Shown: positions 1 through 64,000 of the stretch, piece after piece
Layout: each line of letters begins with the position of its first letter
Position numbering within the stretch: the stretch's first letter is position 1
Assembly (NCBI GenBank): GCA_038214255.1
Contig: JBBQRZ010000014.1
Coordinates: 4,843-68,842 of the forward strand
Reading direction: 5' to 3'
Source of the DNA: Candidatus Limnocylindrales bacterium
GTDB lineage: Bacteria > Chloroflexota > Limnocylindria > Limnocylindrales > CSP1-4
Length of the DNA stretch: 64,000 bases
The notes under the pieces: model-generated
Database searches by the model: none
What the model was told of the DNA's origin: nothing
Seen by the model: the letters and a program-made list of their open reading frames with translations, nothing else
Position numbers and translations under genes: made by a program

Positions 1-2
1 CC

Positions 3-401
3 GACTGGGATCACTTCGACCGCTCGCATCGCGCCGACTGCCGCTTCGTCGCACGCGAGATCAGTGCCGGCCCGGTCCTCGGCTGGGTGGCATTGACGGC
101 GTACTCGGCGCGTCGCGTCTACCGGGGCGTGGCCTGGGAGAGCGTCTACGTCGCCGCCGACGCGCGAGGTCGCGGCATCGGGCGAGCCCTGCTCGAGGCG
201 GTCATCACGGCCTCGGAGGCAGTGGGTCTATGGACGCTGTTGGCCGGCGTCATGGCCGAGAACGCGGTCAGCCTCGCCCTCCACGAGCGCGTCGGATTCC
301 GCCGGGTTGGCGTGCAACGGTCGATCGGTCGCGATGCCACGGGTCGGTGGCGCGATGTCGTGCTGCTGGAGCACCGGAGCGAAGCGATCGGCGCCGACTG
401 A
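3..401 (+). CDS. GNAT N-acetyltransferase, phosphinothricin acetyltransferase (Pat/YncA)-like; 5' end outside window
   Basis: Frame open from base 3 (DWDHFDRSHRADCRF...). Motifs ESVYV...RGRGIGRALL and ENAVSLALHERVGF...GRWRDV are typical of this GNAT subfamily. Confidence 0.85.
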   Translation, partial: DWDHFDRSHRADCRFVAREISAGPVLGWVALTAYSARRVYRGVAWESVYVAADARGRGIGRALLEAVITASEAVGLWTLLAGVMAENAVSLALHERVGFRRVGVQRSIGRDATGRWRDVVLLEHRSEAIGAD

Positions 402-468
402 GGAGGGTTCGGCGCTCGCCGTTCGGAGCACGCCGACCTCGATCGACTCCTGCCGGGCGCAGCCGACC

Positions 469-496
469 TGAACGTTCTCACCGATCGACGCCGTCA
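469..496 (+). promoter_or_regulatory. Possible ECF-sigma-type promoter upstream of the sigma gene
   Basis: TGAAC (469-473), 18 nt, then CGTCA (492-496). Matches the AAC...CGTC pattern of ECF promoters and would allow autoregulation. Confidence 0.35.
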
Positions 497-542
497 TAGT
501 GGGTAGTCCGCCCCGCCAAGGGCGCGGCGATCGGAGGTCGAG

Positions 543-1094
543 GTGGATCGAGACCTCGTCGAGCAGGCCCGCACGGGCGATCGAGAGGCCTTCGCCGTCC
601 TGGTGCACCAGGTCAGCGACGGACTCTACGCCATCGCCCAACGCACCCTGCGCGACCCCGGTCTCGCCGAGGACGCGCTGCAGAACGCCCTCGTGCTGGC
701 CTGGCGACAGCTCCCGCGCCTGCGAGAGCCAGATCGCTTCGAGGCCTGGATCCACCGGATCCTCGTCCATGCCTGCTACGACGAGTCGAAGCGGGCTCGT
801 ACCTGGAACGCGAACGTCCGGATCCTGCCGATGGATGGTCCCTCGACCCCGGACGGCAGCGCCGCCATTGCCGATCGCGATGAACTGGAGGGCGCCTTCC
901 GGCGGCTCCCGATCGACCAGCGGTCGGTCTTCGTCCTGCACCACTACCTCGGGCTGCCGCTCGTGGAGATCGCCGCGATGCTGGAGATCCCCGCGGGCAC
1001 GGCCCGATCGCGATTGCACTACGCGATGCTCGGTCTGCGCGATGCCCTTACGGCCGAGCCGCAAGCCCCGGTCCGCGGAGGACGACTCGCATGA
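543..1094 (+). CDS. ECF RNA polymerase sigma-70 factor
   Basis: GDREAF, AEDALQ and FEAWIHRI (region 2); region 4 HTH LVEIAAMLEIPAGTARSRLHYA. GGAGG/GAGG upstream of the GTG start. Confidence 0.93.
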   Translation: MDRDLVEQARTGDREAFAVLVHQVSDGLYAIAQRTLRDPGLAEDALQNALVLAWRQLPRLREPDRFEAWIHRILVHACYDESKRARTWNANVRILPMDGPSTPDGSAAIADRDELEGAFRRLPIDQRSVFVLHHYLGLPLVEIAAMLEIPAGTARSRLHYAMLGLRDALTAEPQAPVRGGRLA

Positions 1095-1822
1095 TCGACG
1101 ACCGTTCGCTCGAACGCTCGGCTCGATCGTGGATCGAGGAAGGTCTCACCGCGGCGCCGCCGCACGCGGTCGAGGCCGCGCTGCTGCGCATCGAAACCAC
1201 ACCCCAGGAACGGGACTGGCATGTCCCGTGGAGGTTCCGAACGATGACACTGCCCGCACGCCTGGTGGCGGCGGCCGTGATCGGCGCGCTCGTCATCGCC
1301 GGCGCGGTCGCGCTTGGCGGCCTCGGCGCCGGCCGTTCTGCGCCCACGCCCACGCCGACCACGGCTCCAAGTTCCGCAGTGGTCTCGCCATCGACGGGGA
1401 CGATCGTCGCCCCGCCACTCGCGGAAACCTTCGCCTCGAGTCGCTACGGCTACTCGGTGAAGTACCCGACCGGATGGGCGGTCGTGCCATCCAACACCCT
1501 GTGGACGACCATCGGCTCGAACTTGTGGAGCTCCGGGATCAATGACGAGATCCATGGAACCGCCGCCCGGTTCTCGGGCGCGTCGATGCAGCTCAGCGAT
1601 GGACAGACGGCCGACCAATGGATCACGGCCTACGCATCGCCGGCCGATCGCGCCAAATGGTCGAGGATCGACATCGGTGGCCAGTCGGGATACCTGACGG
1701 CCGACGGGGCTCCCGCGGCCGCGGGCGCGATCGCTCCCTCTTCGGTGTACTTCGACGCCGTGGTCGTCGTCGAGGGCCGGGTCTACAACTTCGATCTGGA
1801 TGGACACGTCGATCGTGCGTAG
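1091..1822 (+). CDS. Putative membrane-anchored anti-sigma factor with extracytoplasmic domain; may extend to 1912 past a suspect TAG
   Basis: ATGA overlap with the sigma gene. Short N-terminal domain, one TM (LVAAAVIGALVIAGAVALGG), P/T/S linker, PsbP-like YGYSVKYPTGW segment. Confidence 0.7.
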   Translation: MIDDRSLERSARSWIEEGLTAAPPHAVEAALLRIETTPQERDWHVPWRFRTMTLPARLVAAAVIGALVIAGAVALGGLGAGRSAPTPTPTTAPSSAVVSPSTGTIVAPPLAETFASSRYGYSVKYPTGWAVVPSNTLWTTIGSNLWSSGINDEIHGTAARFSGASMQLSDGQTADQWITAYASPADRAKWSRIDIGGQSGYLTADGAPAAAGAIAPSSVYFDAVVVVEGRVYNFDLDGHVDRA

Positions 1823-1947
1823 TTCCAGGCCATGCTGACCACGGTCAAGTTCTATGCAGCCTCGGCGCTGGCCCCGAGCTTCCAGGAAAAGGGCGTGGCC
1901 TCGGCCCGGTGATCCGGGCTTGGCTGTCGACGGGTAACCGCCGCCGT

Positions 1948-1981
1948 AGACTTGCCTCCTCGCTGTCGGGGAGGCAAGTCT
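1948..1981 (+). promoter_or_regulatory. Perfect 12-bp inverted repeat spanning the hmgA -10-like box and Shine-Dalgarno
   Basis: AGACTTGCCTCC (1948-1959) pairs with GGAGGCAAGTCT (1970-1981). TAGACT at 1947-1952, GGAGG at 1970-1974, ATG at 1986. Confidence 0.6.
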
Positions 1982-1985
1982 CTCG

Positions 1986-3209
1986 ATGTTCTACGTTGCA
2001 CGCGGCAACATCCCGCCCAAGCGCCACACGCAGCATCGCGCCCCCGATGGCTCGCTCTATGCCGAGGAGCTGTTCGGCGTCGAGGGATTCACCGGTCGTA
2101 GCTCCCTGCTGTACCACACCGTGCCGCCGACGCAGACGCACAAGATCGAGCGCGTGGCCGACGTGGTCGTCGAGGAGGCCGACGACGGGTATCACCACCA
2201 TCGGCTGATCGACGCCGCCGGCGTTCCGCCGGCCGGAGACGCGGTGTCGGGTCGGATCCCGCTGTTCTTCAACAGCGACCTCGTCATGGGCGTCGTCCGG
2301 CCGGCCCAGGCGATGGGGGACAACGTCTTCTATCGCAACGGCGAGGCCGACGAGATGCTCTTCGTCCACGAGGGGAGCGGCCTGCTCGACACCGTATTCG
2401 GGCCGCTTCCGTACGGCCCGGGCGACTACCTCGTCCTGCCGATCGGGACGACCTGGCGACTGGTCCCAGACGAGGGCAGTGAGCAGCGCATGCTGTACCT
2501 CGAGTCGTTCTCCGAACTCGAGGCGCCGAAGCGCTATCGGAACGACTACGGCCAGCTGCTCGAGCACGCACCCTTCAGCCAGCGCGACATCCGAGTGCCC
2601 GACTTCGTCGAGGCCCGGCCGGACGAGGGCGAGTTCCGGGTCCACGTCAAGATGCGAAATCGGCTAACGGCCTACCACTACCGGCATCACCCGTTCGACG
2701 TCGTGGGGTGGGACGGCTACCTTTGGCCATTCGCGTTCTCGATCTCCGACTTCGAGCCGATCACGGGCCGCGTCCACCAGCCGCCACCGGTCCATCAGAC
2801 ATTCGCCGGGCGCAACTTCGTCGTCTGCTCGTTCGTGCCGCGCAAGTTCGACTACCACCCGCTCGCGATCCCGGCGCCCTACAACCACAGCAACATCAAC
2901 TCGGACGAGGTGATCTACTACGTCGCCGGCAACTTCATGAGCCGCCGCGGGGTCGGGATCAGCTCCTTCACCCTCCACCCGGCCGGGATCCCGCACGGTC
3001 CCCACCCGGGGACCGCCGAGGCCTCGATCGGCAAGGAGGCGACCGAGGAGCTCGCCGTGATGGTCGACACCTTCCATCCGCTACGGATCACCAAGCAGGC
3101 GGCCGGCCTGGAGGACGATCGCTATCCCTACAGCTGGCTGCCGGCGGAGGACGCGTCCGGGGAGGCCAGCGAGCTGAGCGAGCGTGGCCCCGAGGCGTTC
3201 CCGGACTAG
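1986..3209 (+). CDS. hmgA: Homogentisate 1,2-dioxygenase
   Basis: PKRHTQ, EELFGVEGF, HPFDVVGWDG, GRVHQPPPVH, iron ligands in PYNHSNINSDEV and TLHPAGIPHGP. Confidence 0.92.
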   Translation: MFYVARGNIPPKRHTQHRAPDGSLYAEELFGVEGFTGRSSLLYHTVPPTQTHKIERVADVVVEEADDGYHHHRLIDAAGVPPAGDAVSGRIPLFFNSDLVMGVVRPAQAMGDNVFYRNGEADEMLFVHEGSGLLDTVFGPLPYGPGDYLVLPIGTTWRLVPDEGSEQRMLYLESFSELEAPKRYRNDYGQLLEHAPFSQRDIRVPDFVEARPDEGEFRVHVKMRNRLTAYHYRHHPFDVVGWDGYLWPFAFSISDFEPITGRVHQPPPVHQTFAGRNFVVCSFVPRKFDYHPLAIPAPYNHSNINSDEVIYYVAGNFMSRRGVGISSFTLHPAGIPHGPHPGTAEASIGKEATEELAVMVDTFHPLRITKQAAGLEDDRYPYSWLPAEDASGEASELSERGPEAFPD

Positions 3210-3358
3210 GTCGCGCGCGGGCCGAGAACTTCCGGCTTGCACCCGACGACACCATCGGACATCGCCCCGGTGCGCCTCGGAACCGGGCCCTTGGTCAGGA
3301 CGCCGCGGGACCACTGGCGGGTGCCGGTCGCCGACCCGTTTACCCGATGATCCATCGC

Positions 3359-4753
3359 ATGCCACGCCGCCGGGTCCTGCTGGCCATGCTCGTCGTCGTC
3401 GCCATGGCGGCGAGCGTGGTCCCGGCGGTCGCCGCCGCTAGCGACACGGATCGCGACGGCCTGCCCGACACATTCGAGAGAACGATGACGCTGACCGACC
3501 CGCGCCGGGCGGATACCGACCGGGACGGGCTCAAGGATGGCTCCGAGGACCCGGACCACGACAGCCTGACGAACCGGCAGGAGTACATCGCCCAGACCCA
3601 CCCGCGCCGGGCCGACACCGACCGGGACGGCATCCGCGACGATCGCGAGGACCCCGATCGGGACTGGCTCCAGAACCGCACGGAGTTCCTCGCCGGGACC
3701 CATCCGCTGCGAATGGACACCGACCGCGACGGGCTGCCCGACGGGTCCGAGGATCCCGATCGGGACGGACTGACCAATCGCCAGGAGCAGTCCCGTGGGA
3801 CGCTCCCACGCAACGCCGACACCGACGGCGACGGGTACCCCGACGGCGAGGAGGCCATCGCCGGTACGAACCCGAAGGACGCCGAGAGCCACCCGGTTGC
3901 GCCGTCCGCCGGGGGACCAACGGTGCCGGGAGCGAACTGCTCGATCTTCCCGATGACCAACGTCTGGAACGTGCCGATCGACGGGCGAGGTGTCGCGGCT
4001 GACTCGGCGACGCTGATCGCCATGATCGGGCTCGACCGCGGCCTGCACATGGACTTCGGGTCGTACGCCGGGTACGGCATCCCGTACCAGGTCGTGTCGG
4101 CGGCCACGGCGCGGTCGACGGTCGTGTTCGATTACGCGGACGAGTCCGATCGTGTCGGCTACCCGATCCCGGGGTCGCCCTTCATCGAGGGCGGCTCGGA
4201 TCGGCACCTGCTCATGGTCGATCGCGACGCGTGTCGGCTGTTCGAGCTGTACGCCGCCCGCAAGGTCGGCTCGACGTGGCATGCCGGCAGTGGTGCGACG
4301 TGGGACCTCGGCTCGAACGCCCTGCGACCCGCCGGTTGGACCAGTGCGGACGCGGCGGGCCTGCCGATCCTCCCTGGGCTCGTCCGCTATGACGAAGTCG
4401 TGGCCGGCACCATCGGCCACGCCCTGCGCTTCACGACGAACCGCACCCGCACGTCCTACATCTACCCGGCCCGCCACCAGGCGGGCGAGTCGAGCGCCGC
4501 GTCATTGCCGCCGATGGGGCTGCGCGTCCGTCTCAAGGCCTCCGTGGGAATCTCGGGCTTGTCGCCGACGGCCCGCGCGATCGCCCAGGCGCTCAAGACG
4601 TACGGGATGATCCTCGCCGATAACGGGTCGCCCTGGTATGTCACTGGCGCGAGTGACCCGCGATTCGACGACGACGTCCTCCACGAGCTCGACGTCATCA
4701 CTGGCCGCGACCTCGAGGTCGTCGACACCTCCGGGCTCGTCAACGGGCCGTGA
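3359..4753 (+). CDS. Secreted protein with DxDxDG (thrombospondin type 3-like) calcium-binding repeats and an uncharacterised C-terminal domain
   Basis: Signal peptide MPRRRVLLAMLVVVAMAASVVPAVAAA, then DTDRDG repeats, then a globular domain (WTSADAAGLPILPGL, YGMILADNGS). Alternative start at 3347. Confidence 0.8.
   Translation: MPRRRVLLAMLVVVAMAASVVPAVAAASDTDRDGLPDTFERTMTLTDPRRADTDRDGLKDGSEDPDHDSLTNRQEYIAQTHPRRADTDRDGIRDDREDPDRDWLQNRTEFLAGTHPLRMDTDRDGLPDGSEDPDRDGLTNRQEQSRGTLPRNADTDGDGYPDGEEAIAGTNPKDAESHPVAPSAGGPTVPGANCSIFPMTNVWNVPIDGRGVAADSATLIAMIGLDRGLHMDFGSYAGYGIPYQVVSAATARSTVVFDYADESDRVGYPIPGSPFIEGGSDRHLLMVDRDACRLFELYAARKVGSTWHAGSGATWDLGSNALRPAGWTSADAAGLPILPGLVRYDEVVAGTIGHALRFTTNRTRTSYIYPARHQAGESSAASLPPMGLRVRLKASVGISGLSPTARAIAQALKTYGMILADNGSPWYVTGASDPRFDDDVLHELDVITGRDLEVVDTSGLVNGP
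3443..3880 (+). repeat. Intragenic DTDRDG repeats, 102-nt (34-aa) period
   Basis: DTD(R/G)DG units start at 3443, 3512, 3614, 3716 and 3818; the last four are exactly 102 nt apart. Confidence 0.85.
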
Positions 4754-4798
4754 CCGGGCAGCCGACGTTCGCCGGCTGAAGCGTGCATCATCGGGCTC

Positions 4799-5593
4799 GT
4801 GACCGACCTTCGAGCCCGGATCCTCGCCGGCGAGACGCTCATCGGCTCCTTCTCGGATCTCGCGTCACCGCTGGCCGTCGAGCTCCTCGGCCGAGCGGGC
4901 TTCGACTGGGTCGTGCTCGACCTCGAACATGGAAGCGCGACCGAGGCCGACCTGCTCGGTCTTCTCTACGCCGCGGCCAGCACCCCCATGGCGGCGATCG
5001 TGCGCGCCCAGTCCGGCGAGCGGCTGCGGATCGGGCGGGCGCTCGATCTCGGGGCGGCCGGGGTCATGATTCCCCAGTCCCAGTCGATCGACCAGGTCCG
5101 CGAGGCGGTCTCCTACCTGCGCTACCCGCCGGTCGGCCAGCGCGGCGTGGCGCTCCGCACCCGCGGCGCCGATTTCGGCGCGCTGCCGCACGAGGACCTC
5201 GCGCGGGTGGTCAACGACCGGATCGTGGGCGTCATCCAGGTCGAATCGGCGGCGATCGTGGCCGCGGCCGACGAGATCGCCGCGCTCGAGGCGGTCGACG
5301 TCATGTTCGTCGGCCCGGCTGACCTCTCCCATGCGCTCGGGGTTCCGGGCCGGTTCGACGAGCCGGGCTACCTCGAGGCGATCCGCGCGGTCGTCGCGGC
5401 CTGCCAGCGACACGGCAAGGAAGCCGGGATCCTGCTCTATGACGCGACCACCCTCGCACGCCACCTGGAGCTCGGTTTTCGCTTCGTGGGGCTCGGGTCG
5501 GAGGGCTCGTTCGTCTCGTCCGGGGCAAAGGCGATGCTGGAGGCCGCGGGCCGGTCGTGGCCGGCGACCCGGCCGAATCGCGTTCGGGCCTAG
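4799..5593 (+). CDS. HpcH/HpaI family class II aldolase
   Basis: [25 protein letters not shown] and FVGPADLS motifs. Confidence 0.9.
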
Positions 5594-6582
5594 CCGGCCC
5601 CGACCTCGGCCTCGAGCGGCATCGCCGGCTCCGGCGCTCCGCCCGGTCGCGGCGCGGTCTGCGCGATCAGGACCCCGATAAAGATCAGAGCTGCCCCGAC
5701 GAGCTGGATCGGCGCCAGGCGCTGGTCGAGGACCAGCAACGACAGCACGACGATGAACAACGGTTCGGTCGTGCTGACCAGCGCCGCCTGCGCCGCCCCA
5801 ATGCGCCGGGCGCCCGCATACAGGGTCTGGATCGCAAAGAAGGTCGCGCCCAGCCCGATACCGATGAGGTATGGCCACGCCGCCACGGGCACGGACCCGG
5901 GAAGGAGCGGCCGGCCGGCCCCAAGCCCCATGACCCCGAAGACGAGGGCGGTCGCGGTCAGCATGACGGCGGTCGTCACGGCGGCGTCCCGCGCCGTCGA
6001 GGCCGACTCCGGTGCGTCGCTGCCCAGCCGGTCCTGACGCTCCCCGGACAGGCGCGCGGACAGGACGATCCAGACCGAGTAGATCGCGGCGGACGCGAGG
6101 ATGAGCAGCAGGCCGGGGACCGGCACGGATCGGCCCAGGTCCAGCCCGCCCAGGGCCAGCACGACGCCCGCCACCGCCAGCCCGAGCGCGATCCACGGCC
6201 GCCGCCCGGGGAGGCGGGTCGCGAATCGCAGCGACAGCAGGGCCACGAACACCGGGTAGATGTAGACGAGGACCCCCGCGAGCGCGGCCGGGATCGTTTC
6301 GATGCCCGCGTAGTAGGTCCCGGCATTGCCCGTGTAGACGGCACCGAGCACGAGCGCAACCGCGATCTGGCGGCGCGGCATCGCCCGAAGCAAGGCCCGT
6401 CGCCGAGCCGACACGAGCACCCAGATCCACATCAGTGTGGCGCCGATCAGGAACCGCCACCAGAGGAGGATCAGCCAGTCCAGGCCAACGGCATAGCTCA
6501 GGGTCGCGAAGATCGATCCGGACGCGAATCCGGCCCCCGTGACCAGCACCAGCGCGACGCCCAGGGCGTGTCGTCGATCCAT
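5590..6582 (-). CDS. DMT/EamA family transporter
   Basis: About 10 TM segments in two EamA-like halves ([10 protein letters not shown]; [13 protein letters not shown]). Confidence 0.88.
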
Positions 6583-6640
6583 GACGCGGGAAGCTACCAG
6601 CCCGCAACCCTTTCCAGCGGGGAGCGTCTACACTTCGAGC

Positions 6641-7141
6641 GTGACCGACCTCACCGAAGGTGCGGTCGCGCGTCGCGTCCCCTCGCTGACCGACGAGCGG
6701 CTGCGCGTGCTCAGTCGCCGACAACCCGTCACCGTTGCCCCAGGGACGAGTCTCGCCGAATGCCTGCGCGCGATCCAGCGCACCGGTACCGGCGATTCGG
6801 TGTTCGTGTGCGACCCGACCGGACGTCTCGTCGGCGTCCTCACCGAGCGCGACATCTTCGCGCGGATCGTCGGCGGGAAGATCGACCTCACCCAGCCGGT
6901 CGAATCGCTGATGACGACCGAGCCGCGCACGTTCGATCTCGACCGAACGATCCGCGACGCCATCGAGCTCATGCAGACCGGCCGCCACCGCAACGTCCCG
7001 GTCGTCGACGACGACGGAAAGCTCGTCGGCGTCGTGCGCCAGTCCGACATCATCAAGTACCTGGCGGAGTCGTTCCCCGAGGAGCTGCTCAACCTGCCGC
7101 CCCGGACGAACCAGCGCATGAAGGAGCCGGAAGGCGCGTGA
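6641..7141 (+). CDS. CBS domain pair protein
   Basis: LVGVLTERD and [12 protein letters not shown] motifs. GTG start 6 nt after TACACT. Stop overlaps the korA start. Confidence 0.85.
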
Positions 7142-8991
7142 CGACCACCGCCCAGCCGGAGACCGCGGTCCAGGAGCTCGAACGGGTCACGATCCGATTC
7201 GCCGGCGACTCGGGCGACGGGATGCAGCTCACCGGGACGCAGTTCACCCGGACCGCCGCCGTCTTCGGCAACGACATCAGCACGCTGCCCGATTTCCCCG
7301 CCGAGATCCGCGCCCCGGCCGGATCGCTGCCCGGCGTCTCGGGCTTCCAGATCAGCTTCAGCTCGAACCAGATCCATACGCCGGGTGACGAACCGGACGT
7401 CCTCGTCGCGATGAACCCCGCCGCGCTCAAGACGAACATCGGCGACCTGCCCGCGGGAGGCGCCCTCATCGTCAACCGCGACGCCTTTACCCAGCAGAAT
7501 CTCAACAAGGCCGCCTACGCCGCGAACCCCCTGACCGATGGGTCGCTCAAGGCGTACACGACCTTCGAGATCCCGATCTCGTCGCTCAACGAGCGCGCCC
7601 TCGACGGGCTCGACATGACGACCAAGCAGAAGGACCTTACGAAGAACTTCTTCGCGCTCGGGATCATGTTCTGGCTGTACGAACGGAGCATGGACCCGAC
7701 GCTCGGCTGGATCGACCAGAAGTTCGCGGCGCGGCCGGTCATCGCCGAAGCCAACAAGCGGGCCCTCAAGGCGGGCTATGCGTACGGCGAGACAACCGAG
7801 ATCTTCCACACCCACTACCGGGTCCGGCCGGCCAAGCTGCCGCCCGGCACGTACCGCAACATCACCGGCAACGAGGCCACGGCCCTCGGCTTCCTCGTCG
7901 CCTCCCGGCTCGCCAACCGGCCCCTCTTCTACGGCAGCTACCCGATCACGCCGGCCAGCGACATCCTGCACCAGCTGTCGGGCTACAAGACCTTCGGCGT
8001 CAAGACGTTCCAGGCCGAGGACGAGATCGCCGCGATCGGGGCCTCGATCGGCGCGAGCTACGGGGGCGCGCTCGGCATGACGGCCTCGTCCGGCCCGGGC
8101 ATCGCCCTCAAGACCGAGGCGATGGGCCTCGCGCTCATGGTCGAGCTGCCCCTGGTCGTCATCGACGTCCAGCGCGCCGGCCCTTCGACCGGCATGCCGA
8201 CGAAGAACGAGCAGGCCGACCTGCTGCAGGTCATGTTCGGGCGCAACTCCGACTCACCGATCCCGATCGTCGCCCCGGCCACGCCCGGCGAGTGCTTCGA
8301 CATGGCGATCGAGGCCTGGCGTATCGCGCTCAAGTACATGACGCCGGTCGCATACCTGTCCGACGCGTTCCTCGCGACGGGGTCGGAGCCGTGGCTGATC
8401 CCCGCGCTCGCCGACCTGCCGAAGATCGGGGTCGACAACGCCACGCTCGGCGACGGCCCGTTCCGTCCGTACGGGCGCGATCCGGACACGCTCGCCCGAC
8501 CGTGGGCCGTGCCCGGGACGGCCGGCCTCGAGCATCGCATCGGCGGCCTCGAGAAGGCGGACATCACCGGCAATGTCAGCTACGACCCGGACAACCACCA
8601 CCGCATGCAGACCCTGCGCGCGGCGAAGGTCGCCGGAATCGCCCGCGACATCCCGCCGCTGGACGTCTTCGGCCCCGAGCGCGGGGAGCTGCTGATCCTC
8701 GGCTGGGGCTCCACCCACGGGGCGATCCGCTCGGCGGTCGAGCGCCTGGTGGCCGAAGGTCGTTCCGTGGCCCACGCCCACCTGCGCCACCTGAATCCGT
8801 TCCCGGCGAACACCGGGGACGTCCTGCGCAACTATCGCCGCGTCCTCATCCCCGAAGTCAACCTGGGCCAGCTCCTCATGCTCGTCCGGGCCAGGTACCT
8901 GATCGATGCCGTCGGCTACGACCGCGTCCGGGGCAAGCCGTTCCGGATCGCCGAGATCGTCTCCGAGGCGGAACGCCTTCTGGCGGAGTGA
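7138..8991 (+). CDS. korA: 2-oxoacid:ferredoxin oxidoreductase alpha subunit (gamma-alpha fusion)
   Basis: [26 protein letters not shown] and QRAGPSTG motifs. The true start is the GTG at 7138 inside the long ORF 5557..8991. Confidence 0.93.
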
Positions 8992-8998
8992 CCCAGCC

Positions 8999-10123
8999 AT
9001 GACCGAGACCAACGGCCAGACGGCCGACACCGACGGCACGCCGGACGGCACCAACGGCCAGATGGCCGACGCCGCCGTTCCCGCGCAGCCGCCGCTCTCA
9101 CCGGACAACGCCGCGGTCATCGCGCTGACCCGCAAGGACTTCGTATCCGATCAGGAGGTCCGCTGGTGCCCCGGCTGCGGCGACTACTCGATCCTCGCCC
9201 AGACCCAGAAGGTCATGCCCGATTTCGGGTACGCCAGGGAGAACATCGTGTTCATCTCGGGGATCGGCTGCAACGGTCGGCTCCCGTACTACATGAACAC
9301 CTTCGGCTTCCACACGATCCACGGCCGGGCGCCGACGCTCGCCACGGGGCTCAAGGCCGCGCGGCCCGAGCTGATGGTGTGGGTGATCACCGGCGACGGC
9401 GATGCGCTCTCGATCGGCGGCAACCACGTCATCCACTCGATGCGGCGGAACGTCGACATCAACCTCGTGATGTTCAACAACCGGATCTACGGCCTGACCA
9501 AGGGCCAGGCCTCGCCGACGTCGGAGTTCGGCAAGCGGACGAAATCGACCCCGATGGGCTCTGTCGACACGCCGATCGTGCCGCTGACGATCGCCCTCGC
9601 CGCCGAAGCGTCGTTCGTGGCGCGCTCCGTCGACACCCACACCGAGCACCTCCAGGCGACGCTCGAGCGGGCCGGGCGCCACAAGGGCAGTTCATTCATC
9701 GAGGTCCTCCAGAACTGCAACATCTTCAACGACGGCGCGTGGCGCGACTTCACCGACCGGGACGTCCGCGAGGACCGGATGCTCATACTCGAGCACGGCA
9801 AGCCGATGATCTTCGGCAAGGACCGCGACAAAGGCATTCGCCTGCGCGGGCTCCATCCCGAGGTCGTCACCATCGGGCAGGACGGTGTCACCGAGGCGGA
9901 TCTGCTGGTCCACGACGAAGCGGCTGACGAGCCGTATCTCGCGTTCATGCTCTCGCGGATGTTCTGGCCCGAGTTCCCGGTCCCGGTCGGCGTCCTGCGC
10001 GCGACGAGCCGGCCCACCCACGATCGACTCATCGAGGATCAGCTGGCCGCCGCCATCGCCCGCTCGGGTCCGGGTGATCTCGAGGCCGTCCTCGATGGCG
10101 GCGAGACCTGGACGGTCGAGTAA
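8999..10123 (+). CDS. korB: 2-oxoacid:ferredoxin oxidoreductase beta subunit
   Basis: WCPGCGD, GIGC, HGRA, and TPP motif GDGD...NNRIYGLTKGQ. Confidence 0.93.
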   Translation: MTETNGQTADTDGTPDGTNGQMADAAVPAQPPLSPDNAAVIALTRKDFVSDQEVRWCPGCGDYSILAQTQKVMPDFGYARENIVFISGIGCNGRLPYYMNTFGFHTIHGRAPTLATGLKAARPELMVWVITGDGDALSIGGNHVIHSMRRNVDINLVMFNNRIYGLTKGQASPTSEFGKRTKSTPMGSVDTPIVPLTIALAAEASFVARSVDTHTEHLQATLERAGRHKGSSFIEVLQNCNIFNDGAWRDFTDRDVREDRMLILEHGKPMIFGKDRDKGIRLRGLHPEVVTIGQDGVTEADLLVHDEAADEPYLAFMLSRMFWPEFPVPVGVLRATSRPTHDRLIEDQLAAAIARSGPGDLEAVLDGGETWTVE

Positions 10124-10153
10124 GGACGTTTCGGCGAGCAGGGAGGGGCGCGA

Positions 10154-10654
10154 ATGATCTGCCCGGTCTGCGGGTTCGACAACCTGACGGGAACCGAGGT
10201 CTGCGACAACTGCGGCGCGGACCTCGCCGGTCACGACATCCCGCAGCCGACCATGTCGTTCCACGGGCGCCTGCTCGGTGAGCATCTCGACGACCTCGGG
10301 GCACCGCCACCGTTGACCGTTTCGCCCGACACCCCGCTCGATGCCGTGATCGCGCGGATGCACGATGCCGAGACGGATTGCGTCCTCGTGATGTCGGGCG
10401 ATCGCCTGGTCGGCATCTTCACCGATCGGGATGCCGTCGTGAAAACGGCCGGCAAGCGCCTCGAGGCGTTCCACGTCCGCGACTTCATGACGTCCGACCC
10501 GGTCGTCCTCCGCCACGACGATCCGATCGCGGTGGCGATCCACAAGATGGCGGTCGGGGGGTTCCGCCACATCCCGATTCTCGAGGACGGTCGTCCGACC
10601 GGAGTCGTGACCGCGCGGGACGTCTTCCACCATCTCGCCAAGGCGATGGGCTGA
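10154..10654 (+). CDS. Zinc-ribbon plus CBS domain pair protein
   Basis: N-terminal CPVC...CDNC, then LVGIFTDRD and GFRHIP...GVVTARD. GGAGGG RBS. Confidence 0.85.
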   Translation: MICPVCGFDNLTGTEVCDNCGADLAGHDIPQPTMSFHGRLLGEHLDDLGAPPPLTVSPDTPLDAVIARMHDAETDCVLVMSGDRLVGIFTDRDAVVKTAGKRLEAFHVRDFMTSDPVVLRHDDPIAVAIHKMAVGGFRHIPILEDGRPTGVVTARDVFHHLAKAMG

Positions 10655-10661
10655 CCGGTCG

Positions 10662-11030
10662 ATGACGCAGCGCGTCGCGGTGCTTGCCCAGGATCTGATC
10701 TGGGCCGACCGCCTGGCCCAGGCGGTCGAAGCCGCCGGCGGAGTACCGACCCGCGCCAAGACGGCGCCCGAATTTGATCGCGCACTCGAGTGCGCCGAGC
10801 ACGCGATCGTCGACCTGACCGCCCGTGCGTACGACCCGCTGCTTGCGATCGAGCGCGCGGTCTCGGCGGGGGCGCATGTCCTGGCCGTCGGTCAACACGA
10901 CGACGTCGACCTCCGGAAACGGGCCCTCGCCCGTGGCGCAGACCGCGTCCTCGCCTACCGCAAGCTCTTCGAGGATGGGCCGGCGACCGTGGCCGCGTTC
11001 CTCGCCCGCACGACGACCGTGGACGCATGA
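10662..11030 (+). CDS. Atypical stand-alone receiver (CheY-like) domain protein
   Basis: Receiver-like pattern (AIVDL, ALARGADRVL), but the acidic pair and Lys region are degenerate. ATGA-coupled to the next gene. Confidence 0.6.
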   Translation: MTQRVAVLAQDLIWADRLAQAVEAAGGVPTRAKTAPEFDRALECAEHAIVDLTARAYDPLLAIERAVSAGAHVLAVGQHDDVDLRKRALARGADRVLAYRKLFEDGPATVAAFLARTTTVDA

Positions 11031-12214
11031 CCGACGCGCCGGAGACGAGCCCGGCGATGGCCCCCGCGGCGCGCCCGGCGATCGCGTCCGAACGGTTCGT
11101 CCAGCGCCTCGAGCGGGCGGCGTCGGCGGCCACCGAGCATGGCGTGGACGCGCTCCTCGTCGGGGTCGGGTCGAACCTGCACTACCTCGCCGGCTACGAA
11201 GCGATGCCGCTCGAGCGGCTGACGATGCTCGTGATCGGTCCCGGGGAGGTCCCCGTGATCGTCGTGCCACGGCTCGAACAGCCGGCCGCGGAAGCCGGCC
11301 TGGCCGTCCCGCTCCGCATCCTGACCTGGGACGAAACCGACGATCCGTATGGCCTTGTCGCACGACAGGTCGGCCGGGCCCCAATGCGCGACTCGACCGT
11401 CGCGGTCTCCGACACGCTGTGGGCGAGCCACCTACTGGGACTGCAGCGCGCGCTCGGCCCGGGGACGCGCTGCGAGGTCGCGTCCACCGTGCTGCGCGAT
11501 CTGCGCATGATCAAGGACGCGGACGAGATCGCGCTCCTCCGCCTGGCCGCCGAGGCCGCCGACCGGGTCGTGGCCCAGATCGCTCAGGGCCGGCTCGTCG
11601 GGCGGACCGAGGTCGACGTCGCGGCCGAAGTTCGTGCCCGCCTCGTTGCCGAGGGCCACGATCAGGCGATGTTCGCGATCGTGGCCTCGGGGCCCGAATC
11701 GGCCTCGCCCCACCACGAGGCGTCGGACCGGGTCATCCGCGCGGGGGAGCCGATCGTGCTCGACATCGGCGGCTTCCTGGGCGGCTACGCCTCGGACACC
11801 ACGAGGACGCTATGGGTCACCGGCGGCGACCCAGGGAAGGGCCCGGACGAGGGATACCGTCACTTGTTCGCGGTCCTCCACCATGCCCAGGCGGCAGCGA
11901 CGGCCGCAGTCCGTCCCGGCGTGCCGTGCGAAGCGATCGATCGCGCAGCGCGCGAGCTGATCGAAGCCGAGGGCTACGGCGACAAGTTCGTCCATCGGAC
12001 CGGGCACGGGATCGGGCTCGACGTGCACGAGGATCCCTACCTCGTCATGGGCAACGCGCTGCCGTTGCGCGAGGGGATGGCCTTCAGCGTGGAGCCAGGG
12101 ATCTATCTCGAGGGACAGTACGGTGCCCGGATCGAGGACATCGTGGTCTGCGGCGCCGACGGCCCCCTCGTGCTCAACAAGGCACCGCACGAACTGCTCG
12201 TCGTCGACGGCTGA
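11027..12214 (+). CDS. Xaa-Pro peptidase, M24 family
   Basis: Creatinase-like N-domain; SPHH, DIGG, SDTTRT, HRTGHGIGLDVHE, EPGIY and RIED metal motifs. Confidence 0.92.
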   Translation: MTDAPETSPAMAPAARPAIASERFVQRLERAASAATEHGVDALLVGVGSNLHYLAGYEAMPLERLTMLVIGPGEVPVIVVPRLEQPAAEAGLAVPLRILTWDETDDPYGLVARQVGRAPMRDSTVAVSDTLWASHLLGLQRALGPGTRCEVASTVLRDLRMIKDADEIALLRLAAEAADRVVAQIAQGRLVGRTEVDVAAEVRARLVAEGHDQAMFAIVASGPESASPHHEASDRVIRAGEPIVLDIGGFLGGYASDTTRTLWVTGGDPGKGPDEGYRHLFAVLHHAQAAATAAVRPGVPCEAIDRAARELIEAEGYGDKFVHRTGHGIGLDVHEDPYLVMGNALPLREGMAFSVEPGIYLEGQYGARIEDIVVCGADGPLVLNKAPHELLVVDG

Positions 12215-12381
12215 CGCCTGGGTGCCCGCGGAGGACCGCGGTCGAGCCCTGGGGTATCATCGGGCGACCGGCCGTATTCGAGCGGCCCGCTCAGCGATCG
12301 AGATCCGATGCCCAGCCTCCAACGGCGACGTCCCGTCGCCGCCCACCCGACCCGGGTCCTCAAGCCCGGGGCTGCCGAGCG

Positions 12382-13005
12382 ATGAGCCGGCGCCATCACA
12401 ACCGGCCACACCACGGCCACTATCGCCACGAAGGTCCACGTCATGTCGGGCCCGAGCCGCACCCAGCGACGGCGTCGGAGACGGCCGTTCCCGAACACGA
12501 TCGCGCGCATGATGCGCTGACCGCGGCGCCGCCTCGGCCGCCGATGCCGGCGAGCCCTGTGCCGCCGGTGGTTCCGTCGTCGGAGCCGCTTGTCGCCCAG
12601 GGCCCGACATCTGCGCCAATGCCGATGGCGACGCCGATTCCGCCGCCGGTGATGCCATCGCCCGTGATGCCGTCGCCGATGATGCCGTCGCCGAACCGCC
12701 AGATGAACGGCCACGGCGAGCGTCCCAACGGCTGCACCGCGCCCCAGCTGCGGCGTTTCATCAAGAGCCGTCCATACGTGCCCATGCATGAGCTGCGACG
12801 TCGGTTCGGGATCGACGGCGTCGAGGACGACGTGACCCAGGTCGCGCTCGAGGGCACCAACGTCTATGTCGGGCTGCCCGGACGCGAGGGCGCCCTGCTC
12901 GGCGAGCTGTTGCGTGGCGGCGAGATCGGCTACGAGCTCTCGCTCGACCCGCGGTCACCGATCGTCATCGGCGTCTATCCGATGCGGCCCGTCCCGCGCG
13001 CCTGA
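12382..13005 (+). CDS. Hypothetical protein: His/Arg-rich N-terminus, Pro/Met-rich linker, compact C-terminal domain
   Basis: MSRRHHNRPHHGHYRHE...; the C-terminal ~90 aa (QLRRFIKSRPYVPMHELRRRFGI...GYELSLDP...GVYPMR) has normal codon usage. Confidence 0.7.
   Translation: MSRRHHNRPHHGHYRHEGPRHVGPEPHPATASETAVPEHDRAHDALTAAPPRPPMPASPVPPVVPSSEPLVAQGPTSAPMPMATPIPPPVMPSPVMPSPMMPSPNRQMNGHGERPNGCTAPQLRRFIKSRPYVPMHELRRRFGIDGVEDDVTQVALEGTNVYVGLPGREGALLGELLRGGEIGYELSLDPRSPIVIGVYPMRPVPRA
12646..12693 (+). repeat. 15-nt tandem repeat (about 3 copies) encoding P(V/M)MPS
   Basis: ccggtgatgccatcg / cccgtgatgccgtcg / ccgatgatgccgtcg. Confidence 0.8.
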
Positions 13006-13085
13006 CCCCTCCGGGCGGCCGTGCTCGCGCTCCAACGACATCGCATTCCCGCCATCGCCGGGTCGCGTCCGCGTACGATGGGCCC

Positions 13086-13805
13086 ATGGTCGGGAAGAAC
13101 GGCAGCGCGATCACGGCGCGCGCCGCGCTCCGCAGCTGCCGCCTCTTCGCGGACCTCGACGACCCAACGCTCGAGCTCGTCGCCGCGGCGATGCGGGCCC
13201 GGCGATTCCGACGCTCCGAGGTCATCTTCCACGCCGGCGACCCCGGTGATGCCCTGTTCGTGGTGACCGTCGGCCGGGTGAAGATCACCCTGCCGTCCGA
13301 TGAGGGCACGGAGCCGGCGATCCTGACGACGATCGGACCCGGCGGCTTCTTCGGGGAGCTGGCGCTGCTCGACGGCGTGGCCCGGTCCGCCACGGCGATC
13401 GCCCTCGTTGGTGTGGAGGCCCAGGTCCTGCAGCGCGACGCCTTCGAGCGTCTGCTCGACGAGCAGCCACGCCTGCGCCACGTGTTCCTGGTCGCCCTGG
13501 CCGGCGAGATCCGACGACTCACGGGCCAGGTGGAAGACTTCCACTTCATCGATCTGCCGGGTCGGCTCGCCCGTCACCTGTTGCGCTCGCTCGACGGCGG
13601 CGATCGCCCATCCGCCCTCCCGGCCGGCGAGCATCCCCTGCCGTGGCCATATACCCGGTCCGAGCTGGCCGGGATGATCGGTGGATCGCGTCAGTCGGTG
13701 AACCGGCTGCTCGCCGATCTTGTCGGCGAGGGGCTGTTGCGGTTCGAGGGCGACACACTCGTCATCCCCGACGCCGCGCGACTCTCTGCGGCGGTTCGAC
13801 GATGA
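13086..13805 (+). CDS. Crp/Fnr family transcriptional regulator
   Basis: cNMP domain (IFHAGDPGD, FFGELALLDGVARSA) plus HTH (TRSELAGMIGGSRQSVNRLL). Confidence 0.92.
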   Translation: MVGKNGSAITARAALRSCRLFADLDDPTLELVAAAMRARRFRRSEVIFHAGDPGDALFVVTVGRVKITLPSDEGTEPAILTTIGPGGFFGELALLDGVARSATAIALVGVEAQVLQRDAFERLLDEQPRLRHVFLVALAGEIRRLTGQVEDFHFIDLPGRLARHLLRSLDGGDRPSALPAGEHPLPWPYTRSELAGMIGGSRQSVNRLLADLVGEGLLRFEGDTLVIPDAARLSAAVRR

Positions 13806-14617
13806 CGGCGCCACGCCCGCCCGACGGCAGTAGTGCGGCCGCGAGCCTGGCCGCCCTCGCCCGTCGGCTCAGTGCGGCCCTGCAGCTCTCCGAGCCGATG
13901 CGCGACGACCAGCTGTCGGTCGCCGTCGACGTCGCGGTCGTCGTCCTCGATGCCAAGGCGGCCTCGATCGCGCTCCATGACCCGGCCGCCGATCGCCTGC
14001 GCTTCGTCGCGGCTGCTGGGCCGGCGGCAGGCGGGGTCCTCGGGCTCGAGATCGAGAGCGGGGTCGGCATCGCCGGCTACGCGTTCACGACCGGTCAGCC
14101 ACTCGCGGTGGCCGACGTCACGAGCGATCCGCGCTTCGACTCTCGCGTGGCCGAGGCGACGGGCTACGTGCCCCGCTCGATCCTCGCCACGCCCCTCATC
14201 GACGACCTGGGCACCGTCGGCGTGCTCGAGGTGCTCGACCGGAGCGGCGACGGTGGCTTCTCGATGCGCGATCTCGACGTTGCCGGAGCCATTGCTCGAG
14301 GGGCGACGGCGGCGGTGCGGGCCGGTCGCGCCGAGCGCGACGCCGGGGCCCTCCTCCGAAGGGCGCTCGTCGCGACCGCCCGGAGCGTTGACGACGAGAC
14401 GCTCGACGAGGCGGCGATCGAGGAGCTCGTGCGCGACGCCGTCGAGCCGCTCACCGACGATCCGGACGATCCCACGTGGCGCCTCGCCGAACGCATCGCC
14501 CGCCTGCGTACGGTCGATCCCGACAGCGTCGAACTGGCGGTGGAGTGGCTCGATGCGCTGTTACGCCGCGGAAACCGCGGACCAGGCCATGGGGCGCGGG
14601 TCGCGGACGGCCGATGA
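13802..14617 (+). CDS. Stand-alone GAF domain protein
   Basis: GIAGYAFTTGQPLAVADVTSDPRF...TGYVPRSILATP...GVLEVLDR, followed by a helical tail. ATGA overlaps on both sides. Confidence 0.85.
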   Translation: MTAPRPPDGSSAAASLAALARRLSAALQLSEPMRDDQLSVAVDVAVVVLDAKAASIALHDPAADRLRFVAAAGPAAGGVLGLEIESGVGIAGYAFTTGQPLAVADVTSDPRFDSRVAEATGYVPRSILATPLIDDLGTVGVLEVLDRSGDGGFSMRDLDVAGAIARGATAAVRAGRAERDAGALLRRALVATARSVDDETLDEAAIEELVRDAVEPLTDDPDDPTWRLAERIARLRTVDPDSVELAVEWLDALLRRGNRGPGHGARVADGR

Positions 14618-15429
14618 CGACGTCGTTGCCCGCCTGGAGCGAGGCGTTCGCCGGGCCGGCGCGACCCGCCCTCGAACGCGTCCTGCCGCTCGGCCCGATG
14701 GATCGTCGCGCTGTGTTCGGCGACGCCGATGGCACGGGCGTGCTGGTCGTCATCGTCGATTCGGGCGTTGACGGCGAGAATCCCGCCGTGGGCGGCCGGC
14801 TCCGCCAGCGGCTTCGCGTCGAGCTCGACGAGGAGGAGGCTCGCGTCGTTGTCGATCCGGAGGCCTCGGACCTCGTCGGTCACGGGACGGCCTGCGCCGG
14901 CATCGTCCACGCCCTCGCGCCCGCCGCTGAGCTCGTGTCCCTGCGGGTCCTGGGTTCGGACAACCGGGGCAAGGGCCGGGCGGTCGCGGCGGCCGTGGAC
15001 TGGGCTATCGAGGCCGAGGCGCAGGTCGTGAATCTCAGCCTCTCATCGCGCAGCGAGTCGATGTTCGCCACCTTCCACGAGCTGGCCGACCGGGCCTACT
15101 TCGCGAACACGCTGCTCGTGTGCGCCGCGAACAACATCCCGGGACCGTCGTACCCGTCGACGTTCGCGGCCGTGATCTCCGTCGCGGCGCATGACGTCGC
15201 CGATCCGTGGACCTGGTACTACAACCCCTCGCCACCGGTCGAGTTCGGGGCGTATGGCGTCGACGTCGATGTTGCCTGGCGCGACGGCGGACGGATCCGC
15301 GCCACCGGCAACTCGTTCGCCGCGCCGCACATGGCCGGGCTGGCGGCCCTCCTGCGCTCGCGCCATCCCGCCGCGAGCCCGTTCGAGATCAAGGCACTCC
15401 TGGCCGCGACCGCCAACGTTACCGGGTAG
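14614..15429 (+). CDS. Minimal S8 (subtilisin-like) serine peptidase, no signal peptide
   Basis: Catalytic triad in IVDSG, GHGTACAG and GNSFAAP; oxyanion Asn in CAANN; 271 aa. Confidence 0.9.
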   Translation: MTTSLPAWSEAFAGPARPALERVLPLGPMDRRAVFGDADGTGVLVVIVDSGVDGENPAVGGRLRQRLRVELDEEEARVVVDPEASDLVGHGTACAGIVHALAPAAELVSLRVLGSDNRGKGRAVAAAVDWAIEAEAQVVNLSLSSRSESMFATFHELADRAYFANTLLVCAANNIPGPSYPSTFAAVISVAAHDVADPWTWYYNPSPPVEFGAYGVDVDVAWRDGGRIRATGNSFAAPHMAGLAALLRSRHPAASPFEIKALLAATANVTG

Positions 15430-15436
15430 AAACGGA

Positions 15437-15464
15437 AAGACCGCCCGGCGGGGCGGGCGGTCTT
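15437..15464. terminator. Hairpin between the convergent S8 and peptide genes; probable bidirectional terminator
   Basis: AAGACCGCCCG (15437-15447) pairs with CGGGCGGTCTT (15454-15464), flanked by A/T-richer bases. Confidence 0.7.
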
Positions 15465-15493
15465 CCGAGGAGGTGGATCGCTGGCTGTGTGGA

Positions 15494-15709
15494 TCAGCGC
15501 GCGTGACCCTCGACGTCGTCTTCGTCGGACGGAACGGCTTCGCCGCCGTGGCCCGGGCTACGCGGCATGATCCCGTTCGGCGGAGGGGTGATCGGCAAGC
15601 CGTGGCCCTCGACGTCCTCGGTGTCCGTGGGTCCGGCGCCGCCCATCGACCGCTGCTGCTCAGGCTCCACGAGCCCCTCTCGCGGGAGCCGCATGCGCTT
15701 CTTGTCCAT
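15494..15709 (-). CDS. 71-aa acidic/Pro-rich peptide with two DVEGH motifs; candidate precursor peptide
   Basis: GAAGGGGA RBS 7 nt before ATG 15709. DVEGH is encoded at 15602-15616 and 15503-15517. Confidence 0.75.
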   Translation of the reverse strand: MDKKRMRLPREGLVEPEQQRSMGGAGPTDTEDVEGHGLPITPPPNGIMPRSPGHGGEAVPSDEDDVEGHAR

Positions 15710-15808
15710 GGTGCTGTCCCCTTCCCGCGCCATCGCGTCTAGAGCTGGATCTGCCTCGACTCTACTGGGACCGACCCGCCGGTGGCGACCTGCGGTCCGA
15801 CGCCCGCC

Positions 15809-15826
15809 GTGTCATCGCCGAGACAC
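15809..15826. promoter_or_regulatory. Crp/Fnr-family (CooA-type) palindromic site upstream of the peptide gene
   Basis: GTGTCA-TCGCCG-AGACAC, one mismatch from TGTCA-N6-TGACA. A TAGAGT -10-like hexamer lies on the minus strand at 15764-15759. Confidence 0.5.
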
Positions 15827-15829
15827 CCG

Positions 15830-17658
15830 TCACGATACGCCTTCGCTCTGGGGCGCCCGCGGCATAGCCTCCACGGGCGGGCGGGGCGTCCGCAGGTCGC
15901 GCAACGATTCCTGGTCCACGCCCGCCAGCCGCGGCAGGTCGGCGGCCTCGGTCCGCATGAGCCGGCTCGTCAGCGTCGAGAAGACGAGCCGCCGGATCTC
16001 GGGGACGGCCATCGTCGCGCGCAGCGCCTCGGCCGGCACCTCGAGCAGCGTCGCGTCGGTGTCGGCGACCACGTCGGCCGTGCGCGGGCTCCCGGTCAGG
16101 GCCGCGATCTCCCCGAAGAAGTCGCCGGCGCCCATGGTCGAGAGGCTGCGGAAGGTGTCCTCGCTCGGGACGCCGGCCGTGGCCGTGCCATCGAGGATGA
16201 AGAACGCGTTCGACGCGGGGTCACCATGCTCCACGATCCGGGTCCCGGCCGGGACCTCGCGGACCTGGGCCTCGCGGATGAACGCCGAGCGCTGCTCGGT
16301 CGTCAGGCCGGCAAAGGTCCCCAGGCGTGCCGCGAGCAGGTCGAAGTCGGCGAGCGTCGCCGGCCGCACGGGGAAGCCGCCGAGGGCGGGCACGCCCGCC
16401 GCCGCGCGCAGCCGGGCGGTCGCCGCCCGCCACGTCGCAAGTGAGAGGCCGGGCGCGACGAGCACGAACGCGGCCGACACGAACAGGAGCGACGAGGCGG
16501 CCACGATCATGAGCCGGATCGGCAGGATGTCGGCGAGGCCGGCGCCGGCCATGCCGAACAGGAAGATGACGTCGCGCATGACGTAGAAGGCCGAGACGAC
16601 CCGGCCGCGCATCTCGCGCGGCGTGTTCCGTTGCAACAAGACGGAGCGGGCGACCGACGCGGGCGAATTGAAGAAGCCGAGATCGTCACCAGGACGATCG
16701 CGAAGGAGATCCCCGGCGACGCCGCGTAGAGGATCCCGGAGACCCCCATCCCGCACATCGCGATGAAGATCCATGCCGGTTCCGGCAGCCGGCTCGAGAA
16801 GCGGGCCATGAAGAACGAACCGATGACGAAGCCGATCGAGGTCAGGCCTTCCTGGAGCCCGTATTGGAACTCGGTGGCGCCGAGCACCTTGATCGCGAAC
16901 GGCAGCAGCAGCACGTTCCACAGCCCGAACGCGAAGAACATGAACGAGCCGACGATGAACAGCGAGCGCAGGATCGGGGTGCCGAACAGCGTCCCGAGGC
17001 CGGATCGCAGGTTCTCGACGACGACGGCGACCGAGGCGTGGTCCTCGGGCGTCGGCAGGGCGATCTTGCCGATCAGCCCGATGCAAACGGCCGAGAAGAC
17101 GAACGTCAGCGCGTCGATGACGAAGGCGAGGCGCAGGTCGATGCTCGCGAGGAAGCCGGCTCCGGCGAACCCGATTGCGGTCGAGCCGAACGCGGCGATC
17201 GAGAGGAACGAATTGGCCGCGGCGAGCTCCTCGTCGCTCGCGAGCTCCGGGATGATGCTGTCGTGGGCCGGGTCGAAGAACTGCCGGACGCCGGCGTTGA
17301 TGAGGATGAGGGCGTACAGCCCGACGACGGCGATCTGCTCGATCCCGATGACGATCGCGATGAGGGACACCGCGACCGCCTGGACCAGGCAGGTGGCGAT
17401 CATGATCTTCTTGCGGTCGTGCCGGTCCACGAATACCCCGGCGAGCAGGCCCACGATCAGGCTCGGGACGGCAGTGGCCATGAGCGTCAGCCCGACCGCT
17501 AGGGCCGACCCGGTCTGGCGATAGACGAAGATGCCTGCGGCAAGATCGGTCAGCGCTGATCCCGCCGTCGAGACAAGCTGGGCAAGCCAGAGGAGGGAGA
17601 AGTCTCGGCGGTGGAAGACCGCGAACATCGATGGGGCAGGCGCGACCGCTGCGGTCAT
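15830..17658 (-). CDS. MFS transporter fused to a C-terminal cyclic-nucleotide-binding domain; 1-nt frameshift at ~16677 in this sequence
   Basis: ORF 16507..17658 gives the MFS N-part (DFSLLWLAQLVS, GVFVDRHDRKK). Adding one base at CC 16677-16678 joins it to the 15830 frame (GFFNSP...LLQRNTPREMRGRV, then GDFFGEIAALTGSPRTADV). Restored length 609 aa. GAGGAG RBS. Confidence 0.85.
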
Positions 17659-17699
17659 CGGGCTCCTCAGGGCGACAGGGGAGCGAGGCTGGCCGGAGT

Positions 17700-18257
17700 C
17701 TAGCCCGCGCGTCTGCCGACCGCGCGACCTTCGCGCAGCAGCAGAGCGGCCTTGAGGGCGAGGCGCTCCTCACCGTCGGCCCACCCGTCGCTGCCGTATC
17801 CGCCGAGCGTGCCGTCGCCGGCGATGACCCGGTGGCACGGGATGAGCAGCGTGATCGGATTGCGCCCGAGCGCTCCCCCGACGGCGCGGGCCGCCCGCGG
17901 CGCTCCGATCCGTCGCGCGATCCCGCCATAGCTCGCGGTCTCCCCCCAACCGAGCTCGCGGACCGCGCCGAGGACGCGCTGGTCCCAGGCCGGCCGGTCG
18001 GCCAGGTCCACCTCGATCGCGGAGGAATCGGCCGGCTCGCCGTGGAGCAGCGCCTCGAGGACCGGGAGCGCCCCCTCGAGCCGAGCCGCGGCGGCCCCTT
18101 GGTCCATCACCCTGCCTGCCAGCCGCGCTCGGGTGCGCTGGAGGAATGCCGCCTCGGTCGTCAACCACTCCGCGGCGACGATCCCGCGTTCGGTGGCGGC
18201 CACGTGATACGGCCCGAATGGACCGGCCAGCGTGCGCGCCGCGACATCGTCATCCAT
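17700..18257 (-). CDS. ogt: Methylated-DNA--protein-cysteine methyltransferase
   Basis: [26 protein letters not shown] active site, GTLGGY. Confidence 0.9.
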
Positions 18258-18303
18258 GCCGGTCAAGTGTGCATCGGCCCCGGTCCGAACGGGCGCGGCT
18301 GAT

Positions 18304-18320
18304 ATACTCCCTAGGAGTAT
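18304..18320. promoter_or_regulatory. CsoR-like operator overlapping the copA -10 box and start codon
   Basis: ATACTCC-CTA-GGAGTAT, perfect 7-bp arms resembling the ATACC...GGTAT CsoR boxes. TATACT at 18303-18308, ATG at 18319. Confidence 0.65.
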
Positions 18321-21048
18321 GCCAACCAACACGACCGACACGACCGAAACCCGCCAACCCACGGCCGAGCTGCTGCTGCCCATCGAGGGCATGACCTGCG
18401 CCTCGTGCGTTAACCGGATCGAGCGATTTCTCCGCAAGACCCCGGGGGTCGAGGACGCGATTGTCAACCTCGCCACCGAGATGGCGACGATCCGCTACGT
18501 CCCGGACCTCGCGGACCGGGCCGATCTCGTCGGGGCGGTGGAGTCGGCCGGCTACGACGTCCGGCCGGAGCCAGACCGGATCGGCGGCGCCCCGCCGCTC
18601 AGCCTGGTCGAGGAGCTCGCCTCCGAGGACATCGCTCGCGATCGCGAGGCCCGGGCGCTCCTGCGTGAGGCCGTCGCCTCGATCGCCATCGCGCTCGCGA
18701 TCATGGTCGCGATGTTCATTCCCCAGACGCGCGTGCCGATGGAGACGATCAACTGGCTGGCCCTCGTCCCTGCGACCTTCGTCCAGGTCTGGGCGGGGCG
18801 CCGCTTCTATCGCGCCGCCTGGCGCGCGGCCCGCCACGGAACGACGAACATGGACACCCTCGTGGCCGTCGGCACTTCGGCAGCCTGGCTGTACAGCGTC
18901 GGCGTGACGCTGGTCCCCGCGGCCATCCACGAAGCCGGGCTCCATCCCGAGACCTACTTCGATTCGTCCACGATCATCATCGGGCTCGTCCTGCTCGGGC
19001 GGTGGCTCGAGGCGCGGGCCAAGGGCCGCACGACCGGGGCGATCCGCCGGCTCGTCGGCCTCGCGGCGACGTCGGCCCGCCGGGTCGTCGACGGACGGGA
19101 CGAGGACGTCCCGCTCGAGTCGATCATCGTCGGGGACCTCGTGCGCGTGCGGCCCGGGGACAAGGTGCCGGTCGACGGGATCGTCCTCGAGGGCGCCTCG
19201 GCCGTCGACGAATCGATGCTGACCGGCGAGCCCATCCCGGTCGAGAAGTCGATCGGCGACCGCGTCATCGGCGCCACGATCAACCGAACCGGCTCGTTCG
19301 TCATGCGCACGACGGCGGTCGGCCGCGACACCGCGCTGGCGCGGATCGTCGATCTCGTCGGGCGCGCCCAGGGCAGCAAGGCGCCGATCCAGCGGCTCGC
19401 CGACCGCATCGCCGGGGTCTTCGTCCCGATCGTGCTCGTCGTCGCGGCGACGACATTCCTCATCTGGTTACTGTTCGGTCCCGAGCCGCGCTTCACGCTC
19501 GCCCTGACCTCGTTCATCGCCGTCGTGGTGATCGCCTGCCCGTGTGCGATGGGCCTGGCGACGCCGACGGCGATCATGGTCGCGACGGGCCGCGGCGCCG
19601 AAGCCGGCATCCTGTTCAAAGGCGGCGAAGCGCTCGAGATCGCGCACCGCGTGGATGCGGTCGTCTTCGACAAGACCGGCACGCTGACGCTCGGGCGGCC
19701 GACGCTCGTCGACATCGCGGCGGCGCCGGGCTTCACCACGGTCGAAGTCCTTGATCTCGCGGCAAGTGTCGAACGCGCCAGCGAGCACCCGCTCGGCACC
19801 GCGATCCTGGCCCGGGCTAATCGCGATGAGCTCGGGTTCCGCCAGGTCGACGAATTCTCGGCCGTGATCGGGGGCGGGGTCGAGGCGGTAGTCGCGGGAG
19901 CCGGTGGCCCTTGGCGCGTCGTCGTCGGCAACCGGCGCCTGCTCGCGGTGCGGGGCGTGGACCTCACGCCCCTGGACCCCGCGATCGAGGGCGCCGGGTC
20001 GGCGGGGCGAACGCTGGCCTTCGTCGCGATCGACGGGCGGGCGGCGGGATTGCTCGCGATCAGCGATCCGGTCAAGGCCGAGTCGAGTGCGGCGGTCCGC
20101 GAGCTCAGGGCGGCCGGGATCGAGGTCTGGCTCGTCACGGGCGACGCCCGTGTCACGGCGGAGGCCGTCGCGAAGCAGGTCGGGATCCCGTCCCACCAGG
20201 TCCTCGCCGAGGTCCTGCCCGAGGGCAAGTCGGCCATCGTCGAGCGGCTCCAGGCTCGCGGTCGAACCGTGGCCGTCGTCGGTGACGGCATCAACGACGC
20301 GCCGGCCCTCGCCCGAGCCGATCTCGGCATCGCGATCGGGACGGGCGCCGACGTCGCGGTCGAGGCAGCCGATGTCACGCTCGTCGGTGGCGATCCGCGC
20401 GGCGTCCCGGCGGCGATCGGCCTGTCGCGGGCGACGCTCTCGATCATCCGCCAGAACCTCGTCTGGGCGTTCGGGTACAACGTCGTGCTGATCCCGGTCG
20501 CGATGGGCGTGCTCGTCCCGACGTTCGGGATCGCGCTCAACCCGGCCATGGCAGCGGGCGCGATGGCGCTGTCGTCGGTGTCCGTCGTCGCCAATTCCCT
20601 GCGCCTGCGGTCCTACGACGCGCGGCCGGACGCGGCTCACCGTGTCGCCCGACGAGGCGTGTTCGGGCATCTCCGCGAGGCCTGGTTCCTCGGCGCGATC
20701 GCCGTCGCCTCGCTCGGGGCGGCCGGGGGCGTGCTGGCGGCCGACCGCGCGATCGATGCGGGCGCGGACCACCACGCGGTGGTGGCTCGCAACCTCCGCT
20801 TCGCGCCGGCCGACCTCCACGTGCGCGCCGGCGACATCGTCGTCGTCCAGTTCAGCAACGAGGACCCGACGTTCCACGACTGGCGCGTCGTCGGGCTCGC
20901 GAACGTGGATGCTGGGGCGCGACCGGGACAGACCCAACGGGTCCGGTTCCGCGCCGACACGCCAGGCACCTACCGGATCGAGTGCTCGGTCCCGGGCCAC
21001 GCCGAGTCCGGGATGACCGGCACGCTCGTCGTGGACCCGCCAGACTGA
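18319..21048 (+). CDS. copA: Cu(I)-translocating P1B-type ATPase with N-terminal HMA domain and fused C-terminal cupredoxin domain
   Basis: [33 protein letters not shown] and MALSS motifs. After these come an extra TM and a cupredoxin (HDW...[11 protein letters not shown]). Confidence 0.93.
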
Positions 21049-21055
21049 CCCGGAC

Positions 21056-21550
21056 ATGATCGAGCGCCGACGGATCGACGCGCCCGCCGACCCGCGCGAC
21101 CTTGCCGGCGACTTCGCCCACCGGGTCGAGATCGACGTGCGCTTCCGGGACACCGATGCGATGGGCCACGTGAACAACGCGGTCTACCTGACGTATTGCG
21201 AGATGGCCCGCATCCGCTACTGGACCGACGTGACCGGCGAGCCCGTCGCCCCGGGCCACGAGGGCGCAGAGAGCCTGATCCTGGCCGAGGCCCGGATCAC
21301 GTATCGGGCACCCGTCTACCACGGCGAGCGGGTCACGGTCGAGACGCGCGCCACCCGGATCGGGCGGTCGAGCTTCACGCTCGAGCATCGGCTGACGGCC
21401 TGTGCGCCCGGTGCCGGCTCGCGCCTCGTCGCGACGAGCGAGTCGGTGATGGTCCGCTACGACTACGCCACCGAGCAGGCGTCCGCGCTGGGCGACGCGT
21501 TCATCGCCGCGATCGAGGCCTTCGAGGGGCGGTCGCTCAGGCGTCTGTGA
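21056..21550 (+). CDS. Acyl-CoA thioesterase (4HBT/YbgC hotdog family)
   Basis: VRFRDTDAMGHVNNAVY and IGRSSF motifs. Confidence 0.9.
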   Translation: MIERRRIDAPADPRDLAGDFAHRVEIDVRFRDTDAMGHVNNAVYLTYCEMARIRYWTDVTGEPVAPGHEGAESLILAEARITYRAPVYHGERVTVETRATRIGRSSFTLEHRLTACAPGAGSRLVATSESVMVRYDYATEQASALGDAFIAAIEAFEGRSLRRL

Positions 21551-22805
21551 CGCGGCGGAAGATCGCGACCGCGTTCTGGCCCCCAAACCCGAACCCGTCG
21601 ACGGCGACCGTGTCGACCTTCGCCGGGCGGGCGGTCAGGGGCACGTAGTCGAGGTCGCATTCGGGGTCGGGGGTGCGGAGGTTGGCCGTCGGGGGGATGA
21701 TCCCGTCGCGGATCGCGCCGACGCCCGCGAGCACGCTCGCGATGCCGGCGGCACCCACGAGGTGGCCGATCATCGACTTGGGCGAGCTGATCGCGACCTT
21801 GCGGGCGTGGTCGCCGTAGGCTGTCTTGATCGCCCGTGTCTCGGTCACGTCGTTGAGTTGCGTCGCCGTTCCGTGCGCGACGATGTAGTCGATCTCGTCG
21901 GGCGCCACGTTCGCATGGCGCAACGCCTGGGTCATCGCGCGGGCCTGGCCGCGGCCGCTCGGCTCGGGGGCGCTGATGTGGAACGCGTCGGCGGTCAGGG
22001 CGGCCCCGATGATCTCGGCGATCGGGGTTGCGCCACGCTCGAGCGCGTGCGCCAGCGACTCGACGACGACGACTCCGCCGCCTTCCCCGAGCACGAACCC
22101 GTCGCGCGTCGCGTCGAACGGCCGCGACGCCGTCTCCGGGGAGTCGTTGCGCTTGGACAGGGCGGTCATGTTGGCGAGCGCCGCCACGCCCATCGGCCAG
22201 ATCGGCGCCTCCGTGCCCCCGGCCAGGGCGACGTCGACCTCGCCAGTCTGGATGAGCCGGAGAGCGTCCTGGAAGGCGATGACCGACGTCGCGCAGGCTG
22301 CCACCTGGGTGATGACCGGGCCGGTCAGGCCGTACTCGATCGAGAGCATCGCCGCGCCCATCGAGCCCGACAGGGCCGGGACGGCAAACGGCGAGACGAA
22401 GCGCGGTCCTCTGGCGTCATGCACGTGCGTGCCGTCGATGATCTGCTCGATGCCGCCGCCACCGGTGTTGACGACGACGGCCACGCGGTCCCGCTGCTCG
22501 GGGGTCATGGCCGCGAAATCGATCCCGGAATCGGCGACGGCCTCCTTGCCGGCCGCCATCGCGAAATGGATGAAGCGGCTCATCCGGCGGGCCATCTTCG
22601 GGTCCATCGCCCTGGCGGGATCGAAGTCGAGGACCTCGGCCGCGATCCGGACTTCGTGCGCCGACGCATCGAAGCTGCGGATCGTGCGCGTGCCCGTGAC
22701 GCCGGCGACGAGATTCGACCAATACGTCGGGAAGTCATTCCCGATCGGCATGACCGCGCCCAGCCCCGTGATGACGGCACGCCGCGCAGGATCGCGTTCA
22801 GGCAC
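21537..22805 (-). CDS. fabF: Beta-ketoacyl-ACP synthase II, copy 2
   Basis: VITGLG, AACATS (Cys), HGTAT, KSMIGHLVGAAG, GFGFGGQN. Confidence 0.88.
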   Translation of the reverse strand: MPERDPARRAVITGLGAVMPIGNDFPTYWSNLVAGVTGTRTIRSFDASAHEVRIAAEVLDFDPARAMDPKMARRMSRFIHFAMAAGKEAVADSGIDFAAMTPEQRDRVAVVVNTGGGGIEQIIDGTHVHDARGPRFVSPFAVPALSGSMGAAMLSIEYGLTGPVITQVAACATSVIAFQDALRLIQTGEVDVALAGGTEAPIWPMGVAALANMTALSKRNDSPETASRPFDATRDGFVLGEGGGVVVVESLAHALERGATPIAEIIGAALTADAFHISAPEPSGRGQARAMTQALRHANVAPDEIDYIVAHGTATQLNDVTETRAIKTAYGDHARKVAISSPKSMIGHLVGAAGIASVLAGVGAIRDGIIPPTANLRTPDPECDLDYVPLTARPAKVDTVAVDGFGFGGQNAVAIFRRVTDA

Positions 22806-22961
22806 AGATCAACCTCGTGGTGGGATCGGCCCGATTGTAGGCATGGATCGACGGTGCTGACCGGCGTCGGCTGGCAAGGCGCCGCCGAGGACCCGAGCGA
22901 GCGCGCTCAGTCGCCCGTGAGCGAGGGCCCGCAGGCGGCAACGTCGCCAGCCGGCGATCCG

Positions 22962-24236
22962 TCAGTCACCGTCATAGCGCTTGAAGATCACCGCGCCGTT
23001 GTGCCCGCCGAGGCCGATGTTGTTCGAGAGCGCGTAGCGGATCGGGTGCGACTGCGTCTCGGGCACGACCCAAAGGTCGCACTCGGGGTCGGGATCGCGG
23101 AAGTTGATCGTGCCGGGCGCGCATTGCTCGGCGACCGACATGACCGTCGCGAACGCCTCGAACGCCCCGGCCGCGCCCATCATGTGGCCGGTCATCGACT
23201 TGGTCGCGCTGATGCCGATCGCCCGCGCGTCGCGCCCCGCCCGCGCCCCGAAGACGGTGTGGATCGCCTCGGCCTCGCGCTTGTCGCCGAGCGGCGTCGA
23301 GGTCCCGTGCGGGTTGATGAGGTCGACCTCGTCGGCCGGGACCCCACGCCGATCAAGGGCCATCTGCATCGCCCGGGCCGATCCGATCCCGGCGTCGATC
23401 GGCTGGATCATGTCCCAGCCATCGGCCGCCGAGCCGTAACCGACGACCTCGGCGTAGATCGTCGCCCCGCGCGCCTTGGCGATCTCGAGGTCCTCGAGGA
23501 AGAGCGAGCCCGCGCCCTCACCGAGGACGAACCCGTCGCGCGTCGCATCGAACGGACGCGAGACGGTCTGGAGCGGCTCGCCGGGGCGGGGCATGCCCAT
23601 CCCGCGCATATTCGAGAAGCCGGCGTGGGCGACTTCGAGGAGCGGGGCCTCGGTCGAGCCGCTGATGACCGCGATGCAGTCTCCGCGACGGATCGCCTCG
23701 GCCGCCTCGCCCACGTTGTGCGTGCCGGTCGCGCAGGCCGAGACCATGCAGACGTTGTGGCCGATCGCGCCGGTCTCGATCGCGATCATCCCCGAGCACG
23801 AGTCGACGAGCGCGTTCGCGATGAAGGTCGGTGCGACGCTGCGCGGGCCGCGCTCGCTGAGGGTGGCGTAGTTGTCGATCATCAGCTGCTGGCCACCGGC
23901 GCCGGAGCCGAAGATGACGCCGACCTCGGTGCGGTTCTCGTCGGTGAGCTCGAAGCCGGAGTCGGCGAGCGCCTGCTTCGCGGCCGCCACGCCGAAATGG
24001 AGGCTCGACTCGCTCCGCCGGGCGGCCTTGGGGTCCATCCACTCGGCGGCCGTGAAGTCGCGCACCTCGCCGGCGGCCTTGGCCTCGTACGGCGTGGTGT
24101 CGAAATGGGTGATCTCGGCGAGGCCCGAGTGCCCGCTCACGAGGTTGGACCAGGCCGTGGCCTTGTCGTTGCCGACGGGGCTGATGACCCCGAGTCCGGT
24201 GACGACGACGCGGCGGTCGTAGTCGGGTCGACGCAT
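22962..24236 (-). CDS. fabF: Beta-ketoacyl-ACP synthase II, copy 1
   Basis: RRVVVTGLG, SACATG (Cys), HGTST, KSMTGHMMGAAG. Start at ATG 24236 inside ORF 22962..24986. Confidence 0.88.
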   Translation of the reverse strand: MRRPDYDRRVVVTGLGVISPVGNDKATAWSNLVSGHSGLAEITHFDTTPYEAKAAGEVRDFTAAEWMDPKAARRSESSLHFGVAAAKQALADSGFELTDENRTEVGVIFGSGAGGQQLMIDNYATLSERGPRSVAPTFIANALVDSCSGMIAIETGAIGHNVCMVSACATGTHNVGEAAEAIRRGDCIAVISGSTEAPLLEVAHAGFSNMRGMGMPRPGEPLQTVSRPFDATRDGFVLGEGAGSLFLEDLEIAKARGATIYAEVVGYGSAADGWDMIQPIDAGIGSARAMQMALDRRGVPADEVDLINPHGTSTPLGDKREAEAIHTVFGARAGRDARAIGISATKSMTGHMMGAAGAFEAFATVMSVAEQCAPGTINFRDPDPECDLWVVPETQSHPIRYALSNNIGLGGHNGAVIFKRYDGD

Positions 24237-24262
24237 GATGGTGAAGTGCCTCCGGTTCGGGG

Positions 24263-25225
24263 TCAGACGGCCTGGGCGGCCAGGGCGAGCAGTCGGTCGG
24301 TCGAGGCCGGGTCGTCCGCGGAGACGAGCTCGGCGTCGGGGGCGATGCGCTTGATGAGTCCGGTGAGGACCCGGCCGGGTCCCACCTCGACGAAGGTCTT
24401 CACGCCGGCCGCGGTCATCCGCTCGACGGCCGCCACCCAGTCGACGCCCGCCGTCAGGTGCTCGACGAGCTCGGTCCGGGCGGCGTCGGCGGTCGTGATC
24501 AGACGCGCGTCGGCGTTGGCCAGGAGTGCGGGCGAGGGGTCGTGGAACGTGACGTCGGCGAGGGCGGAGCGCATCGCGGCGGCCGCCTCGGCCATGAGCG
24601 GGGAGTGGGCCGCGACGCTGACCGGCAGGACGATGGCGCGCTTGGCGCCAGCCGCCTTCGCGAGCTCCGAACCCGCTTCGATGGCGGTCCGGTCGCCCGA
24701 GACGACGACCTGCCCGGGGGCATTGCGGTTGGCCACGACAAACGTGCCATGGGCCTGGGCCGCGGCGACCACCTCGGGGAGCCGCGCCTCGTCGAGGCCG
24801 ATGAGGGCGGCCATCGCCCCGTCGCGGCCCTGGCCGGAGGCCTGCATGAAGCGACCGCGCTGGCGGACGAGCCGGACCCCGTCCTCGAGCGACATGGCGC
24901 CCGCGGCGACGAGGGCGCTGTACTGACCCATCGAATGACCGGCGGCAAAAGACGGAGCGGGAGCCTCGATCCCGACTCTGGTCCAACGCTCACGGAGCGC
25001 CTCGAGGATCGCGATCGACGCCGCGAGCAGCGCAGGCTGCGCATTCTCGGTCAGGTCGAGGCGCTCGGCTGGCCCCTCCCAGGCAATGGCGCTGATCCCT
25101 TCGCCGAGCGCGGAATCGGCCCGGGCGAAGACGGCCGCAGCCGCGGGCGAGGACGCGGCGAGATCCCGGCCCATGCCCACCGTCTGGGACCCCTGGCCGG
25201 GGAACACGAAGGCGAACGACGACAT
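24263..25225 (-). CDS. fabD: Malonyl-CoA:ACP transacylase
   Basis: FVFPGQGSQ, GHSMG, VSVAAHS, EVGPGRVL. Confidence 0.93.
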   Translation of the reverse strand: MSSFAFVFPGQGSQTVGMGRDLAASSPAAAAVFARADSALGEGISAIAWEGPAERLDLTENAQPALLAASIAILEALRERWTRVGIEAPAPSFAAGHSMGQYSALVAAGAMSLEDGVRLVRQRGRFMQASGQGRDGAMAALIGLDEARLPEVVAAAQAHGTFVVANRNAPGQVVVSGDRTAIEAGSELAKAAGAKRAIVLPVSVAAHSPLMAEAAAAMRSALADVTFHDPSPALLANADARLITTADAARTELVEHLTAGVDWVAAVERMTAAGVKTFVEVGPGRVLTGLIKRIAPDAELVSADDPASTDRLLALAAQAV

Positions 25226-25270
25226 CGGGGCTAAGCGTAGCCGCGGCGATACCGGGAACGGTCGATTCGC

Positions 25271-25284
25271 GTGCAGGCTTGCAC
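25271..25284. promoter_or_regulatory. Palindrome between the divergent fabD and marR promoters; candidate operator
   Basis: GTGCAGGCTTGCAC. Its right half TTGCAC lies 18 nt before TACGCT (25303-25308) upstream of the MarR ATG. Confidence 0.4.
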
Positions 25285-25317
25285 CCGTTCCCGCTCGCCC
25301 GCTACGCTATCCGGAGC

Positions 25318-25902
25318 ATGGCCGTCGACCGCCCGACCCGCTCGATCTCGCGCCCCGCACCCCGCCGGGCGATCGCGCGCCGGTTCGAAGCCGACCTATC
25401 CGCCCCGGTCCTGGCGGCCGGCAACCGGCTCCCCAACGTGCGTCAGATCAGCGAACGGGTGGCGATGGGGCGAGCGCTCTGGCGCGAGCTCGTCATCGGG
25501 TTCGCCAGTCAGCTCGGGGAGCTGCGCCTCGGCTTCACCCAGCTCGCGGCCCTGTACGTCCTCGCCGACGGCAGCACGCTCACGATCGGGGAGTTGGCCG
25601 ACGCGATCAACCGGTCGCCCTCGGCGACGAGCCGGCTCATCGACGGTCTCGCCAGGCGCCGCCTCGTGGAACGGCACGCCGAGGAGGAGGATCGCCGCCA
25701 GAAGACGCTCCGGCTCACGCCCCGGGGCCACGCCGTCCTCCGGGTGGTGGACCGGGCTCGGGCGGACCAGTTCCTCTCCGCGGTACGCCCGCTGCCCACC
25801 GCCGAGCGCGCGATCGTGGCCATGGGCGTCGCTGCGTTGGCGACGCATGCGATCAGTCGCCGCGGGCGGCTCATCCGGGCCACGCGCGAACCCGGCACCT
25901 GA
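25318..25902 (+). CDS. MarR family transcriptional regulator
   Basis: TIGELADAINRSPSATSRLIDGL...LVER...DRRQKTLRLTPRG winged helix. Confidence 0.88.
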   Translation: MAVDRPTRSISRPAPRRAIARRFEADLSAPVLAAGNRLPNVRQISERVAMGRALWRELVIGFASQLGELRLGFTQLAALYVLADGSTLTIGELADAINRSPSATSRLIDGLARRRLVERHAEEEDRRQKTLRLTPRGHAVLRVVDRARADQFLSAVRPLPTAERAIVAMGVAALATHAISRRGRLIRATREPGT

Positions 25903-25943
25903 GTCACGACCCCGGAGTACGCTCCGCGCGCTAGGAGGTCCCG

Positions 25944-26159
25944 ATGGATCCACGAATCCTCCAGATGACGCTTCGGCTGGAGCATCAGCACAACGACGGG
26001 TCGTGGGGAAGCTACGAACCGCGCGTGCACCACGACCCGGCGGACCACGATCCCGAGCGCGACTGGGCCAAGCCCATCACCTACGTCTGCTCGACGTGCC
26101 TGGACGAGATCGTCGTCAGGACCGAGCAGACCGCTCCCCTCGACCGGGCAGAAGCCTAG
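25944..26159 (+). CDS. Small hypothetical protein with His cluster and CxxC
   Basis: AGGAGG RBS; HQH...HHDPADH...YVCSTC; coding-like codon usage. Confidence 0.7.
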   Translation: MDPRILQMTLRLEHQHNDGSWGSYEPRVHHDPADHDPERDWAKPITYVCSTCLDEIVVRTEQTAPLDRAEA

Positions 26160-26174
26160 GACCCCGCCGCCGGC

Positions 26175-27608
26175 TCAGCCGCAGAAGCGCCGCACGACGT
26201 CGTAGAGCACCGGCAGTCCGAACCGCAGCGCCTCGAGTGAGACGCGCTCGTCGACGCCGTGGAAGCGCTCGAGGAAGCGCTCGTCGGGGTCGAGCCGGAG
26301 CGGGGAGAAGCCGTACGTCGGGACGCCGAGCGCCGACGTGAACTTGGCATCGGTCGCAAACGGGGCCATGACCGGCAGGGGGATCGCCTCGGGATCGTGG
26401 TCGCGCAGCGTGGCGGCGAGGAGGTCATAGAGCTCGCCATCGGCGGGCGACTCGGTCGGAGCGCCGAAGACGAACAACTCGATCTCGCAGGCAGCCGCGA
26501 GCTCGGGGCCGAGGCGAGTCACGAGCTGCGCTCGGGCATCGGCCTCGGTCGTGCCCGGCAGGACCCGGCAGTCGACCTCGACGACGGCATCGCCGGGGAT
26601 GACGTTGTATTTCACGCCGGCATGGACGACGTCGGGGCTGAAGGTGTCCCGCAGCAGTGCGCGCAGGGCCCGGGCGTACATCGGATCGCAGAGGGCGTCG
26701 ATCGCCCGTTCCGCGCCCCCGTCGCCGGCCGCGATCGGGCCGAGGACGCGCGCGAACTCCGGCGGCAGCGCGGCCGCGGCAGCCTCGAGGAAGCGAGTCA
26801 TGACCGGCGTCACGCGCATCGGGCCGGGCACGGCGACGCGCTCGACGACCCGGGCGGCGAGGAGCGCGGCGTTGTCCTCCCGGGGCATGGAGCCGTGGCC
26901 CCACGTCCCGCGGACGTGGATCCGGTAGGCGGCGTAGCCCTTCTCGGCGACCTGGATCGGGTAGAGCCGCCGGCCCCCGATCGTCACCGAGACGCCGCCG
27001 CATTCGTTGACGGCGCCCGCCGCCTGCAGCCAGTCCGGGCGATGCTCCGCGATCCAGCTGGCCCCGTCGATCGCCCCCGCCTCCTCGTCCGCGGTGCAGG
27101 TGAACAGGACGTCGCGACGCAGGCCCGGAACGGGATCGCGGGCCGGATCGTGCCCGGCGGCCCGTGCCTCGGCGACCAGGCGCTCCACGACGCCGAGCTC
27201 GAGCGCGACCATGCCCTTCATGTCGACGGCCCCGCGCCCGTAGACATAGCCATCCGCGATGTCGGCCGCGAACGGGTCATGGCTCCAGCGTTCCGGTGAC
27301 GCCGGTACGACGTCGAGATGCGACAGCAGGAGGAACGGGGCACCGCCGGTGCCGTCGCCATGGAGCCGGACGTGGACCGAACCACGGCCGGGGACCGGTT
27401 CGACGACCTTCGGCTCGAGCCCGAGAGACGTGAGGCGGTCGGCGACATACCGGGCGACCCGGGTCTCGCCGTCCGGAGCGTCCGGAGGGGGCGGGTTCAC
27501 CGAGGGGATCCGGATCAGGTCGCGCAGGGTCGCCACGAGCTCGCGGTGGGCCTCGTCCCACGTCCCTCCCGGGACCCGCGTGGACGGCGGCGTGGAGGTG
27601 GTGGCCAC
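26175..27608 (-). CDS. M20/M25/M40 family metallopeptidase
   Basis: SHLDVVP, GRGAVDMKG, ADEEAG, GHGSMP, FHGVDER. Confidence 0.9.
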   Translation of the reverse strand: MATTSTPPSTRVPGGTWDEAHRELVATLRDLIRIPSVNPPPPDAPDGETRVARYVADRLTSLGLEPKVVEPVPGRGSVHVRLHGDGTGGAPFLLLSHLDVVPASPERWSHDPFAADIADGYVYGRGAVDMKGMVALELGVVERLVAEARAAGHDPARDPVPGLRRDVLFTCTADEEAGAIDGASWIAEHRPDWLQAAGAVNECGGVSVTIGGRRLYPIQVAEKGYAAYRIHVRGTWGHGSMPREDNAALLAARVVERVAVPGPMRVTPVMTRFLEAAAAALPPEFARVLGPIAAGDGGAERAIDALCDPMYARALRALLRDTFSPDVVHAGVKYNVIPGDAVVEVDCRVLPGTTEADARAQLVTRLGPELAAACEIELFVFGAPTESPADGELYDLLAATLRDHDPEAIPLPVMAPFATDAKFTSALGVPTYGFSPLRLDPDERFLERFHGVDERVSLEALRFGLPVLYDVVRRFCG

Positions 27609-27613
27609 GCCGC

Positions 27614-27868
27614 TCAGCGGCCCGCGCCGGCGAGGGCGAGGATCGTCCCGATCACGAACCCCGCGGCCACGATCGCGACGACCATCGCGATGAGCAAGCG
27701 CCCGAGCCGACGCTCCTGGGCCAAGCCGGGACCTGGATCGGGATCGTTCCCGCCGGCGATGTACGGGGCTTTGAGACCCTTGGCGCGGGCACGCACGGCC
27801 CGGGGCGAGTCGTAGGCCTCTGGATCGGGCGGAAGCAGGGACTCCGCCGTCGGCTCGGTCTCGGTCAC
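27614..27868 (-). CDS. Small membrane protein
   Basis: 84 aa with a C-terminal TM (LLIAMVVAIVAAGFVIGTILAL); 5 nt before the peptidase start. Confidence 0.65.
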   Translation of the reverse strand: MTETEPTAESLLPPDPEAYDSPRAVRARAKGLKAPYIAGGNDPDPGPGLAQERRLGRLLIAMVVAIVAAGFVIGTILALAGAGR

Positions 27869-27980
27869 GACTCCATCATGCCGTCCCTCGGCCGACCGCG
27901 CATCCGGCCGCCCGGGCTGTCAACCGGTGGCCCGGGCCGTCAGCCGGTCGTCGCGCCAACAGCCGGCTGGGCGCGATCCC

Positions 27981-28883
27981 TCAACCAAGCGCCTCACGAA
28001 GCGGGACGGCGACCTCAACCGCGACCGCATCCACGCCCGCCGGGCCGAGGCTTGGCGCCATCCCGAGGATGACGAGCGTCGCGCCGCGGCGTCCGGCATC
28101 GATGGCGTCGCGGAGCGCGTTCCGGCGATCCTCGGTCGTCGTCCCGGTGCTGACTTGGGAGCCGAACTCGAACGTCGCGGGGTCGCGCCCGGCGGCCGCG
28201 AGCGCCGCGAGCATCGCGTCGCGCCGATCCATGAAGTAGTCTAGGTCGGTGGGTCTCCCGGTGCCGCTGACGGACGGTTGGAGCCAGCCATCCGCGACGG
28301 CCGCCGCCAGGGCGATGCCTCGGCGCTTCTGTCCGCCGAGGTAGAGGGACGGTCCGCCCGGGGTCAGCGGCGGCGGCTCGTTCGTGGCTTCGGTCAACGG
28401 ATAGAACGGATCCGGTCGGGTCACGCCGGGCTCGCTGGCCGCGGCATCGGACCACAGGGCGCGCAGGACATGGACCGCGGATTCGAACCGGTCGAACCGT
28501 TCGGGCATCGGCGGCAAGAGAATCCCGAAGGGGACGTGTTCGCCTTCGTGCCAGCCGGCGCCAAGACCCAGGATGAACCGACCGCCGGTCGCGTGGTCCA
28601 GGACGGTCGCGGTCTTGGCGAGGACGGCCGGATGGCGGAATGTGTTCGACAGCACGCCATGTCCGACCCGCCGGCCCGGAACTCGATGGACCAGGGCGGC
28701 CATCGTCGTGAGCGACTCGAGGCTCGCGCCGTGGTGGGCGCGCGAGACGTCGGTGAGGTGGTCGTTCATCCAGACCGACTCGAACACCTCGTGCTCGCCG
28801 ATCCGTGCCCAGGCAGCGTCGAGCGTCGCCCAGTCGACCGCCTGCGGTGACGTCTTGACCCCGATCGCGACCTCTCGAGCCAC
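27981..28883 (-). CDS. LLM class flavin-dependent oxidoreductase
   Basis: SVWMNDHL, RHPAVLAK, LDHATGGRFILGLGAGW. C-terminal part of ORF 27981..32708; GTG start 8 nt after the ilvD stop. Confidence 0.85.
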   Translation of the reverse strand: MAREVAIGVKTSPQAVDWATLDAAWARIGEHEVFESVWMNDHLTDVSRAHHGASLESLTTMAALVHRVPGRRVGHGVLSNTFRHPAVLAKTATVLDHATGGRFILGLGAGWHEGEHVPFGILLPPMPERFDRFESAVHVLRALWSDAAASEPGVTRPDPFYPLTEATNEPPPLTPGGPSLYLGGQKRRGIALAAAVADGWLQPSVSGTGRPTDLDYFMDRRDAMLAALAAAGRDPATFEFGSQVSTGTTTEDRRNALRDAIDAGRRGATLVILGMAPSLGPAGVDAVAVEVAVPLREALG

Positions 28884-28891
28884 GGACGCGG

Positions 28892-30643
28892 TCAGCGTCC
28901 GCCGAGGTTGGCCGTCATGCGCGACCCCGTCGTGACGGCCCCGCTGGAGGCCGAGCCGACGAGCGCCGCGTACTTGGCCATGACGCCCGACGCGTAGCGC
29001 GGCGGCGGGGGCGACCAGCGCGCCAGGCGGCTGGCGATCTCGTCGGGGGCGACCACCAGGTCGAGCGCCTTGCGATCGACGTCGATGACGATCTCGTCGC
29101 CTTCCTTGACCGCGGCGATCGGCCCGCCGAGCGCGGCCTCGGGCGCGATGTGGCCGATCATCAGGCCGTGGGTCCCGCCCGAGAACCGCCCGTCCGTCAC
29201 GAGCGCGACCACGTCGCCCAGTCCCTCGCCCACCAGGGCGGCCGTGACACTCAACATCTCCTGCATCCCGGGCCCACCGACCGGGCCCTCGTAGCGGATG
29301 ACGACGACGTCGCCGGCGACGATCCGCCGGTCGCGAACCGCCTCGAAGCAGGCTGCCTCCGAGTCGAACACCCGGGCCAGCCCGCGGTGCTCCCGGCGCT
29401 CGTGGCCCGCGAGCTTCACGACGCAGCCATCCGGAGCGAGGCTGCCGCGGAGGATGGCCAGGCCGCCGGTCGGCTTGATCGGCGTCTCGAGCGGCACGAC
29501 GACCTTCTGGCCTGGGGTTTCGTGGACCGCATCGGCGATCTGCGCGATGGTTCGCCCGTCGACCGTCGGCTCGTCCGCATGGAGCAGGCCGGGACGCTTC
29601 AGCAGCTCGCGCATGACGAGCGCGACCCCGCCCGCGTCGTGGATGTCGGCGGCCGTGTAGCGCCCGCCCGGCTGCATGTCGGCGACGATCGGCGTGCGGT
29701 CGGCGATCGAGCCGAAGGCGTCGATGTCGAGCTCGATCCCAAACTCGTGCGCGATCGCGAGCATATGGAGCACGCCGTTCGTCGAGCCGCCGGTCGCGGC
29801 GATCGAGGCGATGCCGTTCTCGATCGCGGCCTTCGAGACGATCGACGAGGGGCGGACGTCCCGCCGGACCAGGTCCATGACGAGCTCGCCGGTCTGGCGC
29901 GCGGCGTCGTCCTTGGCGGGATCCTCGGCCGGGATGCCGTTGAGGCCCGCCGGCGAGATGCCGATGAACTCCATGACCGTGCTCATCGTGTTGGCGGTGA
30001 ATTGCCCGCCACAGGCGCCCGGGCCGGGGCACGCGACGTTCTCGACCTCGTACAGCTCGTCGAGGCTGATCTTGCCCGCGCGATAGGCGCCGATCGCCTC
30101 GAACACCGTCACGACCGTGGCATTGCGCTGGCCCTTGTACGTGCCCGGATAGATCGTCCCGTTGTAGAGGACCACCCCCGGCACGTCGAGGCGGCCCAGG
30201 GCCATGGCCGCGCCCGGGATCGTCTTGTCGCAGCCGACGAGGCAGACGACCCCATCGAGGAGGTGGCCCCGGACGACGAGCTCGATCGAGTCGGCGACGA
30301 CCTCGCGGCTGACGAGCGATGCCTTCATCCCCTCGGTGCCCATCGAGACGCCGTCGCTCACCGAGATCGTGTTGAACTCCATCGGCGTGCCGCCCGCGGC
30401 CCGGATGCCCGCCTTGACCGATTCGGCGAGCCGGCGCTGGTTGAGATTGCAGGGCATCGTCTCGATCCACGTCGTCGCGACGCCGACGAGTGGCTTCGCC
30501 AGGTCCTCGTCCGTGAACCCGACCGCCTTGAGCATCGCTCGGGCCGCGGCACGATCCGGTCCGTCGGTCAGGGCGGCCGAGTGTCGTTTGGCCGGGTCGC
30601 TCGGTCGGTCGTAGGGGTGGTGCGCGTCGGGCTGGTCGGGCAT
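28892..30643 (-). CDS. ilvD: Dihydroxy-acid dehydratase
   Basis: [48 protein letters not shown]. Confidence 0.96.
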
Positions 30644-30858
30644 CGGGCTCTCCGGTCAGGGCGACGGGATCGTCAAGGTGCGGGCCTGTCAGTGTAGGGC
30701 GGTGCGGGCCGTCCGGTCCGCGCCCGGCGGCCGCCCGCCTGGCGCGGAGCTCCGTGGCCGGAGCGGCGCTGGGTTTCTTTTCGGGCCGCCCGCCAACGCG
30801 TATGCTGCCGCGACCCGGGACGTTGAGCGGCGGGACGCGAGGGAGGCAGGTCGGCCGG

Positions 30859-31197
30859 ATGGACAAGAAGCTGGAGCTCCTGGCGAAGGTCCCGCTGCTG
30901 GCCGGGCTCGACCGCAAAGGCCTCGAAGAGGTTGGGCGGCTCGCCGATGAGGTGGATCTCCCAGCGGGCAAAGTCGTCACGCGCCAGGGTGAATACGCCG
31001 AGGAGTTCTTCGTGATCGTCGACGGCAAGGTCGCCGTCGAACGCAACGGGGCCCATCTAGCCGATCTCGGGCCGGGCGCGTTCTTCGCACAGCGCGAGTT
31101 CATTTCCCTGCTCGCCAGCTTTCCCACGATCCAGGGAGCGGTGCTGAATGCGCGCGCGATCCGGCTCGCCGCCCTGGAGCCCGAACAGCACCAGTGA
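30859..31197 (+). CDS. Stand-alone cNMP-binding-domain protein apparently lacking the phosphate-binding cassette
   Basis: LAKVPLLAGL...RQGEYAEEFFVIVDG...LGPGAFF is followed directly by AQREFISLL; no GE...PRTA segment. Confidence 0.7.
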   Translation: MDKKLELLAKVPLLAGLDRKGLEEVGRLADEVDLPAGKVVTRQGEYAEEFFVIVDGKVAVERNGAHLADLGPGAFFAQREFISLLASFPTIQGAVLNARAIRLAALEPEQHQ

Positions 31198-31213
31198 CCA
31201 TCGGCCTGCTCGG

Positions 31214-32398
31214 CTAGTGCAGGCAGCTCCCGGTGGCGACGGCACTCGTGCGGCCGATCGCCGGGGCGACCCGCGACGAGACGGCCGTTGGCGCGAGCGC
31301 GTAGCCGACCTCCGGGTCCGTCCGCGCCTCGGCGAACACGAGGCCGCCGATCGTCCCGTCCGAGAGCACGAACGGGCCGCCACTGTCCCCGCGGTCGATC
31401 TCGGCGCGCAGCTCGAGGATCTCGCGGCGCACGGTCGATCGCCCGTAGATATCGCGTCCGACGGCCGCGTACGAACCGGTGACGGCTCCAGGCACGATCT
31501 TCAGTGGACCACCCCCCGGGTACCCGAGTGCCGCCCCGATCGCGCCGCGCACCGGGTCCGTCGTGGCGAACCGCAGCGGCGTGGCGCTCGCATCCTGGGC
31601 CTGTAGGAGCGCGACGTCGAGATCGGGATCGAACAGGACGACGACCGCGTCGCTCCGGTGGCCGACCGCGTCCGTGACGAGGACCCCACTGGAACGCGAT
31701 CCGGCGACGACGTGGGCGTTCGTGACGAGGTACCCGGGCGCGATCAGCACCCCGGTGCCCGACGATGCCAGACCGCATGTCGCCGCGGTGACCCGCAACG
31801 TGCTCGCCTCGGCCGCTGCCGCGATCCGTTGAACCGTCGCGTCCGAGGGTCGATCGACCGGCGGCCGAGGCAGCGGTTCGAACCCCACGAACACGTCCGG
31901 CAGCCCGGAGCTGTTGAGGAGGCTGCCGAGGTCCGCCGCGATCACGTCGGGCGCCGGGAGGATGGCGTTGAGCGCACGGATCGCCGTCGAGGTCTGGGCC
32001 GCCTCTGTCAGCCGAGGGACCGGCCCGATCGCGAGCAGGCCACCGGCCAGCCACACGATCAGCAGCGCCTGCGCCGCGCCCAGCAGGGCCCCACCGACCC
32101 GATCGGCCGCCCCGAGGACCCCGTTGCCCAGGGCCGTGGCGACCGACCGCCCGATGGCCGATCCGATCGACTCGCCCAAGCCGACGGCGACGAGCAGCCC
32201 CGCCAGGACGACGAACGGCCGGATCGTGGGCTGGAGCGACGCGAGTGGATCGGCCAGCGCCGGCAGCGCAAGGATCGCCAGGCCGCCCCCGACCACGGCC
32301 CCCAGGAGCCCGCCGACCTGGGGAAGCGCCCCCGACCGGAACCCGAAGACCATCGCGAGGACGACCAGCAGGACCGCCACGAGGTCCAGGGAATTCAC
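31214..32398 (-). CDS. MarP-type membrane serine protease (CvpA-like TM domain plus trypsin domain)
   Basis: Four N-terminal TMs; TNAHVV, DVALL and GDSGGP triad motifs. Confidence 0.9.
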   Translation of the reverse strand: MNSLDLVAVLLVVLAMVFGFRSGALPQVGGLLGAVVGGGLAILALPALADPLASLQPTIRPFVVLAGLLVAVGLGESIGSAIGRSVATALGNGVLGAADRVGGALLGAAQALLIVWLAGGLLAIGPVPRLTEAAQTSTAIRALNAILPAPDVIAADLGSLLNSSGLPDVFVGFEPLPRPPVDRPSDATVQRIAAAAEASTLRVTAATCGLASSGTGVLIAPGYLVTNAHVVAGSRSSGVLVTDAVGHRSDAVVVLFDPDLDVALLQAQDASATPLRFATTDPVRGAIGAALGYPGGGPLKIVPGAVTGSYAAVGRDIYGRSTVRREILELRAEIDRGDSGGPFVLSDGTIGGLVFAEARTDPEVGYALAPTAVSSRVAPAIGRTSAVATGSCLH

Positions 32399-32491
32399 CG
32401 AGCGATCGTCGCACAGCTCGACTGGCGGCGGCGGCGACGGGCTGGCATGGCCCCGGCGACTGCACCGGGGCCACCCGCACCTCTCGGAGGA

Positions 32492-33037
32492 TCAGCTCGT
32501 GACGGCCTGGATCGCGGGCGCGGTGCCGGTGCCGTCGGAGATCGTGTAGGTGCCCGGGGCCAGATCCTCCTGGGACACATCGACCTCGGTTCGGTGCTGC
32601 TCGGCGATCATCATGCAGACCTGGTTGCCCGCTCCGTGACCCTCGAACAGGGTGACCGCGAAGGTCTGGCCGGTTCGCCGCACCTCGACGTGATCGAGCA
32701 CGTTGCACGGCTCGACGCCCGATGTCCAGGTCACGGTCACAACGATATTGCGGCCATCGACCCGCGCGGCGAGGGACTCGGCGCCGATGGGATGCGGCTC
32801 GAGCTGCCCCGGCTTGGGCACCACGAGCCTGGGGGCTCCGGGCGGGGCGATGACGCCGCCCCCGCTGCTATCGCTCGGCGCGGCCGAGCCCGGGGCGACC
32901 GCCGGCGGCGCGCTCGGGCCGCTCGAGGGTGGCGCCGACGCGGACAGCGCCGGCACACCGGCCGCGGTGCACCCGGCGAGGAGGAGGGCGATGGCGGCGA
33001 GCGTGGTCGCGGTGCGACCGGGTCGAGGGTGGTTCAT
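32492..33037 (-). CDS. Putative lipoprotein
   Basis: Lipobox LLAG-C after a hydrophobic stretch, P/S/A linker, small Cys-pair domain (GVEPC...QVCMMIA). Confidence 0.7.
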   Translation of the reverse strand: MNHPRPGRTATTLAAIALLLAGCTAAGVPALSASAPPSSGPSAPPAVAPGSAAPSDSSGGGVIAPPGAPRLVVPKPGQLEPHPIGAESLAARVDGRNIVVTVTWTSGVEPCNVLDHVEVRRTGQTFAVTLFEGHGAGNQVCMMIAEQHRTEVDVSQEDLAPGTYTISDGTGTAPAIQAVTS

Positions 33038-33078
33038 GGGCGCGAGACGGGCGACCGTGCGCGACGGTTCCCCGGGGA

Positions 33079-33702
33079 TCATGAGGCCTCGAGGAGCGAG
33101 TCGATGCGCGGCGGGTGCGCCGCCTCCCACGCCGCGATCTCCGCGTCCTTCGAGAGCAGGTACCCCAGCTCGTCCGTGCCCGCGAGCAGCATCCGCTTGG
33201 CGAATGGGTCGATCTGGAAGTCGATCGTCGAGCCGTCCGGCAGCAGGAGGCCTTCTTCGGCGAGGTCGATCGTCAGCTCGGCATCCGGATCGCGCTCGAT
33301 GAGGTCGCGCAACCGGCGATGGGTCGCCGGATCGACCTCGATCGGCAGCAGCCCGTTCTTGAGGCTGTTGCTGCGGAAGATGTCCGCGAAGCCCGTCGAG
33401 AGGATCGCGCGCAGGCCCCAGGCGGACAGCGCCCACGGTGCGTGCTCGCGGGACGACCCGGACCCGAAGTTGTCGCCGACGAGGAGGATCTGCCGGCCGG
33501 CCATGCCCGGGCGATCCAGGACGAACGGCGGGTCCTTGAGCGACCCGTCCTCCTCGTAGCGCCAGTCGCGGAACAGCGCCTCGGCCAGGCCCGCCTTGTC
33601 GGTGACCTTGAGGTAGCGGGCCGGGACGACCTGGTCGGTGTCGACGTTCTCGGCGTCCAGGCGCACGACTTTGCTCGTGAACATCCGGAATGGTTCGCCC
33701 AC
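33079..33702 (-). CDS. leuD: 3-isopropylmalate dehydratase small subunit
   Basis: NVDTDQVVPARYL, NFGSGSSREHA, FADIF..N..KNGLLP. Confidence 0.96.
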   Translation of the reverse strand: MGEPFRMFTSKVVRLDAENVDTDQVVPARYLKVTDKAGLAEALFRDWRYEEDGSLKDPPFVLDRPGMAGRQILLVGDNFGSGSSREHAPWALSAWGLRAILSTGFADIFRSNSLKNGLLPIEVDPATHRRLRDLIERDPDAELTIDLAEEGLLLPDGSTIDFQIDPFAKRMLLAGTDELGYLLSKDAEIAAWEAAHPPRIDSLLEAS

Positions 33703-33705
33703 GGG

Positions 33706-35169
33706 TCAGCGCCCTCCGACGGCGGCCAGTGACTCGATCCCGGGGAGCGAGCGTGGGTCGCTCACGACGCCGTTGATCGCGCTCGCGGCGGCGGTGAGCG
33801 GGGAGGCGAGGAAGGTCCGTCCGCCCTTGCCCTGCCGGCCCTCGAAGTTGCGGTTGCTCGTGCTGACCGCGTACTGGCCGGGGCTCAGCTGGTCGCCGTT
33901 CATGGCGATGCACATCGAGCAACCCGCTTCGCGCCACTCGGCGCCGGCGGCCTTGAAGATCTCGCTGAGGCCTTCGGCTTCCGCCTCGCGCTTCACCTCA
34001 TCGCTGCCCGGGACGACCATCAGCCGCACTCCGTCGGCGACGTGCTGGCCGTTGAGGGCCGAGGCCGCGAGCCTGAGGTCGCTGATTCGGCCGTTCGTGC
34101 ACGACCCGACGAACACGACGTCGACCTTCTGGCCGAGGATCGGCTGGCCGGGGCGCAGATCCATGTACTCGAGGGCATGCTCGAGGGCGCGCCGCTGGGC
34201 GGGGTCGGCCTGATCGTCGGGCGAGGGGACCCGGCTCGTGATCGGGATGCCCATCCCCGGGTTGGTACCGTACGTGATCATCGGCTCGAGGGCGCTCGCG
34301 TCGATCGTGATCGACTGGTCGAACGTGGCGTCGTCGTCGGTGGGCAGCGTGCGCCAGCGGTCGACGGCCGCATCCCAGGCCGCGCCCTGGGGGGCGTGCG
34401 TCCGGCCGTGCAGGTATTCGAACGTCGTGTCGTCGGGGGCGATGAGCCCGGCCCGCGCGCCACCTTCGATGCTCATGTTGCAGATCGTCATCCGCTGTTC
34501 CATCGTCAGGGCGCGGACGGCCTCGCCGCGGTACTCGAAGACGTGGCCCGTCCCCCCGCCAACCCCGATCCGCGCGATCAGCGCGAGGATGATGTCCTTG
34601 GAGCCGACCCCGGGCGTGAGGCGGCCGTCGACGCGGACCTCGTACGACTTCGGATCGCGCTGGAGCAGGGTCTGCGTCGCGAGGACCATCTCGACCTCGC
34701 TGGTCCCGATGCCGAACGCCAGGGCCCCAAAGGCGCCGTGCGTGCTCGTGTGCGAGTCGCCGCAGACGATCGTCATGCCGGGCTGGGTCAGGCCCAGCTG
34801 CGGGCCGATGACGTGGACGATCCCCTGGCTCGGCGAGCCCATGCCGTGGAGCGGGATGCCGAACTCCGAGCAGTTCGTCTCGAGCTGATGGATCTGGTTC
34901 GCCGCCATGGCGTCGAGGATCGGGAGATCGCGCGGCGTGGTCGGCACGGAATGGTCGGCCGTCGCCACCGTCTGGGACGGGCGCCGGACGCGGAGGCCGC
35001 GCTGACGGAGGCCCGTGAACGCCTGGGGACTCGTGACCTCGTGGACGAGGTGCAAGTCGACCGCAAGGACGGCCGGGGCAGCTGGATCCTGGCTGACGAC
35101 GTGGTCGGACCAGATCTTGTCGACGATCGTGCGGGGCTGAGCCGGGCTCGGTGCTGGGGTCGGTGTCAT
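33706..35169 (-). CDS. leuC: 3-isopropylmalate dehydratase large subunit
   Basis: [46 protein letters not shown]. Start likely 35169 (alternative 35190) rather than 35421. Confidence 0.95.
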
Positions 35170-35582
35170 CGGAGGAAGGATCTCGGGCATTGGGATGAGG
35201 CGATGGAAGGGTAGCAGCCATGCGCGGCCGCGGCTCCTCGCTGGTCGCCGGCCGATGGTCACCCTCGAGGCCCGTACATTCTGCATGGTGCGGTGGTGCC
35301 CGGTGCGGGGTACATCCTGGCGCCTGATCCTGGCCCTCATGACCCTCGCGAGCTGCGCGTAGGTCGTCGAGGCTGGCCAGCGCTGGAGGTGATCCGGCGA
35401 GCGTCGGCACCACGAGCTCATCGGCCGCCGGCCCCGCCGGCGGCCTTCTTCATGCCTCCGATGTGCGGGCGAACCGGCCCATTGGTCCTATCGGAACTGG
35501 TACCACGGTGCCTGAGCGCCCCACAAAATTGTCGCGTATAACGACGTTCCGGGGACCCGAGCGAACGCCGGAGGGCGAGACC

Positions 35583-37259
35583 ATTACCGATCAGTACGGC
35601 GGGACGCCGATCGATCGCGATCCTGCGGGCGACCTGTTCGACAGGTCGACCGATCTACGGGTCGTGCGCCTGCGCCTGTTCCTCGCGCTCGTCACGATGT
35701 TCGCGATCCCCGTCGGCATCGCCGTCCCCGTCATTTACGGCCTGACCGTGGGCCGTGGCGAGTCGGTCATCCTGCCGACAGTCGGGACCATCGTCGTCGC
35801 GATGCTGCTCGGGGTCCTGGCGGTGTGGCTGGCGCGCCGGGTCCTGGAGCCGGCCGAGCGCCTCGACCGGGCCCGGGTCGTCCTCGAGGACGCCTACGCT
35901 CGTGCCCGGGCCGAATCGCTCCGCGACTCCCTGACCGGCCTCGGCAACCATCGCGCGTTCCAGGAGGAGCTCGAGCGGCAGTGGGTCACGGCGCGCCGCC
36001 ACAACGGCCGGCTGGCGCTCGCCATCATCGACCTCGACGAGTTCCAGCGGATCAACGAGGTCGAGGGGCACGTCGGCGGCGATCGCGTGCTCGTCACCGC
36101 GGCGGCGACCCTTACCGCGGGTCTGCGCCGGTCGGACCGGGTGTTCCGGATCGGCGGCGACGAGTTCGCCGTGCTGATGCCCGGTGCCGACGACGAAGAG
36201 AGCTACCTGTCCCTGCGCCGGGTCCTCGCGACGGCCCTCGAGGGCTCCGGCGGGAGGATCCGCAACCCGGGTGCTTCGGCGCCCATGCCCTGGTCGTTCA
36301 GTGCCGGCATCGCCGCCATTCCCGGGGCTGCCGGCGATCGGGCGACTCTGTTCCGTGAGGCCGATTCGGCGCTCGTGTGGGGCAAGCGCCATGGCCGGAC
36401 CTGCGTGACCGTGTTCGACCCCGAGAAACACGGGATGGCGGCCGAGCGGCCGATCGCCGAGGTGGCCGCCCAGGTCGCCCGGGTCGTGGCGTCCGGTGCC
36501 CTCAAGACCGTCTTCCAACCGATCTTCGACTTACGAACCGGCCAGCCCCGGGGATATGAGGCGCTCACCCGGCCGATGCCCGGCTCGGGCTTCGCGGACC
36601 CCTCCGAGCTGTTCGCCGCGGCCGAGGCGGTCGGGCGCACGGTCGAGCTCGACATTGCCTGCCTGTCGACCTCGATCTCGGCCTTTGCCCGTCTTGGATT
36701 GACCGGCAGCCTGACGCTCAATCTCTCCCCGCGGACGCTCGAGACGGACGAGTTCAGCGTCCACAGCCTCGTTCAGATCCTGCAACGCCACGGCGTGAAC
36801 CCGAACCGCGTGGTCATCGAGCTGACCGAGCGCGAGGCCGTCGAGGACCTGGATCGCCTTATCCGGGCGGTCGAGTCGTGCCGGGCCGCCGGTATGCGGA
36901 TCGCGGCCGACGACGTCGGCGCCGGGAACGCCGGGCTCCGGCTGCTCGCGCAACTGCGCTTCGACATCGTCAAGATCGACCTCTCGCTCGTCCAGGGTGG
37001 CGCCGTGCGGGCGACCTCCCACGAGGTCGTCCGGACGCTCAAGGACCTCGCCGATCGCTGGGGCGCCCTCGTCATCGCCGAAGGGGTCGAAACGGCCGAG
37101 CAGCTGCTGTTCGTCCGTTCCCTCGGCATCCGGGCGGGCCAGGGCTACCTCCTCGGGCGACCCTCCGAAACGCCGCTCACGACACCGCTCGACCTCGACG
37201 CCGTCCTCCACGGAGACGGCGACTGGCTGGCGAACCGCCTTCGGGCCGCTCCCGTATGA
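35583..37259 (+). CDS. Membrane-anchored GGDEF-EAL c-di-GMP enzyme; start uncertain, possibly ATT
   Basis: Two TMs, DSLTGLGNHR, RIGGDEF, YEALTR, IELTE, DDVGAG, VKID, AEGVE, QGY. Confidence 0.88.
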   Translation: MTDQYGGTPIDRDPAGDLFDRSTDLRVVRLRLFLALVTMFAIPVGIAVPVIYGLTVGRGESVILPTVGTIVVAMLLGVLAVWLARRVLEPAERLDRARVVLEDAYARARAESLRDSLTGLGNHRAFQEELERQWVTARRHNGRLALAIIDLDEFQRINEVEGHVGGDRVLVTAAATLTAGLRRSDRVFRIGGDEFAVLMPGADDEESYLSLRRVLATALEGSGGRIRNPGASAPMPWSFSAGIAAIPGAAGDRATLFREADSALVWGKRHGRTCVTVFDPEKHGMAAERPIAEVAAQVARVVASGALKTVFQPIFDLRTGQPRGYEALTRPMPGSGFADPSELFAAAEAVGRTVELDIACLSTSISAFARLGLTGSLTLNLSPRTLETDEFSVHSLVQILQRHGVNPNRVVIELTEREAVEDLDRLIRAVESCRAAGMRIAADDVGAGNAGLRLLAQLRFDIVKIDLSLVQGGAVRATSHEVVRTLKDLADRWGALVIAEGVETAEQLLFVRSLGIRAGQGYLLGRPSETPLTTPLDLDAVLHGDGDWLANRLRAAPV

Positions 37260-37315
37260 GCCTTCGCCGACGCCAGGACGCCGACGTGGCCGTCCCGACC
37301 GCCTCCACCCGGACG

Positions 37316-37343
37316 TTGACGGGCGCACGATCCCTGCTAGACT
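37316..37343 (+). promoter_or_regulatory. Sigma70-type promoter of the ilv-leu operon
   Basis: TTGACG (37316-37321), 16 nt, TAGACT (37338-37343). Confidence 0.6.
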
Positions 37344-37393
37344 GCCCGGACCGCACGGTTTTCCCGCGCGGCATTCGCGTTACGGAGACCCAG

Positions 37394-37603
37394 TTGGGCC
37401 AGTTCGATCGACAGGATCGCCGCCGCGTCGCCGTCGTTGCCACGACGGATGGCCGCCGCGTGCATGTGCCGATCGAGCCGGACGGGTTCGCCGACGTACC
37501 CTTCGTTTCGCTGCTTCGCTCGCTTCTGGGGCTTGATGGCCTTCTTGGGCTTATTACCGGCTCCCGGCGGGAGAACGGAGGGACGCGGAGGGACGGACGC
37601 TAG
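37394..37603 (+). CDS. Putative branched-chain amino acid attenuator leader peptide (69 aa)
   Basis: GGAG 6 nt before TTG. Encodes ...VSLLRSLLGLDGLLGLI... with 8 Leu codons (6 CTT) at 37511-37552. Stop lies 28 nt before a terminator. Confidence 0.6.
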   Translation: MGQFDRQDRRRVAVVATTDGRRVHVPIEPDGFADVPFVSLLRSLLGLDGLLGLITGSRRENGGTRRDGR

Positions 37604-37631
37604 GAAGCGACCGGACCACCAGACCCGAAGG

Positions 37632-37664
37632 GACCCTCGCCGGGAAGGCGAGGGTCTTTTGTTT
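37632..37664 (+). terminator. Intrinsic terminator of the ilvB leader (attenuator)
   Basis: GACCCTCGCC-GGGAA-GGCGAGGGTC followed by TTTTGTTT, 32 nt upstream of the ilvB ATG. Confidence 0.85.
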
Positions 37665-37696
37665 GTCCGTCACCTCTCACCAATCGAGGTCCACCG

Positions 37697-39559
37697 ATGA
37701 CGACGAAGACCGACACACCGACACCGTCAGGCCCCGGCCGTGCCCGGCGGAGCCACGTGCCGGGCGACGGCACCGCCCATGCGGCCGCCGTGGAGCGAGC
37801 CCAGAAGGGGATGCTCCACGAGGCCCGCGACCTCAAGCGGACGCGGATCGGCGCGGACGTCGTGTGCGAGGCGTTGCTGCTCCAAGGCGTCGACGTGTTC
37901 TTCAGCTACCCCGGCGGGGTGATCCTGCCCCTCTACGACGTCCTGGGCGACTATCCGGAGCTGCGCCACATCCTGGTTCGGCACGAGCAGGGCGGCGCCC
38001 ACGCGGCCGACGGCTACGCGCGGGTGACGGGCCGGGTCGGGGTCTGCATGGGCACGTCGGGCCCGGGCGCCACGAACCTCGTGACGGGGATCGGGACGGC
38101 GCTGCTCGACTCCGTGCCGATGGTGGCAATCACCGGGAACGTGCCGTCGGTCCTCATTGGAAAGGACGCGTTCCAGGAGATCGACATCAACGGAATCACT
38201 CTGCCGATGACGAAACACAACTACCTCGTCCGCGACGCCGACGAGCTGCCACGCGTCATCGCCGAGGCGTTCCACATCGCCCGGAGCGGGCGCCCCGGGC
38301 CCGTCCACATCGACATCACGAAGGACGCCCTCCAGCAGGAGACGCGCGCCGAGCATCCGTCCGAGGCCGACGTCATCGCCGGCCTGCCGGGCTTCCGCCC
38401 CAACCTCGATGGCCACGGCCGGCAGCTCAAGACCGCGGCGACCGAGATCGCCAACGCGAAGCGCCCGGTCATCCTCGCGGGCCACGGCATCCTCCATGCC
38501 GAAGCCTGGGACGACCTGCGCGCCTTCGCCGAGAAGACGAGCATTCCCGTGGCCTGGACGCTGCTGGGGATCGGCGCAATGAACGAGACCCACCCGCTCG
38601 CCTACGGGTACATGGGGATGCACGGCTGGAAGCATGTGAACCGGGCGATCCAGAGCGCTGACCTGCTGATCGCGATCGGGATGCGCTTCGACGACCGGGT
38701 GACCGGCAACGTCCGGACCTACGCGCCCTACGCCCGGATCATCCATGTCGACATCGACCCGGCCGAGATCGGCAAGAACGTCGCCGTCGAGGTGCCGATC
38801 GTCGGGGACGCGAAGCGCGTCCTCCAGGCCCTGACGCCGATGGTGCCCGAGACTCCCGTGGAGGCCCGCCGCGAATACCTCGACCAGCTGGCCGAATGGA
38901 AGCGGGACTCGGAGGCGTCGTCGTGGCACGGCTCGGGGGCCTGGCGGGACGGCCTGCTGTCGGCCGACTACGTCGTCGAGCGGATCGGGGAGCTCACGGA
39001 GCACAAGGCGACGTACGTCGCCGACGTCGGGCAGAACCAGATGTGGCTCGCGCGATACACGGGCTTCCGCGAGCCCAATTCGCACGTTTCGTCCGGCGGC
39101 CTCGGGACGATGGGCTTCAGCGTCCCGGCGGCGATGGGTGCAGCCCTCGGCCGGCCCGATCGCGAGACGTGGGCGATCACCGGCGATGGCGGCTTCCAGA
39201 TGACGTTCCAGGAGCTGATGACCCTGGTCGCCGACCACATCCCGGTGAAGATCGCGCTCTTCGACAACAAGAAGCTCGGCATGATCCGCCAGTGGCAGGA
39301 GATCATCTACGCCGGCAACTACCACTCCGCGAACCTGCCAGGGCCCGACTTCGCGAAGCTGGCCGACGCGTTCGGCATCCCGGCGTTCCGGGCCCGGACC
39401 CCGGGCGAGGTGGATGGAGCGATCCAAGCGGCCCAGGCCGGCGCCGGCCCGGGGCGCAACAGGTTGGAGATCGCCGAGGAGCAGAACGTCTTCCCGATGA
39501 TGCCGGCCGGCAAAGGGCTGTCCGACCTGATCGAGAAATGGGGCGGGGCGGACGAGTGA
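37697..39559 (+). CDS. ilvB: Acetolactate synthase large subunit
   Basis: [46 protein letters not shown]. Confidence 0.95.
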
Positions 39560-40149
39560 GCGCCGACCCGAACCAGAACGGGCAGCTCCCGGCGCCCGCC
39601 CATGCGGCACCCCCGGCGCGCGCCCTGCCGGGCGGCGGCGAGACGCGCCGGCACGTGCTGGTGGCGGTCGTCCTCGACAAGCCGGGCGTGCTCAACCGGG
39701 TCGCGAGCCTGATGCGGGCGCGCAACTTCAACATCGACTCGCTCGCGGTCAGCCACACCGATCGCGCGGACGTCAGCCGGATGACGATCACCCTGCACGG
39801 CGACGACGTCGCGGTCGAGCAGGCGGCCAAGCAGCTGTATCGGCTGATCGACGTGCTCAAGGTCCAGGACGTCACGTCCGAGCCGACCGTCGAGCACGAG
39901 CTCGCGCTCGTCAAGGTCCGCGCCACGGAGTCGAACCGGGCCGAGATCCTGCGCCTGGTCGAGCTGTCGCGTGGCCGGGTCGTCGACCTATGCGACGGCT
40001 CGGTCGTGGTCGAGGTGACCGGCACCGAGTCCGAGATCGACGCGTTCGTCGCGCTGATCCGGACCTACGGCATCAAGGAGTTGGTCCGCACCGGTGCCGT
40101 AGTCATGTCGAGGGGTTCCGGTTCCATCGAGGAGGCGATCAAGCGATGA
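39556..40149 (+). CDS. ilvN: Acetolactate synthase small (regulatory) subunit
   Basis: [12 protein letters not shown]...[25 protein letters not shown] overlap with ilvB. Confidence 0.93.
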
Positions 40150-41204
40150 CGGCAAAGATGTATTACGACAATGACGCCGACCCGGCGGCGCTGGCGGGGC
40201 AGACGGTCGCGATCATCGGCTATGGGAGCCAGGGCCACGCCCACGCCCTGAATCTGCACGAGAGCGGCGTCGATGTCGTAGTCGGGCTGGCGCCGGCCTC
40301 CAGGAGCCGGGCCCTCGCCGCCGACGCCGGGCTCAAGGTCATGGACGTCGCGGACGCGGTCAAGGCGGCCGACGTCGTCATGATCCTCGTTCCCGACACG
40401 GGCCAGAAGGCTGTCTACGACGCGGAGATCGGCCCGCATCTCCATGCCGGACACCTGCTGATGTTCGCCCATGGGTTCAACCTGCGATTCGGCCGGATCG
40501 ACCCGCCGGGCATCGTCGACGTGGGCATGGTCGCTCCCAAGGGCCCGGGTCACCTGCTCCGCTCGGTGTACCAGGCGGGCGGCGGTGTGCCGGCGCTCTT
40601 CGCCGTCGAACGCGACCCGTCGGGCACCGCCCGAGACCGCGTGCTCGCGTATGCCCGCGCGATCGGCTCGACCCGGGCCGGCGTCCTCGAGACGACCTTC
40701 GCCGAGGAGACGGAGACCGACCTCTTCGGGGAGCAGGCCGTGCTGTGCGGCGGGACGGCGGCCCTCGTGAAGATGGCGTTCGAGACGCTCGTCGAGGCGG
40801 GTTACCAGCCCGAGCTCGCCTACTTCGAGACGATGCACGAGCTCAAGCTCATCGTCGACCTGATGTATCGCGGCGGCCTCAACTTCATGCGCTTCAGCGT
40901 CAGCGATACGGCCGAGTACGGCGACTACATCAGCGGCCCGCGAATCATCGATCAACGCGTCCGCGAGACGATGCAGGCCGTGCTCAAGGACATCCAGGAC
41001 GGCTCCTTCGCCGATCGCTGGATCAAGGAGAACGAGTCCGGCCGCCACGAGTTCGAGCGCCTGCGGGCCGCCGATCACGACCACCTCATCGAGCGCGTGG
41101 GCGCCCGCCTCCGCGCCCAGATGCCGTTCCTCGATCCCGTCGAGATCCAGGCCGGCCAGGCCCAGGCCCAGGCCGCAGCCACGACGCCCGGAGCGGCCCG
41201 GTGA
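40146..41204 (+). CDS. ilvC: Ketol-acid reductoisomerase
   Basis: [42 protein letters not shown]. Confidence 0.96.
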
Positions 41205-42841
41205 GCGGCGCGGTACCGACGCCCGCCGCGCCGATGGTGCCGGCGGGCAGTGTCCGGATCTTCGACACGACCCTGCGCGACGGCGAGCAGGCGCCCGGCG
41301 CCGGCCTGACCGTCGCGGAGAAGCTCGAGGTCGCGCGCCAGCTCGCGCGCCTCAAGGTCGATGTCATCGAGGCCGGCTTTCCGGCCGCCTCCCCCGGGGA
41401 CTTCGAGGCCGTCCGGCGGATCGCCCAGGAGACCCCGGCCGACATCGCTGTCGCGGCGCTTGCGCGCTGCAAGGACGGCGATCCGCAACGCGCGATCGAG
41501 GCGATCAAGGTCGCCCACCGGCCGCACCTCCACGTGTTCATCGCCACGAGCGACATCCACCTCAAGCACAAGTTACGGATCGACCGCGAGACCGCCCTGG
41601 CCGAGGCGGTTCGCTGGGTCCGCCACGGGCGCAAGGAACTCGGGCGCGACGCCGAGATCGAGTTCAGCGCCGAGGATGCCTCCCGCACCGAACCCGAGTA
41701 CCTGCTGAAGATCTACGAGGCCGTCGTCGACGCGGGAGCCTCGACCGTCAACATCCCCGATACCGTCGGCTACGCGATCCCCGCCGAATTCGGCGTACTC
41801 GTCGCGCGCGTGGTCGATCTCGTCGGGGATCGCGCCACGGTCAGCGTCCACTGCCACAACGACCTGGGGCTCGCCACGGCCAACACCCTCGCGGCGGTCC
41901 AGGCCGGTGCCCGCCAGGTGGAGGTGACGATCAACGGCCTCGGAGAGCGCGCCGGCAACGCCTCGCTCGAGGAGGTCGTCATGGCGCTGCGGACCCGGCC
42001 GACGCAGTTCCCCGACCTCGCCAGCGGGATCCAGACCGAACAGATCACCGCCGCGTCCCGCCTCGTCAGCTACCTCACCGGGTTCGCGATCCAGCCAAAC
42101 AAGGCGGTCGTGGGCGGCAACGCCTTCGCCCACGAGTCGGGTATCCATCAGGACGGCGTCATCAAGAACCCGCTGACGTACGAGATCATGACGCCGCAGT
42201 CGGTCGGGCTGAGCGGCAGCCAATTGACGATCGGCAAGCTGTCCGGGCGGCGCGGGCTGCAGGGCAAGATGCGCGAGCTCGGCTATGAGCTCGAGGGCGA
42301 GGCGCTCGACACGATCTACCGCCAGGCGATCGAGCTCGCGGATGCCAAGAAGGAGGTCACCGATGCTGATCTCCTGGCCCTCGTCGAACAGCGCGCCGCG
42401 GAGGTGCCCGCGAGCGTGGCCCTGATCGGCTGGAGCGTCACCTCGTCCCACGGCGGGAACGCGACCGGCAGCGTGACCCTCACCGTGGACGGCCGCGAGC
42501 GGACGGCAGAGTCGACCGGGAACGGCCCGGTCAACGCGCTGTTCGGGGCGGTCGACGATGCGCTGCAACCGGTCCTCGGCTGGCATCCGACCCTGGCCGA
42601 GTACGAGATCAAGGCGGTCTCGGCCGGTGAGGACGCCCAGGGCCAGGTCCTGGTCCGCTGCCGGCGCTCCTCGGACGAGGGCCCGGGCGCGCTTGTCGTG
42701 TCCGGTCACGGCTTATCGACGAACATCATCGAGGCGTCCCTCGACGCGTATCTCGTCGCCGTGAACAAGCTCCACGGCGCCGAGATCAATGGGGTCGCCG
42801 TGGCCTTCGTGGCGCCCCGCCAGCAGGAGGGGATGGCATGA
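41201..42841 (+). CDS. leuA: 2-isopropylmalate synthase
   Basis: [32 protein letters not shown], plus C-terminal regulatory domain (GNGPVNA). Confidence 0.94.
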
Positions 42842-43970
42842 CCGGTGGCGGCCTTCGCTACCGGATCGTCGCGATCCCCGGTGACGGGGTCGGCCCCGAG
42901 GTCGTCACGGCCGCGCGCGACGTGCTGAACGCGGCTGGCCGCCGGTTCCAGTTCACGATCGACTGGCAGATGGTCCGTGCCGGCGGCGTGGCGATCGACG
43001 AGTCGGGGGTCGCGATCCGCGACGAGGACGTGGCGCTGTGTTCCCAGGCCGACGCGGTCCTGCTCGGCGCGGTCGGCGGTCCCAGGTGGGACGACCCGAC
43101 GGCACCGGTCCGCCCGGAACAGGCCCTGTTCGCCTTGCGCGGCGGCCTCGGACTGTTCGCCAACCTGCGCCCGGTCACGATCCATCCCGAGATCGCCGCG
43201 ACCGCCGCCCCGCTCAAGCCCGAACTCCTCGTTGGCGTCGACCTGCTGATCGTCCGCGAACTGACCGGCGGCCTCTACTTCGGCGCCCGGAGCGAGGCGA
43301 GCGGCGAGCGCGGCGAGCGGACGGCGAGCGACACCCTGCCGTACAGCGAGCGGGAGATCCGGCGAGTGGTGCGACTGGCCTTCGAGCTCGCCCGGACGCG
43401 GCGCGGCCGGCTGACGAGCGTGGACAAGGCGAACGTCCTCGCCACGTCGCGACTGTGGCGGACCGTGGTCGAGGATCTGCGGTCCGAATTCCCCGACGTC
43501 GAGGTCAGCCATCAGCTCGTCGACTCGTGCGCGATGCTCCTCGTCAAGCAGCCCGCCCGTTTCGACGTCCTCGTCACGGAGAACCTGTTCGGGGACATCC
43601 TGTCGGATGAGGCAAGCATGCTCGCGGGTTCGCTCGGCCTCCTGCCGTCGGCATCACTCGGGGACCGGCGGACCGCGTACGGGACCTTCGGGATGTACGA
43701 GCCCATCCACGGATCCGCCCCCGATATCGCCGGTCGCGACGAGGCGAACCCGATCGGCTCGATCCTCTCGGCGGCGATGCTGTGCCGCTGGTCGCTGGGT
43801 CGCGACGACGTCGCGACCGCGATCGAGGCGGCCGTGACGAGCGCGCTCGACGCCGGCTGGCGGACGCGCGACCTGGCCGACCCTGACGATCCCGCCGACG
43901 GCCTCGTCGTGGTCGGGACGACCGGCTTCACGAGCGCGGTCGTCGAGGCCCTGTTCACGTCGGTGGCCGC

Positions 43971-43974
<4 letters not shown>
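42838..43974 (+). CDS. leuB: 3-isopropylmalate dehydrogenase
   Basis: GDGVGPEV, ANLRP, RELTGGLYFG, VDKANV, NLFGDILSD, EPIHGSAPDIAG. Confidence 0.96.
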
Positions 43975-45743
<1,769 letters not shown>

Positions 45744-45748
45744 CCCGG

Positions 45749-46318
45749 ATGCCGAACCCCACGACCGCCGATCCCACCAGCGCGCCGACCCTGCAGCTGG
45801 AGCGCTGGACGGTGACGTCCGGGTCCAATGCGCGCAGTCGCGGCGCGGTCATCATCGATGCCGGCGATCATCACTGGCGCGCCTCCGCGGAGGGCAACGG
45901 CGCGATCGACGCGCTCTATCGGGCGGTGGACCAGGCGCTCGCCGAGGTCCTCGACGGTCATCCCCGCCTGCTCGCCTACGACATCCACGCGCTCGGTGAG
46001 GGGACGGACACCATCGGCGCTGTGACGGTGCGCATCGCCCCGCCCGACGTCGGCGGGAAGCGCGGATCCGGCGAGTACACCGGCGAGGCCCGCGGCACGA
46101 ACATCATCGCCGCCTCGATCGAGGCCTACATCGTGGCGCTCAACGAGATGCTCGGCGAGGCCCACTGGACGGGCGCGCCCGAGGCGGCCGCGGTCACCGG
46201 CAAACGGGCCCGCGCCAAGGCGCCGGTCTCGGCGGGGGACGCGCGCGAACGGCGAGCGAAGCTCGACGACGAGGCGGCCGAGATCGACACGACGGACTGG
46301 TTCAACCGCCAGGGGTGA
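45749..46318 (+). CDS. Stand-alone LeuA-type allosteric (regulatory) domain protein
   Basis: GNGAIDALYRAVD...YDIHAL...TNIIAASIEAYIVALN aligns by eye with the C-terminal domain of the neighbouring LeuA; no catalytic domain. Confidence 0.8.
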   Translation: MPNPTTADPTSAPTLQLERWTVTSGSNARSRGAVIIDAGDHHWRASAEGNGAIDALYRAVDQALAEVLDGHPRLLAYDIHALGEGTDTIGAVTVRIAPPDVGGKRGSGEYTGEARGTNIIAASIEAYIVALNEMLGEAHWTGAPEAAAVTGKRARAKAPVSAGDARERRAKLDDEAAEIDTTDWFNRQG

Positions 46319-46387
46319 ACGGGGTCCGCCCGGGCCACCCCGTCATCGGAGTCAGGGCCCGCCGCGGCCACTACACTCCGCCCCACC

Positions 46388-47236
46388 ATGGCCGTCACGA
46401 CCTCGACCTCGATCGCGTACGCCGGTGAGCCCGGGGCATTCGCCGAGGACGCCGTCCTGGCCGCGTTCGGCGATGTCGACCGCACCTCGCTCGGGGCGTT
46501 CCGGGCGGTCTTCGAGGCGGTCACCTCGGGCGCCGCGGCCGCCGGCGTCGTTCCGATCGAGAACGTCATCCACGGCACGGTCCGCGAGAACTACGACCTG
46601 CTGCTCGAGCACGACCTCGCGATCGCCGGCGAAGTCGTCGTCCCGGTCCGTTTGTGCCTCGCCGCGCTGCCCGGGCAGCGGATCGACGATATCGAGCGGG
46701 TCTACTCGCACATCCAGGCACTCGGGCAGGCGGAGGCATTCCTGCGCTCGCGACCGTGGCAGCTGCTCTCGACCTACAACACGGCCGGCGCCGGCAAGGC
46801 GGTCGCCGAGCGTGCTGAGCGCGGCGCAGCCGCCGTGCTTTCGCCGCGAGCGGCCGGCCTGTTCGGGCTCGAGATCCTGGCCGATGAGATCGGCGACCTG
46901 CCCGACAACCGCACCCGCTTCCTCGTCCTGACCCACCCCGGCGCCGCGGTGCCCGTCCTCCGGATCGCCGGCGGGTCCCCGCGGACGACACTCGTCGTCG
47001 CCGTCCGCAACGAGCCGGGTACGCTGCTGGCGGTCCTGCGCGTCATCGCCGGGCACGGGTTGAACATGCGCAAGCTCGAATCCCGCCCGAGTCGCGAGCG
47101 AGCCTGGGAATACGTGTTCTGGATCGACCTCGACGGCGATGCCGCCGAGCCGACGATGACCGCCGCACTCGACGAGGTCCGCACGGTCACGACGATGACT
47201 CGCGTTCTCGGGACATATCCGAGCCAGGACCGCTGA
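46388..47236 (+). CDS. pheA: Prephenate dehydratase
   Basis: GEPGAFAE, VPIENVIHG, SHIQALGQ, NRTRF, and ACT domain LESRP...EYVFWID. Confidence 0.92.
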   Translation: MAVTTSTSIAYAGEPGAFAEDAVLAAFGDVDRTSLGAFRAVFEAVTSGAAAAGVVPIENVIHGTVRENYDLLLEHDLAIAGEVVVPVRLCLAALPGQRIDDIERVYSHIQALGQAEAFLRSRPWQLLSTYNTAGAGKAVAERAERGAAAVLSPRAAGLFGLEILADEIGDLPDNRTRFLVLTHPGAAVPVLRIAGGSPRTTLVVAVRNEPGTLLAVLRVIAGHGLNMRKLESRPSRERAWEYVFWIDLDGDAAEPTMTAALDEVRTVTTMTRVLGTYPSQDR

Positions 47237-47252
47237 ACTGGAGGATGGCGTG

Positions 47253-48902
47253 ATGGACCAGGCGTTCAAGGACGCGATCACCAAGGGCTATGCCCTGACC
47301 GAGCCCGGCCTCGTCCTCGGCAGTGCGATGCACGAGGGCGAGCTGTTCAACGACACTCGCGTCCAGATGGCGCTCTCGATGGCCACCCGTCACGGCCTGG
47401 TGGCCGGGGCGACCGGCACCGGCAAGACCCGGACGCTGCAGCTCATGGCCGGGCAGCTGGCAATGTTCGGCGTCCCGGTCTTCATGGCCGACATCAAGGG
47501 CGATCTGACCGGCCTCGCCGTGCCCGGGGACGCATCGAACCCCAAGATCCAGCAGCGCCTGACGGATCTGGCCTGGCCGTATGTCCCGGCGGGCCACCAA
47601 GTGGAGTTCCTGTCGCTCTCGGGCAAGCTCGGCGCCCAGGTCCGGGCCTCGGTCCATTCCTTCGGGCCGCACCTGCTCGGGAAGGTCCTCGATCTCAACG
47701 AGACGCAGACCTCGATCCTCAGCGTCGTGTTCAAGTACTGCGACGACAACCAGCTGCCGCTGCTCAACCTGGCGGACCTGCGCACCACCCTCAACTACCT
47801 CGGGTCTGACGCCGGGAAGGCCGCCCTCGCCGACTACGGGGGCATCGCACCATCGTCGATCGGGGTCATCGGCCGCTCACTCGTGACGCTCGAGCAGCAG
47901 GGCGCGGACATCTTCTTCGGCGAACCCGAGTTCGACGTCATGGACCTGCTCCGCGTCGGCCCTGACGGGCACGGGATCATCTCGCTCCTCGAGTTGCCCG
48001 ACGTCATGGACAAGCCCGCGCTGTTCAGCACGTTCATGCTCTGGATGCTCGCGCAGCTCTATCACGCGTTGCCGGAGGTCGGCGACCTCCCCCAGCCGAA
48101 GCTCGCCTTCTTCTTCGACGAGGCCCATCTGCTGTTCGATAACGCCACGGATGCCCTGCTCGCGCAGGTCGAGCAGACCGCTCGGCTGATCCGCTCCAAG
48201 GGCGTCGGCGTGTACTTCGCGACCCAGAACCCGTCGGACATCCCGTCGTCGGTGCTGGCCCAGCTTGGCAATCGCTTCGAGCACGCGCTGCGCGCCTTCA
48301 CCCCACAGGACGCCGACGCGCTCAAGAAGACGGTCCGCACGTTCCCTATCACGACCTTCTATGACGTCGAGCAGATGATCCAGCAGCTCGGCATCGGCGA
48401 GGCCATGGTCACCGTCCTCTCGCCCAAGGGCGTGCCGACCCCACTCGCCGCGACGCGGCTGATCCCGCCCGACTCGTCGATGAGCGCCCTGGATCCGGCA
48501 ACCTTCCAGCAGCACGTGGCGGCCGGGACGCTCCAGGCGAAGTACTCGGCGACTATCGATCCGGTCAGCGCCCACGAGATCATCACCGCGCGAATCCAGC
48601 AGGCCCAGGCCGCGGCGGCCGCGGCCGCGAATCAGGCGGTACCCGCCGCCGCCCCGCCGGCCGGCTACCCGGGGCAGGTGCGCCAGCCGACCCCCACGCA
48701 GATCGCGCGGGAGGCCGCTCGGGCCCAGCGCCAGGTGGACATGCTCGAGCGGCAGCGACAGCGCGAGGCGGCGGCCGCCCGCAAGGCACAGCAGCGGACG
48801 ATCAACACGGCGCTTCGGACGGGCGGCCGGATCGTCACGTCGCGGATGGGCCAGGACATCATCCGCGGCGTATTCGGGACGCTATTCGGCAGGAAGCGCT
48901 GA
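47253..48902 (+). CDS. HerA-like P-loop ATPase, DUF853/YjgR family
   Basis: RHGLVAGATGTGKT, DIKGDLTG, FFDEAHLLF, RLIRSKGVG, LGNRFEHALRAFTP. Confidence 0.9.
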   Translation: MDQAFKDAITKGYALTEPGLVLGSAMHEGELFNDTRVQMALSMATRHGLVAGATGTGKTRTLQLMAGQLAMFGVPVFMADIKGDLTGLAVPGDASNPKIQQRLTDLAWPYVPAGHQVEFLSLSGKLGAQVRASVHSFGPHLLGKVLDLNETQTSILSVVFKYCDDNQLPLLNLADLRTTLNYLGSDAGKAALADYGGIAPSSIGVIGRSLVTLEQQGADIFFGEPEFDVMDLLRVGPDGHGIISLLELPDVMDKPALFSTFMLWMLAQLYHALPEVGDLPQPKLAFFFDEAHLLFDNATDALLAQVEQTARLIRSKGVGVYFATQNPSDIPSSVLAQLGNRFEHALRAFTPQDADALKKTVRTFPITTFYDVEQMIQQLGIGEAMVTVLSPKGVPTPLAATRLIPPDSSMSALDPATFQQHVAAGTLQAKYSATIDPVSAHEIITARIQQAQAAAAAAANQAVPAAAPPAGYPGQVRQPTPTQIAREAARAQRQVDMLERQRQREAAAARKAQQRTINTALRTGGRIVTSRMGQDIIRGVFGTLFGRKR

Positions 48903-48903
48903 G

Positions 48904-49716
48904 CTACTCGATGACGAGGTCGGGCGGCACGTCCCGGGCGACCGGCGGGTAGGCGGGCTTGAGGTCGGCGATCACCTCGGCGAGGATCGTCGAGACAGCG
49001 AGGTCGCGGAACCAGTTGTGGTTCGCCGGGATCAGGTACCACGGCGCCCATGACGTCGACGTCTTCGACAGGGCCTCGTCGAAGGCGGCCTGGTAGTCGT
49101 CCCACAGCTTGCGCTCGGCGAGGTCGCCCATCGAGAACTTCCAGCGCTTCCGGGGATCGTCGTAGCGCGCCTGCAATCGCCGGCGCTGCTCGTCGCGGTC
49201 GATCGTCAGGAAGAACTTCACGATCGTGGTCCCGTTGGCGGTCAGCATCTCCTCGAACTCGTTGATCTGGTCGTAGCGCCGGCTCCAGACCTTGCGCGGC
49301 ACGAGGTCGTGGACGCGGACGATCAGGACCTCCTCGTAGTGCGATCGGTTGAAGATGCCGATCTCCCCCTTGCGCGGCATCGCCTTGTGGACGCGCCACA
49401 GGTAGTCGTGCGCCAGTTCCTCGCTGCTCGGCACCTTGAAGCTCGTCACCGGGCAGCCCTGCGGGTTGAAGGCCTCCATGACCTTGTTGATCGTGCCGTC
49501 CTTGCCGGCTGCATCGATCCCCTGGAGGATGACGAGCACGGCGTGCTTCGACTCCGCCCACACGCGGGCCTGGAGTTCCGTCAGGCGATCGAGCCGCTTG
49601 GCGATCGCGGGTTCGGCGGACGGCTTGTCCCAGCCAAAGGTCGCGGAGGGGTCGCGGCGCTCGACGCGGACCCGGCTGCCGGGCTTGACGCGGAGGGCAT
49701 TGTGCAGGTCGATCAC
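48904..49716 (-). CDS. ppk2: Polyphosphate kinase 2 (single-domain)
   Basis: QGIDAAGKDG, HDYLWR, FNRSHYE, WKFSMGD, PWYLIPAN. GTG start at 49716. Confidence 0.92.
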   Translation of the reverse strand: MIDLHNALRVKPGSRVRVERRDPSATFGWDKPSAEPAIAKRLDRLTELQARVWAESKHAVLVILQGIDAAGKDGTINKVMEAFNPQGCPVTSFKVPSSEELAHDYLWRVHKAMPRKGEIGIFNRSHYEEVLIVRVHDLVPRKVWSRRYDQINEFEEMLTANGTTIVKFFLTIDRDEQRRRLQARYDDPRKRWKFSMGDLAERKLWDDYQAAFDEALSKTSTSWAPWYLIPANHNWFRDLAVSTILAEVIADLKPAYPPVARDVPPDLVIE

Positions 49717-49758
49717 GGGCGTATCGTCGCACGGTTCGTCAGCAAGGAGGCTCCCACG

Positions 49759-50233
49759 ATGCCATCGAGGTCGAAGCGTGCTCGGTACCGCCATCCCGTC
49801 AACGTGGCGCTCGACAGCGACGCTCCGCGCGGGGCCCGGATCGCGGACCGGGTCACGAGTTTCCTCGGTAGCTGGCGGTTCATCGTCCTCCAGACGGTCG
49901 TCGTCCTGATCTGGATCGTCGGCAACGTGATCCTCCTGTTCCACTACGACCCGTATCCGTTCATCCTCCTCAACCTCGCCTTCTCCACACAGGCGGCGTA
50001 CGCGGCGCCGCTCATCCCTGCTCGCGTCGAACCGAACCGCGATCCGCGACCGACTGACGCTGGAGCACGCGGCTGAGGAGGGCGACGTGAGCGAGGACCA
50101 GAACCAGCGACTGCTGGCCGGAAACCAGCAGATCCTGAGGCGGGTCGTGCACCTCGAGGAGTCGATCCTGGCCCTCGAGCTCCAGATCAAGGCCGTGATC
50201 GACCGACTCGAGGAGCGCGGAACCGCCCCGTGA
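49759..50233 (+). CDS. DUF1003 family membrane protein; 1-nt frameshift at ~50017 in this sequence
   Basis: [10 protein letters not shown]; GSWRFI...DPYPFILLNL..STQAAYAAPLI. Removing one C from CCC 50016-50018 gives LLASNR..RDR and a coiled-coil tail to TGA 50233. Confidence 0.82.
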
Positions 50234-50287
50234 GAGCCCTGGAGGTACCATCGTGACCCGTGCCCAACCATCCCCAGGAGATCCGCG

Positions 50288-51733
50288 ATGACGATCGTCG
50301 CCGGCGCGAAACCGCACCCCATCTACCTCGCCGGCCGCTGGGTCGATTCGCCCGACCCCCTCGAGGTCACCAATCCGGCCGATCCGTCCACCCCGGCCGG
50401 CTCGACCTTCCACGCCACGGAGGCGCAGTACGAGGAGGCAGTCGAGGCCGCCGTCGCCGCCTTCGAGGTGACGCGCAAGCTCCCGGCGTACGAGCGCGGC
50501 CGGATCCTGCGCGAGATCAGCGGCGGTATCAAGGCACGCCGTGAGGAGCTCGGCCGCCTCATCGCCCTCGAGGCCGGGAAGCCGATCCGCGACGCGTTGA
50601 CCGAGGTGGACCGCGCGGTCCTGACCTTCCGCCTGGGCGCCGAGGAAGCCGAGCGAATGGTCGGCGAGGTCATCCCGCTCGATCTCATGGCCTCGTCGAA
50701 GGACCGGGTGGGCATCACCCGACGGTTCCCGATCGGGCCGATCGCCGGCATCAGTCCGTTCAACTTCCCGCTCAATCTCGCCGCCCACAAGGTCGCTCCG
50801 GCGATCGCGAGCGGCAATCCGATCGTGCTCAAGCCGCCGTCCAAGGACCCGCTCACGATGCTGACCGTGGCCGAGATCATCGAAGCGGCCGGCCCGCCCC
50901 AGGGCGCCGTCAGCATCCTGCCGATGACCCGCGAGCTCGGCGACCGCATGGTCTCCGACGACCGGTTCAAGCTGCTCTCGTTCACCGGCAGTCCGTCGGT
51001 CGGCTGGCGGATGAAGGAGCGGGCGGGCAAGAAGCGCGTCGTGCTCGAGCTCGGCGGCAATGCCGGGGTCATCATCGACCGCTCGGCGGATCTGGACTGG
51101 GCGGTCAAGCGGACGCTCGTCGGAGCCTTCGCGTACGCCGGCCAGGTGTGCATCAGCGTCCAGCGGATGTTCGTCCACGAGGCCGTCTGGGACGCGTTCC
51201 TCGCCAAGTTCCTCGACGGGGTCAAGGCGATCAAGCTCGGCGATCCACTCGACCCGACGACCGACGTCGGTCCGATGGTCGATGCGCATGCCGCCGAGCG
51301 GACGCAGCGCTGGGTCGACGAAGCCATCGCGATGGGCGGCCGGGCCCTGGCCGGCGGCACGGCCGATGGCACGTTCTTCGCGCCGACGGTCCTCGTCGAT
51401 GTGCCGCTGGCGGCCCAGGTCTGCAGCAACGAAGCGTTCGCCCCGCTCGTCGTGGCGTTCAAGTTCCACGACCTCGACGAGGCGATCGCGGGCGTGAACG
51501 ACTCGATGTTCGGCCTTCAGACCGGCGTCTTCACGAACGACCTGGCCGGGGCATGGCGGTCGTTCTCAGAGCTCGAGGTCGGCGGCGTGATCATCAACGA
51601 CATCCCGACGTACCGGATCGACCACATGCCCTACGGCGGGGTCAAGGATTCCGGGCAAGGTCGCGAGGGGCTGCGCTGGTCGATGGAGGACATGACCGAG
51701 CTCCGGATCATGGTGCTGGCCCAGCCGAGCTGA
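50288..51733 (+). CDS. Aldehyde dehydrogenase family protein
   Basis: PFNFPLNL, FTGS, LELGGN, GQVCIS, EAFAP, PYGGVKDSG. Confidence 0.93.
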   Translation: MTIVAGAKPHPIYLAGRWVDSPDPLEVTNPADPSTPAGSTFHATEAQYEEAVEAAVAAFEVTRKLPAYERGRILREISGGIKARREELGRLIALEAGKPIRDALTEVDRAVLTFRLGAEEAERMVGEVIPLDLMASSKDRVGITRRFPIGPIAGISPFNFPLNLAAHKVAPAIASGNPIVLKPPSKDPLTMLTVAEIIEAAGPPQGAVSILPMTRELGDRMVSDDRFKLLSFTGSPSVGWRMKERAGKKRVVLELGGNAGVIIDRSADLDWAVKRTLVGAFAYAGQVCISVQRMFVHEAVWDAFLAKFLDGVKAIKLGDPLDPTTDVGPMVDAHAAERTQRWVDEAIAMGGRALAGGTADGTFFAPTVLVDVPLAAQVCSNEAFAPLVVAFKFHDLDEAIAGVNDSMFGLQTGVFTNDLAGAWRSFSELEVGGVIINDIPTYRIDHMPYGGVKDSGQGREGLRWSMEDMTELRIMVLAQPS

Positions 51734-51804
51734 GCGTCCGTCTCGCGTCCCGCGGCCCGCGACGTCCGCGTCGGCGTGGCCAGCCGGTCGGCATGCTTGG
51801 CGGC

Positions 51805-52983
51805 GTGAACCTCACGCTGACCGCGGCCCAGTCCGAGCTCCAGGCCCGGGCGCGCACGTTCGTTCGGGACGTGCTCCAGCCGATCGAGATCGAGTTCGAG
51901 CGCGCCAATGGCCGGCTGCTATCCGAGGTGCGAGCCCGCATCCGCGATGCATCGATCGCGGCGGGCCTCGTCGGGGGGTCGCTCCCGCGCGACTCGGGCG
52001 GGCAGGGCTGGTCGATGCTCGAGCAGGTGCTCGTCCATGAGCAGCTGGGCCAGACGACCGGCGGGCTGTGGTCGTTCATCCCGGGCGCCTACAACGCACT
52101 GATCCACTGCTCCCCGGAACAGCGGGCACGCTACCTCGACCCGAGCCTGCGCGGCGAGCGGTTCGGGAGCTACGCGGTCACGGAGCCGGGGGCCGGCTCG
52201 GACGCCCGCGCGCTCGCGGCGACCGCGGTCCGCGACGGCGCTACGGGCGAGTACGTCCTCAACGGCGAGAAGTGGTTCGTGACGGGGCCGCCGGATGAGA
52301 CCGACTTCATGATCTTTCACTGCCTCGTCGAGGACGGCACGGAACGACGCCCGACGCTGTTCCTCGTCGATTACGACGCCCCCGGGGTGACGATGCAGCA
52401 CGACCCCGACTACATGCACACCTTCGCTGACCGCCATCCGCAATTCGTCCTCGCGGATGTCCGCGTGCCGGCGTCGGCCGTACTCGGAGGGATCGGACGC
52501 GCCGACGAGCTGACGAACGACTGGTTCGTCGAGGAGCGGATCCACATCGGTGCGCGCTGCACCGGCGCGATGCAACGTCTCCTCACCATGGCCGTCGACT
52601 GGGGGACGAACCGGGTCCAGTTCGGCGAGCGGATCTTCGACTTCCAGGGCGTGTCCTTCCCGCTGGCCGATTCGGCGGCCGACGCGTCGGCGGCGCGGCT
52701 ACTCACCCGCGAGGCCGCCGTGCTCGCGGACGCCGGCGCCGACCCGAAGGTCGTCCACGCGAAGGCGTCGCTGGCCAAGCTGTTCGCCTCGGAGGCTGCA
52801 TTCCGCTGCGCCGATCGAGTCGTCCAGGTCTTCGGCGGTCGTGGCTACATGCGCGACAACGCGGCGGAACGGTTCTTCCGCGAGCTGCGCGTCGACCGGA
52901 TCTGGGAAGGGACCTCGGAGATCCAGCGACTGATCATCGCGCGCGCCATGGAGAAGCGCGGCGTCGACCGGGTGGTCGGATGA
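51805..52983 (+). CDS. Acyl-CoA dehydrogenase
   Basis: TEPGAGSD, LNGEKWFVT, RVQFG, QVFGGRGY, RIWEGTSEIQR. GTG start at 51805. Confidence 0.92.
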   Translation: MNLTLTAAQSELQARARTFVRDVLQPIEIEFERANGRLLSEVRARIRDASIAAGLVGGSLPRDSGGQGWSMLEQVLVHEQLGQTTGGLWSFIPGAYNALIHCSPEQRARYLDPSLRGERFGSYAVTEPGAGSDARALAATAVRDGATGEYVLNGEKWFVTGPPDETDFMIFHCLVEDGTERRPTLFLVDYDAPGVTMQHDPDYMHTFADRHPQFVLADVRVPASAVLGGIGRADELTNDWFVEERIHIGARCTGAMQRLLTMAVDWGTNRVQFGERIFDFQGVSFPLADSAADASAARLLTREAAVLADAGADPKVVHAKASLAKLFASEAAFRCADRVVQVFGGRGYMRDNAAERFFRELRVDRIWEGTSEIQRLIIARAMEKRGVDRVVG

Positions 52984-55172
52984 CGGGCTCGATCGATCTC
53001 CGGCCGTTGTTCGCGCCGCGCTCGATCGCGGTCGTCGGGGCCTCGCCGCGCAGCTGGATCGCCGGGACCGTCCGGGACAACCTGCGCGCCATGGGATCGG
53101 CGACGCGCTGTCACTTCGTCAATCCCCGGTACGACGAGCTCCATGGCCAGCCATGCTACCCGAGCCTGGAGGCCCTCCCCGAGCGGCCGGACATCGCCCT
53201 CGTGGCGCTCAACCCGTTGCGGGCCGCCATCGTCACGGCCGATGCGGCCGCAGCCGGCGTCCCGGCGGTGATCATCCCCGGCGGCGGGGTCGTCGAGGGT
53301 GGCGTGGCCGCGGCCGCGATGCAGGCCGAGGTCGCCGACATCGCCCGTCGGCACGGCCTGGCGCTCGTTGGGCCGAACTGCATGGGCGTCGTCGACCTCA
53401 CGACCAACAGCGCGACGTACATCGGGGACGTGTCGCTCCACCTGCCCCGCGGCGGCGTCGCGGGCATCGCCCAATCGGGCTCCGTGACGGACGCGTTCAT
53501 CCACTCGGGCTCGCGGGTCGGCTTCAGCCGGGTCATCAGCTGCGGGTCGGAGGTCGTCCTCGACGTCTGCGACTACCTCGCCTACTGCCTCGACGACCCC
53601 GAGACAAGGTCGGTCATCCTGTTCGTGGAGGGCTTCAAGCGGCCCGAACGGTTTCTGGCCCTCGCCGATCGCGCGCTCGAGCTCGGCAAGCCGATCATGG
53701 CGGTCAAGGTCGGACGGAGCGACCAGGCGCAGGCCGCCGCCGTCGCCCATTCCGGCTCCCTCGCCGGGGAGGCGCGCGTCACGGATGCGGCGCTCGATGC
53801 GGCCGGCGTCATCCGCTGCGGCGACCTCGACGAGCTGCTCGAGACCGCCGAGCTGGTCGAAGGCGTGCGCCGCACCGGACGGGGCGTCGGTCGTGGCCGG
53901 ACCGGGGTGGTCACCGTATCGACCGGCGAGGCGTCGCTCATCGCCGACCTCGTGCCGCGCACCGGCCTCGACCTGCCGCCGATCCCGGCGGCCGCCCGCG
54001 ACCAGATCCTCGAGCACCTTCCGACGATGGGCTACATCGGCAATCCACTCGACCCCTGGGGCGCGGCGGACCCCCCGACCGCCTACGGCGCGGCGTACGA
54101 GGCGTTGGCGGCCTCGGGCGCCTACGACGTCCTCGTGCTCGTTCACGATTTCCCGTATCGCTCGATGCCGGCCGAGGTCGCCACCGCGAACGACGTCACG
54201 TTCCAGCTGCTCGCGGCGACGCGCGATCGGCCGGAGCTGCTGCCTGTTTACGTCTCACTGACCTCGGGCGAGCACCCGGCGGAGACGAAGGCCGTGCTCG
54301 ACGACCATGGCGACGGGGCGCCGTTGCTGCGCGGCGCGCTCGAGGCGTTCACCGCGATCGCATCGCTCGCCCGGTGGGAGTTGCGCCGGGCGCGGCGGCA
54401 GGCCCGGGGGCCGTGGCGGGCCGGCTGGCCGGCACTCGCCGCTGACCGGACGTCCTACGGCGAGGAGCCGCTCATCCCGATCGCCGCGCCGGTCCCGGAT
54501 GCCGGCCGCGTGCTGGCCGAGCGGGAGAGTCTCGAGCTGCTCCGCTCGGCGGGTCTGTCGGTCACCGCCGCGATCGCGGTCCCCGATGCCGAGGCCGCCG
54601 TCGAGGCCGCACGTCCCCTCGGTGGACACGCCGTCGCGCTCAAGCTCGATGCCGAGGGGATGGCCCACAAGAGCGACCTCGGCGGCGTCCTGCTCGACCT
54701 CGTCGGCGACGACGCGATCCGCTCGGCCGCCCAGGAGCTGCTGGCGCTCGGCCGCCGTCATGGCCTGGCGATGCGGGGCCTGTTGCTCGAGCCGATGGCG
54801 GATCCCGGGGTCGAGCTGATCGTCGGCCTGCGGCGCGACCCCTCCTTCGGCGCGGTCCTCGTCGTCGGGCTCGGCGGCGTGCTTGCCGAGGTGCTCGACG
54901 ACGTCAGCATCCGCCTGGCGCCGGTCCCGCCCGAGGAAGCGTTGGCGATGCTCGATGAGCTGCGCGCGAGCCGGATCCTCGACGGCGCGCGCGGTCGACC
55001 GCCGATCGATCGAGCGTCGATCGCCGATCTGATCGTCGCGTTGTCGACCTTCGCCGAGGAGCACCCCGAGATCGACGAGGTGGACCTCAATCCCGTGATC
55101 GCCTCGGCGAGCGGTGCCCTCGCGGCCGACGCGCTCGTCGTCTACGGTCCGGCCGACGGCGCGGTCGCCTGA
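52980..55172 (+). CDS. ADP-forming acyl-CoA synthetase (acetate--CoA ligase family, alpha-beta fusion)
   Basis: PRSIAVVGAS, GPNCMG, QSGS, phospho-His AHSGSLAG, HKSDLGGV, EVDLNP. Confidence 0.9.
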   Translation: MTGSIDLRPLFAPRSIAVVGASPRSWIAGTVRDNLRAMGSATRCHFVNPRYDELHGQPCYPSLEALPERPDIALVALNPLRAAIVTADAAAAGVPAVIIPGGGVVEGGVAAAAMQAEVADIARRHGLALVGPNCMGVVDLTTNSATYIGDVSLHLPRGGVAGIAQSGSVTDAFIHSGSRVGFSRVISCGSEVVLDVCDYLAYCLDDPETRSVILFVEGFKRPERFLALADRALELGKPIMAVKVGRSDQAQAAAVAHSGSLAGEARVTDAALDAAGVIRCGDLDELLETAELVEGVRRTGRGVGRGRTGVVTVSTGEASLIADLVPRTGLDLPPIPAAARDQILEHLPTMGYIGNPLDPWGAADPPTAYGAAYEALAASGAYDVLVLVHDFPYRSMPAEVATANDVTFQLLAATRDRPELLPVYVSLTSGEHPAETKAVLDDHGDGAPLLRGALEAFTAIASLARWELRRARRQARGPWRAGWPALAADRTSYGEEPLIPIAAPVPDAGRVLAERESLELLRSAGLSVTAAIAVPDAEAAVEAARPLGGHAVALKLDAEGMAHKSDLGGVLLDLVGDDAIRSAAQELLALGRRHGLAMRGLLLEPMADPGVELIVGLRRDPSFGAVLVVGLGGVLAEVLDDVSIRLAPVPPEEALAMLDELRASRILDGARGRPPIDRASIADLIVALSTFAEEHPEIDEVDLNPVIASASGALAADALVVYGPADGAVA

Positions 55173-56032
55173 TGGCCGAGGATCGCGTCCTCTCGACCGT
55201 GGCGACCTCCTGGGGCGTGCGGCTGGTCCTTGACCGTCCGAAGAAGCTCAATGCGCTCAACGGCGCGCTCGTGGCGGCGCTGACCGGCGCGCTCGACGCG
55301 GCCGAGGCGGACCCCGAGATCCGGGTCATCGTGATCGAGGGCGCGGGCCGAGCATTCAGTGCCGGCTACGACCTGACCGAGGAGGCCGAGGGCGCCAGCG
55401 GCGGGCCGGCGGCGTGGCGTGATCTGCTCGCCGCGGATGTCGCGACGACCCTCCGCCTGCTGGACTCGCCCAAGCCGGTCATCGCCCAGGTGCACGGGTA
55501 CGCCCTGGCGGGCGGTCTCGAGCTCGCGATGGCCTGCGACCTCATCGTCGCGGCCGAAGGCACCCAGCTCGGCGAACCCGAGATCCGCTACGGGTCCGCC
55601 CCCGTGACTTTGCTCATGCCGTATCTCATCGGCCAGAAGAAGACGCGCGAGCTGCTCCTGACCGGCGACCTCATCGACGCGGCGGAGGCCGAGCGGATCG
55701 GACTCGTCAATCGGGTCGTGCCCGTCGACCGGCTCGTGGCCGAGGTGGACGCCTTGGCCGATCGGCTGGCCCGGACGCCACCCGAGGTGATGGGCCTCAC
55801 GAAGCGGATGCTCAACCGCGCGATGGACGCCGCCGGGTTCCGGGAAGCCGTCGAGGCGGGCATCGATCTCGGCGCGATCATCAACGCGGCCGACACGCCG
55901 GAGCAGCGCGAGTGGGACGCGATCGTTCGCCGCGACGGCCTGCGCGCGGCCCTCGCCTGGCGCGATCAGCGCTACGACGACCGGCTGGCCGATCGGGGTC
56001 GCCGCCGGGAGGATGCCGACCCGGGCGCTTGA
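55172..56032 (+). CDS. Enoyl-CoA hydratase/isomerase family protein
   Basis: RPKKLNAL, FSAGYDL, GGLELAMACD, EPEI. Confidence 0.9.
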   Translation: MAEDRVLSTVATSWGVRLVLDRPKKLNALNGALVAALTGALDAAEADPEIRVIVIEGAGRAFSAGYDLTEEAEGASGGPAAWRDLLAADVATTLRLLDSPKPVIAQVHGYALAGGLELAMACDLIVAAEGTQLGEPEIRYGSAPVTLLMPYLIGQKKTRELLLTGDLIDAAEAERIGLVNRVVPVDRLVAEVDALADRLARTPPEVMGLTKRMLNRAMDAAGFREAVEAGIDLGAIINAADTPEQREWDAIVRRDGLRAALAWRDQRYDDRLADRGRRREDADPGA

Positions 56033-56145
56033 CGTCGCTGCCGGATCCCCTTGACGGGCCCGCTCGTTCGGCGGCTGCCCGGCCCTCCCCTGAATTGGTG
56101 CGCCGATGCAACGGCCGTTTCGAGCGCTCCGGCTAGGATGGGGGC

Positions 56146-57330
56146 ATGAACGGGCCGAAGCGAGCGGTCGGGGGTCGCGCCCTCGCCGCCGCTCTCCTCC
56201 TGGTCGCCGCACTCGTGCTGATCCTCGCGGTCGGCACCGGCCGGAATCCCGTCTCGCCCCCGCCCTCCTCGTCCACCGGCACGGCGTCCACCGTCCCGTC
56301 GACCACGGCGTCGGCGAGTGCGTCGAGCTCGGAATCGCCGTCGCCGACGTCGGCGACGCCATCGACGCCGGGCGATTCACCCGCCGCCTCGGTCACCTGG
56401 ACCAAGGTCACGCCGTCAGGCCCCGTCCCTGCACCCCGCGAGGGTCAGACCTGGACGGTCGATCCGTCGAGCGCGGTGGCGTACCTGTTCGGGGGCCGCG
56501 GCTCGGCGGACCTGAACGACTTGTGGGCCTACGACCTGACCGCGGACGGCTGGACGCGACTCGCCCCGAAGGGCGCCCTCCCGGCCGCCCGGGCCGACCA
56601 CGTCGCGGCGTGGATCGACGGCCTCGGTCTCGTCGTCGCCGGTGGACGGAGCGGCAGCAAGGTGCTCGACGACCTGTGGGCCTATGACCCGTCGGCCAAC
56701 GCGTGGCGGACGCTCGCGACGAGCGGGCCACGGCCGGCGGCCTTCGCCGGGAGCTGCGCCGTAGTGACCCCGGACGGTCGCCTGTGGATCACCGGCGGGC
56801 GGACGACCGGGGGCACATACGTCGCTGCCACCTGGGCGTACGACCCCGGCCCCTCGACCTGGACCAAGCAGATCGTGCTCGGCGGCAACCCCCAACCGGC
56901 GCCTCGTGACGGCGCGGCGTGCTGGTGGACGAGCGACGGCGCGCTGGCCGTCTATGGCGGTCGATCGGCAGCGGCCCCCGCACTGGGGGACTTGTGGACC
57001 TTCGACAACGCCGCAAAGGGAGGCACGTGGACGCCGCATGGCTCGGCCCCGCTGCCGCCACGGGCCCGCGCCGCCGTCGGGGGGTCGAACGCGATCGTCG
57101 CCGTCGGGGGACTCGGGGCTGACGGGAAGCCGCGCGCCGACGCCACGAGCTTCGACCCGCGCACCCTGGCCGCGACCACGCTGGGGACGAGCGGCACCGC
57201 AGGTTCGGCGCCCGAGGCGAGCAGCGGAGCGTCACTAGTCGACGATCCCGAGAGCGAGCGCGAGCTGGTGTTCGGCGGGCGCGGATCGTCGGGCCTGAGC
57301 TCGGAGGTCTGGGCCCTCACGCTCCCCTGA
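56146..57330 (+). CDS. Membrane-anchored or secreted Kelch-repeat beta-propeller protein
   Basis: N-terminal TM, S/T/P linker, six GG...DLW-type Kelch blades. Confidence 0.85.
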   Translation: MNGPKRAVGGRALAAALLLVAALVLILAVGTGRNPVSPPPSSSTGTASTVPSTTASASASSSESPSPTSATPSTPGDSPAASVTWTKVTPSGPVPAPREGQTWTVDPSSAVAYLFGGRGSADLNDLWAYDLTADGWTRLAPKGALPAARADHVAAWIDGLGLVVAGGRSGSKVLDDLWAYDPSANAWRTLATSGPRPAAFAGSCAVVTPDGRLWITGGRTTGGTYVAATWAYDPGPSTWTKQIVLGGNPQPAPRDGAACWWTSDGALAVYGGRSAAAPALGDLWTFDNAAKGGTWTPHGSAPLPPRARAAVGGSNAIVAVGGLGADGKPRADATSFDPRTLAATTLGTSGTAGSAPEASSGASLVDDPESERELVFGGRGSSGLSSEVWALTLP

Positions 57331-57341
57331 CGGGGCGTGGT

Positions 57342-58958
57342 TCAGGCCGGCGAATCCCCGCGTCGCAGCGCTGGCCGGCTCTTGCCGTTCGGGGGCCTGC
57401 CATTCGCGGTCGTGCCATTGGCCGAGCGGGCGCCATTGGCGGCACCGCCGTCGGGCGCCCCGGTGGTCGCCGCGAGCGGGGCGCGCAGCGCGATGTAGGC
57501 CGCCGAACCCGCCAGGGCGAGCAGGATCCACAGGTAGCGTTCATAGGCGAGGTGCAGGAAGATCCCGGTCGTGAGGTAGGCGGTCACCGCCAGGATGAAG
57601 GCCGTCGCCATGCCTGCATACTCCGGCGCGAGGACTCGGCACCGTCGGCGCGCCTTCTCCAGCGAGTACAGCGTCGCCGCGAAGATCCCGAAGAACGCGA
57701 TGAAGCCGAGCAGGCCGGTCTCGGCCGCGATCCCGGCATACAGGTTGTGGGCCTGGCGCGTATTGAGGTCGCTCGTGATCCCGACCTCGTCGGAATAGTC
57801 GGCGTAATAGACCGGGAAGAGGCCACGGCCAACCCCGATGATCGGATGATCGGCGAAGACGAGGATGGCCGAGATGGTCTCGTTGGCTCGCTTGCGGAAT
57901 GACGGGTCCTCGCTGGCTGCTGACCCCTTGGCGCCGGTCGCGCCGCCGATCGCCTCGATCGTCAGGAGCCGGTCGAGGTAGGTCGGCTGGACGGTGAAGA
58001 GCAGGGCGATCGCGAGGCCGATCGCCACGAGCTGGCTGGGCTTGATGTAGCGCAGCCCGGCCATGAGGACGATCGTGATGGCCAGGCCGAGGGCGGCCCC
58101 GCGCGAGAACGTCAGGACGGCGCCGAAGGCGATGAACGCCGTCGCGACCGCCGCGGCGAGGCGCAGCACGCGCCGCCGCTCCCCCCACATCCGGAATAGC
58201 CCCAGCGGGATGAGCACCGTCATGATCTGCGCGTAGCGGTTCTTCTCCCCGATCGGACCGGCCAATCGCGGCTGGCCGGTCGTGTCGACCCCGTCGGTGT
58301 TGGTCCCCAGGGCGGCGTTGCTGACCTGGCTGAATCCGCCGTAATCGGAACCGAAGTTGTTGGTCGCCTGCTGATGGACGGACAGCACACCGAGGAAGCA
58401 GCCGACGGCGAGCAGGACCCACACGACCAGGCGAAGGTCTGCCAGGGAGCGGACGACGTTAGTCATGACGACGTAGACGAGCAGGCCTTCCACGATGAAG
58501 TTGGAGAAGGCGCCCATCGCCCGCTGGGGGTCCGCTGACATGCCGAAGGCCGTGCCGAGGATGACGACGATGAAGTAGCCGATCATCCATGGCAGGCCAC
58601 TGGCGATGATGATCGGCTGGCGCCGGATCACGATGTGGTACGCGAACGGCACGACCAGGAGGAGCGGGAACGTCGCGCCCGCGAAGTAGGGGATGTTGTA
58701 TTTCTGGACCGCGATGGCCGCCGCGTTGCTGTACAGGATCGCGACGACCACGAGCGTCGCGCGATCGGGCTTCACCGCGATGGCGACCGCGGCGACACCG
58801 ACAAGGATCGCCGCGATGATGATCAGCCCGCTCTCCCCGGCGAGGAGGCCGATGACGGCGGCCCCGAGGCAGATCGCGACGCTGCCGACGAGCGGACTGA
58901 TCGTCAATGTCCGACCCGTCGCCGGCGCGCGCTGGAGCCGCTGATCCGCCGTCGTCAT
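57342..58958 (-). CDS. O-antigen ligase / Wzy-like polysaccharide polymerase
   Basis: Multi-TM; RLAGP..N, TFSRGA, HPIIGVG, AHNLY..AETGLLG. Confidence 0.85.
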   Translation of the reverse strand: MTTADQRLQRAPATGRTLTISPLVGSVAICLGAAVIGLLAGESGLIIIAAILVGVAAVAIAVKPDRATLVVVAILYSNAAAIAVQKYNIPYFAGATFPLLLVVPFAYHIVIRRQPIIIASGLPWMIGYFIVVILGTAFGMSADPQRAMGAFSNFIVEGLLVYVVMTNVVRSLADLRLVVWVLLAVGCFLGVLSVHQQATNNFGSDYGGFSQVSNAALGTNTDGVDTTGQPRLAGPIGEKNRYAQIMTVLIPLGLFRMWGERRRVLRLAAAVATAFIAFGAVLTFSRGAALGLAITIVLMAGLRYIKPSQLVAIGLAIALLFTVQPTYLDRLLTIEAIGGATGAKGSAASEDPSFRKRANETISAILVFADHPIIGVGRGLFPVYYADYSDEVGITSDLNTRQAHNLYAGIAAETGLLGFIAFFGIFAATLYSLEKARRRCRVLAPEYAGMATAFILAVTAYLTTGIFLHLAYERYLWILLALAGSAAYIALRAPLAATTGAPDGGAANGARSANGTTANGRPPNGKSRPALRRGDSPA

Positions 58959-60196
58959 GCGATCGCCTCGCCCTCGGACGGATCGGGCGATTCGAGCGGC
59001 TCGTCGGCGGGCGCGGCGAGCAGCCGTATCGCCGGTCGCGCGGGTCCGTTGGTGCGCCGCGGCACCCAGCGATCGATCCGCTCACCGCGAACGAGGTTGA
59101 GCAGCGCCTGGAGCGAGGCGACGTTGACCAGCGTGAAGTAGGCGGGGACCGCGAGCGCCGGCAGGCGCCCGAGCGGGCGCTTGGCGAGGGCGAGGCCCGC
59201 CACGGCGAGCGCGTAGCAGGCGAGCTGCCCGACCGTCGCAAGCCGGTAGAGCCAGCCCGCGCCCCAGAGCGCCGGGCTGGCGACCGCCAGCGCGATCAGC
59301 GGAAGGACGGCAGTCCGCAGCAGGACCTTGTGCCAGAACAGCTGGATCGCATACCAACCCGTGCGGCGTGGATCGAACAGACGGCGCATGAGGAAGAGGC
59401 AGCGGAACGAGCGGGTCATGATCCGCACCTTGCGGCGGAACTCGAGCTCGCTCGACGGCGCCACGGGCTCGAATGCCAGAGCATCCTCGGCGAACACGAG
59501 GCGCTTCCCGTCGTCGACGACGCGCATCGTATCGAGCATGTCGTCGGTGACCCCCTCGGGGATCGGCCCGAAGTGCTCGCGGCGCAGGGCATAGATCGCG
59601 CCGGTCCCGCTCGTCACGCTACCGGCGGCCGACTGGGCGATCTTGAGCCGTCGGTCGAAGTCCCAGTAGCCACGCTCGCCGAGCTCGGTCGCGTCGGCCT
59701 CGCCCTCGTGCAGGTAGACCTGGTTGCCGGCCACGCCGCCAACCTCGGGATCCGCGAAGGGACGAACGAGCGCGCGCACCGCGTCGGGTGCGTAGTGGCT
59801 GTTCGCGTCGGAGAACACGAGGATCTCCCCGGTCGACGCGGCCACGGCCGCCTCGAGGGCCGCTCCCTTCCCGACGCGGCCGGGGGCGATGAGGCGCACC
59901 CCCCGGTCGGCGTACGAGGCGACGATCGCATCGGTTCCGTCGGTCGAGCCGTCCGAGACGATCACGACCTCGAGGGACTCGGGCGGGTAGTCGAGGGCCA
60001 GCAGGTTCTCGATCCGTTCGCCGATCACGCCGGCCTCGTTGTGCGCCGCGATGACGACGCTGACCGGCGGCGTGATGTCGGCCGCCAGGTGGGGGCGCCG
60101 CAGCAACCGCGCACGAAGCAGGGTGAGGGCGGGCAGCCCCACGTACGTCGCGCCGAGCACAACCGCGGCCGTCCAGAAGATCGCCTGTCGGATCAA
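58955..60196 (-). CDS. Glycosyltransferase family 2
   Basis: SVVIAAHNE, SDGSTDGT, GKGAAL, FSDAN, GAIYA, RRKVR. TTG start overlaps the upstream stop. Confidence 0.9.
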   Translation of the reverse strand: MIRQAIFWTAAVVLGATYVGLPALTLLRARLLRRPHLAADITPPVSVVIAAHNEAGVIGERIENLLALDYPPESLEVVIVSDGSTDGTDAIVASYADRGVRLIAPGRVGKGAALEAAVAASTGEILVFSDANSHYAPDAVRALVRPFADPEVGGVAGNQVYLHEGEADATELGERGYWDFDRRLKIAQSAAGSVTSGTGAIYALRREHFGPIPEGVTDDMLDTMRVVDDGKRLVFAEDALAFEPVAPSSELEFRRKVRIMTRSFRCLFLMRRLFDPRRTGWYAIQLFWHKVLLRTAVLPLIALAVASPALWGAGWLYRLATVGQLACYALAVAGLALAKRPLGRLPALAVPAYFTLVNVASLQALLNLVRGERIDRWVPRRTNGPARPAIRLLAAPADEPLESPDPSEGEAIA

Positions 60197-61554
60197 GGCG
60201 GGTCCCCCGTCGTCGGCCGGGCGGCGAGGTTGGCGTCCGATCGCTGGCCGAGGCGACCGGGACGTGGAACGGTGGCGGGCCGAGCCTCCCCGGCGCCGTC
60301 GATGCGTTCGAGGATCGCCCGGGCGTTCGTCGTCAGGTCGAAGTCGCGCTCGATCCGCGCCCGGGCGGCGGTTCCCATCCGGGCGCGCAGGTTCGGGTCC
60401 TCGACGAGGCGGCGGATGGCGGCCGCGAGGGCGCTCGCGTTGCCCGGGGGCACCAGGAGACCCGAGACCTCGTCGTCGACGAGCTCGGGGATGCCGGACA
60501 GGCGGCTGGCCACGACGGGCAGGCCACAGCTCATCGCCTCCATGAGGACGACCGGGATGCCCTCGCGCTTGCCGTTGCTTGCGACGACGCTCGGGGCCAC
60601 GAGCAGATCCGCCTCGCCGAGCGTTTCGATGACCTGCGCCCGGTTCAGGCGACCGTCGAGGGAGACCGTGCCGTTCAGGCCGGCCGCCGCGATCCGATCG
60701 GCGAGCATCGCCTCGTCCTCGCCCTCGCCGACGATCCGCACACGGACCTCGACGCCGGCGTCGCGCAGCTGGCGGCAGGCGTCGACGAGCACGGCCTGGC
60801 CCTTGACCTCGTGGAGCGTGCCGATGCAGAGGATCGTGAACGGCCGATCGGGATCGCCCGGCGCCGTCCGCGGTCGCAGGCGCGCGGTGTCGACGCCACA
60901 GTGGATGACCTCCACGCGTTCGCGGGCCCAGTCGCCGCACTCGGCGACGATCTCCTCGAGGTTATCGCGCGAGATGGCGACGACAAAGGCGGCCTCGGCG
61001 ACCTTGCGATCGAGCATGTGGCGGTCGATGTGGAGGTCCGAGCCGTGCGCGACGAAGCTGTACGGGATGCCCGTCAGGCGGTGGATGACGAATCCCGCCG
61101 CGGCCGGATGGTTCGCGAAATGGCAGTGCACGTGGCGGACGCCCTGGGCCTCCATCTGCAGGGCCATGTGCACGACCTTGGGGAAGATCGCCAGACCGCC
61201 GAAGAAATAGTTCGCGCTCCCCAACGTCCCGCGGAGGAGCGCGCCGAGCGCTCCCAGGTACGCGCGCGGCCGATCCCGGAGGGCGCGCACCTGGCTGGCC
61301 ACGATCGCGCTCGACAGGAACGGCTCGTAGTGGGCGCGGTTGGCCAGCTCGATGGCCTCGGGATGGCTCACTGGCTCGGTGTGATGCAGGAGCGGGTAGA
61401 GCTCGACCGGCTGGCCGGCCGCCTCGACGGCGAGCAGCTCGTAGAGGATGAACGTCTCGGTCAGCTTCGGGAACCGTGACATCACGTACGCGACCGGCGC
61501 TGGGGTCGCGCCCCCCACTGCGGAACCGCCCACCGTGCCCCCCACCCCGCTCAC
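60193..61554 (-). CDS. Glycosyltransferase family 4 (WcaL-like)
   Basis: SRFPKLTETFI, HCHFA, HGSD, KG, EGIPVVLMEAM. Confidence 0.9.
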   Translation of the reverse strand: MSGVGGTVGGSAVGGATPAPVAYVMSRFPKLTETFILYELLAVEAAGQPVELYPLLHHTEPVSHPEAIELANRAHYEPFLSSAIVASQVRALRDRPRAYLGALGALLRGTLGSANYFFGGLAIFPKVVHMALQMEAQGVRHVHCHFANHPAAAGFVIHRLTGIPYSFVAHGSDLHIDRHMLDRKVAEAAFVVAISRDNLEEIVAECGDWARERVEVIHCGVDTARLRPRTAPGDPDRPFTILCIGTLHEVKGQAVLVDACRQLRDAGVEVRVRIVGEGEDEAMLADRIAAAGLNGTVSLDGRLNRAQVIETLGEADLLVAPSVVASNGKREGIPVVLMEAMSCGLPVVASRLSGIPELVDDEVSGLLVPPGNASALAAAIRRLVEDPNLRARMGTAARARIERDFDLTTNARAILERIDGAGEARPATVPRPGRLGQRSDANLAARPTTGDPP

Positions 61555-62564
61555 GCCACGGCCCGCGGCACGGCTGCGGGTCGTGGGCCGTATCCGTCCG
61601 GATGTCGCTCGTGCCAGGCCCACGCCGAGGCAACGATCGCTTCGAGGTCGAAGCGTGGGACCCAGCCCAGGAGCTCGCGGGCCGATCGGCCGTCGGCCCA
61701 GATGGCCGCGGGGTCTCCGGGACGGCGCGGCCTGTCGCGGGCCTCGATCGCCCGCCCGGTCGTGGCCCGTGCCGTCTCGATCACCTCGCGGACCGAGGCG
61801 CCGCGACCCGACCCGAGGTTCACGGTCGCGCTGCTGCCGCCGTCGGACAGGTGATCGATCGCGCGGGCGTGGGCGTCGGCGAGGTCGAGCACATGGACGT
61901 AGTCGCGGATCGCCGTCCCGTCGGGGGTGGGGTAGTCGGTCCCGTAGACGTCGACCGCGGCGCGACGCCGCGCGGCGACCTGCAGGACGACGGGAACGAG
62001 GTTCTCGGCTCTATCCCAGTCCTCGCCGTTGGATCCGTCGAGCGCGGCCCCCGCCGCGTTGAAGTAGCGCAGCGCGATCGTCCGCAGACCACTCGATCCC
62101 TCGAACCACGGCGCCATGCGCTCGACGAGCAGCTTGCTCTCGCCGTACGGGTTCTCCGGTCGGAGGGCGCTCGCCTCGTCGACCGGCAAGGCGTCGGGCG
62201 TCCCGTAGACCGCACACGTGCTCGAGAGCACGAGCTGCTTCACCCCGGCGTCGGTCATCGCGCGCATCAGGGCGAGGCTGCCCGCGACGTTCGCCTCGAA
62301 ATAGCCGCCCGGGTCGCCGATCGACTCGATAACGGACTTGCGCGCCGCGAAGTGGATGACCGCCTCGGTATGCCGCTCGGTCAGGAGCTCCGCGACCAGA
62401 CCTCGGTCGCCGGCATCGCCGACGACGAGCTCGGCTCCCGGGATCGCCGCGGGATGTCCGTGCTCGAGCGTGTCGAGCACGACGACCTCGTCGCCGCGTG
62501 CGCGCAGGACCGCGACCGTGTGCGAGCCGATGTAGCCGGCGCCGCCAGTGACGAGGACGCGCAC
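61551..62564 (-). CDS. galE: UDP-glucose 4-epimerase
   Basis: VLVTGGAGYIGSH, HFAA, SSTCAVYG, YGESK, LRYFN, DGTAIRDYVHV. Confidence 0.94.
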   Translation of the reverse strand: MRVLVTGGAGYIGSHTVAVLRARGDEVVVLDTLEHGHPAAIPGAELVVGDAGDRGLVAELLTERHTEAVIHFAARKSVIESIGDPGGYFEANVAGSLALMRAMTDAGVKQLVLSSTCAVYGTPDALPVDEASALRPENPYGESKLLVERMAPWFEGSSGLRTIALRYFNAAGAALDGSNGEDWDRAENLVPVVLQVAARRRAAVDVYGTDYPTPDGTAIRDYVHVLDLADAHARAIDHLSDGGSSATVNLGSGRGASVREVIETARATTGRAIEARDRPRRPGDPAAIWADGRSARELLGWVPRFDLEAIVASAWAWHERHPDGYGPRPAAVPRAVA

Positions 62565-62568
62565 GCCG

Positions 62569-63999
62569 TCAGTCGCGATTGCGGCCCGTCCGACGGACCG
62601 GTCGAGCGTGGGATTCGCCGGAGGGACGGACTTCGACCACCTCCGGGAGGCGTTCCGCCATCCGCTGGCTTCGTGGCGGGCGGACGAGCGACGCATCCTG
62701 CGCCGCCGTCACCGGTGCGGCACGGAGATCGCTCGTGGACGGTGGCGTGGACGATTCGCGCCGGAAGCGGCCGCCGGCCCGAGCATCGAGGACGACGCCC
62801 AGGACGGTCGTGCCGACGAGGGTCAGGCTCTCGACGGCATGCGCGAGGGCATCTCGTTTGGTCTGGTCACGCCGGACGACGACGACCGACGCATCGGTGG
62901 CGCGAGCGTAGACGAGGGCCTCGGCCGATCCGAGGGTCGGCGGTCCCGCGACGACGACGAGATCGTGGTCCGCGAGGAGCCGCTCGAGGACGCGCCCGAC
63001 GGCGATGTCGTCGAGCACTTCGAGGGAGCTGCGCCCGACCGGGACAACATGGAGATCCGGTCCGTGGGCGACGATGACGTCAGCGAGGTCCGCCTGGCCG
63101 CGAACGACATCGGAGAGCCCGAGCCGGTCGTCGAGCCCGAGCAGGCCCGTCGCCTCGCCGTCGATGTCGTCACCGTCCACGAGCACCGTCCGCCGACCGC
63201 TCGTGGCGAGCGCGGCAGCGAGGTTGGCGGCCGTTTCGCCCGTGCCGTCGCCCGACTGCGCTCCGACGAGCAGGAGGCTCCGGACGGGTGTGTCGGTGTC
63301 CGCGAAGGCCACCTTCGTCGCCACGATGCGGTAGGACGAGGACATCCGCGACGCTGGTAACTGCTCGACCATGAGACCGCGCCCAGCCCTCGACGAGCGA
63401 TGGCCCTCGATCTGGCCGAGGAATGGCACCGGCACGAGCCGGATGACATCGTCGCGCGAACGCACGGTGCCGCCGATGTATTCGATGAGGACGACGACCA
63501 CGAGCGCGCTCAGGAATCCGGCCAGGGCGGTCAGGATCGCGATCAACGAGACCTGCGGCGCGACCGGGGTCGTCGGAAGGGCAGCGAACTCCGTGATTTG
63601 GAGCGACGCCTCTGGACGTGCCGTGCCCTGCGCGACGAGGGTGGTCAGCAGGCCGGCGAGCGTGTTGGCGAGCCTCTGGGCCGTCTCGGGAGTGCCGTTC
63701 TGGACGCGGATCACGAGGATCCGGGTGGTGTCGTTCGCCGTCACGCGGGTCGCCACGCGCAGGTCGTTGGGCTTGAGATTGACCTGCGCCTCTTGGATAG
63801 CGGCCTCGAGGCGTGGCTGGGCCACCGCGAGCTCGGCATACGTCAAGGAGAGCTGGCCCGACGCCCGGAGCGTGTTGAGGTCGCCCCCGACCGGCCCGAC
63901 GAGCATCGTCGTATGGGCTTCGTAGGTGGCGGGGATCCGGGTGGCCACGAGGTAGCCGGCGAGACCGGCGATCCAGGTGGCGACGAGGAGAGTCCACCA
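62569..63999 (-). CDS. Polysaccharide co-polymerase (Wzz/CapA) fused to a degenerate BY-kinase-like domain; 5' end outside window
   Basis: TM - extracytoplasmic loop - TM, then a CapB-like fold with VLVDGD. Walker A reads GDGTG and Walker B reads VVVAGPP. Confidence 0.8.
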   Translation of the reverse strand, partial: WWTLLVATWIAGLAGYLVATRIPATYEAHTTMLVGPVGGDLNTLRASGQLSLTYAELAVAQPRLEAAIQEAQVNLKPNDLRVATRVTANDTTRILVIRVQNGTPETAQRLANTLAGLLTTLVAQGTARPEASLQITEFAALPTTPVAPQVSLIAILTALAGFLSALVVVVLIEYIGGTVRSRDDVIRLVPVPFLGQIEGHRSSRAGRGLMVEQLPASRMSSSYRIVATKVAFADTDTPVRSLLLVGAQSGDGTGETAANLAAALATSGRRTVLVDGDDIDGEATGLLGLDDRLGLSDVVRGQADLADVIVAHGPDLHVVPVGRSSLEVLDDIAVGRVLERLLADHDLVVVAGPPTLGSAEALVYARATDASVVVVRRDQTKRDALAHAVESLTLVGTTVLGVVLDARAGGRFRRESSTPPSTSDLRAAPVTAAQDASLVRPPRSQRMAERLPEVVEVRPSGESHARPVRRTGRNRD

Positions 64000-64000
64000 C

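What the first reader, a model, noticed from the sequence alone, without database searches (positions are those of the whole stretch)
13086..17658. Candidate undescribed cyclic-nucleotide-controlled peptide processing/export system: Crp-GAF-S8 protease converging on a DVEGH-repeat peptide and an MFS-cNMP fusion
Seen: (1) Crp/Fnr, a stand-alone GAF protein and a minimal S8 protease are chained by ATGA overlaps (13802, 14614). (2) They converge through one shared hairpin on a 71-aa peptide with two DVEGH motifs. (3) The peptide lies directly downstream of an MFS permease carrying a cNMP-binding domain. Both cNMP domains keep the GE...R(S/T)A phosphate-binding cassette, and the GAF has the DPRF...TGY...SIL signature of PDE/cyclase-type GAFs. 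Established: subtilisin-like proteases process RiPP precursors at repeated recognition motifs (PatA/PatG in cyanobactins; LanP removes lanthipeptide leaders). Inference: one second messenger could control transcription (Crp), protease activity (GAF partner) and export (MFS) of a signal or effector peptide. No nucleotide cyclase other than the GGDEF protein, and no tailoring enzyme, is in the window. I do not recall a characterised system with this architecture.
Basis: partly seen in the sequence, partly recalled or inferred. Interest (0 to 1): 0.9.

Follow-up and report, generated by a model that had tools for sequence, protein, structure and literature searches.

The report
cNMP-linked protease and DVEGH-cassette peptide module
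A regulator, a sensor-partnered protease, a transporter and small proteins built from variable cassettes that each end in the same five residues form a gene module kept together across two bacterial phyla, which I found described nowhere and which can be tested in cultured soil bacteria.

Summary
In this assembly the MFS-cNMP gene is broken by a 1-nt deletion.

- **Family level:** Crp, GAF and S8 lie together in 40 of 40 loci from 36 genera. DVEGH-motif ORFs lie beside them in 36 of 40, at varying positions.
- **Wider range:** the same parts recur, in shuffled order, in two further Chloroflexota families and in Actinomycetota. These include the isolates Nocardioides sp. Root240 and two Geodermatophilus strains.
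- **The small proteins:** they are tandem cassettes. Cassette sequence differs between lineages, but each ends in (D/E)(D/E)D-(V/T/A)-E-G-(H/Q).
- **Operator:** a CRP-type palindrome, TGTC-N8-GACA, occurs 153 times in 151 loci, against 0-6 for control palindromes. Of these, 107 sit upstream of cassette genes.
- **Protease and sensor:** the S8 catalytic residues are invariant. The GAF domain's nearest solved relatives bind cAMP or cGMP.
- **Cyclase:** a class III cyclase is often adjacent.

No Pfam or NCBIfam family covers the peptides, and four literature searches found nothing relevant. Cleavage, ligand identity and export are all inferred, not shown.

Best reading (about 0.45): a cNMP-controlled module that expresses multi-cassette precursors, cuts them and possibly exports the products.

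The parts
13086..13805 (+). Crp/Fnr-family regulator (239 aa): cNMP-binding domain plus HTH_Crp_2
   Evidence: Pfam. It scores far below the E. coli CRP equivalog cut-off in NCBIfam (82.9 against 266). Present in 40 of 40 family loci.
13802..14617 (+). Stand-alone GAF protein (271 aa): GAF domain at about residues 37-172, then a C-terminal helical region
   Evidence: Pfam. AlphaFold2 model with mean pLDDT 82.7. Nearest structures are 4mcw, 5w10 (cAMP-bound Lcd1 GAF), 1ykd and PDE5/2/10 GAFs. The ATGA overlap with Crp is confirmed.
14614..15429 (+). Minimal S8 subtilisin-like protease (271 aa). No N-terminal hydrophobic signal segment is visible by eye.
   Evidence: Pfam. D49, H90, S234 and N174 are invariant in 43 orthologues. 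Below the NCBIfam cut-offs for QhpE, mycosin and PatA. The ATGA overlap with GAF is confirmed.
15433..15467 (.). GC-rich hairpin between the convergent S8 and peptide genes
   Evidence: -35.4 kcal/mol, z = -2.99. One search gives a terminator-like call on the minus strand only.
15494..15709 (-). 71-aa DVEGH protein. Motif 1 (DVEGH) is at 15602-15616 and motif 2 at 15503-15517.
   Evidence: ribosome-binding site and ATG; 176 homologues; conserved LPKEGLVEPE, DVEGHGLPxTxPP, PGHGGE, DDVEGH; site coordinates. No Pfam or NCBIfam family.
15810..15825 (.). CRP/FNR-type palindromic operator TGTC-N8-GACA. Its centre is about 108 nt upstream of the peptide ATG.
   Evidence: It is the only such site in the window. 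It is conserved in all 12 aligned loci of the genus. The same palindrome is enriched in 151 loci and positioned upstream of cassette genes.
15830..17658 (-). MFS_3 (EntS-like) permease fused to a C-terminal cNMP-binding domain (about 16010-16261). It is interrupted here by a 1-nt deletion near 16675.
   Evidence: Pfam. Frame break. Intact single ORFs in relatives. The same MFS_3+cNMP architecture occurs in the Nocardioides and Geodermatophilus loci.

Best explanation
This is one copy of a conserved module linked to cyclic nucleotides.

Core parts:
- a Crp-family regulator
- one to three 'cassette' proteins, whose units each end in (D/E)(D/E)D-(V/T/A)-E-G-(H/Q)
- a GAF protein always paired with a small cytoplasmic S8 protease
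- an MFS_3 permease carrying a cNMP-binding domain
- often, in addition, a class III cyclase

Proposed mechanism:
1. A cyclase raises cAMP or cGMP.
2. Crp binds the TGTC-N8-GACA operator and switches on the cassette-protein gene.
3. The GAF partner couples the same or a related ligand to S8 activity.
4. The S8 cuts at the invariant motif, most simply after the H/Q. That places Val/Thr at P4 and Gly at P2. The cut releases the variable cassettes and any C-terminal tail.
5. The MFS-cNMP protein may export the products.

What is shown: gene linkage, domain identities, intact catalytic residues, and the operator's conservation and position.

What is inferred: every binding, cleavage and transport step, and the identity of the ligand.

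My odds for the sub-claims:

| Sub-claim | Odds |
|---|---|
| It is a functional module | about 0.9 |
| Crp acts through the operator on the cassette genes | about 0.7 |
| The S8 cleaves the cassette proteins at the motif | about 0.5 |
| The products leave through the MFS | about 0.3 |
For: Linkage within the family:
- Crp, GAF and S8 lie together in 40 of 40 loci from 36 genera.
- 36 of 40 also carry DVEGH or DVEGH-like ORFs within about 7 kb. They lie downstream of S8, upstream of Crp, or between Crp and GAF.
- These loci hold 123 DVEGH pentamers, against 1 for each of five permuted pentamers.

Genome-wide specificity:
- The DDVEGH-coding pattern gives 252 sites in 141 family genomes. The reversed control gives 2.
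- Of the 150 sites listed, 107 lie within 5 kb of the S8 gene.
- 235 of the 252 sites are in genomes that have the S8.

Beyond the family:
- Families f4 and f18 of Chloroflexota keep the same parts in other orders, including S8 placed before GAF.
- A scan seeded only with a tandem-DVEGH DNA pattern returned 47 Actinomycetota and 32 Chloroflexota loci. An S8 orthologue lies inside the 8-kb stretch in 31 of 47 and 22 of 32.
- The isolates Nocardioides sp. Root240 and two Geodermatophilus strains carry the module.
- In a draw of Actinomycetota seeded with the S8, GAF is adjacent in 19 of 20 loci. Cassette ORFs are present in at least 8 of 20.

Operator:
- TGTC-N8-GACA occurs 153 times in 1.6 Mb of loci, against 0-6 for six control palindromes.
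- 107 of these lie within 450 nt upstream of the first motif codon.

Protease and sensor:
- The catalytic triad and the oxyanion Asn are invariant in 43 orthologues.
- The GAF domain's nearest solved relatives are cAMP/cGMP binders.
- 10 of 38 longer S8 relatives carry GAF and S8 in one polypeptide. 17 of 38 carry a protein kinase domain instead.

Cyclase:
- A cyclase domain lies inside 31 of 151 loci.
- The window's own genome has 13 cyclase domains.

Motif behaviour:
- The synonymous codon variety at the motif shows selection on the protein.
- The last motif abuts unrelated C-terminal modules: a basic helical tail, a short tail ending in GE, or a membrane segment. This is what a processing site would do.
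- H and Q interchange at the last position. That fits a P1 residue better than a metal ligand.
Against: - No experiment or expression data exists for any part.
- 4 of 40 family loci show no DVEGH ORF by the regular expression. One of these, L117, has a DTEGQ variant.
- 12 of 20 S8-seeded Actinomycetota loci show no recognised cassette ORF within the stretch fetched.
- 34 of the 150 listed DDVEGH sites lie elsewhere in S8-positive genomes.
- The 14 of 80 motif-seeded loci with no module part include second copies and chance frames.
- Cassettes of 11-40 residues are large for an MFS substrate. This caveat comes from general knowledge.
- The window's MFS gene is frameshifted.
- No tailoring enzyme is conserved.
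- The GAF+S8 single polypeptides are all singletons. They could be indel artefacts at the ATGA overlap.
- The operator is not enriched genome-wide in this genome: 14 sites, within the range of the controls.
- The Crp recognition helix varies (Q, P or E at one position) while the operator stays the same. The pairing of this Crp with this operator is therefore inferred from co-occurrence alone.
- Related genomes are not independent samples.
Confidence: 0.45

Rival explanations
1. This reading is regulated turnover rather than maturation. The cassette proteins are disordered intracellular effectors, for example charge-patterned stress, nucleic-acid-binding or ion-binding proteins. The GAF-S8 pair destroys them when the messenger changes. 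Nothing is exported, and the MFS moves an unrelated small molecule.
For: - The peptide is predicted to be disordered: pLDDT was under 50 in the complex runs (one search states this about the partner's own fold).
- Cassettes are hydrophilic and low in complexity, with basic and then acidic stretches.
- Some f18 cassettes are His-rich.
- None of the cassette proteins I read shows a signal peptide.
- The MFS_3 family is known for small-molecule export such as enterobactin. The NCBIfam EntS hit scores 50.6 bits, below its cut-off.
Against: - Turnover alone does not explain an invariant five-residue punctuation between hypervariable cassettes.
- It does not explain why the last motif abuts distinct conserved C-terminal modules.
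- It does not explain why an MFS-cNMP fusion stays linked across phyla.
Confidence: 0.25
2. This reading is a shared regulon only. Crp co-regulates the cassette genes, GAF-S8 and the MFS, but the S8 acts on other substrates. The cassette proteins work unprocessed.
For: - Operator sites also occur upstream of Crp (9), the MFS (5) and GAF (3).
- They occur as double sites upstream of GAF-S8 operons in Actinomycetota.
- Some S8-GAF loci lack a recognised cassette ORF.
Against: - The cassette genes are in the same operon as GAF-S8 in several lineages. They lie between Crp and GAF in f4 and some f1 genera, and directly after S8 in many Actinomycetota.
- 107 of the 150 listed DDVEGH sites are within 5 kb of the S8 gene.
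Confidence: 0.15
3. In this reading the cassette proteins are pseudo-substrates, inhibitors or trans-acting folding partners of the S8, which lacks a propeptide. Each motif occupies the active site in the way a product would.
For: - The S8 has only about 35-40 residues before the catalytic Asp and no I9-type propeptide domain.
- Subtilisin propeptides end in a segment that sits in the active site. This point is recalled, not tested here.
Against: - Hypervariable cassette sequences and copy numbers of 1 to 12 are not expected of a chaperone or inhibitor.
- The GAF protein is the constant partner: 40 of 40 and 19 of 20 loci.
Confidence: 0.08
4. In this reading the small ORF is a chance or non-coding repeat, and the neighbourhood is inherited synteny with no functional meaning.
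For: High-GC genomes give many spurious ORFs. Within one genus, synteny alone is expected.
Against: - The protein motifs are conserved while codon use varies synonymously.
- A ribosome-binding site precedes the start.
- There are 176 and 126 homologues for the two query types.
- Linkage is retained through gene-order shuffling across two phyla.
- The controls give 1-2 hits against 123-252.
Confidence: 0.01

Closest known systems
Cyanobactin pathways (multi-core PatE precursor cut by the S8 proteases PatA and PatG)
   Same: A precursor made of repeated cassettes, each flanked by a conserved recognition sequence. A subtilisin-fold protease is encoded beside it. Cassette sequence is free to vary.
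   Different: - The S8 scores 30.5 bits against the PatA/PatG model, whose cut-off is 421.
- No heterocyclase, macrocyclase insert or other tailoring gene is conserved.
- The protease is minimal, cytoplasmic and paired with a GAF protein.
- The motif, the host phyla and the cNMP regulators all differ.
- Details of the cyanobactin system are recalled.
Yeast alpha-factor with Kex2, and fungal repeated precursors processed by Kex2
   Same: Tandem copies of a short peptide are separated by an invariant site for an S8-family protease. This is the closest match in working logic.
   Different: That system is eukaryotic, works in the secretory pathway and uses dibasic sites. No homology beyond the S8 fold is claimed. 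This comparison is recalled, not tested.
QhpE, the small subtilisin-like protease that trims the QhpC peptide of quinohemoprotein amine dehydrogenase
   Same: It is the best-scoring NCBIfam model for the S8 (114.8 bits). It is a small S8 without a prodomain that acts on a peptide substrate inside the cell (the function is recalled).
   Different: The score is below the 165-bit cut-off. No Qhp partner genes are among the conserved neighbours.
Myxococcus PopC/PopD (a subtilisin-like protease held by a co-encoded partner, which cleaves the C-signal precursor)
   Same: A protease is kept in check by the product of the adjacent gene and released by a starvation messenger, and it then cuts a signal precursor. 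This is recalled.
   Different: PopC is secreted, PopD is not a GAF protein, and the messenger is (p)ppGpp. None of this was tested here.
CRP and NtcA operators (TGTGA-N6-TCACA and GTA-N8-TAC)
   Same: The operator is a 16-bp palindrome with the same half-site spacing, TGTN-N8-NACA. It lies upstream of the regulated genes, beside a Crp-family gene.
   Different: The fourth base is C/G rather than G/C (CRP) or A/T (NtcA). Binding by this Crp is untested. The consensus sequences of the known operators are recalled.
TIGR03896, a cNMP-binding 'bacteriocin-type transport-associated protein'
   Same: It provides a precedent for a cyclic-nucleotide-binding domain associated with peptide export. The cNMP domain of the MFS hits it at 40.2 bits.
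   Different: The score is below the 161-bit cut-off. Here the domain is fused to an MFS_3 permease, not associated with an ABC exporter.

Membership tests
Crp/Fnr transcription factor family | An N-terminal cNMP-binding domain plus a C-terminal Crp-type helix-turn-helix | tested here: met
   PF00027 scores 78.6 bits and PF13545 scores 49.6 bits, both over their cut-offs.
E. coli-type CRP (cAMP receptor protein equivalog) | A score over the NF008732 cut-off | tested here: not met
   82.9 bits against a cut-off of 266.
Peptidase S8 (subtilases) | The Pfam domain, plus the Asp-His-Ser triad and the oxyanion Asn | tested here: met
   PF00082 scores 102.6 bits. D49, H90, S234 and N174 are invariant in 43 orthologues.
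PatA/PatG cyanobactin proteases | A score over the TIGR03895 cut-off, with cyanobactin tailoring genes adjacent | tested here: not met
   30.5 bits against a cut-off of 421.05. No further conserved neighbour family was found in Actinomycetota loci.
QhpE | A score over the NF049966 cut-off | tested here: not met
   114.8 bits against a cut-off of 165.
Type VII secretion mycosin | A score over the TIGR03921 cut-off | tested here: not met
   102.7 bits against a cut-off of 278.75.
Cyclic-nucleotide-binding GAF domains (PDE/cyclase type) | The GAF fold, with closest relatives being cNMP-binding GAFs | tested here: met
   GAF_2 scores 49.8 bits. The best PDB sequence hits are 4mcw, 5w10, PDE5, PDE10, PDE2 and CyaB2. 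Foldseek's top hits are 4mcw, 5w10 (cAMP-bound) and 1ykd.
Cyclic-nucleotide-binding GAF domains (PDE/cyclase type) | The domain actually binds cAMP or cGMP | not testable with these tools
   Needs a binding assay.
MFS_3 (EntS-like) exporters | The Pfam MFS_3 domain | tested here: met
   PF05977 scores 75 bits against a cut-off of 27. The EntS equivalog scores 50.6 against a cut-off of 324, which is not met.
RiPP biosynthetic gene clusters | A conserved enzyme for post-translational modification beside the precursor | tested here: not met
   Reference ORFs from three Actinomycetota loci were compared with 47 loci. Only Crp, GAF, S8, MFS-cNMP and, in 10 loci, a cyclase-AAA_16 protein recur.
Known anti-phage defence systems (PADLOC) | A match to a system-specific protein model | tested here: not met
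   Only domain-level hits were found: the cNMP domain to Pycsar effector models at 47 bits or less, and a generic 'subtilase' at 56.9 bits.

The most novel reading that the evidence does not exclude
Soil Actinomycetota and Chloroflexota share an undescribed system, gated by a second messenger, for releasing peptides. One cyclic nucleotide would license three steps at once:
- transcription, through Crp at TGTC-N8-GACA
- proteolytic release, through the GAF-partnered cytoplasmic S8
- export, through the MFS-cNMP fusion

The products would be lineage-specific, unmodified linear peptides cut from multi-cassette precursors at a universal tag, D-(V/T/A)-E-G-(H/Q). This would be a new class of ribosomal peptide signals or effectors. 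Its hypervariable cassettes suggest recognition of kin or of competitors.
Probability: 0.3. Interest if true: 0.9.

Novelty: new variant of a known kind. Interest (0 to 1): 0.8.

Why it matters
If the reading is right, three things follow:
- It defines a large, unannotated family of small proteins and a universal processing tag. The family has hundreds of members in public data, all 'hypothetical'.
- It gives a bacterial counterpart to eukaryotic multi-copy prohormone processing.
- It offers a rare case in which one second messenger could act on transcription, proteolysis and transport of the same product.

The module also explains why Crp, GAF and cNMP-MFS genes cluster in these phyla. Because it occurs in cultured Nocardioides and Geodermatophilus strains, every inferred step can be tested with ordinary genetics and biochemistry.

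Tried and rejected
Complex prediction of the S8 (alignment A2) with the 71-aa peptide (alignment A1): the scores were 0.11 and 0.09 against a mark of 0.32. The verdict was 'no answer', so it counts neither for nor against.

RNA evidence: no RNA holder was listed for 13086-17658.

Literature, from search listings only (titles and starts of abstracts; no paper was read):
- 'DVEGH' anywhere in the text gave 11 papers, none about bacteria or this motif.
- 'Limnocylindria' plus 'precursor peptide' gave 0 papers.
- Terms for multicore precursors, subtilisin-like proteases, tandem repeats, RiPPs and Chloroflexi gave 8 papers, none relevant.
- Subtilisin, GAF domain, cyclic nucleotide-binding, major facilitator and gene cluster gave 2 papers, neither relevant.
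- Subscription journals and supplementary files were not searched.

Ideas considered and dropped or weakened:
- **Metal binding.** I considered that the motif's His is a metal ligand, or that cleavage creates a copper-binding N-terminus. This is weakened because Q replaces H in four Actinomycetota loci.
- **Altered recognition-helix residue.** I considered that one changed residue explains the C in the operator's fourth position. I dropped this because that residue is Q, P or E in different lineages.
- **A large regulon in this genome.** I looked for one and found none. TGTC-N8-GACA has 14 sites, no more than comparable control palindromes.
- **The His/Pro-rich gene at 12382-13005 as a core part.** I rejected this. 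It recurs only in Chloroflexota loci, 7 of the 80 motif-seeded loci, and it has no Pfam family.
- **A known defence system.** PADLOC gave only domain-level hits.

I replaced it with a smaller comparison of reference ORFs from three loci against 47 Actinomycetota loci.

The promoter scan found no sigma-70-like site in 12800-18300. I assign no promoter class to the operator.

Full report
**What is in the window.**
- The region lies in a 70% G+C genome of 2.8 Mb in 55 contigs.
- Source names of close homologues place it in Candidatus Limnocylindrales, Chloroflexota.
- Three plus-strand genes are chained by ATGA overlaps:
  - a Crp/Fnr regulator at 13086-13805
  - a stand-alone GAF protein at 13802-14617
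  - a 271-aa S8 protease at 14614-15429 (Pfam)
- They converge on a small minus-strand ORF across a GC-rich hairpin at 15433-15467 (-35.4 kcal/mol, z = -2.99). The terminator scan flags this hairpin only for the minus strand.
- The small ORF is best read as 71 aa from ATG 15709, behind a GGAAGGGGA ribosome-binding site. It carries EDVEGH and DDVEGH.
- Upstream of it on the same strand lies an MFS_3 permease with a C-terminal cNMP-binding domain.
- In this assembly that gene is split into two frames by a 1-nt deletion near 16675, judged against three intact orthologues.

**The small protein is a real, conserved gene.**
- It has 176 homologues, all unnamed or 'hypothetical'.
- The conserved blocks are LPKEGLVEPE, DVEGHGLPxTxPP, PGHGGE and DDVEGH.
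- It has no Pfam or NCBIfam family.
- This particular form is largely genus-specific. A profile of it hits 16 of 27 genomes of the genus. It hits 0 of 16, 0 of 92, 0 of 153 and 0 of 2 genomes in the four other families of the class.

**The neighbourhood is conserved far beyond the genus.**
- Eleven loci of the genus keep GAF, S8, the peptide and the MFS-cNMP gene in 11 of 11, and Crp in 10 of 11.
- The S8 orthologue occurs in 87 of 141 family genomes, in 38 of 49 genera.
- I fetched 40 loci from 36 genera. Of these, 38 were seeded by the S8 and 2 by weak peptide matches. All 40 have Crp, GAF and S8 together.
- 36 of the 40 carry ORFs with DVEGH or close variants. A fifth-to-last case, L117, carries a DTEGQ variant.
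- These ORFs are mostly tandem arrays of 2 to 12 cassettes. Cassette sequence differs completely between genera, but each cassette ends in (D/E)(D/E)DVEGH.
- Their position varies: convergent downstream of S8, upstream of Crp, or between Crp and GAF on the operon strand.
- Several classes differ in what follows the last motif:
  - a short tail ending in S(R/K)GE
  - a conserved basic tail of about 40 residues
  - a membrane-anchored domain

**Specificity controls.**
- In the 40 loci, DVEGH occurs 123 times, against once for each of five permuted pentamers.
- A fully degenerate DDVEGH-coding pattern gives 252 sites in 141 family genomes. Read backwards, the pattern gives 2.
- Of the 150 sites listed, 107 lie within 5 kb of the S8 gene, 34 lie elsewhere in S8-positive genomes, and 9 lie in genomes with no S8 hit.
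- By genome, the table of S8 presence against motif presence reads 64, 23, 14 and 40. Related genomes are not independent, so I give no weight to its p-value.

**Other families and another phylum.**
- A phylum-wide draw of 401 genomes found tandem motif clusters in two more Chloroflexota families, f4 (10 of 16 genomes hit) and f18 (10 of 12).
- I fetched 16 regions from that draw.
  - 12 hold tandem cassette ORFs.
  - 9 of those 12 show S8 and GAF beside them.
  - The other 3 are short or cut contigs showing Crp and/or MFS-cNMP.
  - The remaining 4 were single chance matches.
- Gene order differs between families:
  - f4 reads MFS-cNMP, Crp, cassette gene, GAF, S8.
  - f18 reads Crp, cassette gene, then S8 before GAF.
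It listed 80 loci: 47 labelled Actinomycetota, 32 Chloroflexota and 1 Kiritimatiellae. Counts inside the 8-kb stretches are:

| Part found | Actinomycetota (of 47) | Chloroflexota (of 32) |
|---|---|---|
| S8 orthologue (45-70% identity) | 31 | 22 |
| GAF | 30 | 21 |
| Crp | 30 | 24 |
| No module part | 10 | 4 |

- Some of the loci with no module part are second copies or wrong-frame matches.
- Five genomes reached through these loci each have exactly one S8 orthologue. They include Nocardioides sp. Root240 and two Geodermatophilus isolates.
- In all four regions I examined, a cassette ORF lies beside Crp, GAF and S8. In Nocardioides and Geodermatophilus an MFS_3+cNMP fusion is also present.
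- Seeding from the S8 instead, 26 of 401 evenly drawn Actinomycetota genomes have the orthologue.
  - GAF is adjacent in 19 of the 20 loci I fetched, in either order. The exception is a 2-kb contig.
  - Four loci carry cassette ORFs that match the DVEGH expression.
  - Four more carry a DD(T/A)EGQ variant.

**A conserved operator.**
- Aligning the region upstream of the peptide gene in 12 loci of the genus revealed an invariant palindrome, TGTC-N8-GACA.
- The window has one such site, at 15810-15825.
- Across 151 fetched loci (1.6 Mb) the palindrome occurs 153 times, against 0-6 for six control palindromes.
- 107 of the 153 sites lie within 450 nt upstream of the first motif codon of a cassette ORF, in both phyla.
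- Most of the rest precede variant cassette ORFs, Crp, the MFS or GAF.
- The spacing matches that of CRP and NtcA sites, whose consensus sequences I recall rather than tested.
- The site is not enriched across the whole of this genome: 14 sites, within the range of the controls. Its weight therefore comes from its position and its conservation.

**The protease, its partner and the messenger.**
- Asp49, His90, Ser234 and Asn174 are invariant in 43 S8 orthologues.
- The S8 falls below the cut-offs for QhpE (114.8 against 165), mycosin and PatA.
- Its nearest solved relatives are ordinary subtilisins.
- The GAF model is confident over the GAF domain, with mean pLDDT 82.7.
- By sequence and by fold, the GAF domain is closest to GAFs that bind cAMP or cGMP.
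- Among 38 longer relatives of the S8:
  - 10 carry GAF and S8 in one chain. All are singletons and could be indel artefacts at the ATGA overlap.
  - 17 carry a protein kinase domain.
  - 1 carries a cNMP domain.
- This pattern suggests a protease family that takes interchangeable regulatory modules.
- The window's genome has 13 class III cyclase domains, none on this contig.
- A cyclase, usually joined to an AAA_16 region, lies within 31 of 151 fetched loci. That includes 8 of 11 loci of the window's own genus.
- No other gene family recurs with the module in Actinomycetota, so no tailoring enzyme is part of it.

**Interpretation.**
- The linkage, the operator and the domain identities are shown.
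- Cleavage at the motif is inferred from four observations:
  - the constant pairing of cassette genes with an active S8
  - the invariant punctuation between free-varying cassettes
  - the motif abutting unrelated C-terminal modules
  - the H/Q alternation at the last position
- Cutting after H/Q would put Val/Thr at P4 and Gly at P2. That suits the subsite preferences of subtilisins, as I recall them.
- Export by the MFS is the weakest step.
- The rival readings are regulated turnover of intracellular disordered proteins, a shared regulon without a substrate relationship, and pseudo-substrate partners of the S8.

**Novelty.**
- Pfam, NCBIfam and PADLOC hold no model for the cassette proteins or for the module.
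- The Atlas clusters of the S8 carry only generic names.
- Four full-text searches returned nothing relevant, judged from listings only.
- The nearest known logic is multi-core precursor processing by S8 proteases. The family-membership tests for those systems were not met.

Noticed in passing
window 16670-16680 (minus-strand gene 15830-17658): A 1-nt deletion in a G run splits the MFS_3-cNMP gene into two frames. Orthologues in the genus are intact single ORFs. It is either a pseudogene or an assembly error.
   Followed up: partly
window 12382-13005 (+): A 207-aa protein directly upstream of Crp has a His-rich N-terminus, a Pro-rich middle and a conserved C-terminal domain. It has no Pfam family. 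It recurs beside the module only in Chloroflexota loci (7 of the 80 motif-seeded loci).
   Followed up: partly
window 18232-21048 (+): A heavy-metal P-type ATPase (HMA, E1-E2 ATPase) carries an unusual C-terminal cupredoxin-like domain. It lies two genes from the module, after an Ogt-type methyltransferase at 17700-18476.
   Followed up: no
L127:7305-8771, L129:5599-6456, L091:14292-14792, L197:34-687: A third class of motif protein: DVEGH is followed at once by a conserved segment (A-I/L-S-L/V-R/H-F-P...F-R-R-x-L-L-A-T-G) and a membrane helix. It lies a few kb from the S8 in several families.
   Followed up: no
L115 near 6739 and L178 near 4942: Small proteins preceded by the operator but lacking the motif. 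Each has a helical segment resembling the class B tail, and then a C-terminal membrane helix.
   Followed up: no
Genus g32 genomes (for example G398:C4:97163-97249 and G436:C3:192325-192414): Pairs of DDVEGH sites 72 nt apart lie on contigs other than the one carrying the S8. This is an unlinked cassette gene that is conserved within one genus.
   Followed up: no
P0252-P0272: Relatives of this S8 at 43-52% identity are fused to an N-terminal Ser/Thr protein kinase domain (17 of 38 longer relatives, one labelled Iamia sp.). Their gene neighbourhoods could not be looked up.
   Followed up: no
L273, L279, L281, L284, L272, L207, L157: In Actinomycetota the operator often comes as two copies whose starts are 23-24 nt apart.
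   Followed up: no
L093, L105, L138, L198, L028: Runs of N (masked or unassembled bases) fall inside several cassette arrays. Copy numbers of cassettes are therefore lower bounds.
   Followed up: no
G000:C24:241-1461: A tandem double-cyclase ORF sits at the start of a contig in the window's own genome. It resembles the double-cyclase/AAA_16 gene that lies next to Crp in relatives of the genus. Here it is not adjacent to the module.
   Followed up: partly

What the first reader, a model, noticed from the sequence alone, without database searches (positions are those of the whole stretch)
15494..15709. 71-aa peptide with a duplicated acidic DVEGH motif framing a 28-residue Pro/Gly-rich cassette
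Seen: MDKKRMRLPREGLVEPEQQRSMGGAGPTDTE-DVEGH-GLPITPPPNGIMPRSPGHGGEAVPSDED-DVEGH-AR. The motifs are 33 aa (99 nt) apart, each follows an acidic run, and there is a good RBS. The copies differ at the Gly codon (GGC vs GGT), consistent with selection on the protein. Inference: leader / recognition site / core / recognition site layout like a multi-cassette precursor, with cleavage at DVEGH. Alternatively the motifs are His/acid metal-binding sites or a protease-inhibitor bait.
Basis: partly seen in the sequence, partly recalled or inferred. Interest (0 to 1): 0.8.

Follow-up and report, generated by a model that had tools for sequence, protein, structure and literature searches.

The report
Repeat-motif peptide tied to a subtilase module
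The 71-residue peptide is real and belongs to a large, undescribed family of small disordered proteins that always sit beside the same cyclic-nucleotide-linked regulator, protease and transporter genes, which suggests a regulated peptide-processing system.

Summary
The ORF (15494-15709, minus strand) and its two DVEGH motifs are confirmed. It is a single-copy, conserved, disordered small protein with its own ribosome-binding site, terminator and promoter region.

The motif is not private to this organism. Small proteins with 2-12 [DE]3-DVEGH repeats and lineage-specific spacers occur in genomes labelled Chloroflexota, Actinomycetota and Dormibacterota. None matches a Pfam or NCBIfam family.

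In 80 loci found by the motif alone:
- 58 hold an orthologous prodomain-less S8 subtilase within 2 kb.
- 65 hold a GAF protein and 65 a Crp-type regulator.
- At least 22 hold an MFS transporter; those scanned against Pfam carry a C-terminal cNMP-binding domain.
- Gene order is shuffled among these loci.

A 16-bp palindrome, TGTC-N8-GACA, lies upstream of the peptide gene across phyla (window 15809-15826).

Starting from the S8 side, 47 of 80 metagenome loci hold such a peptide. One S8 clade carries variants (EVEGH, DVAAH, QVKAH, DVKGY) behind a conserved helical leader.

Best reading (about 0.45): a Crp/cNMP-controlled precursor cut at V-x-G/A-H by the GAF-coupled cytoplasmic subtilase, possibly with export by the MFS. 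Cleavage, export and expression are inferred, not shown.

Against a strict two-site cassette: the second DVEGH is intact in only 10 of 26 close relatives, and the "cassette" is itself conserved within the genus.

The parts
13086..13805 (+). Crp-family regulator (cNMP_binding + HTH_Crp_2), first gene of the Crp-GAF-S8 operon
   Evidence: Pfam E 3.6e-22 and 3.8e-13. A homologue lies within 2 kb of the DVEGH gene in 65 of 80 motif-found loci.
13799..14617 (+). GAF-domain protein (about 272 aa); its start overlaps the Crp stop
   Evidence: Pfam GAF_2 E 7.5e-13 and translation. Found in 65 of 80 loci. Adjacent to and on the same strand as S8 in 57 of the 58 loci with S8. Alignment A4.
14614..15429 (+). 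S8 subtilase, 271 aa, with no signal peptide and no prodomain; its ATG overlaps the GAF stop (ATGA)
   Evidence: Pfam Peptidase_S8 E 5.5e-29. Overlap read. D49, H90, S234 and N174 are invariant, and the N-terminal LPAWS motif is conserved, in 42 sequences. Model pLDDT 89; best PDB matches are subtilisin BPN' variants.
15441..15456 (-). Terminator-like hairpin with a T-rich tail after the peptide gene, between the convergent S8 and peptide genes
   Evidence: 1 found against 0.1 expected in shuffles.
15494..15709 (-). Peptide gene, 71 aa: leader-like residues 1-31, DVEGH at 32-36, Pro/Gly-rich conserved segment 37-64 with PGHGGE, DVEGH at 65-69, then AR
   Evidence: Predicted disordered (pLDDT 62.7, pTM 0.14, no secondary structure).
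15602..15616 (-). First DVEGH motif (invariant in relatives); proposed protease recognition site
   Evidence: Invariant in 26 of 26 sequences. Motif profile from 231 contexts.
15503..15517 (-). Second DVEGH motif (dispensable in relatives)
   Evidence: Intact in 10 of 26 sequences (hand count).
15717..15726 (-). Ribosome-binding site GGGAAGGGGA
   Evidence: Read. GGAAGG or GGAGG is conserved at the same distance in relatives.
15759..15764 (-). -10-like hexamer TAGAGT, conserved as TAnAGT in the genus
   Evidence: Alignment A6 of 16 upstream regions, invariant T117. The simple sigma-70 scan found no full promoter, so this is an inference.
15809..15826 (.). Crp/FNR-type palindromic operator GTGTC-N8-GACAC (core TGTC-N8-GACA), about 100 nt upstream of the peptide ATG
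   Evidence: It is the only match in the 64-kb window. TGT...GAC is invariant in 16 genus loci. Across 78 cross-phylum loci, 34 sites lie upstream of the peptide gene and 3 elsewhere.
15830..17658 (-). MFS (MFS_1/MFS_3) transporter with a C-terminal cNMP-binding domain, directly upstream of the peptide gene on the same strand; broken here by a 1-nt frameshift near 16677
   Evidence: Pfam on the two frames. In frame in relatives. The same architecture occurs in 11 of 13 large neighbours of other DVEGH genes scanned against Pfam. An independent contig carries the extra base.

Best explanation
The 71-aa protein is one member of a large, unnamed family of small, intrinsically disordered proteins built from a short N-terminal leader and one to twelve copies of an acidic run ending in V-E-G-H. 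The family is one part of a conserved five-part module. The other four parts are a Crp-type cyclic-nucleotide-binding regulator, a GAF protein translationally coupled to a cytoplasmic prodomain-less subtilase, and an MFS transporter with a C-terminal cyclic-nucleotide-binding domain.

Proposed mechanism:
1. The Crp-type regulator binds the TGTC-N8-GACA palindrome upstream of the peptide gene and sets its transcription in response to a cyclic nucleotide.
2. The subtilase, controlled by its GAF partner, recognises V-x-G/A-H (Val at P4, His at P1) and cuts after His. In multi-repeat relatives this would release the segments between motifs. In the window's protein it would release the conserved Pro/Gly-rich segment starting at G37, with optional trimming at the second site.
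3. The product may leave the cell through the cNMP-gated MFS.

Shown here: the gene, the family, the neighbourhood, the operator and the intact catalytic residues. Inferred: operator binding by this Crp, cleavage and its position, the role of GAF, and export.
For: Neighbourhood from the motif side. A DNA pattern for two DVEGH copies alone found at least 123 stretches in 185,579 species genomes, and 80 were fetched. My hand count of their record titles gives 43 Chloroflexota, 35 Actinomycetota and 2 Dormibacterota. Within +-2 kb, 58 of 80 hold an S8 that is 42-89% identical to the window's, 65 of 80 a GAF protein, 65 of 80 a Crp-type gene and 22 of 80 an MFS. Four of 80 hold none of these. Pfam confirmed these architectures on 41 sampled neighbours.

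Gene order. It is shuffled into more than 30 arrangements. GAF and S8 stay adjacent and co-directional, and the peptide gene stays beside them. It lies upstream on the same strand in 29 loci and convergent with S8, as in the window, in 15 (my count).

S8 just beyond the flank. Five loci that lacked S8 within 2 kb all have an S8-subfamily gene at E <= 1e-114, four at coordinates that fit the same contig just beyond the flank.

Neighbourhood from the S8 side. 47 of 80 metagenome loci hold such a peptide, 18 of 24 with adequate flanks and 11 of 11 where S8 identity is 60% or more.

Operator.
- Invariant in 16 genus loci.
- The single match in the window.
- Of 5 perfect sites in the 2.8-Mb genome, it is the only one clearly outside an ORF.
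- In 78 cross-phylum loci, 34 sites with at most 1 mismatch lie 80-350 nt upstream of the first motif against 3 in the other 285,834 positions.

Motif.
Spacers are unrelated between lineages and 6-41 aa long.
- Variants in one S8 clade keep only V..[GA]H, or V.GY in L246, behind a conserved helical leader. Subtilases read mainly P4 and P1 (established knowledge, recalled), and Tyr is a classic subtilisin P1 residue.
- L246 has leader, DVKGY, then a single hydrophobic Trp/Pro-rich core, the layout of a classical precursor peptide.

Protease and peptide. The S8 catalytic D, H and S and the oxyanion N are invariant in 42 of 42 sequences. The N-terminus shows no hydrophobic signal-like stretch, and the 271 aa have no room for a prodomain. 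The peptide is predicted disordered, so it would be accessible to a protease.
Against: - No experiment or RNA data: no RNA run holds the locus.
- No modification enzymes are in the cluster, so this is not a classical RiPP cluster.
- Within the genus the segment between the motifs is as conserved as the motif, and the second DVEGH is intact in only 10 of 26 relatives. The two-site cassette does not hold for this branch.
- The module can exist without the peptide. 13 of 121 genus genomes have the S8 but no strong peptide hit. In G010 no DVEGH-like motif lies within +-8 kb of Crp-GAF-S8. None of 5 such genomes has a DDVEGH-coding 18-mer. So the protease must have other work, or an unrecognised substrate.
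- G017 keeps the MFS-cNMP gene without Crp, GAF, S8 or peptide.
- The MFS link is the weakest: 22 of 80 loci within 2 kb.
- In the window the MFS gene is frameshifted.
- One variant (DEAVAH, L217) puts Val at P3 rather than P4.
- The S1-pocket residue aligned with BPN' G166 is Ser and does not by itself predict a His preference.
- The loci come largely from metagenome-assembled genomes of a few projects, so they are not independent samples. The motif search was biased to high-GC codons and 60-90-nt spacing.
Confidence: 0.45

Rival explanations
1. Storage or stress protein removed on cue. The DVEGH proteins act intact, inside the cell, as disordered hydrophilic protectants or reserve proteins made under cyclic-nucleotide control. 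The GAF-coupled subtilase is their dedicated disposal enzyme, as the germination protease GPR is for small acid-soluble spore proteins. The MFS is only a co-regulated neighbour.
For: The proteins are highly charged, disordered and repetitive. A conserved short site sits in otherwise free sequence, as with GPR sites in SASPs (recalled). Carriers are soil and sediment lineages (record titles; run list). The operator and the Crp link fit starvation signalling. The MFS link is weaker than the S8 link.
Against: Concerted, near-identical repeats within a protein but unrelated spacers between lineages fit released units better than a bulk protectant. L246 has a single hydrophobic Trp/Pro-rich core behind a leader, which is not hydrophilin-like. 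The leaders are conserved. The MFS-cNMP gene still recurs beside the peptide in several phyla.
Confidence: 0.2
2. Pseudo-substrate or bait. The V-E-G-H sites bind the active-site cleft of the subtilase and hold it inactive, or titrate it, until a cyclic-nucleotide signal acts through GAF. Multi-repeat forms would hold several protease molecules.
For: The S8 has no prodomain or inhibitor domain of its own. The peptide and S8 co-occur tightly: 57 of 59 genus genomes with the peptide also have the S8. Motif type tracks S8 clade.
Against: The Crp-GAF-S8 module exists without any DVEGH protein in some genomes. Up to 12 repeats and hypervariable spacers are unusual for an inhibitor. Leader-plus-core layouts such as L246 look like substrates.
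Confidence: 0.12
3. Metal-binding peptide. Asp, Glu and His of each DVEGH chelate a metal, and the protein buffers or chaperones it, possibly linked to the nearby P-type ATPase that carries HMA and cupredoxin-like domains.
For: Each motif carries D, E and H. Some relatives have His-rich spacers (L079, L109). A heavy-metal ATPase lies 2.5 kb away at 18232-21048.
Against: Variant motifs drop the acidic ligands but keep Val and His (QVKAH, DVAAH, EAVAH) or replace His with Tyr (DVKGY). Val, a non-ligand, is 93% conserved. The ATPase was seen beside the gene in 14 of the 18 genus loci, but it did not appear among the recurrent neighbour clusters of the cross-phylum loci.
Confidence: 0.05

Closest known systems
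Multi-core precursor peptides cut by subtilases: cyanobactin PatE with PatA/PatG, and fungal or yeast Kex2-processed repeats such as alpha-factor and ustiloxin-type precursors (recalled, no call)
   Same: A small precursor with a leader and repeated units. Each unit is bounded by an invariant short recognition sequence, while the units differ between species. An S8 protease is encoded beside the precursor.
   Different: There are no heterocyclase, macrocyclase or other tailoring genes. The protease is a minimal cytoplasmic subtilase coupled to a GAF protein. Control is by a Crp-type regulator, and the transporter is a cNMP-binding MFS rather than an ABC exporter. The site is V-x-G/A-H, not dibasic or the Pat recognition sequences.
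Small acid-soluble spore proteins and their germination protease GPR (recalled)
   Same: Small abundant proteins that carry a conserved short cleavage site for a dedicated protease that acts on a physiological cue.
   Different: GPR is not a subtilase. SASPs fold on DNA and are not tandem repeats. There is no Crp, GAF or MFS module. The carriers here are not endospore formers, according to their taxon labels.
Intracellular subtilisin proteases (ISPs) of Bacillus (PDB 7y6m and 7xr8 are listed)
   Same: A cytoplasmic S8 without a signal peptide or a classical prodomain, with a short conserved N-terminal extension.
   Different: The extension motif here is LPAWSE[AP]F, not the LIPY/F motif of ISPs (recalled). 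The best sequence and fold matches are subtilisin BPN' variants at 28-30% identity, and ISPs score lower. Coupling to a GAF gene is not described for ISPs, to my knowledge.
Crp/FNR-family operators: CRP TGTGA-N6-TCACA and CooA-type TGTC...GACA sites (recalled)
   Same: A 16-bp palindrome with outer TGT/ACA triplets at the same spacing, next to a gene for a Crp-family protein.
   Different: The fourth and fifth positions differ from the CRP consensus. Binding by this regulator and its ligand is untested.

Membership tests
RiPP / multi-core precursor peptide cluster | Precursor with a leader and core(s) bounded by conserved recognition sequences | tested here: met
   Motif invariant and spacers free. 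Conserved leaders. Single-core example L246.
RiPP / multi-core precursor peptide cluster | Dedicated protease encoded beside the precursor | tested here: met
   S8 within 2 kb in 58 of 80 loci, and 47 of 80 from the S8 side.
RiPP / multi-core precursor peptide cluster | Post-translational modification enzymes in the cluster | tested here: not met
   In the window the neighbours are Crp, GAF, S8, MFS-cNMP, a methyltransferase-like DNA-binding protein, M24 peptidase and a P-type ATPase. The recurrent neighbours elsewhere are the same regulators, protease and transporter.
RiPP / multi-core precursor peptide cluster | Demonstrated processed product | not testable with these tools
   Needs mass spectrometry.
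Pup / UBact-type C-terminal GG[EQ] protein modifiers | GG[EQ] at the very C-terminus | tested here: not met
   In the window GHGGE is internal (residues 53-57) and 14 residues follow it. Some relatives do end in ...RGE.
Pup / UBact-type C-terminal GG[EQ] protein modifiers | PafA/Dop-type ligase nearby | tested here: not met
   No such family appears among the Pfam hits of window neighbours or the recurrent neighbours. A genome-wide search was not made.
Peptidase family S8 (for the neighbouring protease) | Asp-His-Ser triad in subtilase order, oxyanion Asn, and a subtilisin fold | tested here: met
   D49, H90, S234 and N174 invariant in 42 of 42 sequences. Pfam E 5.5e-29. Foldseek matches subtilisin BPN' variants with TM 0.63-0.71.
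Intracellular subtilisin proteases (ISP) | N-terminal LIPY/F autoinhibitory extension | tested here: not met
   The conserved N-terminal motif is LPAWSE[AP]F. The ISP motif itself is recalled, not taken from a call.
Crp/FNR regulon member | 16-bp palindrome of Crp/FNR type in the promoter region | tested here: met
Crp/FNR regulon member | Binding by the regulator and ligand dependence | not testable with these tools
   Needs EMSA, DAP-seq or reporter assays.
Known anti-phage defence systems (Pycsar and others in PADLOC) | Match to system-specific protein models | tested here: not met
   Only domain-level hits were found: the cNMP-binding domain to PycTIR/PycC models and S8 to a generic subtilase model. 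The peptide, GAF and MFS proteins had none.
Any curated protein family (Pfam-A, NCBIfam) for the peptide | Score at or above the curated cut-off | tested here: not met
   The window peptide gave 0 families, even at E <= 1. No hit reached its cut-off for 17 relatives and 5 variant proteins.

The most novel reading that the evidence does not exclude
This is a bacterial counterpart of prohormone processing. A cyclic-nucleotide signal switches on a polyprotein-like precursor through a Crp-type operator. It activates a GAF-gated cytoplasmic subtilase that cuts the precursor at V-x-G/A-H into lineage-specific unmodified peptides. It also opens a cNMP-gated MFS exporter. The result would be a cell-to-cell peptide signal, or another extracellular peptide, used by soil Chloroflexota, Actinomycetota and Dormibacterota. 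No such pathway has been described.
Probability: 0.25. Interest if true: 0.92.

Novelty: new variant of a known kind. Interest (0 to 1): 0.82.

Why it matters
If the reading holds, it defines a widespread and so far unnamed peptide system in three phyla that dominate soils and are hard to culture. The system would have four parts:
- a family of repeat-motif precursors;
- a dedicated minimal subtilase whose activity would be gated by a GAF partner;
- a defined Crp-type operator;
- a transporter carrying its own cyclic-nucleotide sensor.

It would give a concrete output for cyclic-nucleotide signalling in Chloroflexota and Actinomycetota, where many predicted cNMP-binding proteins, including cNMP-binding MFS proteins, have no known role. 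It would also give a protease with a short, portable recognition site (V-E-G-H) and a new class of genome-mining targets for unmodified peptides.

Even if the peptides act inside the cell, the module is a clean, testable regulon: one operator, one target gene and one protease.

Tried and rejected
Steps that could not be run or gave nothing:
- Complex prediction (S8 + GAF + peptide). It was never accepted because the queue was full, so there is no result.
- Expression. No RNA holder is listed for 13000-17800.
- The Atlas look-up gave only unnamed Chloroflexota clusters, scoring 0.86 or less.

Ideas considered and dropped:
- Pup-like modifier. The GGE is internal and no ligase is nearby.
- Copper link through the P-type ATPase. 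It is seen only in genus-level synteny.
- M24 peptidase as a system part. It occurs in 10 of 80 loci, all labelled Chloroflexota, so lineage synteny is likelier.
- Known defence system. PADLOC gave domain-level hits only.
- Specificity from the S1 pocket. The aligned residue is Ser and the 156-165 loop is shortened, so no inference is possible.
- Programmed frameshift between GAF and S8. Rejected, because the two ORFs overlap by ATGA.
- Other perfect operator sites in the genome as a regulon. Four exist and all appear to lie inside ORFs; one, in L174, may be near a gene start.

Literature. Full-text searches for DVEGH, DDVEGH, EDVEGH, DTEGH, DVEAH and VEGHG found nothing relevant in the listings. 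Two keyword searches on cNMP-binding MFS, subtilase, GAF, Crp and precursor peptides also found nothing relevant. No paper was opened.
Full report
**1. Observation**

ATG at 15709 runs to the stop at 15494-15496 and gives the quoted 71 residues. DVEGH occupies residues 32-36 and 65-69. The copies are 33 residues apart, each follows an acidic run, and their Gly codons are GGC and GGT. A purine-rich GGGAAGGGGA lies 8-17 nt before the ATG. A hairpin with a T-rich tail follows the stop.

Codon-position GC is 0.76/0.51/0.86, which looks coding in this 71% GC DNA. The window lies in a 2.8-Mb, 55-contig assembly that is 89% complete, and the gene is single-copy there.

**2. Close relatives**

A word-indexed protein search found 15 small proteins (39-125 aa window). 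One is named only "hypothetical protein [Chloroflexota bacterium]".

In a draw of 121 genomes from the same genus, counting the window's own genome, 63 have a match. Of these, 59 have E <= 1.4e-13 and 4 are weak. None of 24 genomes from the sister family has one. A profile of the genus-type peptide found only 3 of 401 genomes across the phylum, the window's own genome included, and the other two were marginal.

The 26-sequence alignment A2 shows these points:
- P9, D32-V-E-G-H36, P44 and G55-G56 are invariant.
- LPKEGLVEPE, GLPxTAPP and PGHGGE are conserved.
- By my count of that alignment, an intact second DVEGH is present in only 10 of 26.

So in this branch the "cassette" is conserved and the second site is dispensable. 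Median pairwise dN/dS is 0.5 over 136 pairs. AlphaFold2 with this alignment gives no secondary structure, pLDDT 62.7 and pTM 0.14. The protein is predicted to be disordered.

**3. Local genes**

Pfam and reading of the overlaps give two transcription units.

Plus strand:
- Crp-type regulator, 13086-13805.
- GAF protein, 13799-14617.
- S8 subtilase, 14614-15429, whose ATG overlaps the GAF stop as ATGA.

Minus strand, convergent with S8:
- MFS with a C-terminal cNMP-binding domain, 15830-17658.
- The peptide gene.

The S8 has 271 residues, no signal-like N-terminus and no room for a prodomain. All 18 genus loci fetched share the order Crp, GAF, S8, then peptide and MFS-cNMP on the other strand.

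Comparing the tables by hand for the 121 genus genomes gives:

| Peptide | S8 | Genomes |
|---|---|---|
| yes | yes | 57 |
| yes | no | 2 (one at a contig end) |
| no | yes | 13 |
| no | no | 49 |

Twelve of the 13 S8-only genomes carry a more distant S8 (58-64% identity). Two natural variants are informative.
- G010 has Crp-GAF-S8 but no DVEGH-like motif within +-8 kb. None of 5 such genomes holds a DDVEGH-coding 18-mer.
- G017 keeps the MFS-cNMP gene but lacks Crp, GAF, S8 and the peptide.

**4. The motif is a family signature**

A profile search of 1.84 billion representative proteins found 98 clusters at E <= 0.001. Many have 2-7 matched stretches.

Eighty were fetched with +-2 kb. By my count of record titles, 43 are labelled Chloroflexota, 35 Actinomycetota and 2 Dormibacterota.

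The encoded proteins have these features:
- 2-12 repeats.
- In 231 distinct contexts the motif reads [DE][DE][DE]-D-V-E-G-H. D and H were required by the search; among the residues it allowed, V is 93%, E 99% and G 98%.
- Spacers are 6-41 aa (median 12). They are near-identical within a protein and unrelated between lineages.
- In 31 of 77 proteins the tail after the last His is 6 aa or shorter.

No Pfam or NCBIfam model reaches its cut-off for the peptide, 17 relatives or 5 variant proteins.

**5. Conserved neighbourhood across phyla**

I clustered the flanking ORFs of the 80 loci and scanned 41 of them against Pfam. The same partners recur:
- MFS_1/MFS_3 with a C-terminal cNMP_binding domain, in 11 of 13 large neighbours tested. 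The other two are patatin + cNMP and cNMP + GAF.
- Crp-type regulators.
- GAF proteins.
- S8 peptidases of about 280 aa.

tblastn with the window's proteins gives these counts within +-2 kb:

| Partner | Loci of 80 |
|---|---|
| S8 (42-89% identity) | 58 |
| GAF | 65 |
| Crp | 65 |
| MFS | 22 |
| M24 | 10 |
| None of these | 4 |

Five loci without S8 in the flank all have an S8-subfamily gene at E <= 1e-114. Four of these lie at coordinates that fit the same contig just outside the flank.

Gene order differs in more than 30 ways, yet GAF and S8 stay adjacent and co-directional. The order is GAF then S8 in most loci and S8 then GAF in one actinobacterial clade. By my count, the peptide gene lies upstream on the same strand in 29 loci and convergent with S8 in 15. 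Neighbours retained through this much rearrangement and across phyla argue for a functional link, not inherited synteny.

**6. The test from the S8 side**

Searching metagenome contigs with the S8 alignment returned 80 loci with 49-76% identity. A D[VT]EGH ORF or a V-x-[GA]-H repeat ORF is present in 47 of 80. The count is 18 of 24 where at least 1.5 kb and 1 kb flank the S8, and 11 of 11 of those with identity of 60% or more.

The more distant S8 genes are accompanied by variant proteins downstream of the same palindrome:
- EVEGH repeats (L216, L218, L242).
- DDVAAH (L244).
- QVKAH (L231).
- DEAVAH (L217).
- D[TV]SGH (L211).
- DVQGH/DVEAH (L247, L255).
- L246: a leader, then DVKGY, then one hydrophobic Trp/Pro-rich segment.

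Six of these share a helical leader with R20, T22, L23, E27, L30, L31 and D32 invariant. In a quick maximum-likelihood tree of 120 S8 sequences, the EVEGH, DVAAH, QVKAH and EAVAH neighbours all fall in one clade (SH-aLRT 99) that has no D[VT]EGH neighbour. Relatives share labels, so this is descriptive only.

What survives all the variants is a hydrophobic Val three residues before a His (or Tyr), with a small residue in between. That is the pattern expected if Val sits at P4 and His/Tyr at P1 of a subtilase, since S4 and S1 dominate subtilase specificity (recalled knowledge). It is not what a D/E/H metal site would conserve.

**7. The protease**

In 42 aligned S8 sequences D49, H90, S234 and N174 are invariant, and an N-terminal LPAWSE[AP]F motif is conserved. 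The model is confident (pLDDT 89, pTM 0.91). Its best sequence and fold matches are subtilisin BPN' variants at 28-30% identity.

**8. An operator**

Aligning 16 genus upstream regions shows an invariant palindrome, GTGTC-N8-GACAC (core TGTC-N8-GACA), directly after the MFS stop and about 100 nt before the peptide ATG. A conserved TAnAGT follows it. In the window it lies at 15809-15826.
- It is the only match in the 64 kb.
- The genome has 5 perfect sites, and the other four appear to lie inside ORFs.
- In 78 cross-phylum loci, sites with at most 1 mismatch number 34 in the interval 80-350 nt upstream of the first motif (20,110 positions) against 3 in the other 285,834 positions. That covers 34 of 78 loci, or 59 of 78 with at most 2 mismatches.

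The outer TGT/ACA triplets and their spacing are those of Crp/FNR-family sites (recalled). A Crp-family gene sits in the same cluster. I infer that it controls the peptide gene.

**9. Reading**

The simplest account of all these facts has four steps:
1. The peptide gene is a cyclic-nucleotide/Crp-controlled target.
2. Its product is a disordered precursor.
3. Its V-E-G-H sites are read and cut by the GAF-coupled cytoplasmic subtilase.
4. The cNMP-binding MFS may export the product.

I put about 0.45 on this. I put about 0.2 on an intracellular storage or stress protein with the same protease as its disposal enzyme, about 0.12 on a pseudo-substrate or bait role, and about 0.05 on metal binding.

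Against the favoured reading:
- There are no RNA or protein data.
- There are no tailoring enzymes.
- Some genomes have the module without the peptide.
- The MFS link is the weakest.
- The window's MFS gene has a 1-nt frameshift near 16677.
- One variant has Val at P3.
- The loci are not independent samples, and the motif search was biased towards high-GC codons.

**10. Comparison and novelty**

The system works most like multi-core precursor peptides processed by subtilases (cyanobactins, Kex2-type repeat precursors). It fails the membership test for RiPP clusters on tailoring enzymes.

It is not a Pup-type modifier, an ISP in the strict sense, or a listed defence system.

Full-text searches for the motif strings and for the gene combination found nothing relevant. 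Only the listings were read. Subscription journals are not covered.

Noticed in passing
window 16676-16678 (within the MFS-cNMP gene 15830-17658, minus strand): There is a one-base deletion in a G run relative to four relatives, which splits the MFS and cNMP-binding parts into two frames. An independent soil contig (X2, 95-99% alike) carries the extra base, while the probable source run matches the window. This is either a strain mutation or an assembly error.
   Followed up: yes
window 18232-21048 (+): A P-type ATPase carries an N-terminal HMA domain and an unusual C-terminal cupredoxin-like domain (Cupredoxin_1, Cu-oxidase_2 and SoxE hits). It was seen near the module in 14 of the 18 genus loci.
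   Followed up: no
window 14869-14886 (S8 residues 86-91) versus peptide residues 32-37: The catalytic-His loop of the subtilase reads D-L-V-G-H-G, and the peptide motif reads D-V-E-G-H-G. This may be coincidence, or a hint at the origin of the motif.
   Followed up: no
L045:8838-9338 (-) and L048:7237-8025 (+): A conserved small protein, whose C-terminal part carries an RRFIKSRPYVPMHELRRRFG-type motif, takes the place next to S8 or MFS in genus genomes that lack the peptide. Its function is unknown.
   Followed up: no
L059, L096, L097, L106, L126 and proteins P0055, P0058, P0064, P0089, P0095, P0114: Many multi-repeat relatives end exactly in ...[RKSG]GE. This resembles the window's internal PGHGGE and the N-terminal P-G-x-G-G-[DE] motifs of others, so it may be a second short linear motif of the family. 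Its meaning is unknown.
   Followed up: partly
L097/L098, L106/L107, L057/L102; G499:C1:1024799-1025452: Some genomes carry two DVEGH-type genes a few hundred bases to 3 kb apart, flanking the same module.
   Followed up: no
L246:4918-5199 (-): This is a single-core member: a conserved leader, DVKGY, then a 40-residue Trp/Pro/Val-rich hydrophobic segment. It is the most bacteriocin-like member seen.
   Followed up: partly
L054:1791-4238 (+) and L063:2262-4028 (-): An adenylate/guanylate cyclase with AAA_16 and zinc-ribbon domains, and a cNMP-binding patatin-like phospholipase, lie next to DVEGH genes in two actinobacterial loci. These are further cyclic-nucleotide parts in the same neighbourhood.
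   Followed up: no
G505:C4:660582-665519: In one genus genome the S8 and the peptide gene are about 4 kb apart instead of about 100 nt, which suggests an insertion between them.
   Followed up: no
L079 and L109: The spacers between DVEGH motifs are His-rich (KHHHGR and HTHHGAPKH types) in two loci labelled Chloroflexota.
   Followed up: no
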